From Novosphingobium sp. 32-60-15 (GTDB lineage: Bacteria; Pseudomonadota; Alphaproteobacteria; Sphingomonadales; Sphingomonadaceae): a stretch of DNA of 64,000 bases. A model generated the notes under the pieces. The model ran no database searches. It was given only the letters and a program-made list of their open reading frames with translations, and was not told where the DNA came from. The DNA lies in the NCBI RefSeq assembly GCF_002280675.1, contig NZ_NCEN01000021.1:73299-137298 (forward strand), written 5' to 3'. Position numbers and translations under genes: made by a program. Positions 1 to 64,000 of this stretch are shown here, in pieces. Within the stretch, counting starts at the first letter, position 1. Every line of letters begins with the position of its first letter.

Positions 1-7
1 TGTCATG

Positions 8-181
8 TTTCACGCAGAGACGCAGAGAAGAAGTGGAGGCGCGGAGAGGTTGGGTTTGGGGGCGAAGCTGTTGTTTCAAGGCTGACATAGCCGTATTGTT
101 TATGGCCGGATTTTTGGATGGCCTTGCGGCAAAGACTGCCCCCTCCGCGCCTCCACTTCTTCTCTGCGCCTCTGCGTGAAA
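8..181. repeat. REP/MITE-like long inverted repeat (type A)
   Basis: 39-bp arm 8-46 (TTTCACGCAGAGACGCAGAGAAGAAGTGGAGGCGCGGAG) matches the reverse complement of 143-181 with one mismatch; 96-bp spacer. Confidence 0.9.
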
Positions 182-375
182 CCCTTTCATTTCTTTATTC
201 AAACCGACAGAGCCTGTTGAGCGATGGATGCTGAAACGAGTTGAGCATGACGGGGTGGGGCTTTGCAAACCCATCGTGTTTGCCAACGGCGTAAGTCCCG
301 ACCGAAAGCAAAAACGTTCAACTCCGGAAATGTGGTTAACCCCAAAGTAGGACTTCGCGGGCTATACTTTTCATG

Positions 376-404
376 CCGGGGCCTCATGTGATCCCCGGTT
401 TTTT
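376..404 (+). terminator. Intrinsic-terminator-like hairpin upstream of the PilZ gene
   Basis: CCGGGG-11 nt-CCCCGG followed by six T. Confidence 0.5.
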
Positions 405-433
405 GCCGAGAACACCACGCAAGGGGATTTGGC

Positions 434-1039
434 TTGGCCCGCAATGACGAACGCCTTCCCGATGTATCGGACGGTCGGAGCGATCAGGATCAACGTACCC
501 GCGAATTTCTCTGCATCATTCGCGATGCATCATCGATGGGCGTCAAAGTCCGCCTGTTTTCGCCCCTGCCAGACCAATACAGCACGATCCTTGTCGAAAT
601 GAGCAATGGTGATTGCTACCCCCTGGAAGTGATCTGGAAAGAGGGTGAATACGCAGGTTTGCGCTTTGTTGACGAGGTGAACCTTGAAGGTTTGCTGGAC
701 GAAAACAGTGGCGCATACCCGAAACGGCAGGTCCGGCTGCGGGTTCAACTCGATGCCATGCTCCATTCCGGCGGCGAGGCGGTGAGCGTGGGGTTCAGGG
801 ACATTTCGCAACGCGGTGGCAGTGTCGCGTGTGACAAGTGGCTGTTAATGAACGAGTTGGTGCGCATTGAAGCCGGGGCCTTGCCCACAATCTATGCCAA
901 AGTGCGCTGGCGCAATCATCCGCACTATGGATTGCTGTTTGAACAGACCTTCCAGCTTGATGAATTGGCGCGGATTACAGCGCCATTGCAACCCGATGAG
1001 GGCCAGTCTGGTAACATCGCAAATAAGCTGCACGGATAA
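434..1039 (+). CDS. Tandem PilZ-domain protein (putative c-di-GMP effector)
   Basis: Two DxSxxG motifs (DASSMG, DISQRG), KRQVR before the second domain, and the two-domain pattern typical of sphingomonad PilZ proteins. TTG start uncertain. Confidence 0.75.
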   Translation: MARNDERLPDVSDGRSDQDQRTREFLCIIRDASSMGVKVRLFSPLPDQYSTILVEMSNGDCYPLEVIWKEGEYAGLRFVDEVNLEGLLDENSGAYPKRQVRLRVQLDAMLHSGGEAVSVGFRDISQRGGSVACDKWLLMNELVRIEAGALPTIYAKVRWRNHPHYGLLFEQTFQLDELARITAPLQPDEGQSGNIANKLHG

Positions 1040-1078
1040 GGCCGAAACAGGCACTTTTCGCGCATCCGCACGCTGTTG

Positions 1079-1093
1079 TTAACCAAGTCTTAG
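1079..1093. promoter_or_regulatory. CtrA-like box
   Basis: TTAA-CCAAGTC-TTAG, one mismatch from TTAA-N7-TTAA, 53 bp upstream of the ATG at 1147. Confidence 0.4.
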
Positions 1094-1146
1094 CCATTTT
1101 TGTTCACCTCTGAAGGCCAGCGAATAGCGCTTGGACGGGGGCTTCG

Positions 1147-2778
1147 ATGGTTAGCGGTGAGAAGGTGGTTGAGGGCCGGTCCGGGCAAAGTGGCGCGCAG
1201 ACCCGCAAGGTTGACGTGGCCATCATCGGCGCGGGCCCTGCAGGCCTTACCGCAGGCTATCTTTTGACCCGGCGCGGATTTTCGGTGGCGATCATCGAGA
1301 AAGACCAGACTTATGTCGGCGGTATCAGCCGCACGGTCGAGCATGAAGGCTACCGGTTCGATATCGGCGGCCACCGCTTCTTCTCGAAATCCAAGCAAGT
1401 GGTGGACTTGTGGAACGAGATTTTGCCCGATGATTTCATCCAGCGCCCGCGGATGAGCCGCATCTATTACGAGGGCAAGTTTTACTCCTATCCGTTGCGG
1501 GCGTTCGAAGCGCTGTGGAACCTTGGCATAATGCGTTCCGCTTTGTGCATGGCAAGCTTTGCGCAGGCCAAGGCCTTTCCCAACCGCAATGTGAAAAGCT
1601 TTGAGGACTGGACCATCAACCAGTTCGGCCAGAAACTCTATTCCATCTTTTTCAAGACTTACACCGAGAAGGTGTGGGGCATGCCCTGCGATGAAATGAG
1701 CGCGGACTGGGCGGCCCAACGTATCAAGGGCCTTTCGCTGTGGGGCGCGGTTGTCGATGGTCTCAAGCGCAGCCTGGGCCTGAACAAGCGCCCGAACGAT
1801 GGCATGCAGACCAAGACTTTGCTGGAAACCTTCCGCTATCCGCGCCTTGGCCCCGGCATGATGTGGGACGCCGCGCGCGACAAGATCCTTGCGACGGGCA
1901 AGGGCGAAGTGTTGATGGGCCATGCCTTCAAGCAACTCGCCGCAGATGGGCAGGGCGGTTGGCGTTTGTCGGCCAGCAATGCAAACGGCGGCGAAGTGAT
2001 GATCGAGGCGGCCCATGCGATCAGTTCGGCGCCAATGCGTGAACTGGCCGCGCGGCTGCATCCGCTGCCCGCGTCCTCGCTTGAGGGCAGCCGCTTGCGC
2101 TATCGCGATTTCCTGACCGTTGCGTTGAAGATCCGGTCGGAAGAGCTGTTTCCCGATAACTGGATCTATATTCACGATAGCAAAGTGAAGGTGGGCCGCA
2201 TCCAGAACTTCCGCTCATGGTCACCCGAAATGGTGCCCGATGAAAGCGTGGCGTGCGTGGGGCTGGAATATTTCTGCTTTGAAGGGGACGCGCTGTGGGA
2301 TTCATCGGACGATGATCTGATTGCGCTGGCGACCCGCGAAATGGCGATCCTTGGCCTGGTCAGCCCGGACAAGGTCATCGGCGGCGTGGTGGTGCGACAG
2401 GAAAAGGCCTATCCGGTTTACGACGATGAATATGCCGCCAATGTTGATGCAATGCGCAGTGAACTGGAAGCCGCGCACCCGACGTTGCACCTTGTCGGGC
2501 GCAACGGGATGCACCGCTATAACAATCAGGACCACGCGATGATGACCGCGATGCTGACGGTGGAAAACATCGCTGCAGGCGCGCGGATTTACGATACGTG
2601 GTGCGTCAACGAAGACGCCGAATATCATGAGGCTGGTGACGAGGGCGCTGAAAAGGCGATCCCTACCCGCGTTGCGGTAACGCCCGATCAGGCCGCTGCG
2701 CTGGCATCGGTGCGCGATGTGCCTGAACGCATCGTGCCGGATAAATCTGCCGCCAAGCCCGCATCAAAGGCCGCTTGA
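1147..2778 (+). CDS. FAD-dependent oxidoreductase, UDP-galactopyranose-mutase-like (often mislabelled protoporphyrinogen oxidase)
   Basis: GAGPAG dinucleotide fold, [16 protein letters not shown], and a C-terminal [13 protein letters not shown] resembling the GR...Y..NQDH signature of UGM-type flavoenzymes. Confidence 0.7.
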
Positions 2779-2797
2779 TCCAGCCATAACCGGGATA

Positions 2798-3199
2798 ATG
2801 CTGCCGATGATCAACCGTCTGCGCCGCATGTTGCTTTTGCGCTACCTGCTCGCCAGTCTTGGCGCGCTGGCGGTGGATATGGGATCATTCCTTGCGCTGC
2901 TGGCGCTGGGGATTGCGCCTGTGCTTGCCTCGGCCGCAGGATATTCGCTGGGCATTGTGGCGCATTGGCTGCTTTCAAGCCGGGCGGTGTTTGCCGATAG
3001 TGTTGCCGAAGAGCGGGGCGCGCGGACGCGGCAAAAGGCGCTGTTCGTGGGGTCTGCGCTGATCGGCCTTGCGCTGACCACCCTGATCGTGGGGATGGGG
3101 ACAGCGCTGGGCATGGATTCGCGGGCGTCCAAAATCCTCGCCATCGCCGTCAGCTTTACCGCGACGTGGCTGCTGCGCAAACGGATTGTCTTTCAATGA
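2798..3199 (+). CDS. GtrA-family membrane protein (lipid-linked sugar translocase-like)
   Basis: About 133 aa, four hydrophobic helices, RYLLAS N-terminus and WLLRKRIVF C-terminus typical of GtrA; stop overlaps the next ATG (ATGA). Confidence 0.85.
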   Translation: MLPMINRLRRMLLLRYLLASLGALAVDMGSFLALLALGIAPVLASAAGYSLGIVAHWLLSSRAVFADSVAEERGARTRQKALFVGSALIGLALTTLIVGMGTALGMDSRASKILAIAVSFTATWLLRKRIVFQ

Positions 3200-4995
3200 G
3201 GGCGATTCAGGCCGGAGCGCCTTTCACCAAAGACCGCGCCAAAACGCCCGTTGTTGCGGTGCTGCTGCTGTGGGCTGTCACGTCTGTATTGATGATGGTG
3301 GCGATGCGCGGGAGCATTGGTCCTACCGGGTTCATGGATGCTGACGATGCCTTGCGTATGCAGCAGGTCCGCGATCTGCTGAACGGGCAGGGCTGGTTTG
3401 ATCTTCACCAGTATCGCATTGCCCCGCCCGATGGAGTGGCGATGCACTGGACGCGCATCGTGGATATCCCGCTGGCCGTGGTCATCCTGCTGTTCCGCCC
3501 GTTTCTGGGGCAGGCGCAGGCCGAGATCATGGCCATTGTGCTGGTGCCGTTGCTGACTTTGGCTTCGGCCATGCTGCTGAGCGCGCGTCTGGCCGCGCGC
3601 CAGTTTGGCACATTATCGGGCATTATTGCCGCGCAAATGGTGGTTGCCGCCATTCCTGCCTCTATCCGCATGATGCCGCTGACGATTGATCACCACGGCT
3701 GGCAATTCGTCCTCGCGCTTGTCGCGCTGAACGGCATGGCCTCGCGCGGGGAGCGTGTGGGCGGGGCTGTTGCCGGGTTGGCGCTGGCGCTGGCTTTGGC
3801 GATTTCGCTGGAATCACTGCCTTTGGCGATCATCTTTGCCGGGGTTTGCACCTTGCGCCTGTTGCGCGGACAGCGCGAGTGGCTGGGCGCTTACATGGCC
3901 AGTCTCGGCCTGGCGAGCGCGGTCCTTTTCCTGCTGACGCGCGGGCTGTCAGACCTTGCCGATCACTGCGATGCCGTTTCGCCGGTGCATGTGATGGTCC
4001 TGTTGTGGAGCGCGGGTTGCTGTTGTTTGCTGCTGCCGCGCCTGCGCCGTCGGCCTCCGGCGTTAAGCCTGATTGTGCTGGCCGGTGTCGGCCTTGGCGC
4101 GCTGGCGCTGATGGCAGCGCGCGCGCCGCAATGTGTGGGATTGGACGCGTTTGCCGCGCTTGATCCGCTGGTCAAGAACGTGTGGCTGGATTCGGTGTCC
4201 GAAGGTTTGCCCGTTTGGCGGCAAGTCCTGCTTGTCAGCGCCACTATGGTGCTGCTGCCATTGTTCGGCCTGATCGCCTGCTGGCGGTTGTGGCGTAATG
4301 CTCAGGATCAGGCGAGCCGCGATTGGTGGCTGGATATGGCGCTGCTGCTGGCGGGGGCGACCGTGGTCGGCCTGCTGGTCACGCGCGCTTCTGCGGTTTC
4401 CTGCCTTTTCGCGACGATCCCGGCGGCTTGGCAGTTCCGTGCGCAAGTTTCCGCGTGGCAGGCTGATCCTCTGGTCTTGCGCAGACTGGGGCGGATGGTG
4501 TTTCTGGTGGTACTTCTGGTGCCGGGCGTGGCCATTGGCCTTGCGGGAGAGGCTGTGATGCGCCAACCGGCCCGGTCAACGGCGATGGAGCGGTGCAAAC
4601 TTCCCGCGGCCCTGCCCGCGCTGGGCCGCGTGCCCACCACCATAATCCTGTCAGGGCTGGATCTGGGCCCGGCCATATTGGTCAACACCCCGCATACCGT
4701 GGTTGCCACTGCGCATCACCGCGCAAGCGATGCCATGCGCGATCTGCTCGTTGCGTTTCTGGGGCCAGACCACGGCGCCCGCGCCATCATGGCCCGTCGC
4801 GGCGCAACCATGGTGGTCATTTGCCCGACAGATGGCGAGGCGCAGCTCTATAGCCGCCTTGCGCCCGACGGCTTCATGGCCCACCTCATCGCGGGCAAAG
4901 CGACTGCGTGGCTGGAACCCATGCCTTTGGCCGCTTCCGGCGGGATCAGGATGTGGCGGGTGCGTCTTGCCCCGGTGCCCGATAGCGCGCGATAA
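3196..4995 (+). CDS. Multi-pass membrane protein, GT-C fold, STT3/AglB-like glycosyltransferase
   Basis: About 12 TM helices; acidic first loop (DADD); R-x6-DHH motif (IRMMPLTIDHHGWQ); C-terminal soluble domain with ILSGLDLGP in the position of VLSWWDYGH. Confidence 0.6.
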   Translation: MRAIQAGAPFTKDRAKTPVVAVLLLWAVTSVLMMVAMRGSIGPTGFMDADDALRMQQVRDLLNGQGWFDLHQYRIAPPDGVAMHWTRIVDIPLAVVILLFRPFLGQAQAEIMAIVLVPLLTLASAMLLSARLAARQFGTLSGIIAAQMVVAAIPASIRMMPLTIDHHGWQFVLALVALNGMASRGERVGGAVAGLALALALAISLESLPLAIIFAGVCTLRLLRGQREWLGAYMASLGLASAVLFLLTRGLSDLADHCDAVSPVHVMVLLWSAGCCCLLLPRLRRRPPALSLIVLAGVGLGALALMAARAPQCVGLDAFAALDPLVKNVWLDSVSEGLPVWRQVLLVSATMVLLPLFGLIACWRLWRNAQDQASRDWWLDMALLLAGATVVGLLVTRASAVSCLFATIPAAWQFRAQVSAWQADPLVLRRLGRMVFLVVLLVPGVAIGLAGEAVMRQPARSTAMERCKLPAALPALGRVPTTIILSGLDLGPAILVNTPHTVVATAHHRASDAMRDLLVAFLGPDHGARAIMARRGATMVVICPTDGEAQLYSRLAPDGFMAHLIAGKATAWLEPMPLAASGGIRMWRVRLAPVPDSAR

Positions 4996-6427
4996 ACGGG
5001 GCGAGGTGCCCGCGGTAAACATCGCCCAGGCCGATTGCGCCAGTGTTGATCGGTTCGCGCACCTGCATGACGCTGGCGGTGGATACGACGCGCCGGGTTT
5101 CGTGCGGGCGGAACACTTGCGGTTCTTCGGGCAAGTGGCAATGCGCAAGGATGCGGCGAATGTGGTCGTCAGGATGGCGCACCAGATCTTCGTAATCGAC
5201 GACAAGAATGCGGTCTGGAAACAGCGCGGTCCAGTGGCGGAAGAGTTCGTCCTCCAGCGTAAAGTGTTGCGCGATATCGGCAAGGTCCCAACTCCAATCG
5301 AGCCCTTGCAGGAAGTAGGTGCGAAAGGCTGACCATGCGCAGTCCACCGGATCACGCCGCAGCCAGATGATCGGCGCTTGTGGCAGCAGGGCGGCAATCA
5401 GACCCATGAACCGGCTGGTATTCAACGCCTTGTCAACAAAGCGGCCCTGTTTGCCAAAGCGTTCCTGGCCCAGATGAATGTAAAGGGCGGCAAGGTCATC
5501 GGCATGGCCGCCCGCAGCCAGATAGCTTGCCAGACCAGCGCCGCCACTGCCGGGCAAATCGCGCTGCACCACCGCCATGCGGCCCATTTCCTCGCCGCCG
5601 GTAACAGCAGAATGGCTGACGAGAATCTGTTCGACCAGCGTCGTGCCCGAACGGGGCAGGCCTGTGACAAAGATCGGCGCGCTGGTATCGATCGACACCC
5701 CGGCATTCACGCGATCAACGAAGGCCCGGTCGAAGCCATCGCGGCATTGCGCGGCATCCCGCACGTCGGCGGCGGCATCGTACGGACGCCATGTGCGGAC
5801 AAGCGCAGCACCTTGGGCAAAGTGGCGGAAGGCGACGTCCGGTTCCTTGCGGTCAAAATGGACCCGCCCGGCGGCATAGTGATAATGCGCGCGTTCAAGG
5901 GCGGGAGCGCCTGCCATAGCCGTTTCAGCGGCAAGAATGCGGTCGCCGACAGGATCGCCCGCCGTGCGCTTTCTGGCTGCGGAAAGGGAAAGCATGGCCT
6001 GCCCCAATTGCGGGTCAACATCCAGCGCTGCCAGAAGTTGCCGCTCGGACTCCTCCATTTGCCCCATGTTCACGGCAATTGTGCCGCGAATGTAATGGTG
6101 GCCCGATGGGGTGGGCACGCCGAAGGGCACGTGGCCCATGGTTTCCTGTGCGCGTTCCAGTTGCCCGGTCTGGGCCAGCATCGCAGCCTGAAGAAAGCGG
6201 GCCTGCGGATCGGCCGGATAATGGGCGACATAACGCGCCATCGCATCATTGGCGGCGGTATATTCGCCATTGGTTTGCATGACTTTGGCGATGGAATGCC
6301 AGTTTTTGCCAAGCGGCGGATTGCCTTCAAGCAAAGCGAAAGCAGCGGCATTGGCATCGCGCCTGTTGCGGCGTTCAAGGGCGCTGACGAAGGTGCGCAG
6401 CAACTGCGCGGCTTGCTCGGAAGTCAT
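4946..6427 (-). CDS. TPR-repeat sulfotransferase family protein
   Basis: N-terminal TPR-like helices; 5'-PSB loop GLPRSGTTLVEQIL; 3'-PB motif RRDPVDCAWS. Confidence 0.9.
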   Translation of the reverse strand: MTSEQAAQLLRTFVSALERRNRRDANAAAFALLEGNPPLGKNWHSIAKVMQTNGEYTAANDAMARYVAHYPADPQARFLQAAMLAQTGQLERAQETMGHVPFGVPTPSGHHYIRGTIAVNMGQMEESERQLLAALDVDPQLGQAMLSLSAARKRTAGDPVGDRILAAETAMAGAPALERAHYHYAAGRVHFDRKEPDVAFRHFAQGAALVRTWRPYDAAADVRDAAQCRDGFDRAFVDRVNAGVSIDTSAPIFVTGLPRSGTTLVEQILVSHSAVTGGEEMGRMAVVQRDLPGSGGAGLASYLAAGGHADDLAALYIHLGQERFGKQGRFVDKALNTSRFMGLIAALLPQAPIIWLRRDPVDCAWSAFRTYFLQGLDWSWDLADIAQHFTLEDELFRHWTALFPDRILVVDYEDLVRHPDDHIRRILAHCHLPEEPQVFRPHETRRVVSTASVMQVREPINTGAIGLGDVYRGHLAPFIARYRAPGQDAPATS

Positions 6428-6455
6428 GCAGGTTGCCTATAGAAAAGCGCCGGGC

Positions 6456-6488
6456 AAAAAAAGAGGGGCGGCCCGAAAGCCACCCCTC
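6456..6488 (-). terminator. Rho-independent terminator of the TonB-dependent receptor
   Basis: Minus strand reads GAGGGGTGGC-TTTCGG-GCCGCCCCTC-TTTTTTT. Confidence 0.85.
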
Positions 6489-6514
6489 CGTTTTACACGG
6501 TATTTCGCTTCAGA

Positions 6515-9500
6515 TCAGAAATTGATGCCGAACTGGAAGCGGAAGAAGCGCGGCTGCTGGTACGACAGCGGGGTGCCATAGTCACCGCGTGGACGACCGT
6601 TGCCCTGCGTTCCCAATTCGCGAACGTCGAGTACGCCCTGCTGGTTGAAGACGTTGAACACGTCGACACGGAAGGTACCTTCAAACGCGTCGGTTGGCAG
6701 TGTGAATACGGCCGACACGTTGGTGAAGATGTTCCAGTCTGATTCAAGCTGCGAACCACGTGGCGTGAGCGAAAGGCTCGTTCCCGCTGCGTTGTTCTGG
6801 AATGCCTTGAATGCAGGGTTGGTGATCACGTTACCCGAGGAGTCCACGTTGCAGTAGAAACCTGCCGCGCCATATGCACCAGCGAATGGATCAACCGATA
6901 CTGGTACGCGACCGATGCAGCCAAACTTGCGTGGCGACACTGCTTGGAATTGCGTGCCAAGTGTTAGCCAATCGGCAATCTTGTAAGAGCCAAAGACCTT
7001 GAACTTGTGACGCGCGTCGCTTGGCAGGTAGCCATAGGCACCGTTGACGAGACCCGGTTGGTCGAATGCGGTGGTCAGACCCGAGTCGGTCTGGCTGTTA
7101 TCCGAACGGATACCGCCTTCGATGTTACCTTCAGACTTCGACCATGTGTACGAAGCAGAAAGGCTCCACGTGCCATCAAAGTCACGATCAAACGTGGCGG
7201 TGATTGCCTTGTAGGTACGACGTGCCCGCGGATAGCCAAGATCAGCTGCCGAGAAGTCGATCGTACGCAGAGTGGTTTCACCGTTGACCGGATCCGACAG
7301 AGTGATCTGCGCATCGCGACCTGGGTTTGCCAGCACATACTGGTGGAAGCCTGACCAGATCGGGCTACCCGATGCAGTCGTGCAATCAAGGCTGTTGTCG
7401 TCGCAATACTTGTTTACAGCAGCATCGATTGCAATGTCTTCGAGCGAGTCATTCAGCTTACGATACTGGCCGAACAGACCAACGCGAATGCCGTTGCCAA
7501 GCTGATGTTCGAAGCCGAGCACGAATTCGTCAACCGACTGCGGACGCAGGTTCTTCGAAACGGTAGCGATGGTTGGCGTTGCTACACCATCCGAGATGAT
7601 ATCGCAGTTGCGAACATTGGTGTCGGGGCATGGTGCCGCGTCAGCAAAGCCCAAAACCGGCGCACCAAGGATTGGAGTACCGTCAGGATTTACGCCCGAA
7701 ACAAGATTGTAGCGGGTGTAATCGAGTTCAGCACCGGCCAAACGAATGTTGGTGTTGGCAACGACAGGCAGGAAGTAACGGCCATAAGAACCGTAAATCT
7801 TCGTGCGCTTGTCACCGAACGGGTCGAATGTGGCCGCAAGGCGTGGCGCCCACTGGTTGCCCGACTTGTAGTATGTTTCGCCGTTCACGTTGTTGTTCGA
7901 GAAGCGGTCATTACGTACGCCAAGGTTCAGGACCAGACGGTTGTCGAACAGTGACCAGCTGTCTTGCAGGTAGAACGCTTCGTTGCGCGAGGTGAAAACA
8001 CCACCGTTAATGAAGGTACGGCCCGTGACATACAGCGTGTTTGGCGTTGTTACATATACGTCGCCCGAACCCGAGTTCACATATGTGTAAGCAACATTGC
8101 CGGTGTAGCTGCTGGTGGAGTCAGTCGTCAGGTTTTCGCGGTCGTAACCTGCCTTGAAGTGGTGCTCACCAAAGGCATTTACGAACAGTTCGACGTCACC
8201 ACGGTAGAATTCGCGGGTGTCGAGGTTGGTTTCGATACCTTGGATTGGGTTACCCGAAAGCGCAGGGCTGAAGTTGCCCGACGTGTCGCTGATGAACGGA
8301 TAGTTCGGCTGCGAAGAACCGGCAATGTATTGGCTCTTGTTCTTGCCGTAAGCGCCCGAAATCGTGAGGAAGTCGGTAAGCTGGCCGGTGTAGCGGCCTA
8401 CGAAGTTTTCGCCGCCTTCTTCGATGATGGCCGTGCTCTGATACGCGCCGCGAACAACGCCGGTGTCAACGCGCGAATCGTAGCCGCCGCCTGTGGTGTC
8501 GGTTACGCCAAACGAATCACGATAGGTCTGCTGCGTCGAGTTGAAGTAGGTAAACTCGAGGCGATGACCGTCAAATGGCAGGAAGTCGAGCTTGCCGCCG
8601 TAGAATGGCGAACGGATCTTGTCTTCAAGACGACGCAGGCCGGTGCTGTAGGGTTGGACCTGCAGACGGTCGAGCGGATCGGCGCTGGCTGGATCATCAA
8701 TCGTGGTGTTAGGATTGGTGGTCAACTGCGTATCACCAAACTTGTTATAGTTCGTTTGGTAGAAACCGTAGAAGAACAGTCGATCCTTGATGATTGGGCC
8801 GGAAAGGCTGAAAATTGCCTGAATCTGTTCGCGTGAATCTTGATCGTTCTGGTCGATCAGGGTGTTCTTGCGATCTTCTGTCAGGCCATCGGGCTGCCAG
8901 TTTACCAAGATGCCGCCGTGGAATTCGTTGCCGCCCGACTTGGTAACAGCGTTGATGAAGCCGCCGGTGAAGCGACCGAATTCAGCAGGAACGCCGCCGT
9001 TCTTGACTTCAACCGTCTGATAGAATTCGAAAGGAACCGTGACAGAGCCGAGGCCTTCACGGAAATCGGTGATGTTCAGTCCGTTGACGAAGAACGTGTT
9101 TTCTGAAACCGAACCGCCTGAAATTGAGGGCAAACTGCCGAATGCGCTGTCGCCCTGGCTGGTGCCGGGAGCAAGCAGAATGACCGAGGTAAGATCGCGT
9201 GCAACGGGGATACGCTCTGCAACGTCGGCGACCGAGATGACTTGGCCCGTGGTGGTGCGGTCAAAATCGGAAACGCGGATGCGCTGACCGGTAACGACGA
9301 TCGAGCCATCAGCCGATGCGGTGCCGGCGCCTGCTGGTGCAAGTCGGAACGAGTTGCCGCCTTCAGACTGCGTGATGCGGACTGCCGGATCGGTGAAGGT
9401 TGAATAACCGTCAGCCGTTACGGTGAAGGTGTATGTGCCCTGTGGCAGGGTGGGGATGCGGTAGTTGCCCGAAGAATCGGTTGTGACCGAGCGGGTAAAG

Positions 9501-9703
9501 CCCTGATCGTTCGACCGGATTTCAACAGTTGCGCCCGCAATCGGTGCGTCATCTTCGCCAACGATTTGGCCGCTCGCGGTAGCGTTTGTAAAATCTTGCG
9601 CCATTGCTGGTGCAACGAAGGCGGCTGAGGCGGCGAAGCCTGCAATTACCAGCGCCAGTGGCGCTGCGCTCGCTCGGAGCGCGGAGAAAGTTTTTTTGTT
9701 CAC
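6515..9703 (-). CDS. Oar-like TonB-dependent receptor with N-terminal carboxypeptidase-regulatory-like domain
   Basis: Signal peptide (...APAMAQ), prealbumin-like N-domain, IVVTG TonB-box region, plug, terminal F. GTG start at 9703 with AAGGGA upstream; the ORF-track extension to 9802 is probably spurious. Confidence 0.92.
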   Translation of the reverse strand: MNKKTFSALRASAAPLALVIAGFAASAAFVAPAMAQDFTNATASGQIVGEDDAPIAGATVEIRSNDQGFTRSVTTDSSGNYRIPTLPQGTYTFTVTADGYSTFTDPAVRITQSEGGNSFRLAPAGAGTASADGSIVVTGQRIRVSDFDRTTTGQVISVADVAERIPVARDLTSVILLAPGTSQGDSAFGSLPSISGGSVSENTFFVNGLNITDFREGLGSVTVPFEFYQTVEVKNGGVPAEFGRFTGGFINAVTKSGGNEFHGGILVNWQPDGLTEDRKNTLIDQNDQDSREQIQAIFSLSGPIIKDRLFFYGFYQTNYNKFGDTQLTTNPNTTIDDPASADPLDRLQVQPYSTGLRRLEDKIRSPFYGGKLDFLPFDGHRLEFTYFNSTQQTYRDSFGVTDTTGGGYDSRVDTGVVRGAYQSTAIIEEGGENFVGRYTGQLTDFLTISGAYGKNKSQYIAGSSQPNYPFISDTSGNFSPALSGNPIQGIETNLDTREFYRGDVELFVNAFGEHHFKAGYDRENLTTDSTSSYTGNVAYTYVNSGSGDVYVTTPNTLYVTGRTFINGGVFTSRNEAFYLQDSWSLFDNRLVLNLGVRNDRFSNNNVNGETYYKSGNQWAPRLAATFDPFGDKRTKIYGSYGRYFLPVVANTNIRLAGAELDYTRYNLVSGVNPDGTPILGAPVLGFADAAPCPDTNVRNCDIISDGVATPTIATVSKNLRPQSVDEFVLGFEHQLGNGIRVGLFGQYRKLNDSLEDIAIDAAVNKYCDDNSLDCTTASGSPIWSGFHQYVLANPGRDAQITLSDPVNGETTLRTIDFSAADLGYPRARRTYKAITATFDRDFDGTWSLSASYTWSKSEGNIEGGIRSDNSQTDSGLTTAFDQPGLVNGAYGYLPSDARHKFKVFGSYKIADWLTLGTQFQAVSPRKFGCIGRVPVSVDPFAGAYGAAGFYCNVDSSGNVITNPAFKAFQNNAAGTSLSLTPRGSQLESDWNIFTNVSAVFTLPTDAFEGTFRVDVFNVFNQQGVLDVRELGTQGNGRPRGDYGTPLSYQQPRFFRFQFGINF

Positions 9704-9870
9704 GTGTACAGTCCCTTGTTGTCCTGTCCGCCTGCGCCCCCGAAGATTGGCAACAAGCACTTTTCCGACCGCACCAGATGTTGTCTCGTTGTGGTTAAAC
9801 ATCGGTGCATCCGGAAAAAGATTTCTCCGTTTGGCGGATTTAGCCGGTCAGTTACATACAGGAATGAGAG

Positions 9871-9911
9871 TTGCGAAATAAATCCGCAATGTGTGTAGCA
9901 AAAGTGCCACA
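9871..9911. promoter_or_regulatory. Two adjacent palindromic operator-like sites upstream of the TonB receptor
   Basis: TTGCG-N9-CGCAA (9871-9889) and TGTAGC-N6-GCCACA (9894-9911). Confidence 0.5.
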
Positions 9912-10050
9912 CTGTCCTTGGGGCAGGTCGTGAATGCCAGCATTCCCGCAGATCGGGACTGGTGCGCAAAAATTACACTTACCGCATGTTCACTTGCCAT
10001 TAATTACAACCGAGACTGCTTTTGTCGTAACAAGCGGCCATCCGGCCCTG

Positions 10051-10905
10051 TCAACGGGTTGCGTCTGTAACCAGTTCCCGCAGCATCAGGATGGGATCGA
10101 TCCGGTGTTCGTGCCACTTCATCGACCAGTGCAAATGGGGCCCGGTGGCGCGTCCGGTTTGCCCGATGCGCCCGATGGCTTGTCCCCGGGCCACAGAATC
10201 GCCCTGGCTAACCAGCAGTTGTGAACTGTGCAGGAAGGCGCTGTTGAGGCCCATGCCATGGTCGATCATCAGGAGGTTGCCCTCCAGACTGAAGGGGGCG
10301 CTGGCCGCCAGAATCACCACGCCATCAGCCGGCGCGACAAAGGGCGTGTTTGCGCCGCCTGCTATATCAAGGCCGGAATGATAAGCGCCGGGTTGCCCGC
10401 GATAGACGCGCTGCGATCCGAACCGGCCCGAGAATCGGCCGGGTGCGGGGCGGATAAAGTCTTGCCGCCAGCCTTGCGCTCTGGTTTCAATCTTGCGCGC
10501 GGCGGAAATGCGGGCGAGTTCTGCCTTGCGCAGGCGGGCGTAATTTTCGTCCGTAATGCCGCCGGGGCGGCGCGCGGCGTTGATATGTTCAATTTTCCAT
10601 GCGCGCGGGCTGATCGCCAGCGGAAGCGCAAAGCTTCTGCCGTTGGTGTGGACCGCGACCAATTGCGCGGCAGGACCGGCATCACGATCAAACGCGATCA
10701 GGAATTTGCCATCACTGGCGAAAGGGATCGGCCTGCCATCCAGAGTTAGCGCGCTGACATTGGGCGAAACTTTGCCGCGCAGCCACCCGCCTTGCGTCAA
10801 TTGCCCGCCCTTATCGATTGCGATGGGGACGGGCGGCGTGTTGCCGAGCGTTAGGACAGCAACGGTCGCGCTGCTGCCCACGATGAATTGTCGCCTGCCG
10901 ATCAT
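10051..10905 (-). CDS. M23-family metallopeptidase (peptidoglycan endopeptidase-like)
   Basis: HSGLD (HxxxD) and PHLHW (HxH) zinc motifs; RRQFI twin-arginine-like N-terminus. Confidence 0.92.
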   Translation of the reverse strand: MIGRRQFIVGSSATVAVLTLGNTPPVPIAIDKGGQLTQGGWLRGKVSPNVSALTLDGRPIPFASDGKFLIAFDRDAGPAAQLVAVHTNGRSFALPLAISPRAWKIEHINAARRPGGITDENYARLRKAELARISAARKIETRAQGWRQDFIRPAPGRFSGRFGSQRVYRGQPGAYHSGLDIAGGANTPFVAPADGVVILAASAPFSLEGNLLMIDHGMGLNSAFLHSSQLLVSQGDSVARGQAIGRIGQTGRATGPHLHWSMKWHEHRIDPILMLRELVTDATR

Positions 10906-11105
10906 TGGCCTTCAAGATGGCGGCGCGTTGAAATTTCGCACGAGGCATAGGCTTCCTGCCGCTCGGCACACCAATAGCGCAGCATATCGAGCGGGATTTT
11001 CACGCCCGATACGGCGCAGATCACGTGATCGCCTGCGGACAACTGGCGCAAACTGCCGGGGAGATAGTGCATCCGCGCAAGGCGGTCATTCTGGGACATT
11101 AACAT
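10902..11105 (-). CDS. DUF2093-family small protein
   Basis: GDHVICAVSG..IPL..LRYW...QEAYAS pattern; usual position downstream of xseA in alphaproteobacteria. Confidence 0.8.
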   Translation of the reverse strand: MLMSQNDRLARMHYLPGSLRQLSAGDHVICAVSGVKIPLDMLRYWCAERQEAYASCEISTRRHLEGQ

Positions 11106-11132
11106 GAAAGCTAACCTAGCGGCTTTGTGGCT

Positions 11133-12611
11133 TCAGAACAATTCCTGCTGACCGGGCGGCGATGCAACCGGGCGCGGTTTTGGCGCAGGGCGTGGTGGCG
11201 GGTTTGCGGTGTCTGTCGCCACATCCAGCGTGCCGTCGGCAAATTCGATACGCAGCGCCGGGTGCGTTGCCGCATCGGCACGGCTGCGCACGACATGGCC
11301 ATCGGGCGCGGTGACGAGGACATAGCCGCGTTGCAGCGGGGCCTTGGGATCAAGCGAGCGGCGCAACCGGTCAAGCGCATCGACTTTGCCGCGTGCATGA
11401 TCGATCCGCTGGAGCAGCGTTTCGGGGCGCAGGCGTTGCGCGGCAAGGCGCTCACGCTCACGCGCTACCCGTGCGGATAGCAGCGCGGGGCGCAAGGCTC
11501 CGGCATGGCGGGCGAGCAGCGATCCGGCGATTTCGGTGCGGTGAACGAGGGCGCGGCGCAAGCGGTCGGCCAGATCGTCAACCCGCTGGGCCTGTCCTTG
11601 CAGCAGGGTTTGCGGCTGGGGCAGGCGTTGGCTGCGCGCTTCGAGCCGCTCTTTGGCCTGGGAAAGCTGGCGGGCAAGCGCGCGGCGCTGGCGGGCGTTG
11701 AGATCGGCGACGAAGGCGGCAAGCTCGGCCTGCACCGGCACCGCGAGTTCGGCAGCGGCGGTGGGCGTGGGCGCGCGCAAATCGGCGGCGAAATCGCACA
11801 AGGTGGTGTCAGTCTCGTGGCCCACGGCGCTGATGATCGGGATGGAGCATTCCGCCACCGCGCGGACCACGTCTTCCTCGTTAAAGCCCCACAAGTCCTC
11901 GATGGAGCCGCCACCGCGCGCGACAATTACCAAGTCAGGCCGGGGGATCGGGCCATTTGCGGGCATGTTGGAAAAGCCGCGCACGGCGTTTGCCACTTGT
12001 GCGCCTGCGCCCTGGCCCTGCACCAGCACCGGCCAGACGATGACGCGGGTGGGGAAGCGGTCTGACAAGCGGTGCAGGATGTCGCGGATCACCGCGCCGG
12101 TGGGCGATGTGACCACGCCGATCACGCGCGGCAGGAACGGCAGGGGCTTTTTGCGCGCGGGATCGAACAGGCCTTCGCTGTCAAGCCGCGCTTTCAGTTT
12201 GGCAAGCAGCGCCAGCAGCGCGCCTTCGCCCGCGATTTCCATGCGGTCGATCACGATCTGGTAGTTCGACCGGCCAGGATAAGTGGTCAGCTTGCCGGTG
12301 GCGATCACTTCAACGCCGTCTTCGGGGCGGAAGCCGAGCTTCTGCGCGCCGCCGCGCCACATCACGCCGTCGAGTTTGGCGTTTTCATCCTTGAGGCTGA
12401 GGTACAAGTGGCCGGAAGCCGCGCGTTTGACGCCCGAAAGCTCGCCGCGCACGCGCACAAATCCGAAGCGATCCTCGACCGTGCGCTTGAGCAGTTGCGA
12501 AATCTCGGAGATGGAAAGGGCCGGAGCGTTGTCGCCAGCCGATTCCCTCGCTAGGAGCCCGCCCGAGCCGTTGATGTCGTCGTCGCTATCGGGCGCGGAA
12601 GGGAATGCCAT
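11133..12611 (-). CDS. xseA: Exodeoxyribonuclease VII large subunit
   Basis: OB-fold [37 protein letters not shown]; ATG at 12611 with AGGA 5 nt upstream. Confidence 0.95.
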
Positions 12612-13896
12612 GAATATCCTGCTGATCGGGTCTGGTGGGCGCGAACATGCGCTTAGCTGGAAACTGGCCCAATCGCCACTGCTGGGCAAGCTCTATGCCG
12701 CGCCGGGCAATCCCGGCGTTGCCGAACACGCGCAACTGGTGGCGCTGGAGCTGACCGATCACGCGAGCGTGGTGACATTCTGCGAGACGCATCACATCGG
12801 CCTGATCGTGGTCGGCCCCGAAGCGCCGCTGGTGGATGGCCTGTCGGATTCGCTGAGAGCGGCGGGCTTTTCAGTGTTCGGGCCAAGCCAGGCGGCAGCG
12901 CAACTGGAAGGATCAAAGGGCTTTACCAAAGACTTGTGCGAACGCGCTGGCATCCCCACCGCAGGCTATGTCCGCGCAAAATCACTGGTGGACGCGCGCG
13001 CTGCTTTGGCGCGCTTTGGCGCTCCGGTGGTGATCAAGGCCGATGGACTGGCGGCGGGCAAGGGCGTGGTCGTGGCGATGACGATGGCCGAGGCCGAGGC
13101 TGCGGTGGACGACATGTTCGATGGCGCGTTCGGTTCCGCGGGTGCCGAAGTGGTGATCGAGGAATTCATGACCGGCGAGGAAGCCAGCTTCTTTGCCCTG
13201 ACCGATGGGGCGACCATCGTGCCGTTCGGCTCTGCGCAAGATCACAAGCGTGTGGGCGATGGCGATACCGGCCCCAACACCGGTGGCATGGGCGCCTATA
13301 GCCCCGCCCGTGTGCTGACGCCCGAACTGGAAGCCGAAACGCTGGCCAAGATCATCGCGCCGACGGTTAAAGCGATGGCGGACGAGGGCAATCCCTATTC
13401 GGGCGTGCTTTACGCAGGACTTATGCTGACCAGCGAAGGCCCCAAGCTGATCGAATACAACGCGCGCTTCGGCGATCCCGAATGCCAGGTGCTGATGATG
13501 CGCTTCGAAGGTGATCTGGTGGAACTGCTGCTGGCGTGCGCTGATAACAAGCTGTCAGCGATCCAGCCCCCGCGCTTTTCATCCGACGTGGCGATGACTG
13601 TGGTGATGGCGGCTGAAGGCTATCCCGGAACGCCCAAGAAGGGCGGGCGGATTGACCATATCCCCGCAGCCGAGGCGGGCGGTGCCAAAGTATTCCACGC
13701 AGGCACTACGCTTTCGGGCGATGGCGTTCTGTCGGCCAATGGCGGACGCGTGCTGAACGTGACGGCCAAGGGGCCGACCGTGAAGGCGGCGCGCGATCTG
13801 GCCTATGCCGCTGTTGACGCAATAAACTTCGCGCAAGGCTTCTGCCGCCGCGACATCGGCTGGCGCGAAATTGAACGGGAAAAGGGCGGTGGATAG
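12610..13896 (+). CDS. purD: Phosphoribosylamine--glycine ligase
   Basis: [36 protein letters not shown]; true start at 12610 inside the ORF-track ORF beginning 12283. Confidence 0.97.
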
Positions 13897-13939
13897 TTTG
13901 AATGGGTTAGTCGGGAAATTGGAAATGCCGAGCGATCAT

Positions 13940-14581
13940 TTATTTCAATCTCATTTTGGCCGCCTTTAAGGTTGAACTCATGCAATTTTTCCACTCGTCA
14001 GGGTTTCTGTCGCTGATGACAGTTCTACTAGAATCTGAAAGATCCTCCTTTTCAACTCTTAAATTAATTGGAACGATTGCATTTAAACCGCCGGGAGTCA
14101 TCGCGTAAGAAAAAGTAAAATTTTCATTTTTAGAAATACTACCAATCGTAGCATCAATTCCAATTTCACTAAAAGAAAATGCGAATATTTTAAAACCTTC
14201 CCCACTGTCGTTGCTGTTCAAGAAGTCTGCTTTATTTGTCTCATGTCCATTCATAAGATAAACTTCATTAGGAGCTAGGAAGGATGAGTTTTCTTCTAGG
14301 CCTTTAACTCCCAATTTAAGAGATAATATCATATCTTTACCCTCAAAGTATAGATATGACAAATTTCCTGTCAGATAGACATATCTACCTTCTGAATATT
14401 CCGGATCATTTCTAACGGCTTCAAATGAAATTTGGCAGCCAATTAAATTACCTGATACGTATTGGGGAGAAACTTGAGTGGAGAGTGTTATGGTTTGACT
14501 TGGGTTGGCATGCGCCCAACTGATGGGAACTATTGCCCAAAAAAGTCCAAATAGCACTGCAAACAGTTTGGAGTTATCCAT
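13940..14581 (-). CDS. AT-rich hypothetical exported protein (orphan)
   Basis: Signal-peptide-like MDNSKLFAVLFGLFWAIVPISWAHA with GAGG upstream; sampled lines are 17/60 and 19/60 GC; no recognisable family. Confidence 0.7.
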   Translation of the reverse strand: MDNSKLFAVLFGLFWAIVPISWAHANPSQTITLSTQVSPQYVSGNLIGCQISFEAVRNDPEYSEGRYVYLTGNLSYLYFEGKDMILSLKLGVKGLEENSSFLAPNEVYLMNGHETNKADFLNSNDSGEGFKIFAFSFSEIGIDATIGSISKNENFTFSYAMTPGGLNAIVPINLRVEKEDLSDSSRTVISDRNPDEWKNCMSSTLKAAKMRLK

Positions 14582-14728
14582 GATTGCCCTCGTATTCATG
14601 CCGTCGGTCGATTTTATGACGCTCGGCGCCACTAAATATTAGAAAAATGGTTAACAGCATCTGCAATAATTTCAATTTTTTGTTTATCTGTCCACTTCCC
14701 TCATTTTTTTGAATAGGCTGCTACAGCC

Positions 14729-15843
14729 TCAAATCACGCCCTGTTGCGCCATCGCGGCCAGTTCGGCTTCGCCGAGCCCGAGCAGTTCGCCGTAAACTTC
14801 GGCGTTGTGCTGGCCAACCACCGATGGCGCGGGGCGGCGGACGGAGCCGGGGGTGGCGGAGAGTTTGGGGAAGCTGGACTGCATTTTCAGCGGGCCGAAG
14901 CGTTCGGTTTCCACCTCGATGATCGCCTCGCGCGCCCTGAAGTGCGGGTCTTCCAGCATGTCGGGCGCGCGGTAGACGCGGCCTGCTGGGATCGAGTGTT
15001 CGATCATCAGGGCGTCGACCTGATCCATCGTCAGGGTGCGGGTCCAGGCGTTGATCAGGTCGTCCAGCTCGTCCTGATTTTCACCGCGCGGTTCGCGCCG
15101 ATCATGAATTCGCCGTCCTTGCACGAATAGACGTTCGATGGAGCGATGCCTTTGAGGACCGAGCCGGAGCGTTCGCGGATATAGCCGGTGCGGTCATATT
15201 CGGGCACGAGGCCTTCCATGACTTGCAGCACGGATTCATAGAGCGCAGCGTCCACCACCTGCCCCCGGCCCGAACGGTCACGTTCGTGCAGCGCGGCCAG
15301 CACGCCCATGCAGCCGTAAGTCGCGGTCAGGGTATCGCCGATCGACACGCCCATTCGGCTGGGCGCGCGATCAGGTTCGCCCACGATATAGCGCCAGCCG
15401 CCCATTGCCTCGCCAATGCCGCCAAAGCCTGCACGGTCGGAATAGGGGCCGGTCTGGCCATAGCCCGACATGCGCGCGATGATCAGGCCGGGGTGTTCGG
15501 CGAGCAATACGTCTGGCCCCAGGCCCCACTTTTCCATCGTGCCAGGCTTGAAGTTTTCAATCAGCACATCGGCATGGGCGATCAGCTTGCGCACCAAGGC
15601 CTGACCTTCGGGCACGCGCAAATTGGCGCTGACCGAGCGCTTGTTGCGCGCGATCACTTCCCATTGGACTTTTTCCGCGCCTTGGCCCCAATCGCGCATG
15701 GGATCACCGGTTACGGGTGGCTCCACTTTGATCACGTCGGCACCCATATCGCCCAGCAATTGGCCGCAGAAGGGACCTGCGAGAAGCTGGCCGAGTTCGA
15801 CGACGCGGATATCGCGCAAAGCTCCGGGATTATCAGCAGTCAT
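14729..15843 (-). pseudogene. Class III (CaiB/BaiF) CoA-transferase disrupted by an internal deletion and frameshift
   Basis: The N-part (VVELGQLLAGPF, DVIKVEPP, ARNKRSV, ISIGD-like) ends ...EFMIGAN. The C-part (RGENQDELD...PKLSATPG...GQHNAEV) resumes in another frame at about 15089-15090, with the intervening helical segment missing. Confidence 0.8.
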
Positions 15844-15848
15844 TATGA

Positions 15849-17738
15849 TCACTCCGCCGCTTCGAGAAGCGGCCATTCGGGCTGGATCGGCGCGGGAAGG
15901 CCGGTTTCCGCTTCGCAATTGGCGCGCAGGGCTTCAATGCCCGGCCCGTAATTGAACAGCGGCAGTTCGCCGCGAGTGTTGCGCAGTTCGGTGCGCAAGG
16001 CCTCGGTGGCCTCTGCGTTGACCGTACCGTGAGCATCGGCGATCACGCCATAGGCCTTTGCGCCTTCTGCCGTGATCAGGCCCTGCCGGATTTCGAGGCC
16101 CACGAGCGCCGGATCGCGCGCCAGAGCATCGCCCCAGCCGCCGCCGCCCCAGGTGATGAAGTGCAACTGGTCGCCCGCTTCCACTTCAACGTCTTCCACT
16201 TTGTTGCCGACGATGATCTGCGTGCCATCGGCCTTTTCAAGGATCTTGCGCGCCCGCGCTCCCGGTTCACCGCCATTTACGCCCCATGGCGGCACGAACC
16301 AGCGGTCATCATGGATGGCGATTGTGCCCTTTGACAGGAAGCGATAGGTCATGCGGATGCCGTTGCCGCCGCGATGCAGGCCTGCACCGCCCGAATCGGG
16401 TTCGCATTCGTAGCGTTCGATCACCATCGGGAAATAGCGTTCGAGGAATTCGTTGGGCACGTTGGTAAAGCCCGGCCAGAGCGAGTGGCCGTCAGGACCG
16501 TCGCCCATTGGCCGTCCGGGCACGCCACCAAAGCCGATCTGGAACAGCTGGAACCATTCGGCCTTTTTGCCGGGGCGTTCATCATTGCCCGAATAGAACA
16601 GGTGCGGGCTTGATGAAAATCCGGCCGCGTTGAGGAATTCCGGGGTCTTTTGCCCCAGCAATCCGCCCAGAATATCGAAAATGCGGCCCAGCGCATGGGT
16701 TCTGCCCGAGAGCGCGGCAGGGAATTTGGGCTTGAGCAGCGATCCTTCGGGGATGCGCACATCGATCAGATCATAGAACCCGTCGTTGAACAAGATCTGC
16801 GGATCGAACACCATGATCATGTAAATGCCGAAGAACATCTTGAACATGTTCTCGTTCAGCAGGAAATTGATCGAGGCGACCGATTGCGGATCAGTGCCCG
16901 CAAAATCGAGCACTACGCGCCCGTCCTCGCGCCACATCGTGCATTTGATCTTGTAGGGGCCAAAGCCCATGCCATCATCGCAGATATAGTCTTCAAAGCT
17001 GACTGGCTCTTGCGCAATCGCCATGCCGATCAGGGATTTCATCGCACGGTGATTGCGCGCCAGCAGTTCCTGCGTGGCCGAAACATAGACATCATCGCCG
17101 AACCGCTGCGCCATTTCGATCACGCGGCGGGCGGCCACGCGGCACGATGCGATCAGGGCGTTAAGGTCTGCCGCGCACCAATCGGGCTTGCGCGTCTGGT
17201 GCATGACAAGGCGGACGAGATCTTCGTTATATTCGCCCTTCTTCCAGATCTTTACCGGCGGAATGCGCACGCCTTCCTCGAAGATCGAATGGGCGTTGAT
17301 CGGCATCGAGCCGACGACTTTGCCGCCGATATCGGACTGGTGGCCGAACATCGAGGTATAGGCGATCAGGCGTCCGTCCTTGAACACCGGCAGCAGCACC
17401 AGCCAGTCGTTGGAATGGCTGACCGCGCCGCCGACCGAATAGGGATCTGACAGGAAGATCATGTCGCCGTCTTCCAGCGTCCCTGCATAGTTATCAAGGA
17501 AGCCGCCGATGAAGCTGCCGAACTGGCCGACGATCATCTTGCCGGTATGATCGGCGATCAGCGGGAAGGCATCGCCCTGTTCGCGGATGCCCGGAGACAT
17601 CGCGGTGCGCACCAGCGTTGCGTCCATTTCGATGCGCGCGTTGCGCAGCGCGTTCTCGATGATGTCGAGCGTGACCGGATCGATGGGGACGCGGTTGAAG
17701 GGGGTTTCGTTGGTCTGGATGATCGTCGCGGGCATCAT
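15849..17738 (-). CDS. Hydantoinase B/oxoprolinase-family subunit
   Basis: DPVTLDIIENAL, SPGIREQGD, HSNDW, GHQSDIGG, DSGGAGLHRGG, GGGGWGD motifs. Confidence 0.93.
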   Translation of the reverse strand: MMPATIIQTNETPFNRVPIDPVTLDIIENALRNARIEMDATLVRTAMSPGIREQGDAFPLIADHTGKMIVGQFGSFIGGFLDNYAGTLEDGDMIFLSDPYSVGGAVSHSNDWLVLLPVFKDGRLIAYTSMFGHQSDIGGKVVGSMPINAHSIFEEGVRIPPVKIWKKGEYNEDLVRLVMHQTRKPDWCAADLNALIASCRVAARRVIEMAQRFGDDVYVSATQELLARNHRAMKSLIGMAIAQEPVSFEDYICDDGMGFGPYKIKCTMWREDGRVVLDFAGTDPQSVASINFLLNENMFKMFFGIYMIMVFDPQILFNDGFYDLIDVRIPEGSLLKPKFPAALSGRTHALGRIFDILGGLLGQKTPEFLNAAGFSSSPHLFYSGNDERPGKKAEWFQLFQIGFGGVPGRPMGDGPDGHSLWPGFTNVPNEFLERYFPMVIERYECEPDSGGAGLHRGGNGIRMTYRFLSKGTIAIHDDRWFVPPWGVNGGEPGARARKILEKADGTQIIVGNKVEDVEVEAGDQLHFITWGGGGWGDALARDPALVGLEIRQGLITAEGAKAYGVIADAHGTVNAEATEALRTELRNTRGELPLFNYGPGIEALRANCEAETGLPAPIQPEWPLLEAAE

Positions 17739-17765
17739 AATGCTCCATCAATTGCTGCCCTGCCG

Positions 17766-17830
17766 CCGTTCGTGTCGAGCGTAGTCGAGACACTGGTGCG
17801 CGGTGTCTCGACTTCGCTCGACACGAACGG
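17766..17830. repeat. REP-like palindrome (type F) between the two hydantoinase subunit genes
   Basis: 28-bp arms CCGTTCGTGTCGAGCG[T/A]AGTCGAGACAC, one mismatch, 9-nt loop. Confidence 0.9.
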
Positions 17831-17847
17831 AGGAGGGAGAAGGTCGT

Positions 17848-19896
17848 TCACTTCAGGGTGATCAGGATGTTGCCGACGGCATCAACAGTGCCGGTGCAGC
17901 CGGATTCGATCAGTGTGGTCGAATCCATTTCACACACAATGGCAGGGCCGGGGATCACGTCTCCGGCGCGCAATTTGGCGCGATCATAAATCACGGCGGC
18001 CTGTTCGCGCCCGTCCATCCACAAGGTGTGATCGCGCATCTTGGCCGCAATGGGATTGCCGTCACCCTGTTCCAGCGGCGCAGCGGGCAGATCGAGCGCG
18101 CGGCCCATGGCAACGGCGCGCAAGTTCACGATCTCGTGCGGGGTATCCATGTTGAAGGTGAACAGGCGTTTGTGTTCGGCATCAAAGCGGGCAAGGATTC
18201 CGGCGATGCCATCACTGGTCAGGACATCGGCGGTGATCGTCAGCGGCACTTCGAAGGCTTGTCCGGCATAGCGCACATCGACTTCGAACGCGGTGGTGAT
18301 CTCGTCTTCGGGCACGCCATCTGCCAGCAGATCGGCGCGGGTCTGTGCGGCCATTTCGTCAAGAATGGCGATCAGGTCTGCGGCTTGCGTCTGTGTGGCA
18401 AGGCGGCTGAACGAACGCGCGGTTTCGGTGCGCATCCGCGTGGTGGCATCGCCCAAAGCACACAGCACGCCGGGGCTGACGGGTGATATGGCGGGCCACG
18501 ATCCCATCAGGCGGGCCACGGCGTTGACGTGGAGCGGACCCGCTCCGCCAAAGCCCATCAGCGCAAAGTCACGCGGGTCATAGCCCTGCTGGACCGAGAT
18601 CATGCGCAGCGCGCCGAACATGTTTTCGTTGACGATATCGATGATCCCGCGCGCGGCGGCCATCAGATCGATCCCGAGGGCGTCGGCGATGGTCTGCACC
18701 GCCTTTTTCGCGCCTTCACGATCCAGATTGAATGTGCCGCCCAGAAGGTTCTCGGGAAGGTAACCCAACACAACGTTGGCGTCGGTTACGGTGGGCAACG
18801 TGCCGCCTTTTCCATAGGCGACCGGCCCCGGCACTGCTCCTGCGCTTTGTGGCCCGACCCGAAGGGCTCTTGTCAGCTCAGGAACATAAGCGATTGATCC
18901 GCCGCCTGCGCCGACGGTTTTGACGTCAAGGGCAGAGGCGCGGACGGAAAGGTGGCCTACCTCGGTGGTGCGCTGGCGGCGCGCTTCGAGGTTTTCAATG
19001 AGCGCAACGTCGGTGCTGGTGCCGCCGACGTCGAGCGTCAGAATATTCTTGATGCCTGCATTGCGGCCCACCCAGATTGCGCCGGTGACGCCACCAGCAG
19101 GCCCGGACATGAGGATGTTGACCGGGTGCTCTTCGGCCTTTTGCGCGCTCATCAATCCCCCGTCAGAACGCAGCAGCGAGAGCTTGCCGTTCATCCCGGC
19201 ATCGGCAAGGCGCGAGCGCAGGTTCGATACGTACTTGCCCACAATCGGGCGCACCGCAGCATTGGCAACCGTGGTCAGCGTGCGTTCGTATTCCTGCATT
19301 TCGGGCAGGACTTCATGGCTGAGTGATACCGGAACGCCCGGCATGATTTCGCCCGCCAGTTCGCCCACGCGCTTTTCGTGCGCGCCGTTGGTATAGGCGT
19401 TGATCAGGCTGACGGTGATCGCTTCAACGCCATTGGCTTTGAGCGCCGAAAGCTGCGTGCGGATGTCGGCGTCATCGATCGGGCGCAGTTCGTTGCCTTC
19501 GGCATCCATGCGGCCCTTGATCGTGACGGTATCTTCCAACGCAGCCAGCGGCTGGGGTTTGGGCCAGATGATCCATCCGGCAAGCCCGCCCGGCACGAAA
19601 CTGCGCGCGATTTGCATGATGTGGCGATAACCCTCGGTCGCGACCAGACCGACCTTCGCGCCCTTGCCTTCCAGCACGGCATTGGTGGCCACGGTTGTGC
19701 CGTGCAGGAAATAATCGATGTCCCCCGCACCGATTCCGGCCTTGGCGCAGATGGCCGTCACCCCGTTCAGGATGCCTTCGGAACTGTCGTGCGGGGTCGA
19801 TGGCGTCTTGTGCCGCCAGAACGCGCTGCTGGATGTATCGAACAGCAGCAGATCGGTGAAAGTGCCGCCGACATCGACGCCAAGGCGATAGCCCAT
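17848..19896 (-). CDS. Hydantoinase A/oxoprolinase-family ATP-binding subunit
   Basis: GVDVGGTFTD, HGTTVATNA, SGPAGG, DVGGTSTD, GAGGGS, PQSAGAVPGP, GGAGPLH. Confidence 0.95.
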   Translation of the reverse strand: MGYRLGVDVGGTFTDLLLFDTSSSAFWRHKTPSTPHDSSEGILNGVTAICAKAGIGAGDIDYFLHGTTVATNAVLEGKGAKVGLVATEGYRHIMQIARSFVPGGLAGWIIWPKPQPLAALEDTVTIKGRMDAEGNELRPIDDADIRTQLSALKANGVEAITVSLINAYTNGAHEKRVGELAGEIMPGVPVSLSHEVLPEMQEYERTLTTVANAAVRPIVGKYVSNLRSRLADAGMNGKLSLLRSDGGLMSAQKAEEHPVNILMSGPAGGVTGAIWVGRNAGIKNILTLDVGGTSTDVALIENLEARRQRTTEVGHLSVRASALDVKTVGAGGGSIAYVPELTRALRVGPQSAGAVPGPVAYGKGGTLPTVTDANVVLGYLPENLLGGTFNLDREGAKKAVQTIADALGIDLMAAARGIIDIVNENMFGALRMISVQQGYDPRDFALMGFGGAGPLHVNAVARLMGSWPAISPVSPGVLCALGDATTRMRTETARSFSRLATQTQAADLIAILDEMAAQTRADLLADGVPEDEITTAFEVDVRYAGQAFEVPLTITADVLTSDGIAGILARFDAEHKRLFTFNMDTPHEIVNLRAVAMGRALDLPAAPLEQGDGNPIAAKMRDHTLWMDGREQAAVIYDRAKLRAGDVIPGPAIVCEMDSTTLIESGCTGTVDAVGNILITLK

Positions 19897-19902
19897 CGGG
19901 TG

Positions 19903-20814
19903 TTACTCCTGATCAGATTTCGGGAAAGCGGGCGCCTGGGCCACCATTCCGGGAAGTTTGCGGCCCATCACATCGGCAAGCCAGCGGTTGGTTTCGATCA
20001 TTGTGCCAAGGTTCATGCCGGTTGCCACGCCTGCGCGGCCCAGCATATAGACCACGTCCTCGCTTGACACATTGCCTGCAGCGCCCGGTGCAAAGGGGCA
20101 ACCGCCAAGGCCGCCCAAAGCCGCGTCGACCACGCTTGCACCTGCTTCAACCGCGGCCCAGACATTGGCGATGCCGGTGCCGCGTGTGTTGTGGAAATGG
20201 ACGCGCACCGGGACCGGTGCGATGGCTTCCACCACGCGGCGGACAAGGCGCGAGACGTGCGCCGGATCGGCAACACCGATGGTGTCGGCAAGGCCCACCT
20301 CGATAGGGTTGGCTTGCGCCAGCGCGACGGCCATGGCCACGACGCGGTCCTCGCTCACCTCGCCTTCGAACGGGCAGCCAAATGATGCGCCAATGGTAAC
20401 CTGACCCTTCAGGCCCGCAGCCTGCGCCATCGCGATGATCGCTTTGGCTGCATCCACCGATTCGCCGCTGGTCTGGCCCTGGTTGGCGATGGCAAAACTG
20501 TCAGTGGCAACGCAAACTGCGCCCAGTTCGTGCAATGCGCCGGTGGCAATGGCGCGTTCTGCCCCTTTGGCGTTCAGGACAAGCCCGATGTAGCTGACGC
20601 CGTCCACCTTGGGCAGTCCGGCGCAGACAGCTTCGGCATCGGCCATTTGCGGCACGCGCTTTGGATTGACAAAACTGGTCACTTCGATCCGCCGCGCGCC
20701 TGCTGCAATGCTGCGACGAATCAGTTCAAGCTTGTCGGCGGTGGAGACGAGTGCCTTCTCGTTCTGCAACCCGTCACGCGGGCCGACTTCGAGAAAGGTG
20801 ATAGCCCGGTTCAC
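19903..20814 (-). CDS. Hydroxymethylglutaryl-CoA-lyase-family protein
   Basis: EVGPRDGLQNE, HFHNTRG, GGLGGCPFAPGAAGNV; GTG start at 20814 (the ORF-track extension to 21105 is promoter DNA). Confidence 0.92.
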   Translation of the reverse strand: MNRAITFLEVGPRDGLQNEKALVSTADKLELIRRSIAAGARRIEVTSFVNPKRVPQMADAEAVCAGLPKVDGVSYIGLVLNAKGAERAIATGALHELGAVCVATDSFAIANQGQTSGESVDAAKAIIAMAQAAGLKGQVTIGASFGCPFEGEVSEDRVVAMAVALAQANPIEVGLADTIGVADPAHVSRLVRRVVEAIAPVPVRVHFHNTRGTGIANVWAAVEAGASVVDAALGGLGGCPFAPGAAGNVSSEDVVYMLGRAGVATGMNLGTMIETNRWLADVMGRKLPGMVAQAPAFPKSDQE

Positions 20815-21021
20815 GCGGGCGCCCTTGCCGGCAGGCGGGCCGATGAAATCGCCGAAGTGGGGGTGTGCCGGAAGTTCATCGCTCTCACCAAAGACGTGTG
20901 CAAAATGCCAATTCGTATTCAAAAAACCAAATCGAAACCGTGCAAAGATTGTGCAGCCATTTGAGTTGAGGCCGAAACCTGCACGTTGGTGCATGTTTTC
21001 TTCCACCTTGACCGCAGTGCT

Positions 21022-21031
21022 TTGTATACAA
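21022..21031. promoter_or_regulatory. Putative GntR/FadR operator
   Basis: Perfect palindrome TTGTATACAA fits TNGT-N(0-3)-ACNA; it lies just downstream of TTGACC (21008-21013) in the divergent promoter region. Confidence 0.65.
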
Positions 21032-21128
21032 TAAGCTGCTAGCCTCGCAAGAGTGCGTGTTGGGGTGAGGGTTGCCCCGCACACGCTTACGAAAAAGATT
21101 TTCAACGTAATCGAACCAACAGGGAGGT

Positions 21129-23660
21129 TTGAGAATGCGTGCTAGCCGTCTTTTAATCACGTCATCGGCATTGGGCCTTCTGCTCGCCGCCGCATCACCG
21201 TCTTTCGCGCAGGAAGCGCCGCAGGACACCGCTGTTGCCGAAGATGAGGGCGATGCCATCATCGTCACCGCGCGTCGGCAGAATGAGCGGTTGCAGGATG
21301 TACCGGCCTCGGTTGCGGTCTTGACCGCAGCAGCGCTGCAAAACACCGGCGCCAACAAGGCGGACGATTTTGCGCAGCTGACGCCCGGCGTAACGATTGT
21401 TACCGGAACCGCCGAGGCAGGCGACACGCAGATCAACATTCGCGGTATCAACGGTGCGCGCGATGCGGAAAGCTCGGTCGCGCTGGTGGTCGATGGCATT
21501 TTGAAGACCAATACCGCGCAATTGAACCAGCCACAGGGCACTTTGACGCAGGTCGAAATCCTCAAAGGCCCGCAAGGCGCGCTTTATGGCCGCAACGCTG
21601 CGGCAGGTGCGATTGTTCTGCAAACGCAGAAGCCGACCGACACGCTGACCGGGGCCATGCGCGCTTCCTATGCCAATGAAGCCACGGTCGAAGCCACCGC
21701 GCATGTCGCCGGACCATTGGGCGACAATGTCGGCTTCGTGCTGTCGGGCTATTACTTCACCACCGATGGCTGGTGGCGCAATTCGTTCCTTGGCAATGCC
21801 AAGACGGTGGACGACAAGGAAAGCTGGGCGGTTGATGGCCGGATCATGGTTGGGCAGGGCACTGCGACGCAGCTTGACGTCAAGGCGCGCTATTCGAAGT
21901 TCAGCGGCGCATCACTGCCGTTCAACGCCGCGTTCCACTTGCCCTTGTTCGGCGCGGTGAACCCTGCGTTTTATGAGGACATCAACAAGCACCCGTTCGC
22001 ATTCTCGAACAACATCCGTGCGACGAACGACCAGAAAAGCTTCGACGTTTCGGCCAAACTTGATCATGAATTCGGCAATGGCATGAAGCTGGTTGCCTGG
22101 GGCCTCTATTCTGACGTCAAGCAAGACCTTGTTGCCGATGGCACTTCAGCCGACTTTGCGCGCTACATCAGCAACGCGAATCCTGCGGTGAACAGCTCGG
22201 TTGCCAGCTGCTTTGCCAGCACGGCGGCGCTGACCGGATTCCCCGTCAACCAGCCCGGCGCGATTGGCCAGATCCCTGTGCCGTTCATCTTCGCACCGGC
22301 CAACGGCTCCACCTTCGGACCATACAGCCCGACGACGTGCGACGGCACGCAGTACCAGCTGCGCGAACAGACCGATTACAGCGCAGAAGTGCGCTTGCTA
22401 TCAAACGATGATGGCCCGCTGACATGGCAATTGGGCGCTTATTACCTGCACATCGATCGCAAGACCGGCGTCAGCCTTGGCGCAGATACCGGCGCGGGCG
22501 TGATCAAGCAGCTTTACAACGCTCCAAACAGCAGCAACCCGACTTCGCTGTTGCTGGCCGATGAATTCAACACCAATGTCTATGCAGCATTCGGTGCAGC
22601 GGAATGGAAGCCGTCCGATGTGTTCAGCGCAGGGCTTGCCTTGCGTTATGACATCGAGGACCGCGAGGCCAATTCGCTGGTGCCCAACGTGGCAGATCCA
22701 TTCACCGGCGGGCCGATCAACCCCGGTCTGGCGTTTGGCGCATTCACCCCGCAAAGCGCCACGTTCAAGCAGTTGCAGCCCAAGATCACGGCCAGCTTCC
22801 ACCCGACGCCGGAACTGAACATCTATGCCAACTGGGGCATCGGCTTCAAATCGGGCGGGTTCAACAATCAGGGTTCGGCCGCTGTGGTGAACGCCAACTT
22901 CAACCAGTTCATCAATGCTGGCGTGACGATCAACGACTTGTACCGCAAGGAAAAATCAAGCGCGTTTGAAGCGGGCATCAAGGGCGAAGTGCTGGATGGC
23001 CGCATCACTTATGATCTTGCCGGGTACTACACGCAGGTCAACGACATGCAGTTCTTCGAATTCTTTGTCGGCAGCTTCGGCCTGCTGCGCGTGGTTTCGA
23101 ACATTGACCGCGTGGACGTGAAGGGTGCGGAACTGAACCTGACCGGCAAGGTCGTTGACGGCTGGAAGGTGTTCGGTTCGTTCAACGTGACCGACAGCGA
23201 AATCAAGCGCAACGCATCGCGGCCTTACACGGTGGGCAACAAATCGCCCTATACCGCCGATTGGACGATCAACCTTGGCAGCGAAATCACCGCGCCTCTT
23301 TCAGGCAGCGCCAAGCTGCTGTTCCGCGCCGATTATCGCATTACCGGCCCGACGTGGTTCCATTCGGTGCAGGATCAGGAGCGCCCGACGCTGTTCTCCG
23401 GCCTGCTGCCGATATCGGCACTGGCATTGCCCGGCGTGGTCGGGAATGCGCGCTATGATGTGGCCAAGCGTGATGCATTTGGTGTGATGAACGTGCGTGC
23501 CGGGATCACCACGGACCGCTACCGGATCGCCGTGTTTGCGGAAAACCTGTTCGACCGCAAGTTCGTGGCTGAAGCCATTCCGGCGATCGAATTTGGCGGA
23601 TCGTTCATCACGCCGGGCGCGCGCCGCCTGATCGGGGTGGAAGTGGGCGCGTCGTTCTAA
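21129..23660 (+). CDS. TonB-dependent receptor
   Basis: Signal peptide, IIVTARRQNERLQDVP, EILKGPQGALYGRNA, terminal F. Confidence 0.95.
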   Translation: MRMRASRLLITSSALGLLLAAASPSFAQEAPQDTAVAEDEGDAIIVTARRQNERLQDVPASVAVLTAAALQNTGANKADDFAQLTPGVTIVTGTAEAGDTQINIRGINGARDAESSVALVVDGILKTNTAQLNQPQGTLTQVEILKGPQGALYGRNAAAGAIVLQTQKPTDTLTGAMRASYANEATVEATAHVAGPLGDNVGFVLSGYYFTTDGWWRNSFLGNAKTVDDKESWAVDGRIMVGQGTATQLDVKARYSKFSGASLPFNAAFHLPLFGAVNPAFYEDINKHPFAFSNNIRATNDQKSFDVSAKLDHEFGNGMKLVAWGLYSDVKQDLVADGTSADFARYISNANPAVNSSVASCFASTAALTGFPVNQPGAIGQIPVPFIFAPANGSTFGPYSPTTCDGTQYQLREQTDYSAEVRLLSNDDGPLTWQLGAYYLHIDRKTGVSLGADTGAGVIKQLYNAPNSSNPTSLLLADEFNTNVYAAFGAAEWKPSDVFSAGLALRYDIEDREANSLVPNVADPFTGGPINPGLAFGAFTPQSATFKQLQPKITASFHPTPELNIYANWGIGFKSGGFNNQGSAAVVNANFNQFINAGVTINDLYRKEKSSAFEAGIKGEVLDGRITYDLAGYYTQVNDMQFFEFFVGSFGLLRVVSNIDRVDVKGAELNLTGKVVDGWKVFGSFNVTDSEIKRNASRPYTVGNKSPYTADWTINLGSEITAPLSGSAKLLFRADYRITGPTWFHSVQDQERPTLFSGLLPISALALPGVVGNARYDVAKRDAFGVMNVRAGITTDRYRIAVFAENLFDRKFVAEAIPAIEFGGSFITPGARRLIGVEVGASF

Positions 23661-23674
23661 GGTGAAAAAGGCAT

Positions 23675-23704
23675 GGGAAGAGTGGTGATTGCACCGCTCT
23701 TCCC
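23675..23704. terminator. Stem-loop between the receptor and gntR
   Basis: GGGAAGAGTGGTG-ATTG-CACCGCTCTTCCC; no clear T-tract. Confidence 0.5.
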
Positions 23705-23722
23705 ACGGCTTCAGGGGGTGAT

Positions 23723-24367
23723 GTGTCAAAGGCCTCGCAAGAAGCGTATCGCAAGATCAGGGCCGGGGTTTTGTCCGGCCATTTTCCCGCCGGGCAATTC
23801 GTGCCCGAAGATGAATTTGCCCAGTTCTGCGGGCTTTCGCGCACACCGGTGCGCGAAGCGATTGCCGAACTTGTGGCGGAAATGCTGCTTCAGCGCTCAG
23901 ACACCAATCGCGTTTTCGTGCCCGTCTGGTCGGATGAGGACGAGGAGGAGATGTTCACCCTGCGCGCCATGCTGGAAAGCCATTGCGCACAGCGCGCGGC
24001 GCGGCTGATCACGGATGAACAGATCGCAGCGCTGCAATCCCATTGCGACTTCATCGATGCTGCAATCCGGCAATCGGGGGAGCCTGACGTATCGGGCTTT
24101 GTCGAAGGTAACCGCCGGTTCCATGCCGGTATTCTGGCAGCGGCGCAGTCCGAACGGCTGGCACAATTGCTACGCTTTGTGGTCAGCCAAGTGGTGGTTC
24201 ACCGCACGGCAGAGCAATATTCGCGCGCCGACATGGAGCAAAGCCAGCGCGATCACCGCGATCTGGTCAGCGCCTTTGCCGTACGTGATGGCGTGTGGGC
24301 AGGTGCGATCACCAATACCCACATCCGCCGCGCGGCCAACGCGTACAAAACGCATCGCGCGACGTAA
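23723..24367 (+). CDS. GntR (FadR/FCD subfamily) transcriptional regulator
   Basis: wHTH SRTPVREA; FCD domain NRRFHAGI...DHRDL. Confidence 0.93.
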   Translation: MSKASQEAYRKIRAGVLSGHFPAGQFVPEDEFAQFCGLSRTPVREAIAELVAEMLLQRSDTNRVFVPVWSDEDEEEMFTLRAMLESHCAQRAARLITDEQIAALQSHCDFIDAAIRQSGEPDVSGFVEGNRRFHAGILAAAQSERLAQLLRFVVSQVVVHRTAEQYSRADMEQSQRDHRDLVSAFAVRDGVWAGAITNTHIRRAANAYKTHRAT

Positions 24368-24387
24368 CGTCCGAACCGTTGGCCTCC

Positions 24388-24777
24388 TCAGGCGGGCGCA
24401 GCGTCATCGGTGGGAGGGTTCAGCCGGAATTCCTCGACAGGAACGCCGCCGATCACGTGTTCTTGAATGATCCGTTCCAGCACGGCCGGATGGCACGAAT
24501 GATACCAGACATTGTCGGGGTAAACCACGGCGACCGGCCCGACCAGACATACCCGCAGGCAGCCTACCTTGTTGCGCAGAATGCCTTGATTGCCGCCAAG
24601 GCCCAGTTCGGACAGCCGCTTTTTAAGGTAATTCCACGCTTCTTCGGTTTCATCGCGGGGCGCGCACTTGTCCTTGTCAGCGCCCGCACAGATCAGGATG
24701 TGGCGCTTCATCGCAAAGCCGCCCAGCTTTTCGAGCGCCCGCTCTGCCAGAGCCAGCTTTTTTGCAGGGTTGGTCAT
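24388..24777 (-). CDS. Thioredoxin-like [2Fe-2S] ferredoxin
   Basis: HILICA...C...[16 protein letters not shown]. Confidence 0.88.
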
Positions 24778-24789
24778 TTGGAGCCAGTA

Positions 24790-25251
24790 TTAGCCGCGCT
24801 TGCCAGCGATCCGTGCGATTTCGGCAGACACCATTTTTTCGACCATGGCCGGAAGGTTGGCCTCCAACCAGTCGGCCAGCATCGGACGCAGCATTTCGCG
24901 GACCAGACCTTCAAGCGAGGTTTCGCCCGAACGCACGATTTGCGGGGCGACACCGGGCTGCGACAGCATCGACAAAGCGGCAAGCGATTCGCGCATTGAG
25001 GCTGTGGTCGTCTCTGCGATCAGGCCGTGATCATCGACATGATCTTCGGCTTCACCTGCAGCTTCGGTGAGTTCAAGAACTTCAACAGGGCTGTCGGCAG
25101 GGTCGGGCGTAACCGACTGGGTCACTTCGGCACGCGGACGCGTTTGCACCGCTTCGGCACGGGTCAGTGCTTCCGTGCGGCTATCGCGCGCAATGACCTT
25201 CTTGATCGATTCGAGGATTTCCTCGACGGATGGTTCGCCAACCTGGCGCAT
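24790..25251 (-). CDS. popZ: Polar organizing protein PopZ (DUF2497)
   Basis: EPSVEEILESIKKVI N-helix and SLEGLVREMLRPMLADWLEANLP C-domain; pcm-tolC-popZ synteny. Confidence 0.85.
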   Translation of the reverse strand: MRQVGEPSVEEILESIKKVIARDSRTEALTRAEAVQTRPRAEVTQSVTPDPADSPVEVLELTEAAGEAEDHVDDHGLIAETTTASMRESLAALSMLSQPGVAPQIVRSGETSLEGLVREMLRPMLADWLEANLPAMVEKMVSAEIARIAGKRG

Positions 25252-25289
25252 TGAAGCTGCTCCCCGAAAGTCCCTGACACCGATTCTTT

Positions 25290-26747
25290 TTACGGAAGCT
25301 GTGTCGGCGTGATTGTCGCATTCTGCGCCGGTGTGTCAACGGTACGTGTCGATACCGGTTTTGGATCAGGATCACGGTCCCAATCGAACATGCGGCGCCG
25401 CACCCGGTCATAATTGGTCTGCGGATCATAGAGCGCACCGCCATCCAGCCCGAGGTCCTGGGCCTGCGCGCGGCCCATTGCGGCCAGCAGGTTGAAGCCC
25501 GCAACATAGGCATTACGCCGCGCGGTGACGAGCTGGACTTGCGCGCGCAGCAGTTCCTGTTCGGCGTCAAGAATGTTGAGGATGGTGCGGTTGCCCACGG
25601 TGTTTTCCGCACGCACGCCTTCAAGGCTGAGCGCGGCGGCGTCGACTGCGGTCTGGTTCATTGCGATGATTTCGTTCGCCGCGCTCCACGAAGCGTAGGA
25701 CGAACGCACCGATGCGATGACTTCGCGCTCAACCGCGATTTCCTGTTCAAGCGTGGCTGATTCGCGCGCTTGGGCCTGGCGGGTTTGCGCTGCCGGAGCG
25801 CCGCCCTGGAACAGCGGGATCGAAACGCTGACGCCTGCCTGGGCCGTCGTCGCGCGCTGCTTGAAAGATCCTCCTCCGGCACCGGCCAACGTACCCGCCG
25901 TATCCTGATAACTTCCCTGAGAGCTCAACGATACCGTGGGCAGTTTTGCCGCACCGGCAATTTTCACATCATAACCCGCCGCTTTGCTGCGTTCGCGCGC
26001 GGCGAGCAGATCCGGGTTGTTCTCCAGTGCGAAGTTCACCGCTTCGTCCGGCGTTGCGGGAAGGCCGGGTAGCGGTGGCGGCGGTGCAAGATCAACCGGC
26101 GCCTTGCCGACGATCTGGATATAGCGTTCGCGGCTGGCGATCAGGTTGACTTCGGCATTGCGCAAATCACCACGCGCCAGCGCCAGACGCGAATCCGATT
26201 GGGCAACGTCGGTGCGGGTAAGATCGCCAATTTCGTAACGGTCACCCGTCGCCTTGAAGTTGACGTCGAGAACTTCGACGTTGTTGCGGCTGAGCCCGAC
26301 AATCGCGCTATCGCGGATCACGTCCATATAGGCTGCGACAACTTGGGCGAAGACACCCGATTCCGTGGCGCGCAAATCTTCCTGGCCCGCTTCGACGCGG
26401 GTCTTGGCTGCACGGATCGCGTTTTTTACAGCGCCGCCCGAGTAAACCGGAATGCCCAGGCTGACGTCGACGCTCTTTGAGCTGTCGAGCAGCACGAACG
26501 ATAGCGGGTTCTGCCGCAGAAATCGTGTGTAGTTCGCCTGCCCCGACAGGCTGGGCAAGGCCCGCGCGCGCGCCAGTGGCACACCTTCGTCGGTTGCCCG
26601 CTGCGTAGCCCGCGCGCCTTGCAGCGTCGGGTTTGTATTATATGCCGCAACCAGTGCCTCGCGCAGATCATCCGCCAAGACAGGTGTCGACACCGCGAGG
26701 GCAGCGCTGGTCGTCAGTAAAAGGCACAGAGCCTTCAAGGGCGGCAT
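25290..26747 (-). CDS. tolC: TolC-family outer membrane protein
   Basis: Signal peptide, AYNTNP, YEIGDLTRTDVAQS, GNRTILNILDAEQE. Confidence 0.9.
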   Translation of the reverse strand: MPPLKALCLLLTTSAALAVSTPVLADDLREALVAAYNTNPTLQGARATQRATDEGVPLARARALPSLSGQANYTRFLRQNPLSFVLLDSSKSVDVSLGIPVYSGGAVKNAIRAAKTRVEAGQEDLRATESGVFAQVVAAYMDVIRDSAIVGLSRNNVEVLDVNFKATGDRYEIGDLTRTDVAQSDSRLALARGDLRNAEVNLIASRERYIQIVGKAPVDLAPPPPLPGLPATPDEAVNFALENNPDLLAARERSKAAGYDVKIAGAAKLPTVSLSSQGSYQDTAGTLAGAGGGSFKQRATTAQAGVSVSIPLFQGGAPAAQTRQAQARESATLEQEIAVEREVIASVRSSYASWSAANEIIAMNQTAVDAAALSLEGVRAENTVGNRTILNILDAEQELLRAQVQLVTARRNAYVAGFNLLAAMGRAQAQDLGLDGGALYDPQTNYDRVRRRMFDWDRDPDPKPVSTRTVDTPAQNATITPTQLP

Positions 26748-26752
26748 AAGCC

Positions 26753-27346
26753 TTAGAAACTCCAGCTCTTGGGAGCTGCAAATTCGGGCAGGACCGCAAA
26801 GTCAGCTTCGCCCAAGGCAGTCGGGACGACACGTCCGGCGGCTTTGCGGGCCAAGGCGAGCCGTGTCACATGACGCTCAACCAGACCGGTGACGACGCGG
26901 CCATCATCGGCCAGCAAGGTGCAAAGCCGATCGGGCAGGACTTCGGCAGCGCCATCAATCAGAACCAGCGAGTATGGCCCGCCTTGGGCGGCAGCCAAAT
27001 TGGCGGCGCGCGTAATGTTGCTGCAAAGCTGTCCGGCAAGTGCAGCCAGATATCCGTTGCCCGAAATTACCAGCACGCTGTCGGCCTTCGCCGGTTCGGC
27101 GGCTTCGAGCATCTGCCCGTATGTCAGTGCGGGCGAGAGCATGGTGCCATCGGCGAGCGGCACGGCACGATCGGCATAGGCCACGGCGCGGCGTTCTTCC
27201 GGCACGAAATCCTCGCGCGGCACTTTGGCAAAAGCGGCAAGAATAGCGGGCGAATTCACCCCGGTAACGCGAAGCTGGCTATCGATCATTGCGCGGCGGG
27301 CAGTCAGCATCTCAGCCGATGCCGGGCGATCTTCAACCACGGTCAT
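26753..27346 (-). CDS. Protein-L-isoaspartate O-methyltransferase-like protein (shortened)
   Basis: ARRAMIDSQLR, VPREDFVP, AYADRAVPL, YSLVLIDGA; SAM motif I is degenerate. Confidence 0.8.
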   Translation of the reverse strand: MTVVEDRPASAEMLTARRAMIDSQLRVTGVNSPAILAAFAKVPREDFVPEERRAVAYADRAVPLADGTMLSPALTYGQMLEAAEPAKADSVLVISGNGYLAALAGQLCSNITRAANLAAAQGGPYSLVLIDGAAEVLPDRLCTLLADDGRVVTGLVERHVTRLALARKAAGRVVPTALGEADFAVLPEFAAPKSWSF

Positions 27347-27507
27347 TTCAACCCTCATCTTCTGATAAACTGGCACGGCTTGTAGGCGCGGCCATCAACA
27401 CCGCCAACGCCTTAGAATATCGACTTGTGCTTTCCAAGGGATTTGCATGTCGATTATCGAAGCGTAAGGGGCGTTGGCAGTTTCTCTAGGACTTGGAGCG
27501 AAGACCG

Positions 27508-29028
27508 ATGGCGGAAATGGTGACGATCAGGCAAGAAGATCTGATTGAAAGCGTGGCTGATGCCCTTCAATACATCAGCTATTTCCATCCGATGGATTAC
27601 ATCCGCGCGCTGGGCGATGCCTATGAGGCCGAACAGGGCCCGGCTGCCAAGGATGCGATTGCGCAGATTTTGACCAACAGCCGGATGTGCGCCGAAGGCC
27701 ACCGCCCGATCTGTCAGGACACCGGCATCGTCAACGTGTTCATCGAATGGGGCCAGGATTGCCGCCTCGAATCAGACCTGTCTTTACAGGATGTGGTCGA
27801 TGAAGGCGTGCGCCGGGCCTATCTGAACGCGGACAACAAGCTGCGCGCGTCGATCCTTGCCGATCCCGCCTTCACCCGCCGCAATACGAAGGACAATACG
27901 CCCTGCGTGCTTCACGTGGATATGGTCAAAGGCAACAAGGTTTCGGTCGACGTTGCTGCCAAGGGTGGCGGGTCGGAAAACAAGTCCAAGTTCAAAATGA
28001 TGAACCCCAGCGAATCGATTGTCGATTGGGTGGTGGAAATGCTCCCGCAAATGGGTGCTGGCTGGTGCCCGCCGGGAATGCTGGGCATCGGCATTGGCGG
28101 CACGGCGGAACATTGCGTGCTGCTGGCCAAGAAGGCGCTGATGGAGCCGATTGACATGGCGCAGTTGAAGCTGCGCGGGCCACAGACCGACATTGAGCGC
28201 ATGCGCATCGAAATCTTCGACAAGGTCAATGCACTGGGCATCGGTGCACAAGGGCTTGGCGGGCTTTCGACCATACTTGACGTCAAGATCATGGACGCGC
28301 CGTGCCATGCTGCGGGCAAGCCTGTGGCCATGATCCCCAACTGCGCCGCCACGCGCCACGCGCACTTCACGCTGGATGGTTCCGGCCCCGCCTATCTGGA
28401 ACGGCCCAAGCTGGATGAATGGCCGCAAGTGCACTGGGCGCCTGATTCGGCGGCCAAGCGCGTGAACCTTGATACGCTGACGCCAGAAGAGGTGCAGGGC
28501 TGGAAACAGGGTGACCGCTTGCTGCTCAACGGCAAGATGCTGACGGGCCGCGATGCTGCGCACAAGCGCATCAAGGACATGCTGGGGCAAGGCGAGGAAC
28601 TGCCCGTCGATTTCAAGGGCCGCGTGATTTACTACGTCGGCCCGGTCGATCCGGTGCGTGAAGAAGTTGTCGGCCCTGCTGGTCCCACCACCGCCACGCG
28701 GATGGACAGCTTCTCCGACCTGATGCTCGACCTTGGCCTGCTGGCCAGTGTCGGCAAAGCGGAACGCGGGCCTGCCGCCACGCAGTCCATTGCCAAGCAC
28801 AAATCGGCCTATCTGATGGCGGTTGGCGGCGCGGCCTATCTGGTGGCGCGCGCGATCAAGGAAGCCAAAGTCGTGGGCTTTGAAGACCTTGGCATGGAAG
28901 CGATCTATGAATTCACGGTCGAGGATATGCCGGTGACCGTGGCCGTGGACAGCGAAGGCAACAACGTCCACCAGCTTGCCCCGCTGGTGTGGAAAAAGAA
29001 GATTGCGGACGAGGGCCTTTTGGTTTGA
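27508..29028 (+). CDS. Class I (Fe-S) fumarate hydratase
   Basis: PICQDTG, KGGGSEN, GWCPPG, TGRDAAH, AGPTTATRM. Confidence 0.95.
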   Translation: MAEMVTIRQEDLIESVADALQYISYFHPMDYIRALGDAYEAEQGPAAKDAIAQILTNSRMCAEGHRPICQDTGIVNVFIEWGQDCRLESDLSLQDVVDEGVRRAYLNADNKLRASILADPAFTRRNTKDNTPCVLHVDMVKGNKVSVDVAAKGGGSENKSKFKMMNPSESIVDWVVEMLPQMGAGWCPPGMLGIGIGGTAEHCVLLAKKALMEPIDMAQLKLRGPQTDIERMRIEIFDKVNALGIGAQGLGGLSTILDVKIMDAPCHAAGKPVAMIPNCAATRHAHFTLDGSGPAYLERPKLDEWPQVHWAPDSAAKRVNLDTLTPEEVQGWKQGDRLLLNGKMLTGRDAAHKRIKDMLGQGEELPVDFKGRVIYYVGPVDPVREEVVGPAGPTTATRMDSFSDLMLDLGLLASVGKAERGPAATQSIAKHKSAYLMAVGGAAYLVARAIKEAKVVGFEDLGMEAIYEFTVEDMPVTVAVDSEGNNVHQLAPLVWKKKIADEGLLV

Positions 29029-29032
29029 AGTC

Positions 29033-29062
29033 AGGCGGCGCCATTATCCGCGCCGCCTATTT
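29033..29062. terminator. Terminator between convergent fumarase and TM2 genes
   Basis: AGGCGGCGC-8 nt-GCGCCGCCT followed by ATTT. Confidence 0.6.
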
Positions 29063-29066
29063 CAAG

Positions 29067-29495
29067 TCAGCCATATTTGAGGTGGAATGCTTCATCACTA
29101 GTGGCGACATAGATGATTGCTTCGATCAATGCGATCACAGATGGAATGAATGTCCAGCAGAAGATGAGGTAGAGAATGCCTTGCCCTGGCCGATCAAGAT
29201 AAAATTTATGACCGCCAATGCCGCCGAGTAGCAATGCCAAGATGATTGCCGTAACCTTGCTTTTGATGGGGCGTTGATATTGCGGACCGGATGATACCGC
29301 CGCATTCATAAATACATTGGTGTTGCGGTTGCTGGCGCGGAGGGCTTCTTCCGCATGACGCAGTGTCACATCTACAGTTTCGCCACAATGCTTGCATTTC
29401 TTGGCCCTCACGGAGATATCTTCGGCGCAAAATGGGCACTCGACTGTTTGTGACGGCGCACTTTCGTTGGCTGCCGATCCTGCTTCTTCTGACAT
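29067..29495 (-). CDS. Zinc-ribbon plus TM2-domain membrane protein
   Basis: CPFC...CKHC ribbon; KSKVTAIILALLLGGIGGHKFYL TM2 signature; lower GC than neighbours (28/60 in one sampled line). Confidence 0.88.
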   Translation of the reverse strand: MSEEAGSAANESAPSQTVECPFCAEDISVRAKKCKHCGETVDVTLRHAEEALRASNRNTNVFMNAAVSSGPQYQRPIKSKVTAIILALLLGGIGGHKFYLDRPGQGILYLIFCWTFIPSVIALIEAIIYVATSDEAFHLKYG

Positions 29496-29658
29496 TAATT
29501 AAGTTCCCCTGATTTCCGCGTTTAAGGCGGAATTTTGCATTCGTAACAGATTAACGAAAATATCTGAATTGGCTTATTTCGGGGAATAACACGTTCGATA
29601 AACCGCATATCCGGCCCGACCACCGTTCTGGTGCGTCGGGCCGTTCGCGTTTAGGCGT

Positions 29659-31536
29659 GTGCAAATGACATTGGCCAATTCCACTGCCGGCATCGATCCC
29701 GGCATAGCGCGCGTGCCTGCGCGACAAGTCGTGCTGTCCGCGGTGGCGCTGTGGTTGTGCTATTTCCTGCTGATTACCGTGCGCGGGCTGGTGGTGGAAC
29801 TGGGCGACTTTTCCGACCTGTTGTGGCGGCGCGCGGCGGTGACGGTGGCGGGGATCGTGGTGACGGTTGCCTGTTGGCCCCTGTTGCGCCGGTTTGATGG
29901 CCGGTCGTTGCCCGTGCGCGGCGGCGCGGCGCTGGTAATCATGCTGCCTGCCGCACTGGCACTGGCCGTGGTCAACCAGTGGGCCTTTGCCCCCGTTGAG
30001 CAGCGCATGATCGAGCGCATCTCTCGCGAACAGGCTGACGGGCAAACCGCAAAGCAAGTGACGGTGCGCAATGCCGATGGCAGTCCCGGCGTGCAGATCC
30101 GGCACGATATGGCAGGCAATGTGCTGGTCGATGTGCTGGACGAAGGCCTCATGCCTCCGGTGCCCCCTGTTCCGCCTGAACCTGTTGAACCGCCGAAAAC
30201 AAAGGCTTCATCGGGTGCAGCAGCATCGCCCAACGCCGTGCTTGATGATGAAACGCTGGCGGAACTGGAGGCGATGGTCGAGGAGACCGTTGCCGAAACG
30301 ATGAAGAACACCAAAGTCGTCCAGAACGAGGATGGCAGCATGGTGATTACGCAGCCAGGGGTCGTGGTGCGCAAATTTGCCGATGGCCGTTCGGAAGTCC
30401 GCACGGGCGGTTATATCATCCGCAGCGATGCCGATGATGAGGTGGAATCGGTGGAACCGGTGGCAGATGCTGTCGCGCCCGAACCGCCACAGCCGCCTGA
30501 AGCCCCCGCAAACCCCGCGTCGTCGATTGCTGCCCAAAAGGCGCGCGCAGCAGCAGAGCGCGCCCGCGCCACGGCCGAGAAGCAGCGCGTGGCAGCGAGG
30601 CAAACCGCAGAAAAGGCGCTGCGTAACGCCCAGGCTTTGGAGGTAGCCAAGCGGCAGGTTATCGAACGCGTCAACCGTGCCAAGGCCGCACAGGCAACTG
30701 CGCCCGATGTTCCTGCAATATCGCCGTCCGACGTGATCGGCGAAGAAGTGCGCGGGCCTGAAAGTGTGACGATCATCCGCAAGTCGGTGGAAAGCGAAGG
30801 CTTGTGGCGGCAGCTGACCGATGTGGCGCTGGGCCGCTATTTCCTGTTGATTGCATGGGCTGCGCTCTATCTGGCGCTGGGCAATGGTGAACAATTGCGC
30901 GCGGCGGAATATCGCGAAGGGCAATATGCGCGCGCGGCCAAGGCGGCAGAATTGCGCAGCTTGCGCTATCAGGTGAACCCGCATTTCCTGTTCAACACGC
31001 TCAATTCGCTGTCGGCGCTGGTCATGGTCGGACGGGCTGAACAGGCCGAGCGGATGATCCAGTCGATCTCGCGGTTTTATCGCCACAGTCTGGCGGGCGA
31101 TCCTACACAGGACATGCCGCTGGAGGACGAACTGGCCTTGCAGCGCCACTATCTCGATATCGAAGCGGTGCGCTTCCCTGAACGGCTTAAGTGCGAATTT
31201 GACGTGCCCGATGATCTGTTGAGCGCCTGTGTGCCGGGGATGATCCTGCAACCGCTGGTTGAAAACTCGATCAAATATGCCGTTTCCACCACGATCCGTC
31301 CGGTCACCATCCGCATTTCCGCGCGCGAGGCAGGCGGGTTCCTGATCCTGACCGTAGCCGATGACGGGCCGGGCGAAGGTTTCGTCAAAGGCAGCACCGG
31401 GATCGGTCTTGCTAATGTGCGCAGCCGTCTGGCCGCGCGGTTTGGCGAAGATGTGGCCAAAGTGGAAAGCGGTTCCCTGCCGGCGGGCGGATATGCCACC
31501 GTGCTGACCGTGCCGATTGTGCGGAACGAATGTTGA
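29659..31536 (+). CDS. LytS/YehU-type sensor histidine kinase with a long low-complexity insertion
   Basis: LRYQVNPHFLFNTLN, LQPLVENSIKYA, DDGPG, GIGLANV. Confidence 0.92.
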   Translation: MQMTLANSTAGIDPGIARVPARQVVLSAVALWLCYFLLITVRGLVVELGDFSDLLWRRAAVTVAGIVVTVACWPLLRRFDGRSLPVRGGAALVIMLPAALALAVVNQWAFAPVEQRMIERISREQADGQTAKQVTVRNADGSPGVQIRHDMAGNVLVDVLDEGLMPPVPPVPPEPVEPPKTKASSGAAASPNAVLDDETLAELEAMVEETVAETMKNTKVVQNEDGSMVITQPGVVVRKFADGRSEVRTGGYIIRSDADDEVESVEPVADAVAPEPPQPPEAPANPASSIAAQKARAAAERARATAEKQRVAARQTAEKALRNAQALEVAKRQVIERVNRAKAAQATAPDVPAISPSDVIGEEVRGPESVTIIRKSVESEGLWRQLTDVALGRYFLLIAWAALYLALGNGEQLRAAEYREGQYARAAKAAELRSLRYQVNPHFLFNTLNSLSALVMVGRAEQAERMIQSISRFYRHSLAGDPTQDMPLEDELALQRHYLDIEAVRFPERLKCEFDVPDDLLSACVPGMILQPLVENSIKYAVSTTIRPVTIRISAREAGGFLILTVADDGPGEGFVKGSTGIGLANVRSRLAARFGEDVAKVESGSLPAGGYATVLTVPIVRNEC

Positions 31537-31546
31537 GGGAAATGCG

Positions 31547-32281
31547 ATGCGCACGCTGATCGTCGATGATGAACCTTTGGCGGTGGAGCGCATGCAGATC
31601 CTGTGTTCGCGCATCCCGGCCCTGCAAGTGGTCGGTACAGCCAGCGATGGCGCGGCGGCACTGCGCCTGATCGAAGCGCTGACGCCCGATCTTGTGTTGC
31701 TGGACATGACCATGCCCGAAGTCGACGGCCTTGGCGTGGCGCGGGCGCTGGCGGGCCAGGCCAATCGTCCGGCGGTGGTGTTTGTAACCGCGCATGATGA
31801 TTTCGCGGTTGAGGCGTTTGACTGCGACGCTGTGGATTATGTGCTGAAACCCGTGGCGCAAGAACGGTTGGAGCGTGCGGTAGAGCGGGCGCAAGCGCGG
31901 AAAAGTGCGCCGGTTGAAACGCCGCTTGTGCCGGAAAAACCGGCAAGTGAGTGGATCGATGAATTCTGGGTGCCGCACCGTTCGGAATTGATCCGCGTGG
32001 CCGCTGCCGATCTTGAACGCATTGATGCCGAACGCGATTATGTGCGGCTCCACACCGGCCAGCGCAGTTACATGATGCTGCACACCATCGCCGGACTGGA
32101 AGCGCGGCTTGATCCTGATTGCTTCATCCGCCTGCACCGTTCAACCATCGTGCGCAAAGACCGTATCGCGGGCCTGAAGCATGATGGCTTGGGCGTGTGG
32201 TCTGTGGAACTGGCCGATGGTTCGGTGCAGCGGATTGGCCGCACCTATCTGGCGCGGGTCAAGGCAATGGCTGGACGATAA
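31547..32281 (+). CDS. LytTR-family response regulator
   Basis: IVDDE, LLDMTMP, FVTAH, YVLKP receiver; FIRLHRSTIV LytTR domain. Confidence 0.95.
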   Translation: MRTLIVDDEPLAVERMQILCSRIPALQVVGTASDGAAALRLIEALTPDLVLLDMTMPEVDGLGVARALAGQANRPAVVFVTAHDDFAVEAFDCDAVDYVLKPVAQERLERAVERAQARKSAPVETPLVPEKPASEWIDEFWVPHRSELIRVAAADLERIDAERDYVRLHTGQRSYMMLHTIAGLEARLDPDCFIRLHRSTIVRKDRIAGLKHDGLGVWSVELADGSVQRIGRTYLARVKAMAGR

Positions 32282-32282
32282 C

Positions 32283-32318
32283 CACCCCGCTTGCCCCTTG
32301 CACAGGCCAAGCGGGGTG
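32283..32318. terminator. Hairpin between convergent LytTR and maeB genes
   Basis: CACCCCGCTTG ... CAAGCGGGGTG 11-bp stem. Confidence 0.6.
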
Positions 32319-32332
32319 AGTGTTTCAACCCA

Positions 32333-34600
32333 TCAGCCGACAATTCCGGCTGCTGCCAACACGGCCAGCGTCAGGATATCGGGCGCGATCGATGTCATCG
32401 CGGCGATCTGCACGGGCTTTTCCATGCCGATCAGCATCGGGCCGATCACCGCATTGCCTGCCAGTTCGCGCAGCAATTTGGCCGAGATATTGGCCGATTG
32501 CAGGCCCGGCATGATCAGCACGTTGGCAGGGGCGGACAGGCGGCTGAACGGGTAGTTCGCCATGACTTTGGGGTTAAGCGCGGCATCGGGCGCCATTTCG
32601 CCTTCGTATTCGAAGCCGGGATTTTCTTCATCCAGAATGGCCACTGCGCCGCGCACCGTATCAAGCCAGCGGCCATATGGGTTGCCGAAGGTTGAGTAGG
32701 ACAGGAACGCGACGCGGGGTTCGTGGCCCATGCGGCGGGCAACAGCCGCGGTTTCCTTGGCAATATGCGCAAGGTCTTCGGCAGATGGACGCTCGTTCAC
32801 GGTCGTATCGGCCATGAACACGGTGTAATTCTTGGCGACCATCAGGTGGATGCCGAATGGCAAATGGCCGGGCTTGGGCTCAAGCACGCGGCGCACGTCC
32901 TTCATCGACTGCGCAAACGTGCGCGTCATGCCGGTGATCAAGGCATCGCCATGGCCCAGCGCAACCAGCAGCGAGGCAAAGACGTTGCGATCATGATTGA
33001 CCATGCGCTTCACGTCACGTTCCATATAACCGCGACGCTTGAGCTTTTCATAAAGGTAGGCGACCATTTCGGGCACCAGCGGCGAAACCGACGAGTTGTG
33101 AATTTCGTAAGCTTCCGGATTGCTGACGCCCAGTTCTGTCAGCAGATCAAGCACGGCAGGCGTACGGCCCACCAATACCGGCGTGCCATAGCCGAAATCC
33201 TTGAACTGGATGGCCGCGCGCAGCACGACTTCGTTTTCGGCTTCGGCAAAGACCACGCGCTTGGGATCATTCTTGGCCGTCGCAAAGACGTTGGTCAGCA
33301 CTGACGTGGTGGGGTTCAGCCGTGCTTTGAGGCTGTTGCGATAGGCGTCAAAATCCTCGATCGGCTTTTGCGCAACGCCTGAATCCATCGCGGCCTTGGC
33401 CACGGCGGACGATACGACTTCCATCAGGCGCGGATCGAACGGCGCGGGGATGATGTAATCAAGCCCGAAAGTGTGGTTGATGCCATAGGCGGCGGCAACT
33501 TCTTCAGGCACCGGTTCACGCGCCAGTTCGGCAATCGCGCGCGCGGCGGCAATCTTCATTTCCTCGTTGATCGCCGTGGCGCGCACATCGAGCGCACCGC
33601 GGAAAATGAACGGGAAGCCAAGCACGTTATTGACCTGGTTGGGATAATCCGACCGGCCCGTGGCGACGATGCAATCGGGACGGATCGCCTTGGCTTCGGG
33701 CGGGGTGATTTCAGGGTCCGGATTGGCCATCGCAAAGATGATTGGCTGCGGGGCCATTTTCGTTACCCAGTCAGGCTTGAGCGCCCCTGCGGCAGACAGG
33801 CCGAGGAAGATATCCGCACCATCCAGCGCGTCTTCAAGACTGCGCGCGGTCGTATCAACCGCGTGCGCGCTTTTCCACTGGTCCATGCCGCCTTCACGGC
33901 CGCGATAGATCACGCCCGAACGGTCACACATGATCACGTTGTCGTGGCGTACGCCCATCGCCTTGATCAGCGCGGTGCAGGCAATGGCAGCCGCGCCCGC
34001 GCCGTTGACCACGACTTTGACCTCGTTCAGCTTGCGCCCGGTCAGGAAGCAGGCGTTCAGCAGTCCGGCGGCAGAGATGATCGCGGTGCCATGCTGGTCA
34101 TCGTGCATGATCGGGATTTTCAGGCGTTCTTTCAGCGCCTGTTCGATGATGAAGCATTCGGGCGCCTTGATATCTTCAAGGTTGATGCCGCCAAAACTTG
34201 GCTCCATCAGCGCAACCGCTTCGATGAACTTGTCCGCGTCTTCGGTGTCGAGTTCGATGTCGATGGAATCCACATCGGCAAAGCGTTTGAACAGGACCGC
34301 CTTGCCTTCCATCACCGGCTTGGACGCCAACGCGCCCAGATTGCCAAGGCCAAGGATGGCCGTGCCGTTGGAAATGACCGCTACAAGGTTGCCCTTGGCG
34401 GTATATTCATAGGCATCGGACGGGTTTTCCGCGATGGCGCGCACCGGCACGGCAACGCCGGGGGAATAGGCAAGGCTCAAATCGCGCTGGGTCGCCATCG
34501 GCTTGGATGCGATGATCTCGATCTTACCGGGGCGGATCGTGTTGTGATAGAAAAGCGCCTCGCGCTCGGTGAAGCGGACGTTGCTTTCCTCGGACATCAT
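32333..34600 (-). CDS. maeB: NADP-dependent malic enzyme fused to a phosphotransacetylase-like domain
   Basis: SNGTAILGLG, NLEDI, DDQHGTA, GRSDYPNQVNN; C-terminal PTA-like domain. Confidence 0.95.
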   Translation of the reverse strand: MMSEESNVRFTEREALFYHNTIRPGKIEIIASKPMATQRDLSLAYSPGVAVPVRAIAENPSDAYEYTAKGNLVAVISNGTAILGLGNLGALASKPVMEGKAVLFKRFADVDSIDIELDTEDADKFIEAVALMEPSFGGINLEDIKAPECFIIEQALKERLKIPIMHDDQHGTAIISAAGLLNACFLTGRKLNEVKVVVNGAGAAAIACTALIKAMGVRHDNVIMCDRSGVIYRGREGGMDQWKSAHAVDTTARSLEDALDGADIFLGLSAAGALKPDWVTKMAPQPIIFAMANPDPEITPPEAKAIRPDCIVATGRSDYPNQVNNVLGFPFIFRGALDVRATAINEEMKIAAARAIAELAREPVPEEVAAAYGINHTFGLDYIIPAPFDPRLMEVVSSAVAKAAMDSGVAQKPIEDFDAYRNSLKARLNPTTSVLTNVFATAKNDPKRVVFAEAENEVVLRAAIQFKDFGYGTPVLVGRTPAVLDLLTELGVSNPEAYEIHNSSVSPLVPEMVAYLYEKLKRRGYMERDVKRMVNHDRNVFASLLVALGHGDALITGMTRTFAQSMKDVRRVLEPKPGHLPFGIHLMVAKNYTVFMADTTVNERPSAEDLAHIAKETAAVARRMGHEPRVAFLSYSTFGNPYGRWLDTVRGAVAILDEENPGFEYEGEMAPDAALNPKVMANYPFSRLSAPANVLIMPGLQSANISAKLLRELAGNAVIGPMLIGMEKPVQIAAMTSIAPDILTLAVLAAAGIVG

Positions 34601-34716
34601 GTTCCCCGTCTATCTGGCGATAAGTTTAAGCCACTGTCGGACCTTGGCCGCTACGTCAAGGCGCATAGGGGCAGGACCTATCAATCCTGCCTTCGAGGCG
34701 CCGGTTGCGGGCGTTT

Positions 34717-36363
34717 TCACAAATCTTTTGGCGGCAAGGCGGGCATGCCAAGGCGGCGCACTTTGAACAACATGCTGCGGTTTTCCTGCCATACCAGTTG
34801 CAGGCGCGGGTCGCCCTTGCGCGGCAGGCCGGTATCGATCAGCCAGACATAATCGACGCGTTCAATCGGCGCGAACTTCAGCGCGTTATCGACTGTACGA
34901 CGCCAGCCACCGGCGCAGCGGCGCGACCATACGAATTCCGATGGATCGGCGGTGAAATTGCGCCCGGGGCGGAAACGCGGCACCACCATGTGCAGGCCGG
35001 GAACCGCCCAGTTATCATTCACCCACGCCTGCCGGTAGAGGCTGGCAAGGCTGGCAAGGTGATCGCGGCGGGTATTGCGCCATGATTCGTTGATGCACGA
35101 GTGTTCGACAAAGGCCAGCACGCGGCTGCCGGGTTCAACGTGCGTCAGCGCCGAAAGCTGCTTTTTGTAATCGTCCTCATACCCGGCAAAGCTCCACGCC
35201 GTGACCGAAAGGCGCAGCGCCAGCAGGCCCATGCCGCTGTAGGCGACCCACTTGGCCCATTCCGGCTTGCGCGCGCGGCTCCAGTCCTGAAGGCCTAGGC
35301 CCAGCATTGCAGCAACCGGCAGCAGGCGGATATCAACAAACGATGATCCGTTGATATCGCTGGGGATGGCAAGGAACAGCACGAACACCATCAGCGCGGG
35401 CAAGCCCTGTCGCCAGCGCCAGCGCGCGCCAAGAAACGGCCCGACCAGCACCAGCAGGCCCGCAATGATCGAAGTGCCGAAATCCAGCAGCTTGGACTGA
35501 TCGCGCAACGTCAGGACAAAGGACCATGCCTTCTGGTCCCAGCGCCAGATGTTGACCGATTTGGTTTCGGGCGAAAACGCTTTCCACAGCGCGATGGTGA
35601 TGACCGTGGCGAGCAGCGGCCAGCAGGCCTGCCACAACCGCAGGCCGATGGCCTTCCAGTCCAGTGATTTCAGCCATTCACGGTTGGCCAGATCACGCCA
35701 GCGCCAGCCTTCAGGCAGTTCGTCCATGGCGCGGCCAAAGGCATGTGCGCCAACCAGCAATGCCAGCAGCAAGCCGCCGATGGCGTGGCACAGCATGGCC
35801 ACCGGTTGCGCCACCACCAGCATTACGGCGCGCGCGCGCGGGTTGCGCTTTTCCAGCCAGAGCGATGCACCAAACGCGGTGAGCGCAAGGCCGGTGGCAA
35901 GGATGTAGTTGAGGAAGCCCGTCAGCAGCGGAAAGCTGAACACGAACATCAAGGACCATGCCGCAGCGTGTCCGCCCTTGGGGTTCAGCATGCGGATGGT
36001 CCACAGGCAACCGCCTGCAAACAGGCCCGTGGCCAGCACTGTGCTCCACCAGCCCGCCGCCAGGATGCCGAACTGTGCGCCCAGCACTTTCATCAGCACG
36101 CCGCCGCCGATGTTCAGCGTGAACACCCATTTCCACGTAAAATACTTTTCCAGCGGATTGCCGGGGCCAGCCGCTTCAATCGCGGCGGCACCCATGTGGC
36201 CGGGAATATCGATCAGGGGCGGCACTTCGACCAGCGCGAAAGGCAGGCAGATCAACAGCACGCCAATGGCAATGCCGGGGCCGGACAGCCACGGCAACGC
36301 TCCGGCGCGCGCCAGCAAGTGTTTGACACCTGCCAACCAATCTTTTTCGCGGACTTGCGTCAA
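34717..36363 (-). CDS. Multi-pass membrane protein, probable GT-C glycosyltransferase
   Basis: PPLIDIPGH motif after the first TM, about 11 TM helices, C-terminal soluble domain. Start uncertain (TTG at about 36363 with GGAG upstream); the extension to 36699 overlaps mutS. Confidence 0.55.
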   Translation of the reverse strand: MTQVREKDWLAGVKHLLARAGALPWLSGPGIAIGVLLICLPFALVEVPPLIDIPGHMGAAAIEAAGPGNPLEKYFTWKWVFTLNIGGGVLMKVLGAQFGILAAGWWSTVLATGLFAGGCLWTIRMLNPKGGHAAAWSLMFVFSFPLLTGFLNYILATGLALTAFGASLWLEKRNPRARAVMLVVAQPVAMLCHAIGGLLLALLVGAHAFGRAMDELPEGWRWRDLANREWLKSLDWKAIGLRLWQACWPLLATVITIALWKAFSPETKSVNIWRWDQKAWSFVLTLRDQSKLLDFGTSIIAGLLVLVGPFLGARWRWRQGLPALMVFVLFLAIPSDINGSSFVDIRLLPVAAMLGLGLQDWSRARKPEWAKWVAYSGMGLLALRLSVTAWSFAGYEDDYKKQLSALTHVEPGSRVLAFVEHSCINESWRNTRRDHLASLASLYRQAWVNDNWAVPGLHMVVPRFRPGRNFTADPSEFVWSRRCAGGWRRTVDNALKFAPIERVDYVWLIDTGLPRKGDPRLQLVWQENRSMLFKVRRLGMPALPPKDL

Positions 36364-36489
36364 AACCCTGTTTACTCCACACCCACAACCCGCAAGACCG
36401 GTGCCGGCTCTAGCCCGTTTGGTGCAGAGTTGCGGATATCCGGCTTTGACAGTTTGAGAAACACGCGCGGCTGGTCTAGCCACCTCCGC

Positions 36490-39090
36490 GTGACGCCTAA
36501 TGCCCCAACTCCGATGATGGCGCAATATCTTGCTCTGAAAGAGCAGGCGAGCGACTGCCTGTTGTTCTACCGCATGGGCGACTTTTTCGAGCTGTTCTTC
36601 GACGATGCGAAGACCGCTGCGCAAGTGCTCGACATTGCGCTGACCAGCCGCGGTGAACATGGCGGAGCGCCCATCCCGATGTGCGGGGTGCCGGTCCATG
36701 CCGCAGAAGGCTACCTTGCCCGCCTGATCCGTGCAGGGTGCCGCGTGGCCATTGCCGAACAGGTTGAAACGCCCGAAGAAGCCAGGAAACGCGGGGGTTC
36801 CAAGGCTTTGGTCGCGCGCGACATCGTGCGTTTTGTCACCGCCGGAACGCTGACCGAAGAAGCCCTGCTCGAACCGCGCCGCGCCAATGTGCTGGCGGCG
36901 GTGTGCGATGTGCGCGGGGTCATCGGCATTGCCGCTTGCGATATTTCCACCGGACGGATGGAGCTGGAAGAATGCTCTGCTGATCAGATGGGTGCCGCTT
37001 TGGCGCGGCTGGGGGCAACAGAAATAGTTGCGCCTGAAACATGGGATGATGCGCCGTCCGGATGCGTGGCAAGGCCGAATCGGTCATTCGGCAGTGATGA
37101 GGGCGAAGCGCGGCTGAAGGCGGTGCACGGTGTCACCACGCTGGATGGCTTTGGCCAGTTCACCCGCGCGATGCTGGCAGCGGCAGGCGGGTTGATCGGT
37201 TACCTTGACCATGTGGGCCGGGGCGCTTTGCCATTGCTGCTGCCGCCCGTCGCGCGTGAGGCAGGCACGCACATGGCGATGGATGAAGCCACGCGGGCCA
37301 GCCTTGAAATCCTGACCAGCACCGGCGGTGCGCGCAAGGGCAGTCTGGTGGAAGCGATTGACCGTTGCGTGACGGGCGCAGGCGCGCGGCTGCTGGCCGA
37401 GGACTTGTCGGCACCGCTGACGGATTCGCGCGCCATTTACCGGCGGCTGGAACTGGTCAGCTGGCTGCATGACGATCCGCTGTTGCGCGGTGATCTGCGC
37501 GGCGTCTTGCGCGCTTTGCCCGATGTCGGCCGTGCGCTGGGGCGGGTGGTGGCAGGGCGCGGCTCTCCGCGTGATCTGGGGCAATTGCGCGATGGTTTGG
37601 CTGAAGCGCGGCGGCTGCACGATATGCTGCGCGCTAGGTCGGACCGGCCTGCGCCGCTGGATGACCTTCTGCCATCGCTGGCAGGGCACGGCGCGCTGGT
37701 TGATCTTTATGCCCGCGCGTTGGTGCCCGCACCGCCGACCGAACGGTCGCAAGGCGGCTTCATTGCCGAAGGGTATGACGCGGCGCTGGATGAATTGCGC
37801 CGTGTTTCGGGCAATTCGCGCCGCGCGATTGCCGCGCTTGAGGCAAAGTACCGCGATGACACCGGCGTGGCGGCGCTGAAAATCCGCCACAACGGCGTAC
37901 TGGGCTATTTCATCGAAGTGCCCGCGCGCCATGCTGACCGGCTGATGGCGCCCGAATCCGGCTTTACCCATCGCCAGACAATGGCGGGCGCGGTGCGCTT
38001 CAACGCGCTGGCCCTGCACGAAGAGGCCAGCCGCATTGCGGAAAGCGGGGGCCATTCGCTGGCCGCCGAAGAGGTGCATTTCGAGGAACTGGTGGGCCAA
38101 GCCGTGCTGGCCAAGGCCGCTATCGCCCAAACCGCCGCAGCCCTTGCGCGTATCGACGTGGCGGCAGGCCAGGCCGAACGCGCAGCCGAAGGTGGCTGGT
38201 CCCTGCCGCGCGTGGTGGACGAGCCGTGCCTTGAGATCACCGGCGGGCGGCATCCGGTGGTGGAAGCCGCGCTGGCGGCCAAGGGCGAACGGTTTGTCGC
38301 CAACGATTGCCGCCTTGCGCCAATTGATCGCCTCTGGCTGATCGGCGGGCCGAACATGGGCGGTAAATCGACGTTTTTGCGCCAGAACGCGCTGATCGTG
38401 CTGCTGGCGCAAGCGGGCGGGTTCGTGCCCGCACAGGCCGCAACCATCGGCATGGTCGACCGCCTGTTCAGCCGCGTAGGCGCGTCTGACAATCTGGCGC
38501 GCGGGCGCTCCACCTTCATGGTCGAGATGGTCGAAACCGCCGCGATCCTGTCACAAGCGACCGAGCGCAGCTTTGTGATCCTTGATGAAGTCGGGCGCGG
38601 CACATCAACGTATGATGGCCTCGCGCTGGCATGGGCAGTTGTCGAGGCGGTGCATTCGATCAACCGTAGCCGCTGCCTCTTCGCCACGCATTACCATGAA
38701 CTCGCGCGCCTTGCCGAATCGTGCGATTCGCTCTCGCTCCACCACGTCCGCGCGCGCGAATGGAAGGGTGATTTGGTGCTGCTGCACGAACTGGCCGAAG
38801 GGCCGGCGGACAAGTCCTATGGCCTTGCCGTTGCGCGGCTGGCAGGCGTGCCAGCGCCCGTGGTAAAACGCGCCAAATCCGTGCTGGAAAAGCTGGAGAA
38901 AGGCCGTGCGGCAACCGGCGGTCTTGCCGCAGGGCTTGATGACTTGCCTCTGTTTGCGGCCGCCATCGAAGCGGCAGAGGAAAAGGTCGACGCCCTGCGC
39001 GAGCGGCTGAACGGTCTCGACATCGACGCCCTGTCCCCGCGCGAGGCGCTGGACCTGCTCTACCAGTTAAAGGCGCAGGCCAACGGGTAG
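36490..39090 (+). CDS. mutS: DNA mismatch repair protein MutS
   Basis: TPMMAQY, FYRMGDFFELF, GPNMGGKST, DEVGRGT, FATHYHEL; start at GTG 36490 or ATG 36514. Confidence 0.97.
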   Translation: MTPNAPTPMMAQYLALKEQASDCLLFYRMGDFFELFFDDAKTAAQVLDIALTSRGEHGGAPIPMCGVPVHAAEGYLARLIRAGCRVAIAEQVETPEEARKRGGSKALVARDIVRFVTAGTLTEEALLEPRRANVLAAVCDVRGVIGIAACDISTGRMELEECSADQMGAALARLGATEIVAPETWDDAPSGCVARPNRSFGSDEGEARLKAVHGVTTLDGFGQFTRAMLAAAGGLIGYLDHVGRGALPLLLPPVAREAGTHMAMDEATRASLEILTSTGGARKGSLVEAIDRCVTGAGARLLAEDLSAPLTDSRAIYRRLELVSWLHDDPLLRGDLRGVLRALPDVGRALGRVVAGRGSPRDLGQLRDGLAEARRLHDMLRARSDRPAPLDDLLPSLAGHGALVDLYARALVPAPPTERSQGGFIAEGYDAALDELRRVSGNSRRAIAALEAKYRDDTGVAALKIRHNGVLGYFIEVPARHADRLMAPESGFTHRQTMAGAVRFNALALHEEASRIAESGGHSLAAEEVHFEELVGQAVLAKAAIAQTAAALARIDVAAGQAERAAEGGWSLPRVVDEPCLEITGGRHPVVEAALAAKGERFVANDCRLAPIDRLWLIGGPNMGGKSTFLRQNALIVLLAQAGGFVPAQAATIGMVDRLFSRVGASDNLARGRSTFMVEMVETAAILSQATERSFVILDEVGRGTSTYDGLALAWAVVEAVHSINRSRCLFATHYHELARLAESCDSLSLHHVRAREWKGDLVLLHELAEGPADKSYGLAVARLAGVPAPVVKRAKSVLEKLEKGRAATGGLAAGLDDLPLFAAAIEAAEEKVDALRERLNGLDIDALSPREALDLLYQLKAQANG

Positions 39091-39114
39091 TCGCCAGTGC
39101 GATATGCCGGAAAG

Positions 39115-39193
39115 CCCACCCCGTTGCGACTAACGCCGCCTGCGGCTGCGTTAGTCTCGCTCCCCTCTCATTTACGGGAGGGGTCAGGGGTGG
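39115..39193. repeat. REP-like element (type B, CCCACCCC...CCCCTC-N-GGGAGGGG)
   Basis: Internal hairpins GACTAACG...CGTTAGTC and CCCCTC...GAGGGG, bounded by CCACCCC/GGGGTGG; related to 50171-50306. Confidence 0.75.
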
Positions 39194-39239
39194 CCCTGCA
39201 AAGGTTGCGCGAGAAGCCCTCTCACGCCCTTAGGCCATT

Positions 39240-39359
39240 ATCTTCTTCGGCAACGTAAGCTCCAACTCCGTCATGCTGAACTTGTTTCAGCATCCATTTC
39301 TCCCCACAAACAGCAGTGTGTGTTGATGGATGGATCCTGAAACAAGTTCAGGATGACGA
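39240..39359. repeat. CGTC-type REP-like element (type C), copy 1
   Basis: CGTCATGCTGAACTTGTTTCAGCATCC...GGATCCTGAAACAAGTTCAGGATGACG, plus a 5' flank ATCTTCTTCGGCAACGTAA shared with 51806-51926. Confidence 0.92.
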
Positions 39360-39408
39360 AATTGCGAGAACCTTAAGCGAGGGGGATAATTACCATGCCT
39401 TTTTACCC

Positions 39409-41226
39409 TCACGCCTTATACAGCGCGTCCACTCGTGCGCCGTAGCGCTCCTTGATCTTGTGCCGCCGGATTTTCAGGCTTGGCGTCATTTCCTCGTTGT
39501 CGATGGAAAACGCTTCGTCCGCGAAAGTGAACTGGCGGACCTTTTCGATCACCGAAACGTCCTTGTTCACCCGGTCCACCGCGTTGCGGATGGCGTTGCG
39601 GAAGGCGGGCAGGTTTTGCAATTCCTTGAAATCGAAGTGTTCGCCCTGGGCGCGCGCCCATTCCAGCGCCCATTCGGGATCGGGCACGATCAGGCCGACG
39701 ATGTAGGGCCGCTTGTCGCCGCTGACCATGGCTTGGGCAATTTCCGGCTGCAGCGTCAGCATGCCCTCGATCTTCTGGGGCGAGACATTGTCGCCCTTGT
39801 CGTTGACGATCATGTCCTTTTTGCGATCAGTGATGACGATGCGGCCCTGCTTGTCGATGTGGCCGATGTCGCCGGTATGCAGCCAGCCTGCGTTGGGTCC
39901 GTCTTGCGGAATGGCGCGCGCGGTTTCGGCATCGTTGCGCCAATAGCCATGCATCACCAGTTCGCCGCGCGTCAGGATTTCGCCATCCTCGGCGATTTTC
40001 ACCTCGACGCCCTTCATCGGCGGACCGACGGTGTTCATGCCGATGCCGACACGCGGGCGGTTGCACGATATCACCGGCCCAGCCTCGGTCTGGCCATAGC
40101 CTTGCAGCATGGTCAGGCCCATCGCATCGAAAAACACGCCGACATCGGGGTTCAGCGGTGCGCCGCCTGAAACCATTGCCTTTAACCGACCGCCAAAGCG
40201 GGCGCGGATCTTGGGCCGCAATGTTCGTTCAAGGATCGCGCTCATCGGCAGGTCCAGCAGGCGGCGCTTGCCCGCCGCCTTGCGCGTGCCGATGCCCAGC
40301 GCGCGGTCCATCAGGTAATTGGCAACTTTGCCCTGCTTTTCCACCTGCTTCATGATGCGCGCGCGCAGCACTTCAAACAGGCGCGGCACCACGACCATCA
40401 TCGTCGGGCGCACTTCCTCGATGTTCGACGCCAGCTTTTCCAAACCTTCGGAATAATAGATCTGCGCGCCCATGCCGATAGGCAGATACTGCCCGCCGGT
40501 GTGTTCATAAGCGTGTGACAGCGGCAGGAAGGACAGGAACACTTCCTCGTCCCAGCCGAAATCCTCGGCCAGAATGTGTGCTGCGCCATCAACATTGCAC
40601 AGGATCGATCCGTGGTGCAGCCGCACCCCGCGCGGAGAACCGCCGGTGCCGCTGGTATAGATCAGGCAGGCCAGATCATCGCGGCGCATGGTGGACAGCC
40701 GCGCATCCACCGCGCGCCGTGCCCCATCGGCATCGCCTGTTGTCATCGCGGCCCAATCGTGGAACGCCAGCTTGCCCGCCTGCATCTGGCGCAGCGGTTC
40801 GATCCCGATCACATGTTCGACACACGGCGCGGCCAGCGCTGCGGGAAGCACGGCGTTGGACAGTTTGGACGTGGACACGATCACCGCCCGCGCGCCTGAA
40901 TTTTCCAGAATGTGCAGGTGATCGCGTTCGGTATTGGTTGTATAGGTCGGCACCGTGACAAGCCCTGCGGCCATGATCGCAAGGTCTGCAATCGCCCATT
41001 CCGGCCGGTTTTCCGATACCAGCGCCACACGGTCGCCTGCGCTCAATCCCAAAGCGCGCAAGTTTTCTGCCAGCAGGCAAACCTTGCGCGCAGCTTCGGC
41101 CCAGCTTTGCGATTGCCATTTGCCTTCGCGCTTGGCCCACAGGAACGGCCCGTCCCCACGGGCTTTTGCCCGGTCAAGGAACATGGCGACAAGATTGGGA
41201 TAGCCTGCGAAATCGGTAAGCTGCAC
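39409..41226 (-). CDS. Long-chain fatty acid--CoA ligase (AMP-binding family)
   Basis: YTSGTGGSPRG, GYGQTE, WLHTGDIG, RKKDMIV; probable GTG start at 41226. Confidence 0.9.
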   Translation of the reverse strand: MQLTDFAGYPNLVAMFLDRAKARGDGPFLWAKREGKWQSQSWAEAARKVCLLAENLRALGLSAGDRVALVSENRPEWAIADLAIMAAGLVTVPTYTTNTERDHLHILENSGARAVIVSTSKLSNAVLPAALAAPCVEHVIGIEPLRQMQAGKLAFHDWAAMTTGDADGARRAVDARLSTMRRDDLACLIYTSGTGGSPRGVRLHHGSILCNVDGAAHILAEDFGWDEEVFLSFLPLSHAYEHTGGQYLPIGMGAQIYYSEGLEKLASNIEEVRPTMMVVVPRLFEVLRARIMKQVEKQGKVANYLMDRALGIGTRKAAGKRRLLDLPMSAILERTLRPKIRARFGGRLKAMVSGGAPLNPDVGVFFDAMGLTMLQGYGQTEAGPVISCNRPRVGIGMNTVGPPMKGVEVKIAEDGEILTRGELVMHGYWRNDAETARAIPQDGPNAGWLHTGDIGHIDKQGRIVITDRKKDMIVNDKGDNVSPQKIEGMLTLQPEIAQAMVSGDKRPYIVGLIVPDPEWALEWARAQGEHFDFKELQNLPAFRNAIRNAVDRVNKDVSVIEKVRQFTFADEAFSIDNEEMTPSLKIRRHKIKERYGARVDALYKA

Positions 41227-41317
41227 GTTCGGATTCCTCGCCCCGGAGCCGGTTGGAGCTCCGGCTTCCACTTGGTCGGACGTGAACCTAGTGCCGCAGT
41301 TTCATTACGGCAACAGT

Positions 41318-43069
41318 TCAGGGAGCCACTGCGGCCCCTTCACTGCGCGGATCAGCCGCGCCGCGCCACACGCCATCCAGATGTTCGATGGCATTGGCTT
41401 TGAACGAGGGGTTGCGCGCCATGATCTTGGCATGGCCCAACGCCTGTAACGCAGGGATCATCGCTTCAAGCGAAGTGCCTTTTTCCACAAACACCGTCTC
41501 GCCACCCGGCGCAAAGACCGTGGGCAGGGCAATGGCATCGCGCGCTGACAGGTTCCAGTCGAGCACGCCGATAATTGCCTTGGCCACTTGTGCCGGAATG
41601 GTCGTGCCGCCAGCCGCGCCGACCGCCAGCCGCAGCTTGCCATCAGGGCCATAGATCAGCGTCGGTGCCATTGAACTGCGCGGACGCTTGCCGCCTTCAA
41701 CGCGGTTCGCGGTCGGCTTGCCGTCCTTGTCCGGCACGATGTTGAAATCGGTCAGCTCGTTGTTCAGATAATAGCCGCCCACCATCAGGCCCGATCCGAA
41801 CGGCCCTTCGATGGTCGAGGTGTAGCTGGTGGAATTGCCCCAGCGGTCAACGGTGACAAAATGCGTTGTGCCATGCTCTTCCTGGCGGGCAGGCCGTGCA
41901 AAAGCCAGCGTTGCCCCCGGCGGTGTGCCGGGAAGGGCGCTTGGCATTGTCGCACTTGGCGAAATCAGCGCCGAACGTGCCGAAAGGTAGGCGGGATCGA
42001 TCAGCCCCTTGACCGGCACCGATACGAAATCGGCATCGGCAGCATATTGCTCCCGGTCTGCATAAGCGAGGCGTTGCGATTCAGCGATCAGGTGCCATGC
42101 CGTCGGGTCAGCCGGGCCAAGCGTTTTCATGTCAAAGCGTTCAAGCTGCTTGAGAATGGCGTAAACCGTTGTCGCGCCCGATGACGGCGGCCCCATGCCG
42201 CAAATGCGGTACTGGCGGTATTGTCCGCACACCGCAGGGCGCTCTACCGCCTTGTAAGCGGCAAGGTCTGCCGTGGTCATCGGCGCAGGATTGCGCGGCG
42301 CGGTGCCCACTTTGGTGGCCAGCAAAGTGGCGTTCTCGCCGGTATAAAAACTGTCAGCCCCGCGCGCGGCGATGGTTTCCAGCGTAGCGGCCAGCGCCGG
42401 ATTGCGCACCAATGTGCCTTCGGGCAACGGCTGGCCATCAGCGCCATAGAACAGCGCACGGGCATCAGGATCAAGCGCGCCGGTGCGGATCGCGTTGGCC
42501 AGCGATGCCCGCATGCGCGGGGTTATCTGATAGCCCTCACGCGCCAGCCTGATCGCGGGCTGAAACAGGGTGCGCCATGAAAGCTTGCCGTGTTTGTTGT
42601 GCGCCAGGGCGGCAAGGCGAAGATTGCCGGGCACGCCAACACTGCGCCCGCCGGGAACCGCATCGCCATAGGCCATCGGCTTGCCATCGACAAAGAACCA
42701 TTGCTGCGTGGCGGCTTTGGGGGCGGTTTCGCGCCCGTCGATCGTTGCGACGTTGCCGCCTGCATCGCCCAGCACCAGAAACCCGCCCCCGCCAATGCCC
42801 GAGCTTTGCGGTTCGACCACGGTCAGCGCCAGCATCGTGGCGATGGAGGCGTCAACCGCGCTGCCGCCCAGGCGGAGCATTTGCGCGCCTGCCTCTGCGG
42901 CGCGCGGATCGGCTGCCGAGACAAGGCCGGCGCTATCATCGGGAACACCGCTGGTGGCGGCGGCAGGCGGCGTGCGCGGCGGCACCGAAGCGTTCGGCGG
43001 CGGGACGCAAGCACTGGCCAGAAGGACGGCGCTGAGGGGCAGAAGGCGAAGCATGCGCATGAAGTTCAT
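41318..43069 (-). CDS. ggt: Gamma-glutamyltransferase
   Basis: Lipoprotein-like signal (LASAC), EPQSSGIGGG, HGTTHF (Thr nucleophile), RPRSSMAPT, GAADPR. Confidence 0.95.
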   Translation of the reverse strand: MNFMRMLRLLPLSAVLLASACVPPPNASVPPRTPPAAATSGVPDDSAGLVSAADPRAAEAGAQMLRLGGSAVDASIATMLALTVVEPQSSGIGGGGFLVLGDAGGNVATIDGRETAPKAATQQWFFVDGKPMAYGDAVPGGRSVGVPGNLRLAALAHNKHGKLSWRTLFQPAIRLAREGYQITPRMRASLANAIRTGALDPDARALFYGADGQPLPEGTLVRNPALAATLETIAARGADSFYTGENATLLATKVGTAPRNPAPMTTADLAAYKAVERPAVCGQYRQYRICGMGPPSSGATTVYAILKQLERFDMKTLGPADPTAWHLIAESQRLAYADREQYAADADFVSVPVKGLIDPAYLSARSALISPSATMPSALPGTPPGATLAFARPARQEEHGTTHFVTVDRWGNSTSYTSTIEGPFGSGLMVGGYYLNNELTDFNIVPDKDGKPTANRVEGGKRPRSSMAPTLIYGPDGKLRLAVGAAGGTTIPAQVAKAIIGVLDWNLSARDAIALPTVFAPGGETVFVEKGTSLEAMIPALQALGHAKIMARNPSFKANAIEHLDGVWRGAADPRSEGAAVAP

Positions 43070-43079
43070 GGCCCCCACG

Positions 43080-44129
43080 CTATTCGCTGCCGACCGCCTC
43101 TGCAATGGATGTCAGCCCCGCTTCGCGCACCTTTGTTTCAAGCCCTTTGACCAGGCGGTGGGCAAGCCCCGGCCCTTCATAGACCAGCGCGCTGTAAAGC
43201 TGGATCAGGCTGGCACCTGCGCGGATGCGGTCCCAGGCATCGTCCACAGTTGAAATGCCGCCAACGCCCACCAGCGGGATCGCCCCGCCGCTGGCCTTGC
43301 GGAAATCGCGCAGGCGTTGCAGCGCAAGATCGCGCAAGGGTTCGCCCGAAAGCCCGCCTGCCTCGCCCGCATGGGCCGAACGCAGCGCCGGACGCGTAAT
43401 CGTGGTGTTTGATATGATCAGCGCGGCCAGCTTCTTTTCCAGCGCGATGCGGCAGATGCTGTCAATATCGGCAGGTTCAAGATCGGGTGCCAGTTTCAGG
43501 AATACCGGCACATGGCTGTTGCCGCGCGCTTCCAGCACACCGTCAAGCAGCGCGGATAGCGCGCCTTCATCTTGCAAGGCGCGCAGGCCAGGCGTGTTGG
43601 GCGAGGAGATGTTTACCGTGAGATAGGACGCCAGCGGTGCCATAAGCCGGGTCATCTGCGCGTAATCGGCAATGCGATCAGGCGAATCCTTGTTTGCGCC
43701 GATGTTCACACCGACGATACCCTGCAGGCCGTGCGCGCCGGTTTCGCGCCGCCGCATCAACCGGTTGGTCACCGCTTGGGCGCCTTCGTTGTTAAACCCC
43801 ATGCGGTTGATCACCGCGCGGTCTTCAACCAGCCGGAACAGGCGCGGCTTGGGGTTGCCCTCTTGGGGAAGAGGCGTGACCGTGCCGACCTCGACCGAAC
43901 CGAATCCGAAGCCGAGCATGGCATCGGGCACCTCGGCGTTCTTGTCGAAGCCGGGGGCCATGCCGACCGGATTGGGAAAGGCAATGCCGCCGATCCGCTG
44001 GGCAAGGGTGGGGGTCGGGGCGGCGCGCGCACCGCTTTGCATGTACCCTAAGGCCTTGATTGTAAGGCGATGGGCAGGCTCTGCTGCAATGCGGAAAATC
44101 AGCGGGCGCAACAAGGAAAAAGGCGTCAC
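43080..44129 (-). CDS. pyrD: Quinone-dependent dihydroorotate dehydrogenase
   Basis: NPVGMAPGFDKNAE, NRMGFNN, NISSPNTPGLR, GGLSG. Confidence 0.97.
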   Translation of the reverse strand: MTPFSLLRPLIFRIAAEPAHRLTIKALGYMQSGARAAPTPTLAQRIGGIAFPNPVGMAPGFDKNAEVPDAMLGFGFGSVEVGTVTPLPQEGNPKPRLFRLVEDRAVINRMGFNNEGAQAVTNRLMRRRETGAHGLQGIVGVNIGANKDSPDRIADYAQMTRLMAPLASYLTVNISSPNTPGLRALQDEGALSALLDGVLEARGNSHVPVFLKLAPDLEPADIDSICRIALEKKLAALIISNTTITRPALRSAHAGEAGGLSGEPLRDLALQRLRDFRKASGGAIPLVGVGGISTVDDAWDRIRAGASLIQLYSALVYEGPGLAHRLVKGLETKVREAGLTSIAEAVGSE

Positions 44130-44281
44130 AGGTATCGATCCAAATGAGCGTCAACTGGTGCAGCAGCGAAAGCGAACTTTCGCCCGACATGGCGTTTTGC
44201 GGTCTATTGCGCTTGGTTACAGCAATGGCCAAGTCCCTACTTTGCCGAACGAACAGCAATTGTCATCGAATGATCAGGGTA

Positions 44282-44321
44282 TGTTGCCGCAATGCAACCG
44301 ATTTTGTCGAATTCATACAAT
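44282..44321 (+). promoter_or_regulatory. Putative promoter with a TGTTGC-N6-GCAACC palindrome and TACAAT -10 element
   Basis: Palindrome at 44282-44299; TACAAT at 44316-44321, immediately before the candidate sRNA. Confidence 0.45.
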
Positions 44322-44326
44322 TCATC

Positions 44327-44442
44327 GCGAGGCGGACTGCGTAGCTAGGCCTTGCGACCCGAAGGGCTCGGTGCACTTATGTGCTGAGTTCTCGACTTTA
44401 GGGCGGCCGATGATCTTCACAGGTCTTGGCCGCCCTTTTTTT
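44327..44442 (+). ncRNA. Candidate small RNA or structured leader (family not recognised)
   Basis: No ORF; internal hairpin CTCGGTGCAC-TTAT-GTGCTGAG; strong terminator AGGGCGGCCGA...TTGGCCGCCCT followed by a T run (44400-44442); -10-like hexamer upstream. Confidence 0.55.
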
Positions 44443-44510
44443 GTCTGCGTCCCGCCCCTCTTCGCCTGCTGGAAGGCTCGTCTTGTATCTTGTGAATCGA
44501 GCGCCTAGAT

Positions 44511-44533
44511 AACCGGAGTGATTCGGTCCGATT
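44511..44533. promoter_or_regulatory. Putative Rrf2/IscR autoregulatory operator
   Basis: AACCGGA-N9-TCCGATT imperfect palindrome ending 31 bp before the regulator ATG. Confidence 0.45.
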
Positions 44534-44564
44534 TCATTTCGGACCTTGCGGGACCAACCAGACG

Positions 44565-45005
44565 ATGCGCCTTTCCAGCATGGCCGATTATGCCGTCGTA
44601 ACGATGAGCGCCGCCGCGCGCCATTGCGGGCATGCGCGTGTTTCGGCCCAGCAACTGGCCGATGAAACCGGGCTGCCTGCGCCCACCGTGCAAAAATTGG
44701 TCAGCAAGCTGTCTGCGGCGGGATTGTTGAAATCCGTTCGCGGCGCAGGGGGCGGGCTGAAACTTGCGCGTCCGGCAGCAGCAATAACCTTGGCCGATAT
44801 TGTCGAGGCGGTCGAAGGGCCTATTGCTCTGGCCCCGTGCAGCGATCATAGCCGCCACGATTGCACGCTGGAGGCAGCCTGTTCGATCCGTCCGCACTGG
44901 CCTGCGGTTGATGCCGCATTGCGCGGTGCGCTGGCCGGAATTCCGCTCACCCAATTGTCCCGTCCTGCCGTAAATGCGGCTCCGGTGGCGGAGGTTATGG
45001 CATGA
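44565..45005 (+). CDS. Rrf2-family (IscR-like) SUF system regulator
   Basis: [11 protein letters not shown] wing; three Cys plus His ([22 protein letters not shown]). Confidence 0.9.
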
Positions 45006-46498
45006 CTGAAAACGTACAGCTGAAAGACCAGCCAATCAAAGACCAGGCAGCGCACGATGCCGCCGCCAAAGTGGCCGATTATGAACACGGCTGGTCATCT
45101 GACATTGAACAGGAATACGGCCCCAAAGGCCTGTCCGAAGACACCGTCCGCTATATCTCGGCCAAAAAGGACGAGCCCGAGTGGATGCTCGAATGGCGGC
45201 TCAAGGCCTATCGCCACTGGCTGACGATGCCCACGCCCGATTGGGCCAAGCTGAACGTCCCGCCGATTGATTATCAGGACGCCTATTACTGGGCCGCGCC
45301 CAAAACCAAGCCCAAGCTTGGCAGCCTGGACGAGGTCGATCCCGAAATCCTGCGCATTTACGAAAAGCTGGGCATTCCGCTGGCCGAGCAGGAAGTGCTC
45401 GCCGGTGTTGAAGGCGCGCGCCGTGTTGCCGTGGATGCGGTGTTTGACAGCGTGTCGGTCGCCACCACCTTCCGCAAGGAGCTGGAATCAGCAGGCGTCA
45501 TCTTCCGCTCGATCTCCGAAGCGATCCGCGAATATCCTGAGCATGTGAAGAAGTGGCTCGGCAAAGTTGTGCCGATGCATGACAATTACTTCGCCACATT
45601 GAATTGCGCGGTCTTTTCGGATGGCACCTTCGTTTACATCCCCGAAGGCGTGCGCTGCCCGATGGAGCTTTCCACCTATTTCCGCATCAACGCGGAAAAC
45701 ACCGGACAGTTTGAACGCACGCTGATCGTGGCCGACAAAGGTAGCTATGTCAGCTACCTCGAAGGCTGCACCGCGCCGATGCGCGATGAAAACCAGCTTC
45801 ACGCCGCCGTGGTCGAACTGGTCGCGATGGACGATGCCGAGATCAAGTATTCAACCGTGCAGAACTGGTATCCCGGCAATGCCGAGGGCCTTGGCGGCAT
45901 TTACAACTTCGTCACCAAGCGCGCGCTGTGTCAGGGCAAGCGCTCAAAGGTTTCGTGGACGCAGGTTGAAACTGGCTCTGCCATCACTTGGAAGTATCCA
46001 AGCTGTGTGTTGAACGGTGATGATTCGGTGGGCGAGTTCTACTCGGTCGCCGTCACCAACAATTACCAGCAGGCCGATACCGGCACCAAGATGATCCACA
46101 ACGGCAAGCGCACCCGCTCGACCATCGTCTCAAAGGGTATCTCTGCGGGCAAGTCGAACAACACCTATCGCGGCCTTGTCCGCGTGGCGCCGGGCGCCGA
46201 TGGCGTGCGCAACTTCACCCAGTGCGACAGCCTGCTGCTGGGCGCTGATTGCGGCGCGCACACCGTGCCCTACATCGAAGTGCGCAACCCCACCGCCACC
46301 ATCGAACACGAAGCCACCACCAGCAAGATCAGCGACGATCAGCTCTACTACGCCATGCAGCGTGGCCTCGATCAGGAAAGCGCCGTCGCCCTGATCGTCA
46401 ACGGCTTCGCCCGCGAAGTGCTCAAGCAATTGCCGATGGAATTTGCAGTCGAAGCGCAAAAGCTGCTGGGTATTTCGCTTGAAGGATCAGTCGGTTGA
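45002..46498 (+). CDS. sufB: Fe-S cluster assembly protein SufB
   Basis: [39 protein letters not shown]. Confidence 0.98.
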
Positions 46499-46983
46499 AG
46501 AAAACCCTTACCCTCCGCCCCGCCAGTGAGCGGGAAGACGCGCCCAAGCTTCAGCGCAAGGGGCGCGGCTGGAACATTGCGGAATCGCGGCTCGATGCGA
46601 TTCACGAACTGGCCCGTGAACGCAAACGTAACCCCACGCCTGCCCAAGTGGCGCTGGCTGATGAACTGGCGAAGGAAGATCTGGGCCAGTACAAGCCCAA
46701 AAGCTTCACCGTCATCGGCTCGGCCATCGCCAACTTCGCCTGTCTGCCGCTGAAGCTGGTCGTGCTGATCGATGAAGGCGATGTTCCCGCCGAAATCGAA
46801 CACCGCCGCGACAAGAGCCTGACCGAAGTCGGCATCAAAGTGGTGCGCTATACCGCCGAGGAAGTGCTCGCCGATCCCGAAGGCGTCTCGCGCGACACAG
46901 TTGCCGCGATGAAAGCCCGCTACGAAGAACTGCGCGCCAATTCGCGCCCTGCCAACCGCTCCTACGGTGCGCCACGGCGCTAA
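46495..46983 (+). CDS. DUF559/Vsr-like endonuclease-fold protein, active site apparently degenerate
   Basis: [19 protein letters not shown]; [10 protein letters not shown]...LVVLIDE; [21 protein letters not shown] pattern of DUF559. Confidence 0.8.
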
Positions 46984-46995
46984 GCGAGAAAACCC

Positions 46996-47739
46996 ATGCT
47001 CAACATTGAAAACCTCTCCGCCACCATCGCTGACAAGCAGATCCTCAAGGGACTGTCGCTCACCATCAATCCGGGCGAAATCCATGCGATCATGGGGCCG
47101 AACGGTGCGGGCAAATCGACGCTGGGCTATACGTTGGGCGGACGGCCTGGCTATGAAGTGACCGGCGGCACAGTCAGCTTTGCAGGCGAAGACCTGTTCG
47201 CGCTTGAACCGCATGAGCGAGCGGCGGCGGGCCTGTTCCTTGGCTTCCAGTATCCGGTTGAAATCCCGGGCGTTTCCTTCGTGCAATTCCTGCGTGAAGC
47301 CGCGAATGCCCAGCGCAAGGTGCGCGGGGAAGCACCGCTTTCGGGCGGGGAGTTCCTCAAGCTCGCCAAGGAAAAGGCAGGGCTTTTGCGCATGGACATG
47401 GACATGCTCAAGCGTCCGGTAAACGTCGGCTTTTCGGGCGGTGAAAAGAAGCGCGCCGAGATGGTGCAGATGGGCATCCTTGATCCCAAGCTGGCAATCT
47501 TGGATGAAACCGATTCAGGCCTTGATATCGATGCGCTGCGCATTTGCGGCGAAGGCATCAACGCGATCATGCGCAAGCCCGACAAGGCCGTGCTGCTGAT
47601 CACGCACTACCAGCGCCTGCTCGATTACGTGAAGCCCGATTTCGTCCACGTGCTTGCCGGTGGCCGCATCGTCCGCACTGGCGGCCCCGAACTGGCGCTT
47701 GAACTCGAAGAGCAAGGCTACGAGGCGGTAGCGGCGTGA
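46996..47739 (+). CDS. sufC: Fe-S cluster assembly ATPase SufC
   Basis: GPNGAGKST, FQYPVEIPGV, GFSGGEKKR, LDETDSGLD. Confidence 0.98.
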   Translation: MLNIENLSATIADKQILKGLSLTINPGEIHAIMGPNGAGKSTLGYTLGGRPGYEVTGGTVSFAGEDLFALEPHERAAAGLFLGFQYPVEIPGVSFVQFLREAANAQRKVRGEAPLSGGEFLKLAKEKAGLLRMDMDMLKRPVNVGFSGGEKKRAEMVQMGILDPKLAILDETDSGLDIDALRICGEGINAIMRKPDKAVLLITHYQRLLDYVKPDFVHVLAGGRIVRTGGPELALELEEQGYEAVAA

Positions 47740-48473
47740 GCGATACGCTGACCCTGCCCACCCGCCGGGACGAGGCGTTCCGCTATGCGGACCTGGCCGC
47801 CCTTGCGCCGCTGTGGCCGCTGGCAACGCAGGAAATTCGCGTTAGCGCGGGCGAAGAAGGTGCGCTTGCATTGGTGCTTGATGGCACCAGTGCCGATGCG
47901 CGTGAACTTTCCATCGTGCTGGAAGACGGCGCTTCGTTCGATCTGCGCGTGCTGAACGCCGGTTCTGCCTATGGCCGCATCGCGGTGTCGGTAACGCTCG
48001 GCAAAGCGGCAAAGTTCCACCTTGGCGCGGCGCAGATCGCGGGCGGCGATCAGACCGCCGAGATCGTCACGCAAGTCACGCATGCCGAACCTGATGCGGT
48101 ATCTACGCAAATCGTGCGCTCAGTGCTGGCGGGCCACGCCACCGGCACGTACCTTGGCAAAGTGGCCGTGGCGCGCGGGGCCATTGGCACAGACGGTTCG
48201 CAATCAATCCGCGCCATGCTGCTGGACCGGACTGCCACTGCAAATGCGCGGCCCGAGCTGGAAATCTATGCCGACGATGTGAAATGCGCGCATGGCTGTG
48301 CCGTGGGCGAACTCGATCCGCAAAGCCTGTTCTACCTCGCCCAGCGCGGGCTGCCGCCAGCGCAGGCCAAGAAGCTGATGTTGCAGGCCTTCATCGCCGA
48401 AGCCTTTGTCGGCGCTGCCGATGAAGAGACGCTGACTCAAGCCGCGCTCGATGCGCTGGAGGCGATCCTGTGA
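47736..48473 (+). CDS. sufD: Fe-S cluster assembly protein SufD (short form)
   Basis: PTRRDEAFRY, PELEIYADDVKCAHG, FYLAQRG. Confidence 0.93.
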   Translation: MSDTLTLPTRRDEAFRYADLAALAPLWPLATQEIRVSAGEEGALALVLDGTSADARELSIVLEDGASFDLRVLNAGSAYGRIAVSVTLGKAAKFHLGAAQIAGGDQTAEIVTQVTHAEPDAVSTQIVRSVLAGHATGTYLGKVAVARGAIGTDGSQSIRAMLLDRTATANARPELEIYADDVKCAHGCAVGELDPQSLFYLAQRGLPPAQAKKLMLQAFIAEAFVGAADEETLTQAALDALEAIL

Positions 48474-49681
48474 GCACCGCCACGCTCACCCGCGATGCCA
48501 TCTGGCCCGGCCTGATCAATCCTGACGGCAGCCGCTGGCATTACCTCGATACCGCCGCCACCGCGCAAAAGCCGCAAGCCGTTATCGATGCGATGATGCG
48601 CGCCTTGGGCAGCGATTACGCCACGGTCCATCGCGGCGTCTATGCGCGCTCGGCCGATATGACGCTGGCCTTCGAAGCCGCGCGCCGCAAGGTGGCCGCG
48701 CTGATCGGTGCGCAGGAAAGCGAACTCGTGTTCACACGCGGCGCGACCGAGGCGATCAACCTTGTTGCGCAGACATGGGGCGTGGCCAATCTCAAGGCTG
48801 GTGACCGCATCCTGCTCTCGCAGCTTGAGCATCATTCCAACATCGTGCCCTGGCAATTGCTGCGCGACCGGACCGGCGTTGAAATTGACGTCTGTCCGAT
48901 CACGGAAGACGGCCAGATCGATCTTGCCGCCGCTGAACGGATGTTGACGCCCGCGCACAAACTGGTGTCGTTCGCGCATGTTTCGAACGTGCTGGGCTCC
49001 GTGCTTCACGTGGAACATGCAGTGAAGCTGGCGCGTAATGTCGGCGCGAAAATCCTGCTCGATGGCTGCCAGTCGGTCGCGCGGATCGCGGTGGATGTCC
49101 ATGCGATTGATGCCGATTTCTATGTGTTTTCAGCGCACAAGCTCTATGGCCCCACCGGCATCGGCGCGCTCTGGGCGAAACCCGAAATCCTTGACGCCAT
49201 GCCGCCATGGCAGGGCGGCGGCGCGATGATTGATCGCGTAACCTTTGAAAAGACGACATATGCCCCCGCGCCCCAGCGTTTCGAGGCCGGAACGCCCGCA
49301 ATCGTCGAAGCCATCGGTTTTGGCGCGGCGGCAGATTACGTCACCGGCGTCGGCCTCGATGTGATCCATGCCCATGAAACCGCGCTGGTGGCCAAGGCGC
49401 GTGAGGCTTTGCAGGCGATGAACGCGATCCGCCTGTTCGGGCCGGACGACAGCGCCGGGATCGTCAGCTTTGCGATGGAGGGGGTACACCCCCATGATCT
49501 GGGCACGATCCTTGACGAGGAAGGCGTGGCAATCCGCGCCGGGCACCATTGCGCGCAGCCCTTGATGGATCACCTTGGCGTTCCCGCCACGGCCCGCGCC
49601 AGTTTTGGCATTTATAGCGATGAAAGCGATATCGCCGCATTGGTGCGCGGTATCGAAAGGACCAAGAGGATTTTCGGATGA
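48470..49681 (+). CDS. sufS: SufS-type cysteine desulfurase
   Basis: YLDTAATAQKP, EHHSNIVPW, SAHKLYGP, RAGHHCA. Confidence 0.96.
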   Translation: MSTATLTRDAIWPGLINPDGSRWHYLDTAATAQKPQAVIDAMMRALGSDYATVHRGVYARSADMTLAFEAARRKVAALIGAQESELVFTRGATEAINLVAQTWGVANLKAGDRILLSQLEHHSNIVPWQLLRDRTGVEIDVCPITEDGQIDLAAAERMLTPAHKLVSFAHVSNVLGSVLHVEHAVKLARNVGAKILLDGCQSVARIAVDVHAIDADFYVFSAHKLYGPTGIGALWAKPEILDAMPPWQGGGAMIDRVTFEKTTYAPAPQRFEAGTPAIVEAIGFGAAADYVTGVGLDVIHAHETALVAKAREALQAMNAIRLFGPDDSAGIVSFAMEGVHPHDLGTILDEEGVAIRAGHHCAQPLMDHLGVPATARASFGIYSDESDIAALVRGIERTKRIFG

Positions 49682-50166
49682 GCGTAGAGGATCCCAAATT
49701 CGCCGTCGAAGAGGTAGAAGCCGTCAGCATGCCGCGCCGTGCGCGCGTGGACGACATTCCCGAACCTGTGGAAACGCCCGCTGAAAAGCTGGATCGCAAG
49801 CGCGATTACCTCGAAGGCTTCCTTGCGGCCAAGCCCGAAGGCGTTGCGCCCAGTGAACCCGGTGGGGACATCTACGAAGGCGTGATCAGCGCGCTGAAGG
49901 AGATTTTCGATCCGGAAATCCCGGTCAACATCTACGACCTTGGCCTGATTTATGGCGTCGAAGTTGATGATGAAGCGCACGTAATCGTCAATATGACGCT
50001 GACCACGCCGCATTGCCCGGTGGCCGAATCAATGCCCGCCGAAGTGGAACTGCGCGTCTGTGCGGTGCCCGGCGTGCGCGATGCCGAGGTCAATCTGGTG
50101 TGGGACCCCGCATGGGACCCGCAGAAGATGAGCGATGAAGCCAAGCTAGAGCTTGGGATGTTGTAA
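49678..50166 (+). CDS. SufT/DUF59 Fe-S assembly protein
   Basis: DPEIPVNIYDLGL, TLTTPHCP, WDPAWDP. Confidence 0.93.
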   Translation: MSVEDPKFAVEEVEAVSMPRRARVDDIPEPVETPAEKLDRKRDYLEGFLAAKPEGVAPSEPGGDIYEGVISALKEIFDPEIPVNIYDLGLIYGVEVDDEAHVIVNMTLTTPHCPVAESMPAEVELRVCAVPGVRDAEVNLVWDPAWDPQKMSDEAKLELGML

Positions 50167-50170
50167 AAGC

Positions 50171-50306
50171 TCCCCTCCCGGCCTGAATCGGATTTTGGCG
50201 GGAGGGGTTGGGGGTGGGCAGAGGCCAAGCGCATCCCTATGTTAGCCAAAGCAAGGCCCACCCCCGTCCCCTCCCGCCCACATTTGTTTTGGCTTGGGAG
50301 GGGGGA
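50171..50306. repeat. Pair of inverted type-B REP-like elements
   Basis: The reverse complement of 50171-50219 (GCCCACCCCCAACCCCTCCCGCC...GGGAGGGGA) closely matches 50256-50306. Confidence 0.85.
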
Positions 50307-50315
50307 GATAGTGCG

Positions 50316-50678
50316 ATGACCGAAGTTAGCACCAAGACCCGCCAGCGCCCCGCCGCTGTCATTCTCACGCCTTCTGCCGAGGCGCGGATTGCGCATTTGA
50401 TGGAAACCGCTCCCGCAGGCGCGATTGGCGTAAAGCTGTCCACCCCGCGCCGGGGCTGTTCGGGCCTTGCCTATTCGGTTGATTACGTGACGCAAGCAAA
50501 CCCGATGGACGAGCGGATCGAGACGCCCGGCGGCTTGTTCTTCATCGACGGCGGATCGGTGCTGTACCTGATCGGCAGCACGATGGAGTGGCAGGAAGAC
50601 GATTTTACCGCAGGCTTCGTGTTCCAGAACCCCAACGCCAAGGGCAGTTGCGGCTGCGGTGAAAGCTTTACGGTTTAG
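50316..50678 (+). CDS. sufA: A-type Fe-S carrier (HesB/IscA/SufA family)
   Basis: GCSGLAY, FQNPNAKGSCGCGESF; ATG at 50316 (the ORF-track extension is repeat DNA). Confidence 0.93.
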   Translation: MTEVSTKTRQRPAAVILTPSAEARIAHLMETAPAGAIGVKLSTPRRGCSGLAYSVDYVTQANPMDERIETPGGLFFIDGGSVLYLIGSTMEWQEDDFTAGFVFQNPNAKGSCGCGESFTV

Positions 50679-51616
50679 CCTTGTTGCAGGAAGCGCAGCA
50701 GCGCTTCTTCCAGCACGTCAACCTTGTCATCGGCGTCAATCCGGGCGTTCAGCCATAGATTTTCTGCATCGGTTACCGCGTTTTCGCGCGCAGCCTCGCC
50801 CGCAATGTCGCGTTCGGGTTGGCGGCGGCCAAAGCCCACAGCCCGCACCGCCTGGGTAAAGCCTCTGGCATCAGTCGTGGCCATCCGCCCGAAGAACCGG
50901 CCAAGATGGCTCGACCGGTCGTTCATGAATGCCTCAAGCTCGCCCGCTCGCTCACGGGTCAGCCCCTTGGCACTCTGCCAGCCCTGCAGATAATTGCCGA
51001 CGCCCTGCACAAACAGGCGCTCCCATTCGGGCGCGTTGTCGGCGTCCAGCGTGGCGTCCTTGATGCGGAACAGTATTTCCGCCTCGCGCTGGCTGACGGC
51101 GGCGGGCCGATCGCCGCCCGCGGCAAAGATGGTGCGGCGGATCAAGGCGCATTCCGCCGCGTTGATGCTGCCCGGATCAAGCGCGCCTCCGCTGCGGGTC
51201 GGGCCTTCGCCGGTCAATACCGCCTGTTCCAGCAGGTCGAGCGCGAACTGGCGCAAGCTATCAGGCGTTGATTGCGCCTTTTCCAGCACGCGCACGACCA
51301 GTTCCAGTTCGGTGAGGCTGCTTACTTTGCCGTCATGCTTCACACGCTCGACAAGCCAGGCGGCGTTTTCATCCGAAACATAGCCGCGCGGCTCGGTCGT
51401 ATTGACGATGAATTCGACCAGCGCCTCGACAAAGAAGTCGCTCCATTCCGCCGTTGGCGTGGCGATCTGGTCATTCAGGATGAAGATCGCCTCGGCTTCT
51501 TCAGGATCAATCCTGCCATCGGGCCACGCCGCACGGCGCAGCGCAAGGATTTCCTCCGCTGAAATGGCACTGTCTTCAGCGGCTTGCGCAGCGATGGCGC
51601 GGAAATGCAGGGTCAT
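50675..51616 (-). CDS. Hypothetical all-helical protein with repeated DG-x-I/V-x-x-x-E modules (TerB/EF-hand-like)
   Basis: DSAISAEE, DGRIDPEE, DGKVSSLTE, PAAVSQRE, DDKVDVLE recurring. Confidence 0.65.
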   Translation of the reverse strand: MTLHFRAIAAQAAEDSAISAEEILALRRAAWPDGRIDPEEAEAIFILNDQIATPTAEWSDFFVEALVEFIVNTTEPRGYVSDENAAWLVERVKHDGKVSSLTELELVVRVLEKAQSTPDSLRQFALDLLEQAVLTGEGPTRSGGALDPGSINAAECALIRRTIFAAGGDRPAAVSQREAEILFRIKDATLDADNAPEWERLFVQGVGNYLQGWQSAKGLTRERAGELEAFMNDRSSHLGRFFGRMATTDARGFTQAVRAVGFGRRQPERDIAGEAARENAVTDAENLWLNARIDADDKVDVLEEALLRFLQQG

Positions 51617-51666
51617 CAGGTCAAGTCCCTCGGGCGTGCTTGCCAAAGGGACTTACGCGACAGCGC

Positions 51667-51681
51667 TTAATTTGGCGTTAT
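51667..51681. promoter_or_regulatory. CtrA-like box
   Basis: TTAA-TTTGGCG-TTAT, about 50 bp upstream of the 51616 start. Confidence 0.35.
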
Positions 51682-51805
51682 CAGGTGCCGATGCTTCGAA
51701 TGGCTCGGGAGGGGCGGGATTGGTGTGGGTAGCCACCCCCTCCGCAAACGCTATCCCTGCTTCGTCACCATGCCTATTCCGTCACCCTGAAACAAGTTGG
51801 CGCCC

Positions 51806-51926
51806 ATCTTCTTCGGCAACGTAAATCCCGGATCCCGTCATGCTGAACTTGTTTCAGCATCCATTCCTCCCCACAAACCGCAGTGCGCCTTGATAGATGG
51901 ATCCTGAAACAAGTTCAGGATGACGA
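51806..51926. repeat. CGTC-type REP-like element (type C), copy 2, within a composite repeat cluster
   Basis: Same orientation and same flank as 39240-39359. A partial arm (CCGTCACCCTGAAACAAGTT) lies at about 51779-51798 and a half element of another type (CCGCTCACGCAGAGCCTGTCGAAG) at about 51956-51979. Confidence 0.92.
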
Positions 51927-51993
51927 TAGTGCAAGAACTGTGTCGTAATCAGACTCCGCTCACGCAGAGCCTGTCGAAGCACCCACACGAACC

Positions 51994-53985
51994 TCAGCGC
52001 AAATCGGGCGCAGTCGCCTCTGCCACCAACAACGCGATGGCCTCGTCCAGCGGCATCACCTTCTGGTGCTGTTCGCCCAGAATGCGGATCGCCACGGTGC
52101 CTTCTTCGGCCTCGCGCTTGCCCACCACCAGCAGGTACGGGACTTTCGCCACCGAATGTTCGCGCACCTTGTAATTGATCTTTTCGTTGCGCAGGTCGCT
52201 TTCGGTGCGGATGCCCGCAGCCTTCAGCTTGGCCAGCACTTCGGTGGCATAGTCGTCCGCTTCTGAAACGATGGTGGCCACCACGGCCTGCACCGGTGCC
52301 AGCCAGACCGGCAGGCGGCCTGCAAAATGCTCGATCAGAATGCCGATGAAGCGTTCGTACGAACCGAAGATCGCGCGGTGCAGCATGACCGGGCGATGCT
52401 TGTCGCCATCTTCGCCAACATACGTCGCATCAAGCCGTTCGGGCAGGACGCGGTCGGACTGGATCGTGCCGACTTGCCATGTGCGGCCAATCGCATCGGT
52501 CAGGTGCCATTCCAGCTTGGGCGCATAGAACGCGCCTTCGCCCGGCAATTCTTCCCAGCCATATTGTTCGGTGGCAAGCCCTGCGCGGACCACGGCGGCG
52601 CGCAGCTCGCTTTCGGCCATGTCCCACATTTCTTCGGTGCCAAAGCGCTTTTCGGGGCGCAGCGCCAGCTTGATCGAATAGGTAAAGCCGAAGTGCTTGT
52701 AGATGCGGTCGGCCAGTTCGCAGAACGCCTGCACTTCATCCACGATCTGGTCTTCGCGGCAGAAGATGTGCGCATCGTCCTGCGTGAACTGGCGCACGCG
52801 CATCAGTCCGTGCAGCGCGCCGTGCGGTTCGTTGCGGTGGCAGCAGCCGTTTTCATACAGACGCAGCGGCAGGTCGCGGTAGGATTTCAGGCCCTGCCGG
52901 AAGATCAGGACGTGCGCGGGGCAGTTCATCGGCTTCAGGGCCATCCAGTCGGCCTCGCCGCTGATCACTGGACCTTCGTCATCCACGTTGGGCACTTCGT
53001 CGGGGATGACGAACATGTTTTCGCGATATTTGCCCCAGTGGCCCGATTGCTCCCACTGGCGCGCGTCCATCACTTGCGGGGTTTTCACCTCGCGATAGCC
53101 CGCGCCATCGATCGCGCGGCGCATATAGGCTTCCAGCTCGCGCCAGATCATGTAGCCCTTGGGATGCCAGAACACGCTGCCGTGCGCTTCGGCCTGAAGG
53201 TGGAACAGGTCCATTTCGTTGCCCAGCTTGCGGTGATCGCGCTTGGCGGCCTCTTCCAGCCGCGTCATGTGGGCATCAAGCTGCTTCTTGTTGAGCCAGC
53301 CGGTCCCGTAAATGCGGCTCAGCATCGCGTTGTTCTGGTCGCCGCGCCAATAGGCCCCCGAAACGCGCGTCAGCTTGAACGCGGTCGGGTCCAGCTTGCC
53401 GGTCGATGGCAAGTGTGGCCCACGGCACATATCCAGCCAGTCATCGCCTGACCAATACACCGTCAGCGGTTCATCGCCGGGAAGCTCTGCAGCCCATTCA
53501 GCCTTGAAGCTCTCGCCCTGTTGCTTCCACCGGCTGATAAGCTGTTCGCGGCTCCATTCCTCGCGGCGCAGCGGCTTGTTTGCCCCGATGATCTTGCGCA
53601 TCTGCGCCTCGATCGCGGGCAGGTCCTCATCGGTAAACGGGCGTTCGGCGGGCGCGAAATCGTAATAGAAGCCATCGTCGGTGCTGGGCCCGAACGTGAT
53701 CTGCGTGCCCGGAAACAGCGCCTGCACGGCCTCTGCCAGAATGTGCGCAAAGTCATGGCGCGCAAGGTCGAGCGCATCAGCCTCGTCCTTGGCCGTCACC
53801 AGCGCCAGTTGCGCATCGGCGGTAAAGGGGCGCGAAAGATCAACCAGTTCGCCATCCACCCGCGCCGCCAGCGCCGCTTTGGCAAGGCCGGGGCCAATGG
53901 CGGCGGCGATGTCCGCGGGGGTGCTGCCGGGCGCTACTTCGCGCACGGAACCATCGGGCAGGGTGATTTTCAGCAACTCGGACAT
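51994..53985 (-). CDS. thrS: Threonine--tRNA ligase
   Basis: TGS domain, DMCRGPH, KPMNCPAH, HRAIFGSYERF. Confidence 0.98.
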   Translation of the reverse strand: MSELLKITLPDGSVREVAPGSTPADIAAAIGPGLAKAALAARVDGELVDLSRPFTADAQLALVTAKDEADALDLARHDFAHILAEAVQALFPGTQITFGPSTDDGFYYDFAPAERPFTDEDLPAIEAQMRKIIGANKPLRREEWSREQLISRWKQQGESFKAEWAAELPGDEPLTVYWSGDDWLDMCRGPHLPSTGKLDPTAFKLTRVSGAYWRGDQNNAMLSRIYGTGWLNKKQLDAHMTRLEEAAKRDHRKLGNEMDLFHLQAEAHGSVFWHPKGYMIWRELEAYMRRAIDGAGYREVKTPQVMDARQWEQSGHWGKYRENMFVIPDEVPNVDDEGPVISGEADWMALKPMNCPAHVLIFRQGLKSYRDLPLRLYENGCCHRNEPHGALHGLMRVRQFTQDDAHIFCREDQIVDEVQAFCELADRIYKHFGFTYSIKLALRPEKRFGTEEMWDMAESELRAAVVRAGLATEQYGWEELPGEGAFYAPKLEWHLTDAIGRTWQVGTIQSDRVLPERLDATYVGEDGDKHRPVMLHRAIFGSYERFIGILIEHFAGRLPVWLAPVQAVVATIVSEADDYATEVLAKLKAAGIRTESDLRNEKINYKVREHSVAKVPYLLVVGKREAEEGTVAIRILGEQHQKVMPLDEAIALLVAEATAPDLR

Positions 53986-54127
53986 CGGGTTCTCTCAAGC
54001 CTTAAAGCGTTGATCCGCGCTTTGGCACAGGAGCGCCGCCGCCGCAATTGCTGCCCTGCCGATCCCTTTGCCGCGCGGCTGTCATGACGGGCTTGCCCGC
54101 GGCAAAGGTGCGGGCCATGATTGTGCC

Positions 54128-54871
54128 ATGACCGATCCCTCCCGCTTCACCCTGCCGACCGGCCAGCAGATGGCCTATCGTTACGCCGCAGGCCGTATGC
54201 CCGCCATCGTATTCCTGCCCGGCTACATGTCCGATATGAGCGGGAGCAAGGCGCAGGCCGTGCTGCAATGGGCCCAAGACCGGGGCCGCGCCTGCCTTCT
54301 GCTTGACTACACGGGCTGCGGGCAAAGCGATGGTGATTTCGCCGCTGGCAGCTTGTCGCAATGGCGGGACGAGGTCGTGGCGCTGGTCGATCACCTTGGG
54401 CTGGATGCTGTGCAGATAGTCGGATCGAGCATGGGCGGCTGGCTGATGCTGCTGGTGGCCGAAGCTTTGGGCATACGGGCAAAGGCGCTGGTCGGTATCG
54501 CACCCGCGCCCGATTTTACCGAATGGGGCTTTTCGCAAAGCCAACGGATCGCGCTTGCGGCGGGGCAGACGATTTTCGAGGACAATCCTTACGGGACCGA
54601 GCCTACCCCTACGCATGCGCTGTTCTGGTCCGATGGTGAACGCAACAAGCGGCTGAAGGCGGGCGTTGCATTCGATGGTCCGGTTCGGCTCTTGCACGGG
54701 CAGAACGATGCCGATGTGCCGTGGGATGTGTCGCTGCGGCTGGCCAGCGCGCTGCGTTCAGCCGATGTGCAGGTGCATCTGGTCAAGGACGGCGATCACC
54801 GGCTTTCGCGGGATAGCGACATTGCCCTGCTGCTGCGCGAGCTAGCCAATCTTGAAGCTTTGGCGCCTTGA
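54128..54871 (+). CDS. Alpha/beta-hydrolase
   Basis: FLPGYMSDM, GSSMGG nucleophile elbow, HGQNDADVP, GDHRLS. Confidence 0.9.
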   Translation: MTDPSRFTLPTGQQMAYRYAAGRMPAIVFLPGYMSDMSGSKAQAVLQWAQDRGRACLLLDYTGCGQSDGDFAAGSLSQWRDEVVALVDHLGLDAVQIVGSSMGGWLMLLVAEALGIRAKALVGIAPAPDFTEWGFSQSQRIALAAGQTIFEDNPYGTEPTPTHALFWSDGERNKRLKAGVAFDGPVRLLHGQNDADVPWDVSLRLASALRSADVQVHLVKDGDHRLSRDSDIALLLRELANLEALAP

Positions 54872-55800
54872 AGGATAAACCGATGATCGATCTTCCCGCG
54901 CCCCTCTATGCAACCGAGATGGCGCAAGAGGCTGGGCTGATGCAGATCGGCCCAATCCAGTCGCGCGGCGGGCAGCTTTCGCCCTTGCCCATTCCGCGCC
55001 GCCGCAAACAGGCCGAGGTCGAGGCAGAAGCGGGGATGGAGCGGCCTGATCTGCCCGATCAGGACCGGCTGACCGCCTGCATCGCCAAAGCTGCGCGTGA
55101 TCCGCAGGCCGCCTTGGTCGATGCGCGAAGTTGGGTTGCAGAAGGCCGTGATGCCGGACAAAATGTGCGCGCAAACCAGTGCCTTGGCCTGATCCTGTCC
55201 AACGCGGGCGATTTTGACGGCGCGCTGGCCGCCTTTGCGCAAGGCGTAGCGGGCATTCCAAAGCCGCAGGAAGTGGCAGCATTGCCGCTGATGGTGATGG
55301 CGGGCAATGCGGCACTGGCTGGCGGCAAGGCTGAAGATGCGCTCGGCTGGTTTGACCGTGCGCTGGCGGTGAAAGATTACACCGACAACGCCGCGCTGGG
55401 CGCGTTGCAGGCTGACCGTTCGCGCGCTCTGGTGGCGCTGGGGCGTTTGGCCGAGGCAGGCGGCGCGCTGGACGAGGTCCACCGGCTTGCGCCCGAAGAT
55501 GCCGAGGGCTGGCTGCTTTCGGCCACGCTGGCGCGGCGCAACAATGATCTGCCGCGCGCGCAACGCGACATCGAGATTGCCGCCAAGTACGCCCCGCGTG
55601 ATCCCCGGGTGGGTTTAGAAGCGGGCGTTATCGCGGTTCTGGATGGCCGGGAAGATGCCGCGCGCAAGTCCTGGGATTCGGTGCTGGCCGCCGATCCGGA
55701 CGGTGATGCGGGAAAGGTTGCAAAAGGCTACCTTGAACAGTTGGGGCCGGTTCCTACATCTGTGGTGTCCCCCGCAACAGAAAAGCCCGTTCGCCCATGA
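54868..55800 (+). CDS. TPR-repeat protein
   Basis: Serial TPR-like Ala-rich helix pairs; overlaps both neighbours by 4 nt. Confidence 0.75.
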   Translation: MKDKPMIDLPAPLYATEMAQEAGLMQIGPIQSRGGQLSPLPIPRRRKQAEVEAEAGMERPDLPDQDRLTACIAKAARDPQAALVDARSWVAEGRDAGQNVRANQCLGLILSNAGDFDGALAAFAQGVAGIPKPQEVAALPLMVMAGNAALAGGKAEDALGWFDRALAVKDYTDNAALGALQADRSRALVALGRLAEAGGALDEVHRLAPEDAEGWLLSATLARRNNDLPRAQRDIEIAAKYAPRDPRVGLEAGVIAVLDGREDAARKSWDSVLAADPDGDAGKVAKGYLEQLGPVPTSVVSPATEKPVRP

Positions 55801-56789
55801 AATTATCCGTCCTCGATCTGGTCAGCGTGGTTGAGGGCGGAACAGTCCGTCAAGCGCTCGACAATGCCGCCGCCGCGGCCAAAGTTGCCGAAGACTGCGG
55901 CTATCAGCGCTATTGGGTGGCCGAACATCACGGAATGGATGGCATTGCCAGTGCGGCTGTGTCGGTCGTACTGGCGCATATCGGGCACGCAACGTCGACA
56001 ATTCGCATCGGTTCGGGCGGGATCATGCTGCCCAATCACAGCCCGCTGGTCATTGCCGAACAGTTCGGCACGCTGGATGCGCTGTTTCCGGGCCGGATCG
56101 ACCTGGGCCTCGGTCGCGCGCCGGGGGCAGACCAGCGCATTGTCCGCGCGCTGCGCAAGGATACCAACCGCGCGGCAGAGGACTTCCCCGCTGATGTCGT
56201 TGAATTGCAAGCGCAATTTGCAGGTGATCCGCGCGTGCCGTTGCAAGCCGTACCGGGCAAGGGTGCCAAGCCGCAAATCTGGATTCTGGGATCAAGCCTG
56301 TTCGGCGCGCAATTGGCGGCCATGCTCGGCCTGCCCTATGCCTTTGCCTCACACTTCGCGCCAAATCATCTCGATGCCGCGTTGAAGCTCTATCGCGAAC
56401 GCTTTGAACCGTCCGAAACGCTGGCCGCGCCTTATTGCGCCGCTGCGATCAATGTTGTGGCCGCCGATACTGACGAGGAGGCGGAATTGCTCGCTTCTTC
56501 AATGGATCAGTCATTCGTGGCGTTGCGCACGGGCACTCCGGGCAAGCTGAAACCGCCGGTTCCGGGTTATCGGGATACCTTGCCGCCCCAGTCTGTCGCA
56601 ATGCTGGAACATGTGCGCAAAGTGAGTGCAACCGGCAGTGTTTCAACCGTGCGCAAAGGCCTTGCTGCCTTTGCCGAACGCACCGGCGTGGACGAAGTGG
56701 TGGTAGCCGCATCGATCTTCGATCAGGCCGCACGGCGGCGTTCGCTGGAATTGACAATGGAAGCCGCACACGGACTGGTCCCGGCCTGA
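55797..56789 (+). CDS. Luciferase-like (LLM class) flavin-dependent oxidoreductase
   Basis: YWVAEHH, IGSGGIMLPNHSP, GRIDLGLGRAPG, WILGSS. Confidence 0.92.
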   Translation: MKLSVLDLVSVVEGGTVRQALDNAAAAAKVAEDCGYQRYWVAEHHGMDGIASAAVSVVLAHIGHATSTIRIGSGGIMLPNHSPLVIAEQFGTLDALFPGRIDLGLGRAPGADQRIVRALRKDTNRAAEDFPADVVELQAQFAGDPRVPLQAVPGKGAKPQIWILGSSLFGAQLAAMLGLPYAFASHFAPNHLDAALKLYRERFEPSETLAAPYCAAAINVVAADTDEEAELLASSMDQSFVALRTGTPGKLKPPVPGYRDTLPPQSVAMLEHVRKVSATGSVSTVRKGLAAFAERTGVDEVVVAASIFDQAARRRSLELTMEAAHGLVPA

Positions 56790-56816
56790 CGCTGAGGCGG
56801 TTGCATAACGTTGAAC

Positions 56817-56855
56817 TTCGTCCCCTAATTTCGTCCCCTAATTTCGTCCCCCAAT
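56817..56855. repeat. 13-bp tandem repeat x3
   Basis: TTCGTCCCCTAAT TTCGTCCCCTAAT TTCGTCCCCCAAT, running directly into TTCGTCATT of the next element. Confidence 0.95.
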
Positions 56856-56955
56856 TTCGTCATTACGACCCCCGCGCAGCGGGGTGAAGCAATCCAGAGC
56901 GGCGTACTGAACGCTCTGGATTGCTTTGTCGGCTTCGCCTCCTCGCAATGACGAA
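56856..56955. repeat. CGTC-type REP-like element (type E)
   Basis: Outer arms TTCGTCATT/AATGACGAA; inner 15-bp stem AAGCAATCCAGAGCG/CGCTCTGGATTGCTT. Confidence 0.9.
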
Positions 56956-57204
56956 GAGTTGTATAACAGGGCATAATCCTCACATTTTGCCCGATTCAGC
57001 CACCAAAATTCACAATTCCGGCACAGTTCGGCACGTAATGTCAGCCATGGCATTTACGACAGCAAAGTTAACCATGCCGCGCCAATGAACCGGACTTGTC
57101 CGCTTGCAATGGCTGGATTAGCATCGGCATAATTGATACAAAACCGAATCATAAAATAACAAGAGAGAGCAATATTCTCTCGCAGGAGAGCCGGGAACCC
57201 ACGC

Positions 57205-60200
57205 ATGGCGTCGAAGTCCGCAATTCAACCGTCGTCCACCGTTGTCCGTGATCAGGACGCACAGGACCTTGCCAATCCCCATGCTGCCGCGTTGATGACG
57301 CGCTTCATGGCGGCGCTTCTTCCGGATGAGGCGCGCGATTTCGATGCCAGCCGTCTGGCCGAAGCCGCGCTGTTCACCGCCAACGTGGCCACGCTGCGCA
57401 AAGGTAGCGAACCTGCCATCGCCATTGAAAGCGTCAGCGGATCAACCACCGGTACGCGCCATCTGCGCATGGCAGTGATCAATGATGACATGCCGTTTCT
57501 GGTTGATTCGATTGCCTCGACCATCACCGCGCAGGGGCTTGCGATTGACCGCATGGTCCATCCCGTCGTCGCCGTCCGCCGCGATGGTGATGGCACCCTG
57601 ATCGATTTTCCCGAAGGCGATGCCGCTGGCGAACGCCGCGAATCCATCGTCTATCTCGAAACCGTCCGCGCCGATGCCCGCCAGCGCCGTGCCTTGATCG
57701 GCGCGCTTGAGGCAACGCTGGCCGATGTGCGCGCCGCCGTTGCCGATTGGCCGCTGATGCAGGCCGCCATGCGCGAAGATGCCGCCAATCTGGCCGATCC
57801 CGAAGGCGCGGCACTGCTGCGCTGGCTGGCCGATGGTATGCTCACCCAATTGGGCTGCGTCACGCGGTTCCGCGACGGACGACAGGAAAACCCGCGCGGC
57901 ATTTGCCGTGCCAGCGCCGAAGAATTGCTGGCAGATGCGTCCTATGATCGCGCTTTCCGCTGGTTTGATGAGGCCGGGATTGACGGGCAGGGCCGCGTGC
58001 CGCTGATCGTCAAGGCCAACCGCATCGCCAATGTCCATCGCCGCGTTCCGCTTGATCTGTTCATCGTGCCGCGTCTGGAACAGGGTAAAGTCACCGCGCT
58101 ATCGGTCCATGCAGGTGTATGGACCAGCGCGGCCCTCGCTGCCGCGCCCGATCGCATCCCGCGCTTGCGCAGCCAGCTTGCAGGGCTGATGGACAAGTTT
58201 GGCTTTTCGCCCAACGGCCATGCCGGAAAGGCGCTGGTCCATGCGATGACCGCGCTGCCGCACGATCTGCTGGCCAGCTTTGCCGATGCCGATCTGGAAC
58301 GCGTCGCCACCGCGATGATGAGCCTGGTTGACCGGCCCCGCCCCCGGCTTGCACTGGTGCAGGCCCCGCTGGCACGGCACTTGTTCGCTTTCGTCTGGTT
58401 GCCCCGTGATGCCTTGTCCACCGACGTGCGCCTTGCCATCCAGCAGATGCTGGAAGCCAATGCAGGCGCACAAGTGCTGGATTGGGCCTTGCAAGTCGAA
58501 GGCAGCACGCTGGCGATGTTGCGCTTTGTGCTGGATGTGCGCGAACAGGCTGCAAAGCCTGATGAAGCGGCGCTTGATGCACAATTGCAGGCCATGGTGC
58601 GCGGCTGGGCAGGGGCGGTCGAAGCTGAACTGGCCACCACAGAAGACCCATCGCGCGCCGCCGCCATCGCCGCGCGCTATGCCGATGCCTTCCCGCTATC
58701 CTACCGCAATGCATCAGGCCCTGCCGAGGCCGCGCGCGACATCCGCGTGTTGCGCACCCTCACAGGCAGCAAAGCGCCACGCCGCGCCGCGCGCCTGCAC
58801 CAGAACGCGGGCGAAACGTCGCTGCGCCTGAAGTTGTACCAGCGCGAAGGCGCCATCGTCCTGTCCGATGCCGTGCCGGTGCTGGAAAACTTCGGCTTCC
58901 GTGTTCTGGAAGAAATGCCTACGCCGCTGGACGGTGGCAGGCTCGGCTATGTGCATGATTTCCTTGTGTCGTACCCCGTTGATAGCACTGTTACCGATCT
59001 GTTGGGCCGTGCCAGTGCCATCGAAAGCTCGCTGGCAGCGGTGTTGAATGGCGCGGCAGAAGATGATGCCTTCAACCGTCTGATCGTGGCGACGGGCCTG
59101 TCTGCGGTTGAAGCCAACTGGCTGCGCGCGTTCTACCGCTATTTGCGGCAGGCGGGCATGACGTTTGGCATACCGACCGTGGTCGAAGCGTTGAAGAATG
59201 CGCCAGCCGTCACGCGCGGGCTGATCGATGCCTTCATCGCGCGGCATGATCCTGCCTTTGCAGGGGACCGAGAAGCCGCGTTCAGCGCGGCAGAAGAGCA
59301 TATCCGCGCCGGATTGGCAGGGGTTGCCGCGATCAATGATGACCGCCTGCTGCGCCAGTTCCGCGCGCTCGTCATGGCGATCTTGCGCACAAATGCCTTT
59401 GCCCCCGCAGCGGCAGAAGCGATGGCGTTCAAAATTGATTCCGCAGCTGTTCCCGGCCTTCCGCGTCCGGTGCCTTGGCGCGAGATTTTCGTCTATTCCC
59501 CGCGTGTTGAAGGCATCCATTTGCGCGCCGGACCTGTCGCGCGCGGCGGCCTGCGCTGGTCAGACCGACGCGACGACTTCCGCGTCGAAGTGCTGGGCCT
59601 GATGAAGGCGCAGCGTGTGAAAAACGCGGTCATCGTGCCAACCGGCGCGAAGGGCGGCTTCTATCCCAAGCACTTGCCCGATCCCGCGCGCGACCGCGAT
59701 GGCTGGCTGGCCGAGGGCAAGGCCAGCTATCAGGTGTTCATCCGCACGTTGCTGTCGATCACTGACAACATCGTGGAAGGCAAAGTCGTCCATCCCGAAG
59801 CCGTGGTCGTGCGCGATGGCGAAGACCCGTACTTCGTGGTCGCCGCCGATAAAGGCACGGCCACCTTCTCCGACGTTGCCAATGCCATCGCCGAATCAAA
59901 GGATTTCTGGCTGGATGATGCTTTCGCCAGTGGCGGATCGAAGGGGTATGACCACAAGGCGATGGGCATCACCGCGCGCGGCGCGTGGCTCTCGGTGCGC
60001 CGCCACTTCCTTGAAATGGGTGTGGACGTGCAGGCAGAGCCGGTGCGTGTGGCCGGCTGCGGCGATATGTCGGGCGATGTGTTCGGCAACGGCATGTTGC
60101 TGTCAAAGGCGCTCAAAGTCGTCGCCGCGTTCGATCATCGCCACATCTTCCTTGATCCCGATCCCGATCCGGCAACAAGCTGGGCCGAACGCGCGCGGAT

Positions 60201-61920
60201 GTTCGCGCTGCCCCGCTCAAGCTGGGACGATTACGACAAAGGCCTGATTTCGGAAGGCGGCGGGGTTTACCCGCGTTCGATGAAGGCCATCCCGCTAACC
60301 CCGCAAGTGCAGGCCATGCTGGGCGTTGCAGAAGCCGAACTTGATCCTGAATCGCTGATCTCGGCAATCCTGCGTTCGCAAGTAGATCTGCTGTGGTTCG
60401 GCGGTATCGGCACTTACATGAAGGGCAGCCAGCAAAACAACGCTGACGTGGGCGATCCCGCCAACGATTCGTTGCGTGTTTCGGCCAATGAAGTGCGCGC
60501 CAAAGTCATCGGTGAAGGTGCCAATCTTGGCACGACACAGGCCGCACGCATCGAGTTCGCTTTGGCCGGGGGCCGCATCAATACTGACTTCATCGACAAT
60601 TCGGCTGGCGTTGATTGTTCGGATAACGAGGTCAACATCAAGATCGCGCTGGCCGCGGCCAAGCGTTCGGGCAAGTTGACCGAAGACGCCCGCGTGGAAT
60701 TGCTGGTATCGATGACCGATGACGTCGCGCACCTCGTGCTTGAGGACAACCGGTTGCAAGCGCTGGCGCTGTCCATCGCCGAACGCGGCGGTGCTGCCAC
60801 AATGCCGTCATGGTCCCGCCTGATCGATGTGCTCGAAGAAGGCGGCGATCTGGATCGCAAGACCGAAGGCCTTGCCGGCCCCGAAGACCTCGCCCGCCGT
60901 GCGGTTTCGGGGCAGGGGCTGACGCGTCCCGAACTGGCGGTCCTGCTCTCCAGCAGCAAGCTGGTTGTGCAACGTGCGCTTGAAGAAAGCCCGGTTGTCG
61001 ATGATCCGGTGCTGGAAGAAGAACTGGTCGCAGCCTTCCCGCCGCAAATGCGCGAGGCATTTGAAATCGAAATTGTCAATCACCGCCTGCGCCGCGAAAT
61101 CATCGCAACCAAGCTGGCCAACCGCATCATCAACCGCATGGGTCCGGTCCATCCGTTCGAATTGTGCGAAGAAGAAGGGTGCAGCCTCGCGCAAGTGGCA
61201 GCCGCCTTTGTTGCGGCAGAACGCCTGCTCGATCTGCGTGCCACATGGGACATGCTCGATACTGCCGACATGCCCGAAGCCTTGCGGCTGGCCCTGTTTG
61301 AACGCACCGCGCTGGGCCTGCGCGGCCATATTGCCGATGTGCTGCGCGCCGGTCGCGGCTCGACGCAGCCCGATGCCTTGCTCGAAGACCTGTACGGCGG
61401 CGTCGCCCTGCTTTCGCACACTGCGGCGCAATTGCTGCGGGGCGAAGCACAGGCACAGGCGCGGCAGATGGCGCAGGAGCTGGCGGCTGCCGGAACTCCG
61501 CCCGCCATCGCCGAACGGCTGGTCCACCTCTATGACATGGACGGGGCCATCGGCCTTGCCCATCTGGCGGGCGAGTTGAACGTCGATGCCGGCGCGCTGA
61601 CCGGTGCCTTTGCCGATCTGGGCGCGGCACTGGGGCTGGACTGGGCGCAACAGGCGGCACGGCGGATGAACCCGTCCGATCCGTGGGAGCGCCTGCTGAT
61701 CGCCGGTCTGGCCCGCGATTTCGAACAGATGCGGCTCGATTTCCTCAAGCGCTCGCAAGGCAAATCGCCCGATGCGTTTGTGGCCGATTGGCTGGAAACC
61801 AATGCCGTGCCGGTGCGCCAGTTCCGCGCACTGGTTGACCGCGCGCAATCCGCATCCGCTGCTGGCCCCGCCATGCTGGCGCAAGTCGCCAGTCAGGCCC
61901 GCACATTGATGGGGCGTTAA
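57205..61920 (+). CDS. Large NAD-specific glutamate dehydrogenase (GdhB/GdhZ type)
   Basis: 1571 aa; RGGLRWSDR, GAKGGFY, VVAADKGTA, GYDHK, GDMSGDVFGNG, NSAGVDCSD. Confidence 0.96.
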   Translation: MASKSAIQPSSTVVRDQDAQDLANPHAAALMTRFMAALLPDEARDFDASRLAEAALFTANVATLRKGSEPAIAIESVSGSTTGTRHLRMAVINDDMPFLVDSIASTITAQGLAIDRMVHPVVAVRRDGDGTLIDFPEGDAAGERRESIVYLETVRADARQRRALIGALEATLADVRAAVADWPLMQAAMREDAANLADPEGAALLRWLADGMLTQLGCVTRFRDGRQENPRGICRASAEELLADASYDRAFRWFDEAGIDGQGRVPLIVKANRIANVHRRVPLDLFIVPRLEQGKVTALSVHAGVWTSAALAAAPDRIPRLRSQLAGLMDKFGFSPNGHAGKALVHAMTALPHDLLASFADADLERVATAMMSLVDRPRPRLALVQAPLARHLFAFVWLPRDALSTDVRLAIQQMLEANAGAQVLDWALQVEGSTLAMLRFVLDVREQAAKPDEAALDAQLQAMVRGWAGAVEAELATTEDPSRAAAIAARYADAFPLSYRNASGPAEAARDIRVLRTLTGSKAPRRAARLHQNAGETSLRLKLYQREGAIVLSDAVPVLENFGFRVLEEMPTPLDGGRLGYVHDFLVSYPVDSTVTDLLGRASAIESSLAAVLNGAAEDDAFNRLIVATGLSAVEANWLRAFYRYLRQAGMTFGIPTVVEALKNAPAVTRGLIDAFIARHDPAFAGDREAAFSAAEEHIRAGLAGVAAINDDRLLRQFRALVMAILRTNAFAPAAAEAMAFKIDSAAVPGLPRPVPWREIFVYSPRVEGIHLRAGPVARGGLRWSDRRDDFRVEVLGLMKAQRVKNAVIVPTGAKGGFYPKHLPDPARDRDGWLAEGKASYQVFIRTLLSITDNIVEGKVVHPEAVVVRDGEDPYFVVAADKGTATFSDVANAIAESKDFWLDDAFASGGSKGYDHKAMGITARGAWLSVRRHFLEMGVDVQAEPVRVAGCGDMSGDVFGNGMLLSKALKVVAAFDHRHIFLDPDPDPATSWAERARMFALPRSSWDDYDKGLISEGGGVYPRSMKAIPLTPQVQAMLGVAEAELDPESLISAILRSQVDLLWFGGIGTYMKGSQQNNADVGDPANDSLRVSANEVRAKVIGEGANLGTTQAARIEFALAGGRINTDFIDNSAGVDCSDNEVNIKIALAAAKRSGKLTEDARVELLVSMTDDVAHLVLEDNRLQALALSIAERGGAATMPSWSRLIDVLEEGGDLDRKTEGLAGPEDLARRAVSGQGLTRPELAVLLSSSKLVVQRALEESPVVDDPVLEEELVAAFPPQMREAFEIEIVNHRLRREIIATKLANRIINRMGPVHPFELCEEEGCSLAQVAAAFVAAERLLDLRATWDMLDTADMPEALRLALFERTALGLRGHIADVLRAGRGSTQPDALLEDLYGGVALLSHTAAQLLRGEAQAQARQMAQELAAAGTPPAIAERLVHLYDMDGAIGLAHLAGELNVDAGALTGAFADLGAALGLDWAQQAARRMNPSDPWERLLIAGLARDFEQMRLDFLKRSQGKSPDAFVADWLETNAVPVRQFRALVDRAQSASAAGPAMLAQVASQARTLMGR

Positions 61921-61971
61921 GCTTCAGAACGAAGGGTTTGTCCGGCCATGCCCTGCCTGTATAGGCAAGGC

Positions 61972-62766
61972 ATGGCCCTCTTTCCGAGTTCTGTGGTGAT
62001 CGCTTTCGTTCGTGCCGCGCTGATGCTGGCCATGGCCGTGTGGCTGGCCAGTGCGCCCGCCCGTGCGCAGGCGCGGGGGCCATTGGTGCTGGCCGCTGCC
62101 AGCATGCAAGAGGCGCTGACCGATGCCGCCAACCGTTGGGCCGCGCAGCGCCACGCGCGTCCGGTACTGTCGTTCGCCGCATCATCCGCGCTCGCCCGCC
62201 AGATCGGGGCGGGGGCAAAGGCCGACTTGTTCATTTCTGCGGATGAGGAATGGATGGACCATGTGCAGGGCCAGAACCTGCTCCGCCCCGCCACCCGCGC
62301 GCAGCTTGCCGAAAACCGGCTGGTCCTGATCGCGCCTGCATCCGGCAAAGTGCAACTGCGCATCGCGCCGGGCTTCCCCCTTGCACGCGCCTTGGGCAGT
62401 GGACGCCTTGCGATGGCAGATCCGGCGGCGGTACCCGCAGGCCGCTATGGCAAAGCCGCCCTGGAAAAACTGGGCGTCTGGCGCGCAATTGCCACCCGCG
62501 TTGCGCCTGCCGAGAACGTCCGCGCTGCTTTGGCGCTGGTTGAGCGCGGCGCTGCCCCTTTCGGTATAGTCTACGCCACCGATGCCCGCGCCTCGGCCAA
62601 AGTGCGCGTTGTCGGCGTGTTTCCGGCAACCAGCCATCCGCCGGTCACTTATCCCGTCGCCCTGCTCAAAACCTCCACCCACCCACAGGCCGATGCCTTC
62701 CGCCGCTTCCTCCTCTCGCGCGAAGGCCGTGCCATCTTTGCGCGCCACGGCTTTGGTTCGCGCTGA
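61972..62766 (+). CDS. modA: Molybdate ABC transporter substrate-binding protein
   Basis: LAAASM, ASSALARQI, VPAGRYGKAAL, GIVYATDA; exact start uncertain. Confidence 0.93.
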   Translation: MALFPSSVVIAFVRAALMLAMAVWLASAPARAQARGPLVLAAASMQEALTDAANRWAAQRHARPVLSFAASSALARQIGAGAKADLFISADEEWMDHVQGQNLLRPATRAQLAENRLVLIAPASGKVQLRIAPGFPLARALGSGRLAMADPAAVPAGRYGKAALEKLGVWRAIATRVAPAENVRAALALVERGAAPFGIVYATDARASAKVRVVGVFPATSHPPVTYPVALLKTSTHPQADAFRRFLLSREGRAIFARHGFGSR

Positions 62767-63459
62767 ATGATGCCGGGACCGGAAGAATGGGAGGTCATCC
62801 GCCTCTCCTTGAAAGTCAGCGCGGTGGCGGTGGGCCTGTCTTTGCCGCTGGCCTTCGCGCTGGCCTGGGCACTGGCGCGCGGGCGCTTTCCCGGCAAAGT
62901 CCTGCTGGATGCGCTGGTGCATTTGCCGCTGGTCCTGCCGCCCGTCGTCACCGGCTGGTTCCTGCTGATCGCGTTCGGGCCGCAAGGACCGGCGGGGCGC
63001 TGGCTTGAGGCATGGCTGGGCCTTACGTTCCTGTTCCGCTGGAGCGGCGCGGCGCTGGCCGCTGCGGTCATGGCGCTGCCCCTGATGGTCCGCGCGATCC
63101 GGCTCTCTCTCGAAGCGGTAGACCCGAAACTGGAACAAGCCGCGATGACGCTGGGCGCATCGCGCTGGCGCACCTTCCGCACCATCACCCTGCCGCTGGC
63201 GCTGCCCGGCGTGATTGCAGGCGCCGTGCTTGGCTTTGCGCGTTCGCTGGGCGAATTTGGCGCGACGATCACGTTTGTGTCCAACATTCCGGGCGAGACG
63301 CAAACCCTGCCGCTGGCGATCTACAGCGCGCTCCAGATTCCGGGGGCCGAACCACAGGTTGTGCGGCTGGTCGTGGTATCTGTGCTGCTATCGCTGGGCG
63401 CGCTGATCGCGTCCGAAGCTTTGGCGCGGCGCACTGGAAGGGGCGGCCATGTCCTTTGA
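62767..63459 (+). CDS. modB: Molybdate ABC transporter permease
   Basis: PLVLPPVVTG, EQAAMTLGA, FARSLGEFGATI. Confidence 0.95.
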   Translation: MMPGPEEWEVIRLSLKVSAVAVGLSLPLAFALAWALARGRFPGKVLLDALVHLPLVLPPVVTGWFLLIAFGPQGPAGRWLEAWLGLTFLFRWSGAALAAAVMALPLMVRAIRLSLEAVDPKLEQAAMTLGASRWRTFRTITLPLALPGVIAGAVLGFARSLGEFGATITFVSNIPGETQTLPLAIYSALQIPGAEPQVVRLVVVSVLLSLGALIASEALARRTGRGGHVL

Positions 63460-64000
63460 ACTGCGCGTAGAACGCCAGTTGGGCGATGCTTCAATCACCG
63501 CAAGCTTCAACAGCAACAACGGATTGACCGCATTGTTCGGCCCATCGGGCGCGGGCAAGACATCGCTGCTCAACATGGTCGCCGGCTTGCTCCGCCCTGA
63601 TCGCGGGCGCATTGCCGTGGGCGGCGAAGTGCTGTTCGACAGCGACCTTGGCATCGACATGGCCGTTCAGGAACGCCGCGCAGGCTATGTCTTTCAGGAC
63701 GGCCGGTTATTCCCGCATCTGCGCGTGCGCGAGAATATGGAATACGGCGCGCAGCGGGCCGAAGGACACGGCCTGATGACGCTGGACGAAGCCGCGACAT
63801 TTCTCGGCATCGCGCACCTGCTTGATCGCTGGCCGCGCACACTTTCGGGCGGCGAGGCGCAGCGCGTGGCCATCGGCCGCGCCTTGCTTTCTGGCCCGCG
63901 CTTTCTGCTGATGGACGAACCCCTCGCCTCGCTGGACCGCGCACGCCGCGAGGAAGTGATGACCGTGATCGAACGCCTGCGCGACGAGGTTCGCTTGCCC
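63449..64000 (+). CDS. modC: Molybdate ABC transporter ATP-binding protein (partial, runs off the window)
   Basis: Translated by hand from ATG 63449: MSFELRVERQLG...GPSGAGKT...VFQDGRLFPHL...LSGGEAQRVA...LLMDEP. Confidence 0.93.
   Translation, partial: MSFELRVERQLGDASITASFNSNNGLTALFGPSGAGKTSLLNMVAGLLRPDRGRIAVGGEVLFDSDLGIDMAVQERRAGYVFQDGRLFPHLRVRENMEYGAQRAEGHGLMTLDEAATFLGIAHLLDRWPRTLSGGEAQRVAIGRALLSGPRFLLMDEPLASLDRARREEVMTVIERLRDEVRLP

Follow-up and report, generated by a model that had tools for sequence, protein, structure and literature searches.

An STT3/AglB-like GT-C protein encoded with a UDP-galactopyranose mutase homologue and a GtrA-family protein in Novosphingobium

Genes of the likely operon

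The window analysed here is the whole 64,000-nucleotide stretch of Novosphingobium sp. 32-60-15 (contig NZ_NCEN01000021.1, positions 73,299 to 137,298); coordinates are positions within it, and all features described lie on the + strand. The first gene of a likely operon (434..1039) encodes a PilZ-domain protein of the c-di-GMP receptor type (Pfam PilZ, E 2.9e-9), whose true start may be an internal Met near nt 536. A PilZ homolog lies upstream of the neighbouring flavoenzyme gene in 39/81 related loci, and also in locus L001. A promoter and terminator scan was uninformative.

The flavoenzyme (1147..2778; 543 aa) is homologous to eukaryotic-type UDP-galactopyranose mutase (UGM) and matches NCBIfam NF005545, a 'hypothetical protein' model, at 921 bits; against TIGR00031 it scored below the cut-off. 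Compared with PDB sequences, its profile retrieved the UGMs of A. fumigatus (E 3e-35) and T. cruzi (E 1.8e-29), and Foldseek placed UGMs at the top of the matches to its AlphaFold2 model (pLDDT 80; TM 0.70-0.84). Residues H63, R182, W315, Y317, R327, Y419, R447, Y453 and N457 of the A. fumigatus enzyme (AfUGM) correspond to H76, R192, W339, Y341, R351, Y422, R452, Y458 and N460 of the flavoenzyme, all nine being invariant or nearly so in a 26-sequence alignment (A4). The set takes in the His-loop, R447/Y453/N457 (AfUGM numbering) and the Arg and Tyr residues contacting the UDP diphosphate. Sequence and model together show a flavoenzyme of the UGM type in which the active-site residues of the eukaryotic-type enzyme are preserved.

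Right after the flavoenzyme stop, a small membrane protein of the GtrA family (2798..3199; Pfam GtrA_DPMS_TM, E 1.2e-16) is encoded, a putative polyprenyl-phosphate-sugar flippase; its longest open reading frame runs from 2717, and Met28 at 2798 is the likely start. The next frame (3196..4995) encodes a 599-aa GT-C protein. Its start ATG overlaps the stop of the GtrA frame (ATGA), and the two genes are, as read from the DNA, translationally coupled. The flavoenzyme gene was found in 75/81 related loci (69-84% identity) and the GtrA gene as the immediate upstream neighbour of the GT-C gene in 72/81; the trio occurs in 72-75 of the 81. It also occurs in lineages where the flavoenzyme is only 39-54% identical and the gene order differs. 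Conserved downstream genes (MsrB, an ABC-2 transporter, QueG and a P450; ~33 loci) were assigned to housekeeping synteny outside the module, and a convergent sulfotransferase, present in only 2/81 loci, was rejected as part of it.

Fold and catalytic residues of the GT-C protein

The original prediction had read the frame at 3196-4995 (+) as an STT3/AglB-like protein from a series of motifs, and every one of them was found at its given place: FMDADD (residues 46-51, nt 3331-3348), DHH (residues 165-167, nt 3688-3696), ILSGLDLGPAIL (residues 484-495, nt 4645-4680), TVVAT (residues 501-505), HHR (residues 507-509) and ARAIMARRGATMVVIC (residues 528-543). Sequence libraries were nearly silent on the protein. 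It had no NCBIfam match, no PDB match by phmmer and no Pfam family match, apart from a sub-threshold GGDEF_2 hit (E 0.0089) that we took as noise; the Pfam STT3 model (PF02516) did not reach its gathering score with the window protein and matched 2/46 family members (best E 0.0038). A family profile compared with PDB sequences found nothing in the transmembrane (TM) region and only weak C-terminal matches to A. fulgidus AglB-S1/S2, the top one being the C-terminal domain of short AglB (3vgp; weak, E 0.1). This alignment reproduced the one to AglB that had been made by hand in the original prediction, pairing lapLDiGP with MSWWDYGN, vvAtghHR with VVANNF, and earaiiarrgadyvvic with EAIKIAKKRGVRYVVTA.

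The AlphaFold2 model of the GT-C protein (pLDDT 89, pTM 0.90) agreed with the predicted fold. Foldseek against the PDB returned STT3, AglB and PglB at probability 1.00 (E 1e-10 to 1e-6; TMq 0.51-0.69), with STT3 or AglB chains filling the first 14 places and PglB at ranks 20-22. DPY19 matched at TM 0.58-0.61, ArnT and AftA at ≤0.44, and transporter folds at ~0.1. The model has 13 TM helices and a C-terminal periplasmic domain of ~135 aa, an architecture also drawn from Foldseek and positive-inside analysis. Over 94 orthologs, loops contained 11.8 K+R per 55 residues on the cytoplasmic side and 3.3 per 31 on the periplasmic side, and model and loop charges together support an N-in/C-out topology with the C-terminal domain outside.

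Oligosaccharyltransferases (OSTs) are marked by two DXD motifs on external loops 1 and 2 (EL1, EL2), a TIXE/SVSE motif on EL5 and 13 TM helices (PMC8342417). All of these are present in the GT-C protein, and the motifs are near-invariant over the 94 orthologs, each from a different species, on which all conservation counts are based. The first DXD-type motif, D48-A-D50-D51 in EL1 (3337..3348; D48 82/94, D50 93/94, D51 90/94), is the positional equivalent of G-N-D47 in A. fulgidus AglB (AfAglB) (PMC8342417). The second, D165-H166-H167 in EL2 (3688..3696; 94/94, 93/94 and 93/94), is identical in sequence to the Asp161-His-His163 that binds metal in AfAglB (PMC8342417). In EL5, between TM9 and TM10, lies the TIXE/SVSE-type motif S333-V-S-E336 (4192..4203; E336 94/94, V/I334 92/94), flanked by G337 (79/94) and P339 (90/94). 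Two further sites are candidate contacts for the donor phosphate: H84-W-x-R87 at the end of EL1 (3445..3456; H84 93/94, W85 92/94, R87 94/94), in which H84 is by position a probable equivalent of AfAglB H81, a residue close to the phosphate site (PMC8342417), and R397 between TM11 and TM12 (4384..4386; 94/94), which may be the positional analogue of AfAglB R426. E206 and D259 are likewise invariant (94/94 each). These equivalences with AfAglB are based on order, loop location and spacing. Judged by topology and motif equivalence, the acidic residues may converge on one site, as the original prediction required. Near-invariant over 94 species, the motifs are not due to chance.

One feature of the original prediction stood in part. 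An R-x6-DHH pattern exists (R158...D165), but R158 is confined to the close Novosphingobium clade and is Q elsewhere; the family-wide arginine is R163 (90/94 orthologs), which is T in the window protein.

The acceptor side of the protein departs from the OST pattern. Its C-terminal periplasmic alpha/beta domain (4588..4992) resembles, in AlphaFold2 secondary structure and weak profile matches to 3vgp and 3vu0, the type of domain ('CC unit only') found in the short AglB paralogs of A. fulgidus (CC unit as defined in PMC3703281), and includes two conserved cysteines (C467 93/94, C543 92/94). At its start, the profile alignment to AfAglB-S1 sets L488-D489-L-G491-P492 (4657..4671) at the WWDYG position. 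Columns 487 and 488 hold P (72) and L/I/F (47/17/16), and Trp in neither (0/94), which bears out the earlier claim of an OST homologue that has lost its Ser/Thr-binding tryptophans. The consensus is P-(L/I/F)-D-(I/L)-G, with D489 in 86/94, G491 in 66/94 and P492 in 87/94. The DK motif appears altered as well: in a weak and therefore provisional profile alignment, AglB-S1 D-A-A-K pairs with D516-x-x-519, where D516 is kept in 68/94 and position 519 is A, R, E, L or D, the conserved Lys being absent.

After strand VVAT follows a basic motif specific to the family, T505-A-H507-H508-R509 (4708..4722; H508 94/94, R509 92/94, H/Y507 93/94), which aligns with VVANNF of AfAglB-S1. Beyond the WWDYG position the family has this invariant (T/S)-G-H-H-R segment in place of the DGGK / DNXTZNX[T/S] motif, to which it may correspond by position only; by analogy with the DGGK region, it may bind the donor. 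On sequence grounds, the OST catalytic site is kept and the pocket that reads Ser/Thr is rewritten; we infer a non-canonical acceptor. With model and sequence combined, it is almost certain that the protein has a GT-C fold of the STT3 type and retains the catalytic site.

It is very improbable that the protein is no glycosyltransferase at all, and instead a transporter or scaffold or a catalytically dead relic. Some database entries bear the UniRef name 'AcrB/AcrD/AcrF family protein', and the window protein has T163 at a near-invariant Arg position. Yet transporter folds fit the model at TM ~0.1, the operon that joins the gene to sugar-handling genes is tightly conserved, and D165, E206, D259, E336, R397 and H508 are invariant in 94/94 species, which argues for a working active site.

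Relation to known oligosaccharyltransferases

Archaeal AglB (CAZy GT66; the short A. fulgidus AglB-S1/S2 of ~590 aa, and AglB-L, PDB 3WAK and 7E9S) shares with the GT-C protein a 13-TM GT-C core followed, in the short forms, by a small 'CC unit only'-type C-terminal domain. The two also have in common an EL1 acidic motif, the Asp-His-His of the second DXD, the TIXE/SVSE Glu of EL5 and His/Arg residues near the donor phosphate, and they match by Foldseek at E 2e-9 to 5e-9. In contrast to AglB, the GT-C protein lacks the WWDYG tryptophans and the DK-motif lysine, has its own invariant (T/S)-G-H-H-R, belongs to a bacterial (alphaproteobacterial) host, shows a non-significant sequence match (E 0.1) and has as its partners not an agl oligosaccharide pathway but a UGM-type mutase and a GtrA flippase. 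The best overall structural matches were to eukaryotic STT3, the OST catalytic subunit (PDB 8AGC, 8PN9 and 6S7T; TMq 0.63-0.69), whose EL5 S-V-S-E is literally that of the window protein; unlike STT3, the GT-C protein is single-subunit, with a periplasmic domain of half the size, non-conserved WWDYG and DK motifs and ~11-13% identity. Campylobacter lari PglB (PDB 3RCE and 5OGL), likewise a bacterial STT3 homologue made of a single subunit, carries its motifs in the order found here (EL1 D, EL2 D-x-D, EL5 E, TM11 R) and matched more poorly than STT3 or AglB (E 4e-7 to 1e-6; TMq 0.51-0.55). PglB differs in keeping WWDYG and the MI motif and in lying within a pgl cluster that assembles lipid-linked oligosaccharide (LLO).

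The GT-C protein could be an N-oligosaccharyltransferase proper, moving a preassembled oligosaccharide from a lipid pyrophosphate to Asn within a sequon that is relaxed or otherwise different. No part of the catalytic set is missing (both DXD motifs, the TIXE/SVSE Glu and, at the phosphate position, an Arg), WWDYG keeps its D and G, and at one distant locus (L102) the GT-C gene is followed by one for a PAP2 phosphatase. But both tryptophans and the signature residue of DK/MI are missing, Pfam STT3 stays below threshold, and the operon supplies a GtrA flippase and one sugar mutase, with no pgl-like LLO assembly cluster and no Wzx/PglK flippase; we consider this reading improbable.

At 50% identity the family comprises 3778 cluster representatives, and it is found in ~12% of alphaproteobacterial genera. 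To our knowledge, STT3-type oligosaccharyltransferases are regarded as universal in eukaryotes and archaea, and bacterial STT3-type enzymes are thought to be mainly confined, as PglB, to Campylobacterota and some Desulfobacterota. Here, a sizeable alphaproteobacterial family with the STT3 fold and catalytic residues appears with a rewritten acceptor-reading pocket, its genes standing beside those for a putative furanose mutase and a GtrA flippase. Should the GT-C protein be active, it would extend the OST-fold chemistry known in bacteria, offer a natural experiment in which sequon recognition was exchanged and catalysis kept, and point to a furanose-containing envelope glycoconjugate so far unknown in sphingomonads. 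The family could also yield new glycoengineering enzymes.

A proposed pathway for periplasmic glycosylation

The pairing, in one operon, of a putative furanose-making mutase with a putative lipid-sugar flippase suggests a periplasmic glycosylation system not yet described. A literature search returned nothing relevant on the GT-C family, PRK07208, STT3-like proteins in Alphaproteobacteria or galactofuranose (Galf) in sphingomonads. In the pathway that we propose, the UGM-type flavoenzyme would convert a UDP-hexopyranose, most likely UDP-Galp, into the furanose form; an unlinked polyprenyl-phosphate hexosyltransferase would place the sugar onto undecaprenyl phosphate; the GtrA protein, co-translated with the GT-C protein, would flip the lipid-linked sugar; and the STT3-like GT-C protein would move this single furanose, probably Galf, from its polyprenyl-phosphate carrier to a periplasmic acceptor. 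D50/D51 (EL1), D165-H-H167 (EL2) and E336 (EL5) would form the metal and catalytic site, and H84 and R397 would bind phosphate. With WWDYG turned into P-L-D-I-G and the DK lysine gone, the Ser/Thr(+2) pocket would be lost, and the acceptor would be something other than a classical N-X-S/T sequon, most probably a protein. We put the whole chain of transferase, mutase and flippase acting on a non-sequon acceptor at roughly 55%. The analysis shows the fold, the topology and the conservation of the motifs, the operon and the mutase active site, and from these we infer the identity of the donor, its single-sugar lipid-monophosphate form and the acceptor.

Such a donor has precedents. The donors of euryarchaeal AglB are monophosphate-linked (PMC8342417), and the DPY19 C-mannosyltransferase (PDB 7ZLG-7ZLI; GT98), among our PDB matches, was solved in complex with Dol-P-Man. 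DPY19 combines an STT3-like GT-C fold (TMq 0.58-0.61) with a polyprenyl-monophosphate monosaccharide donor and a protein side chain other than the sequon Asn, which makes it a precedent, in functional terms, for the mechanism that we propose; it differs in being eukaryotic, in matching less well than STT3 and AglB, and in its chemistry of Trp C-mannosylation. A furanose is delivered from a lipid-phosphate carrier by a periplasmic GT-C enzyme both in the D-arabinofuranosylation of pilin by Pseudomonas aeruginosa TfpW (bioRxiv 10.1101/2020.04.19.049825) and in three-component systems of the GtrABC or pentofuranose type (PMC11194591). There the pentofuranose comes from PRPP (PMC11194591), whereas here the source would be a UGM-type mutase. 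The GT-C protein here is STT3-type, which may set it apart from TfpW. With GtrABC-type systems it has in common a GtrA gene beside the GT-C gene (72/81 loci); the lipid-loading GT2 lies outside the operon here. No polyprenyl-phosphate sugar synthase (GtrB-like GT2) was found in the operon or on the window's contig, which counts against the proposed pathway; in its favour, two AglJ/ArnC-like polyprenyl-P hexose synthase candidates lie unlinked elsewhere in the genome (contigs C7 and C40). Also to be set against it are the Thr at position 163, the weak sequence links to STT3 (AglB-S1, Pfam STT3) and the drawing of the AfAglB equivalences from order, loop location and spacing.

GtrA-type three-component systems usually target glycans or lipids, not proteins, which likewise counts against a protein acceptor. 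The GT-C protein could instead belong to a GtrABC-like system with a periplasmic non-protein acceptor (a glycosphingolipid head group, an exopolysaccharide or a periplasmic glucan), its STT3-like fold reflecting ancestry only. GtrA, a sugar-activating enzyme and a GT-C protein make up a canonical glycan-decoration module (PMC11194591, PMC13390465), and in the window's group glycosphingolipids replace LPS (PMC11165598). The loss of the peptide Ser/Thr pocket fits this reading, as do the near-universal presence of the family in the window's own Sphingomonadaceae (15/16 sampled genomes) and a sulfatase-family membrane protein inserted in the cluster at one locus (L061). On the other side, the closest structural relatives (STT3, AglB, PglB and DPY19) all modify peptides, the lipid and glycan modifiers ArnT, AftA and Emb match the model much worse, the TIXE/SVSE motif that pairs with the peptide backbone in AglB is retained, our literature search found no furanose in sphingomonad glycolipids, and relatives of the GT-C gene adjoin Flp pilin genes. 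We regard a non-protein acceptor as possible but doubtful.

The lead to a protein acceptor comes from clade-B relatives, because these adjoin Flp pilin and Tad genes. Their genes are divergent neighbours of Flp pilin genes at L109 and L110, and lie within 1.6-2.3 kb of RcpC in 4 genomes of 3 families. Tad adjacency was not found in clade A, which holds the window protein, and the Flp and RcpC genes of the window's genome are on contigs other than that of the GT-C gene; both points, like the absence of glycan from the cryo-EM map of the Caulobacter Tad pilus (PMC10710030), weigh against the proposed pathway. No common acceptor motif was found between the genome's own Flp pilins and those adjoining clade-B enzymes. 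More tentatively, the family may be a large bacterial branch of the STT3/AglB superfamily, hitherto unrecognised, that would carry out sequon-independent protein glycosylation, adding a single galactofuranose by way of a eukaryotic-type UGM and a GtrA flippase, with Flp/Tad pilins as one natural target and, in sphingomonads, a PilZ c-di-GMP receptor gene heading the operon. At one locus (L097), UGM-like, GT-C, TadE and T2SSF genes lie together.

Fold and active site of the GT-C protein

The GT-C gene (3196-4995, + strand) encodes 599 residues, and its start ATG shares bases with the stop of the ORF before it (ATGA). Translation placed every motif of the original prediction where it had been listed: FMDADD (residues 46-51), DHH (165-167), ILSGLDLGPAIL (484-495), TVVAT (501-505), HHR (507-509) and ARAIMARRGATMVVIC (528-543). 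Pfam, NCBIfam and PDB sequence searches with the protein gave no significant match, and its nearest database relatives are all Novosphingobium proteins named 'hypothetical protein'; the name 'AcrB/AcrD/AcrF' on a few relatives is spurious. An AlphaFold2 model built from an alignment of 34 homologs was confident (mean pLDDT 89; pTM 0.90) and predicts a protein in which about 13 membrane helices precede a small alpha/beta domain. In a Foldseek comparison of the model with the PDB, A. fulgidus AglB and STT3 chains took all of the first 14 ranks, with E 1e-10 to 2e-8 and TMq 0.61-0.69. The C-mannosyltransferase DPY19 (0.58-0.61) and C. lari PglB (E 4e-7 to 1e-6; TMq 0.51-0.55) also matched, while ArnT, AftA, Emb and ALG enzymes were far weaker (≤0.44) and transporters scored about 0.1. 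Since STT3 and AglB led this ranking, the predicted structure is GT-C as proposed from sequence, and the modelled fold is specifically of the oligosaccharyltransferase (OST) type.

OSTs are defined by 13 TM helices, two DXD motifs on external loops 1 and 2 (EL1 and EL2), TIXE/SVSE on EL5, and the C-terminal-domain motifs WWDYG, DGGK and DK/MI (PMC8342417). The metal of A. fulgidus AglB is bound by D47, D161 and H163, its second DXD motif being an exact Asp-His-His, with E360 of TIAE taking part; H81 and R426 are close to the phosphate of the donor (PMC8342417). We aligned 94 GT-C orthologs, each from a different species, and found the positions matching OST-defining residues to be near-invariant, with counts of 82, 93 and 90 for D48, D50 and D51; 93 for H84; 94, 93 and 93 for D165, H166 and H167; and 94/94 for R87, E206, D259, R397 and E336 (S-V-S-E in the window's protein). 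The predicted R-x6-DHH was also present, its Arg at position 158 (window 3667-3669) being shared by the whole close Novosphingobium clade and replaced by Gln in other orthologs. Position 163 (window 3682-3684) is Thr here, Cys in the close relative P0010 and Arg in 90/94 orthologs, and Arg158 may be a relocated Arg163.

In the short loops of the family, K+R number 11.8 per 55 residues in those assigned to the cytoplasm versus 3.3 per 31 in those assigned to the periplasm, the latter mostly functional R163 and R397; these counts support a predicted N-in/C-out, 13-TM topology. The C-terminal domain, EL1, EL2 and EL5, which as in OSTs joins TM9 to TM10, then fall in the periplasm. This would place all conserved acidic residues on the periplasmic face, in indirect agreement with their expected convergence on one periplasmic site.

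A profile of 46 family members was then searched against PDB sequences. The best match, a weak one, was 3vgp (E 0.1), the C-terminal domain from one of the short A. fulgidus AglBs, followed by a second short paralog (3vu0, E 0.49). In this weak 3vgp alignment, 'lapLDiGP' pairs with 'MSWWDYGN', 'vvAtghHR' with 'VVANNF', and 'earaiiarrgadyvvic' with 'EAIKIAKKRGVRYVVTA', reproducing the AglB motif correspondence of the original prediction; the DK-motif Lys pairs with a variable position. The C-terminal domain of the short A. fulgidus AglBs consists of the 'CC unit' alone (PMC3703281), matching the roughly 135-residue domain of the GT-C protein. Among the 94 orthologs, the Trp columns of WWDYG hold P (72/94) and L/I/F (80/94) and never W (0/94), bearing out the anticipated loss of the Ser/Thr-binding tryptophans, and the motif's Asp (86/94) and Gly (66/94) are kept. 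A new, invariant (T/S)-G-H-H-R motif follows the conserved strand (H508, 94/94; R509, 92/94). Together, the near-invariant catalytic positions, the Trp-less WWDYG and the variable DK Lys indicate, at the level of sequence, that the family retains the half of the OST site that serves catalysis and the donor phosphate, and has lost both parts of the Ser/Thr(+2) pocket. By structure the GT-C protein belongs to the STT3/AglB superfamily, but as it lacks WWDYG and, on the weak alignment, the DK/MI feature, it should not be called an N-oligosaccharyltransferase.

Genomic context and the mutase-like flavoenzyme

Upstream of the GT-C gene, positions 434-1039 encode a PilZ-domain protein, 1147-2778 a flavoenzyme of 543 aa, and 2798-3199 (likely bounds) a GtrA-family protein. 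Among 81 loci, each from the genome of a different species and most of them in Sphingomonadales, 75 have the flavoenzyme gene, 72 have GtrA immediately before the GT-C gene and 39 have PilZ. Sequence conservation is much higher in the flavoenzyme (69-84% identity) than in the GT-C protein (33-48%). Distant alphaproteobacterial lineages carry the GtrA, flavoenzyme and GT-C genes in other orders, with flavoenzymes 39-54% identical; in one of them the gene next after GT-C encodes a PAP2-family phosphatase (L102:6969-7943, - strand). Parasphingorhabdus loci have a 456-aa membrane-anchored sulfatase/alkaline-phosphatase-family protein between GtrA and GT-C (L061:4598-5968). Some species have tandem GT-C paralogs after GtrA (L002:4038-5909 and 5941-7800; L077:4157-5992 and 5989-7740), which differ at the WWDYG position (LDTNP versus FDMAP), a hint of possible acceptor diversification.

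Conserved genes downstream of the GT-C gene reflect housekeeping synteny. A convergent TPR and Sulfotransfer_3 gene (4946-6427, - strand) shares about 50 nt with the 3' end of the GT-C gene and is probably unrelated, because a homolog was detected in just 2/81 loci, adjoining the GT-C gene in one. Beyond it lies a 1095-aa, TonB-dependent-receptor-like outer-membrane beta-barrel with an N-terminal CarboxypepD_reg domain (6515-9802, - strand).

The flavoenzyme profile matched eukaryotic-type UDP-galactopyranose mutases (UGMs; A. fumigatus, E 3e-35; T. cruzi, 1.8e-29), and its AlphaFold2 model (pLDDT 80) fitted the same enzymes best (TM 0.70-0.84), with protoporphyrinogen oxidases behind. A. fumigatus UGM residues H63, R182, W315, Y317, R327, Y419, R447, Y453 and N457, which we take to be active-site residues, align with conserved flavoenzyme residues H76, R192, W339, Y341, R351, Y422, R452, Y458 and N460, respectively. 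Given these matches, the flavoenzyme very probably functions as a mutase that interconverts the pyranose and furanose forms of a nucleotide sugar, and the simplest guess is that it makes UDP-Galf.

Proposed pathway and acceptor

From gene content we infer a pathway in which the mutase-like enzyme would convert UDP-hexopyranose to UDP-hexofuranose, an unlinked GT2 would move the sugar onto undecaprenyl phosphate, GtrA would flip the lipid-linked sugar, and the STT3-like enzyme would transfer it in the periplasm. No GT2 gene for carrier loading was found on the window's contig. Two AglJ/ArnC/PpgS-like GT2 proteins with C-terminal TM segments, one with a GtrA-like 4-TM tail, are encoded on contigs C7 (~18.2-19.3 kb) and C40 (~121.7-123 kb) of the same genome and are candidates for this step (polyprenyl-phosphate hexose synthase type). 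Euryarchaeal AglB (PMC8342417) and DPY19 offer precedents for an OST-type fold using a monophosphate-linked donor.

Our reading of the acceptor leans towards protein: peptides are the substrates of all the closest folds, the AglB-type EL5 motif, which in AglB pairs with the acceptor backbone (PMC8342417), is retained, and a sister clade is Tad-linked. The main rival, a glycan or glycolipid acceptor, corresponds to the usual job of GtrA-type systems, and we consider it credible but the less likely of the two.

The Tad linkage behind the protein reading was seen in several genomes. At two loci from different families, a Flp pilin gene (L109:7502-7720 and L110:7486-7671, both - strand) is divergent from the GT-C gene at about 250-300 bp, followed by prepilin peptidase, RcpC and secretin genes. 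An RcpC gene lies 1.6-2.3 kb or less from the GT-C gene in 4 genomes of 3 families, and one locus (L097) combines mutase-like, GT-C, two TadE and T2SSF genes. RcpC occurred in 26/32 GT-C-positive versus 111/269 GT-C-negative genomes (Fisher p 1.9e-5, uncorrected for phylogeny or genome size). The gene arrangements at these loci suggest that enzymes of the Tad-linked clade may glycosylate Tad pilins. In our tree mutase linkage occurs in clades A and B, and a pilin acceptor is only a lead for the family, and no result for the window's gene, because the window's protein falls in the mutase-linked Sphingomonadales clade A, without Tad linkage, and the Tad-linked enzymes in clade B. In the window's genome, Flp and RcpC genes are on contigs other than that of the GT-C gene, and the Caulobacter Tad pilus is without glycan density (PMC10710030). 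Distant GT-C homologs at two further loci (L108 and L111) were grouped with L109 and L110 for their linkage to Tad/Flp genes.

Distribution of the GT-C family

A literature search for the family found no paper describing it. HMMER against 1.8 billion cluster representatives returned 3778 matches at E ≤ 1e-3 and 1032 at E ≤ 1e-30. Homologs were present in 31/254 sampled alphaproteobacterial genera and 15/16 sampled genomes of the window's own family, and in a Pseudomonadota-wide sample just 4 of the 47 positive genomes came from outside Alphaproteobacteria. In each of three very small alphaproteobacterial genomes of 0.9-1.4 Mb (G023, G203 and G232), the GT-C model matched at 2-4 separate places; most of these matches were partial and lay close together on a single contig.
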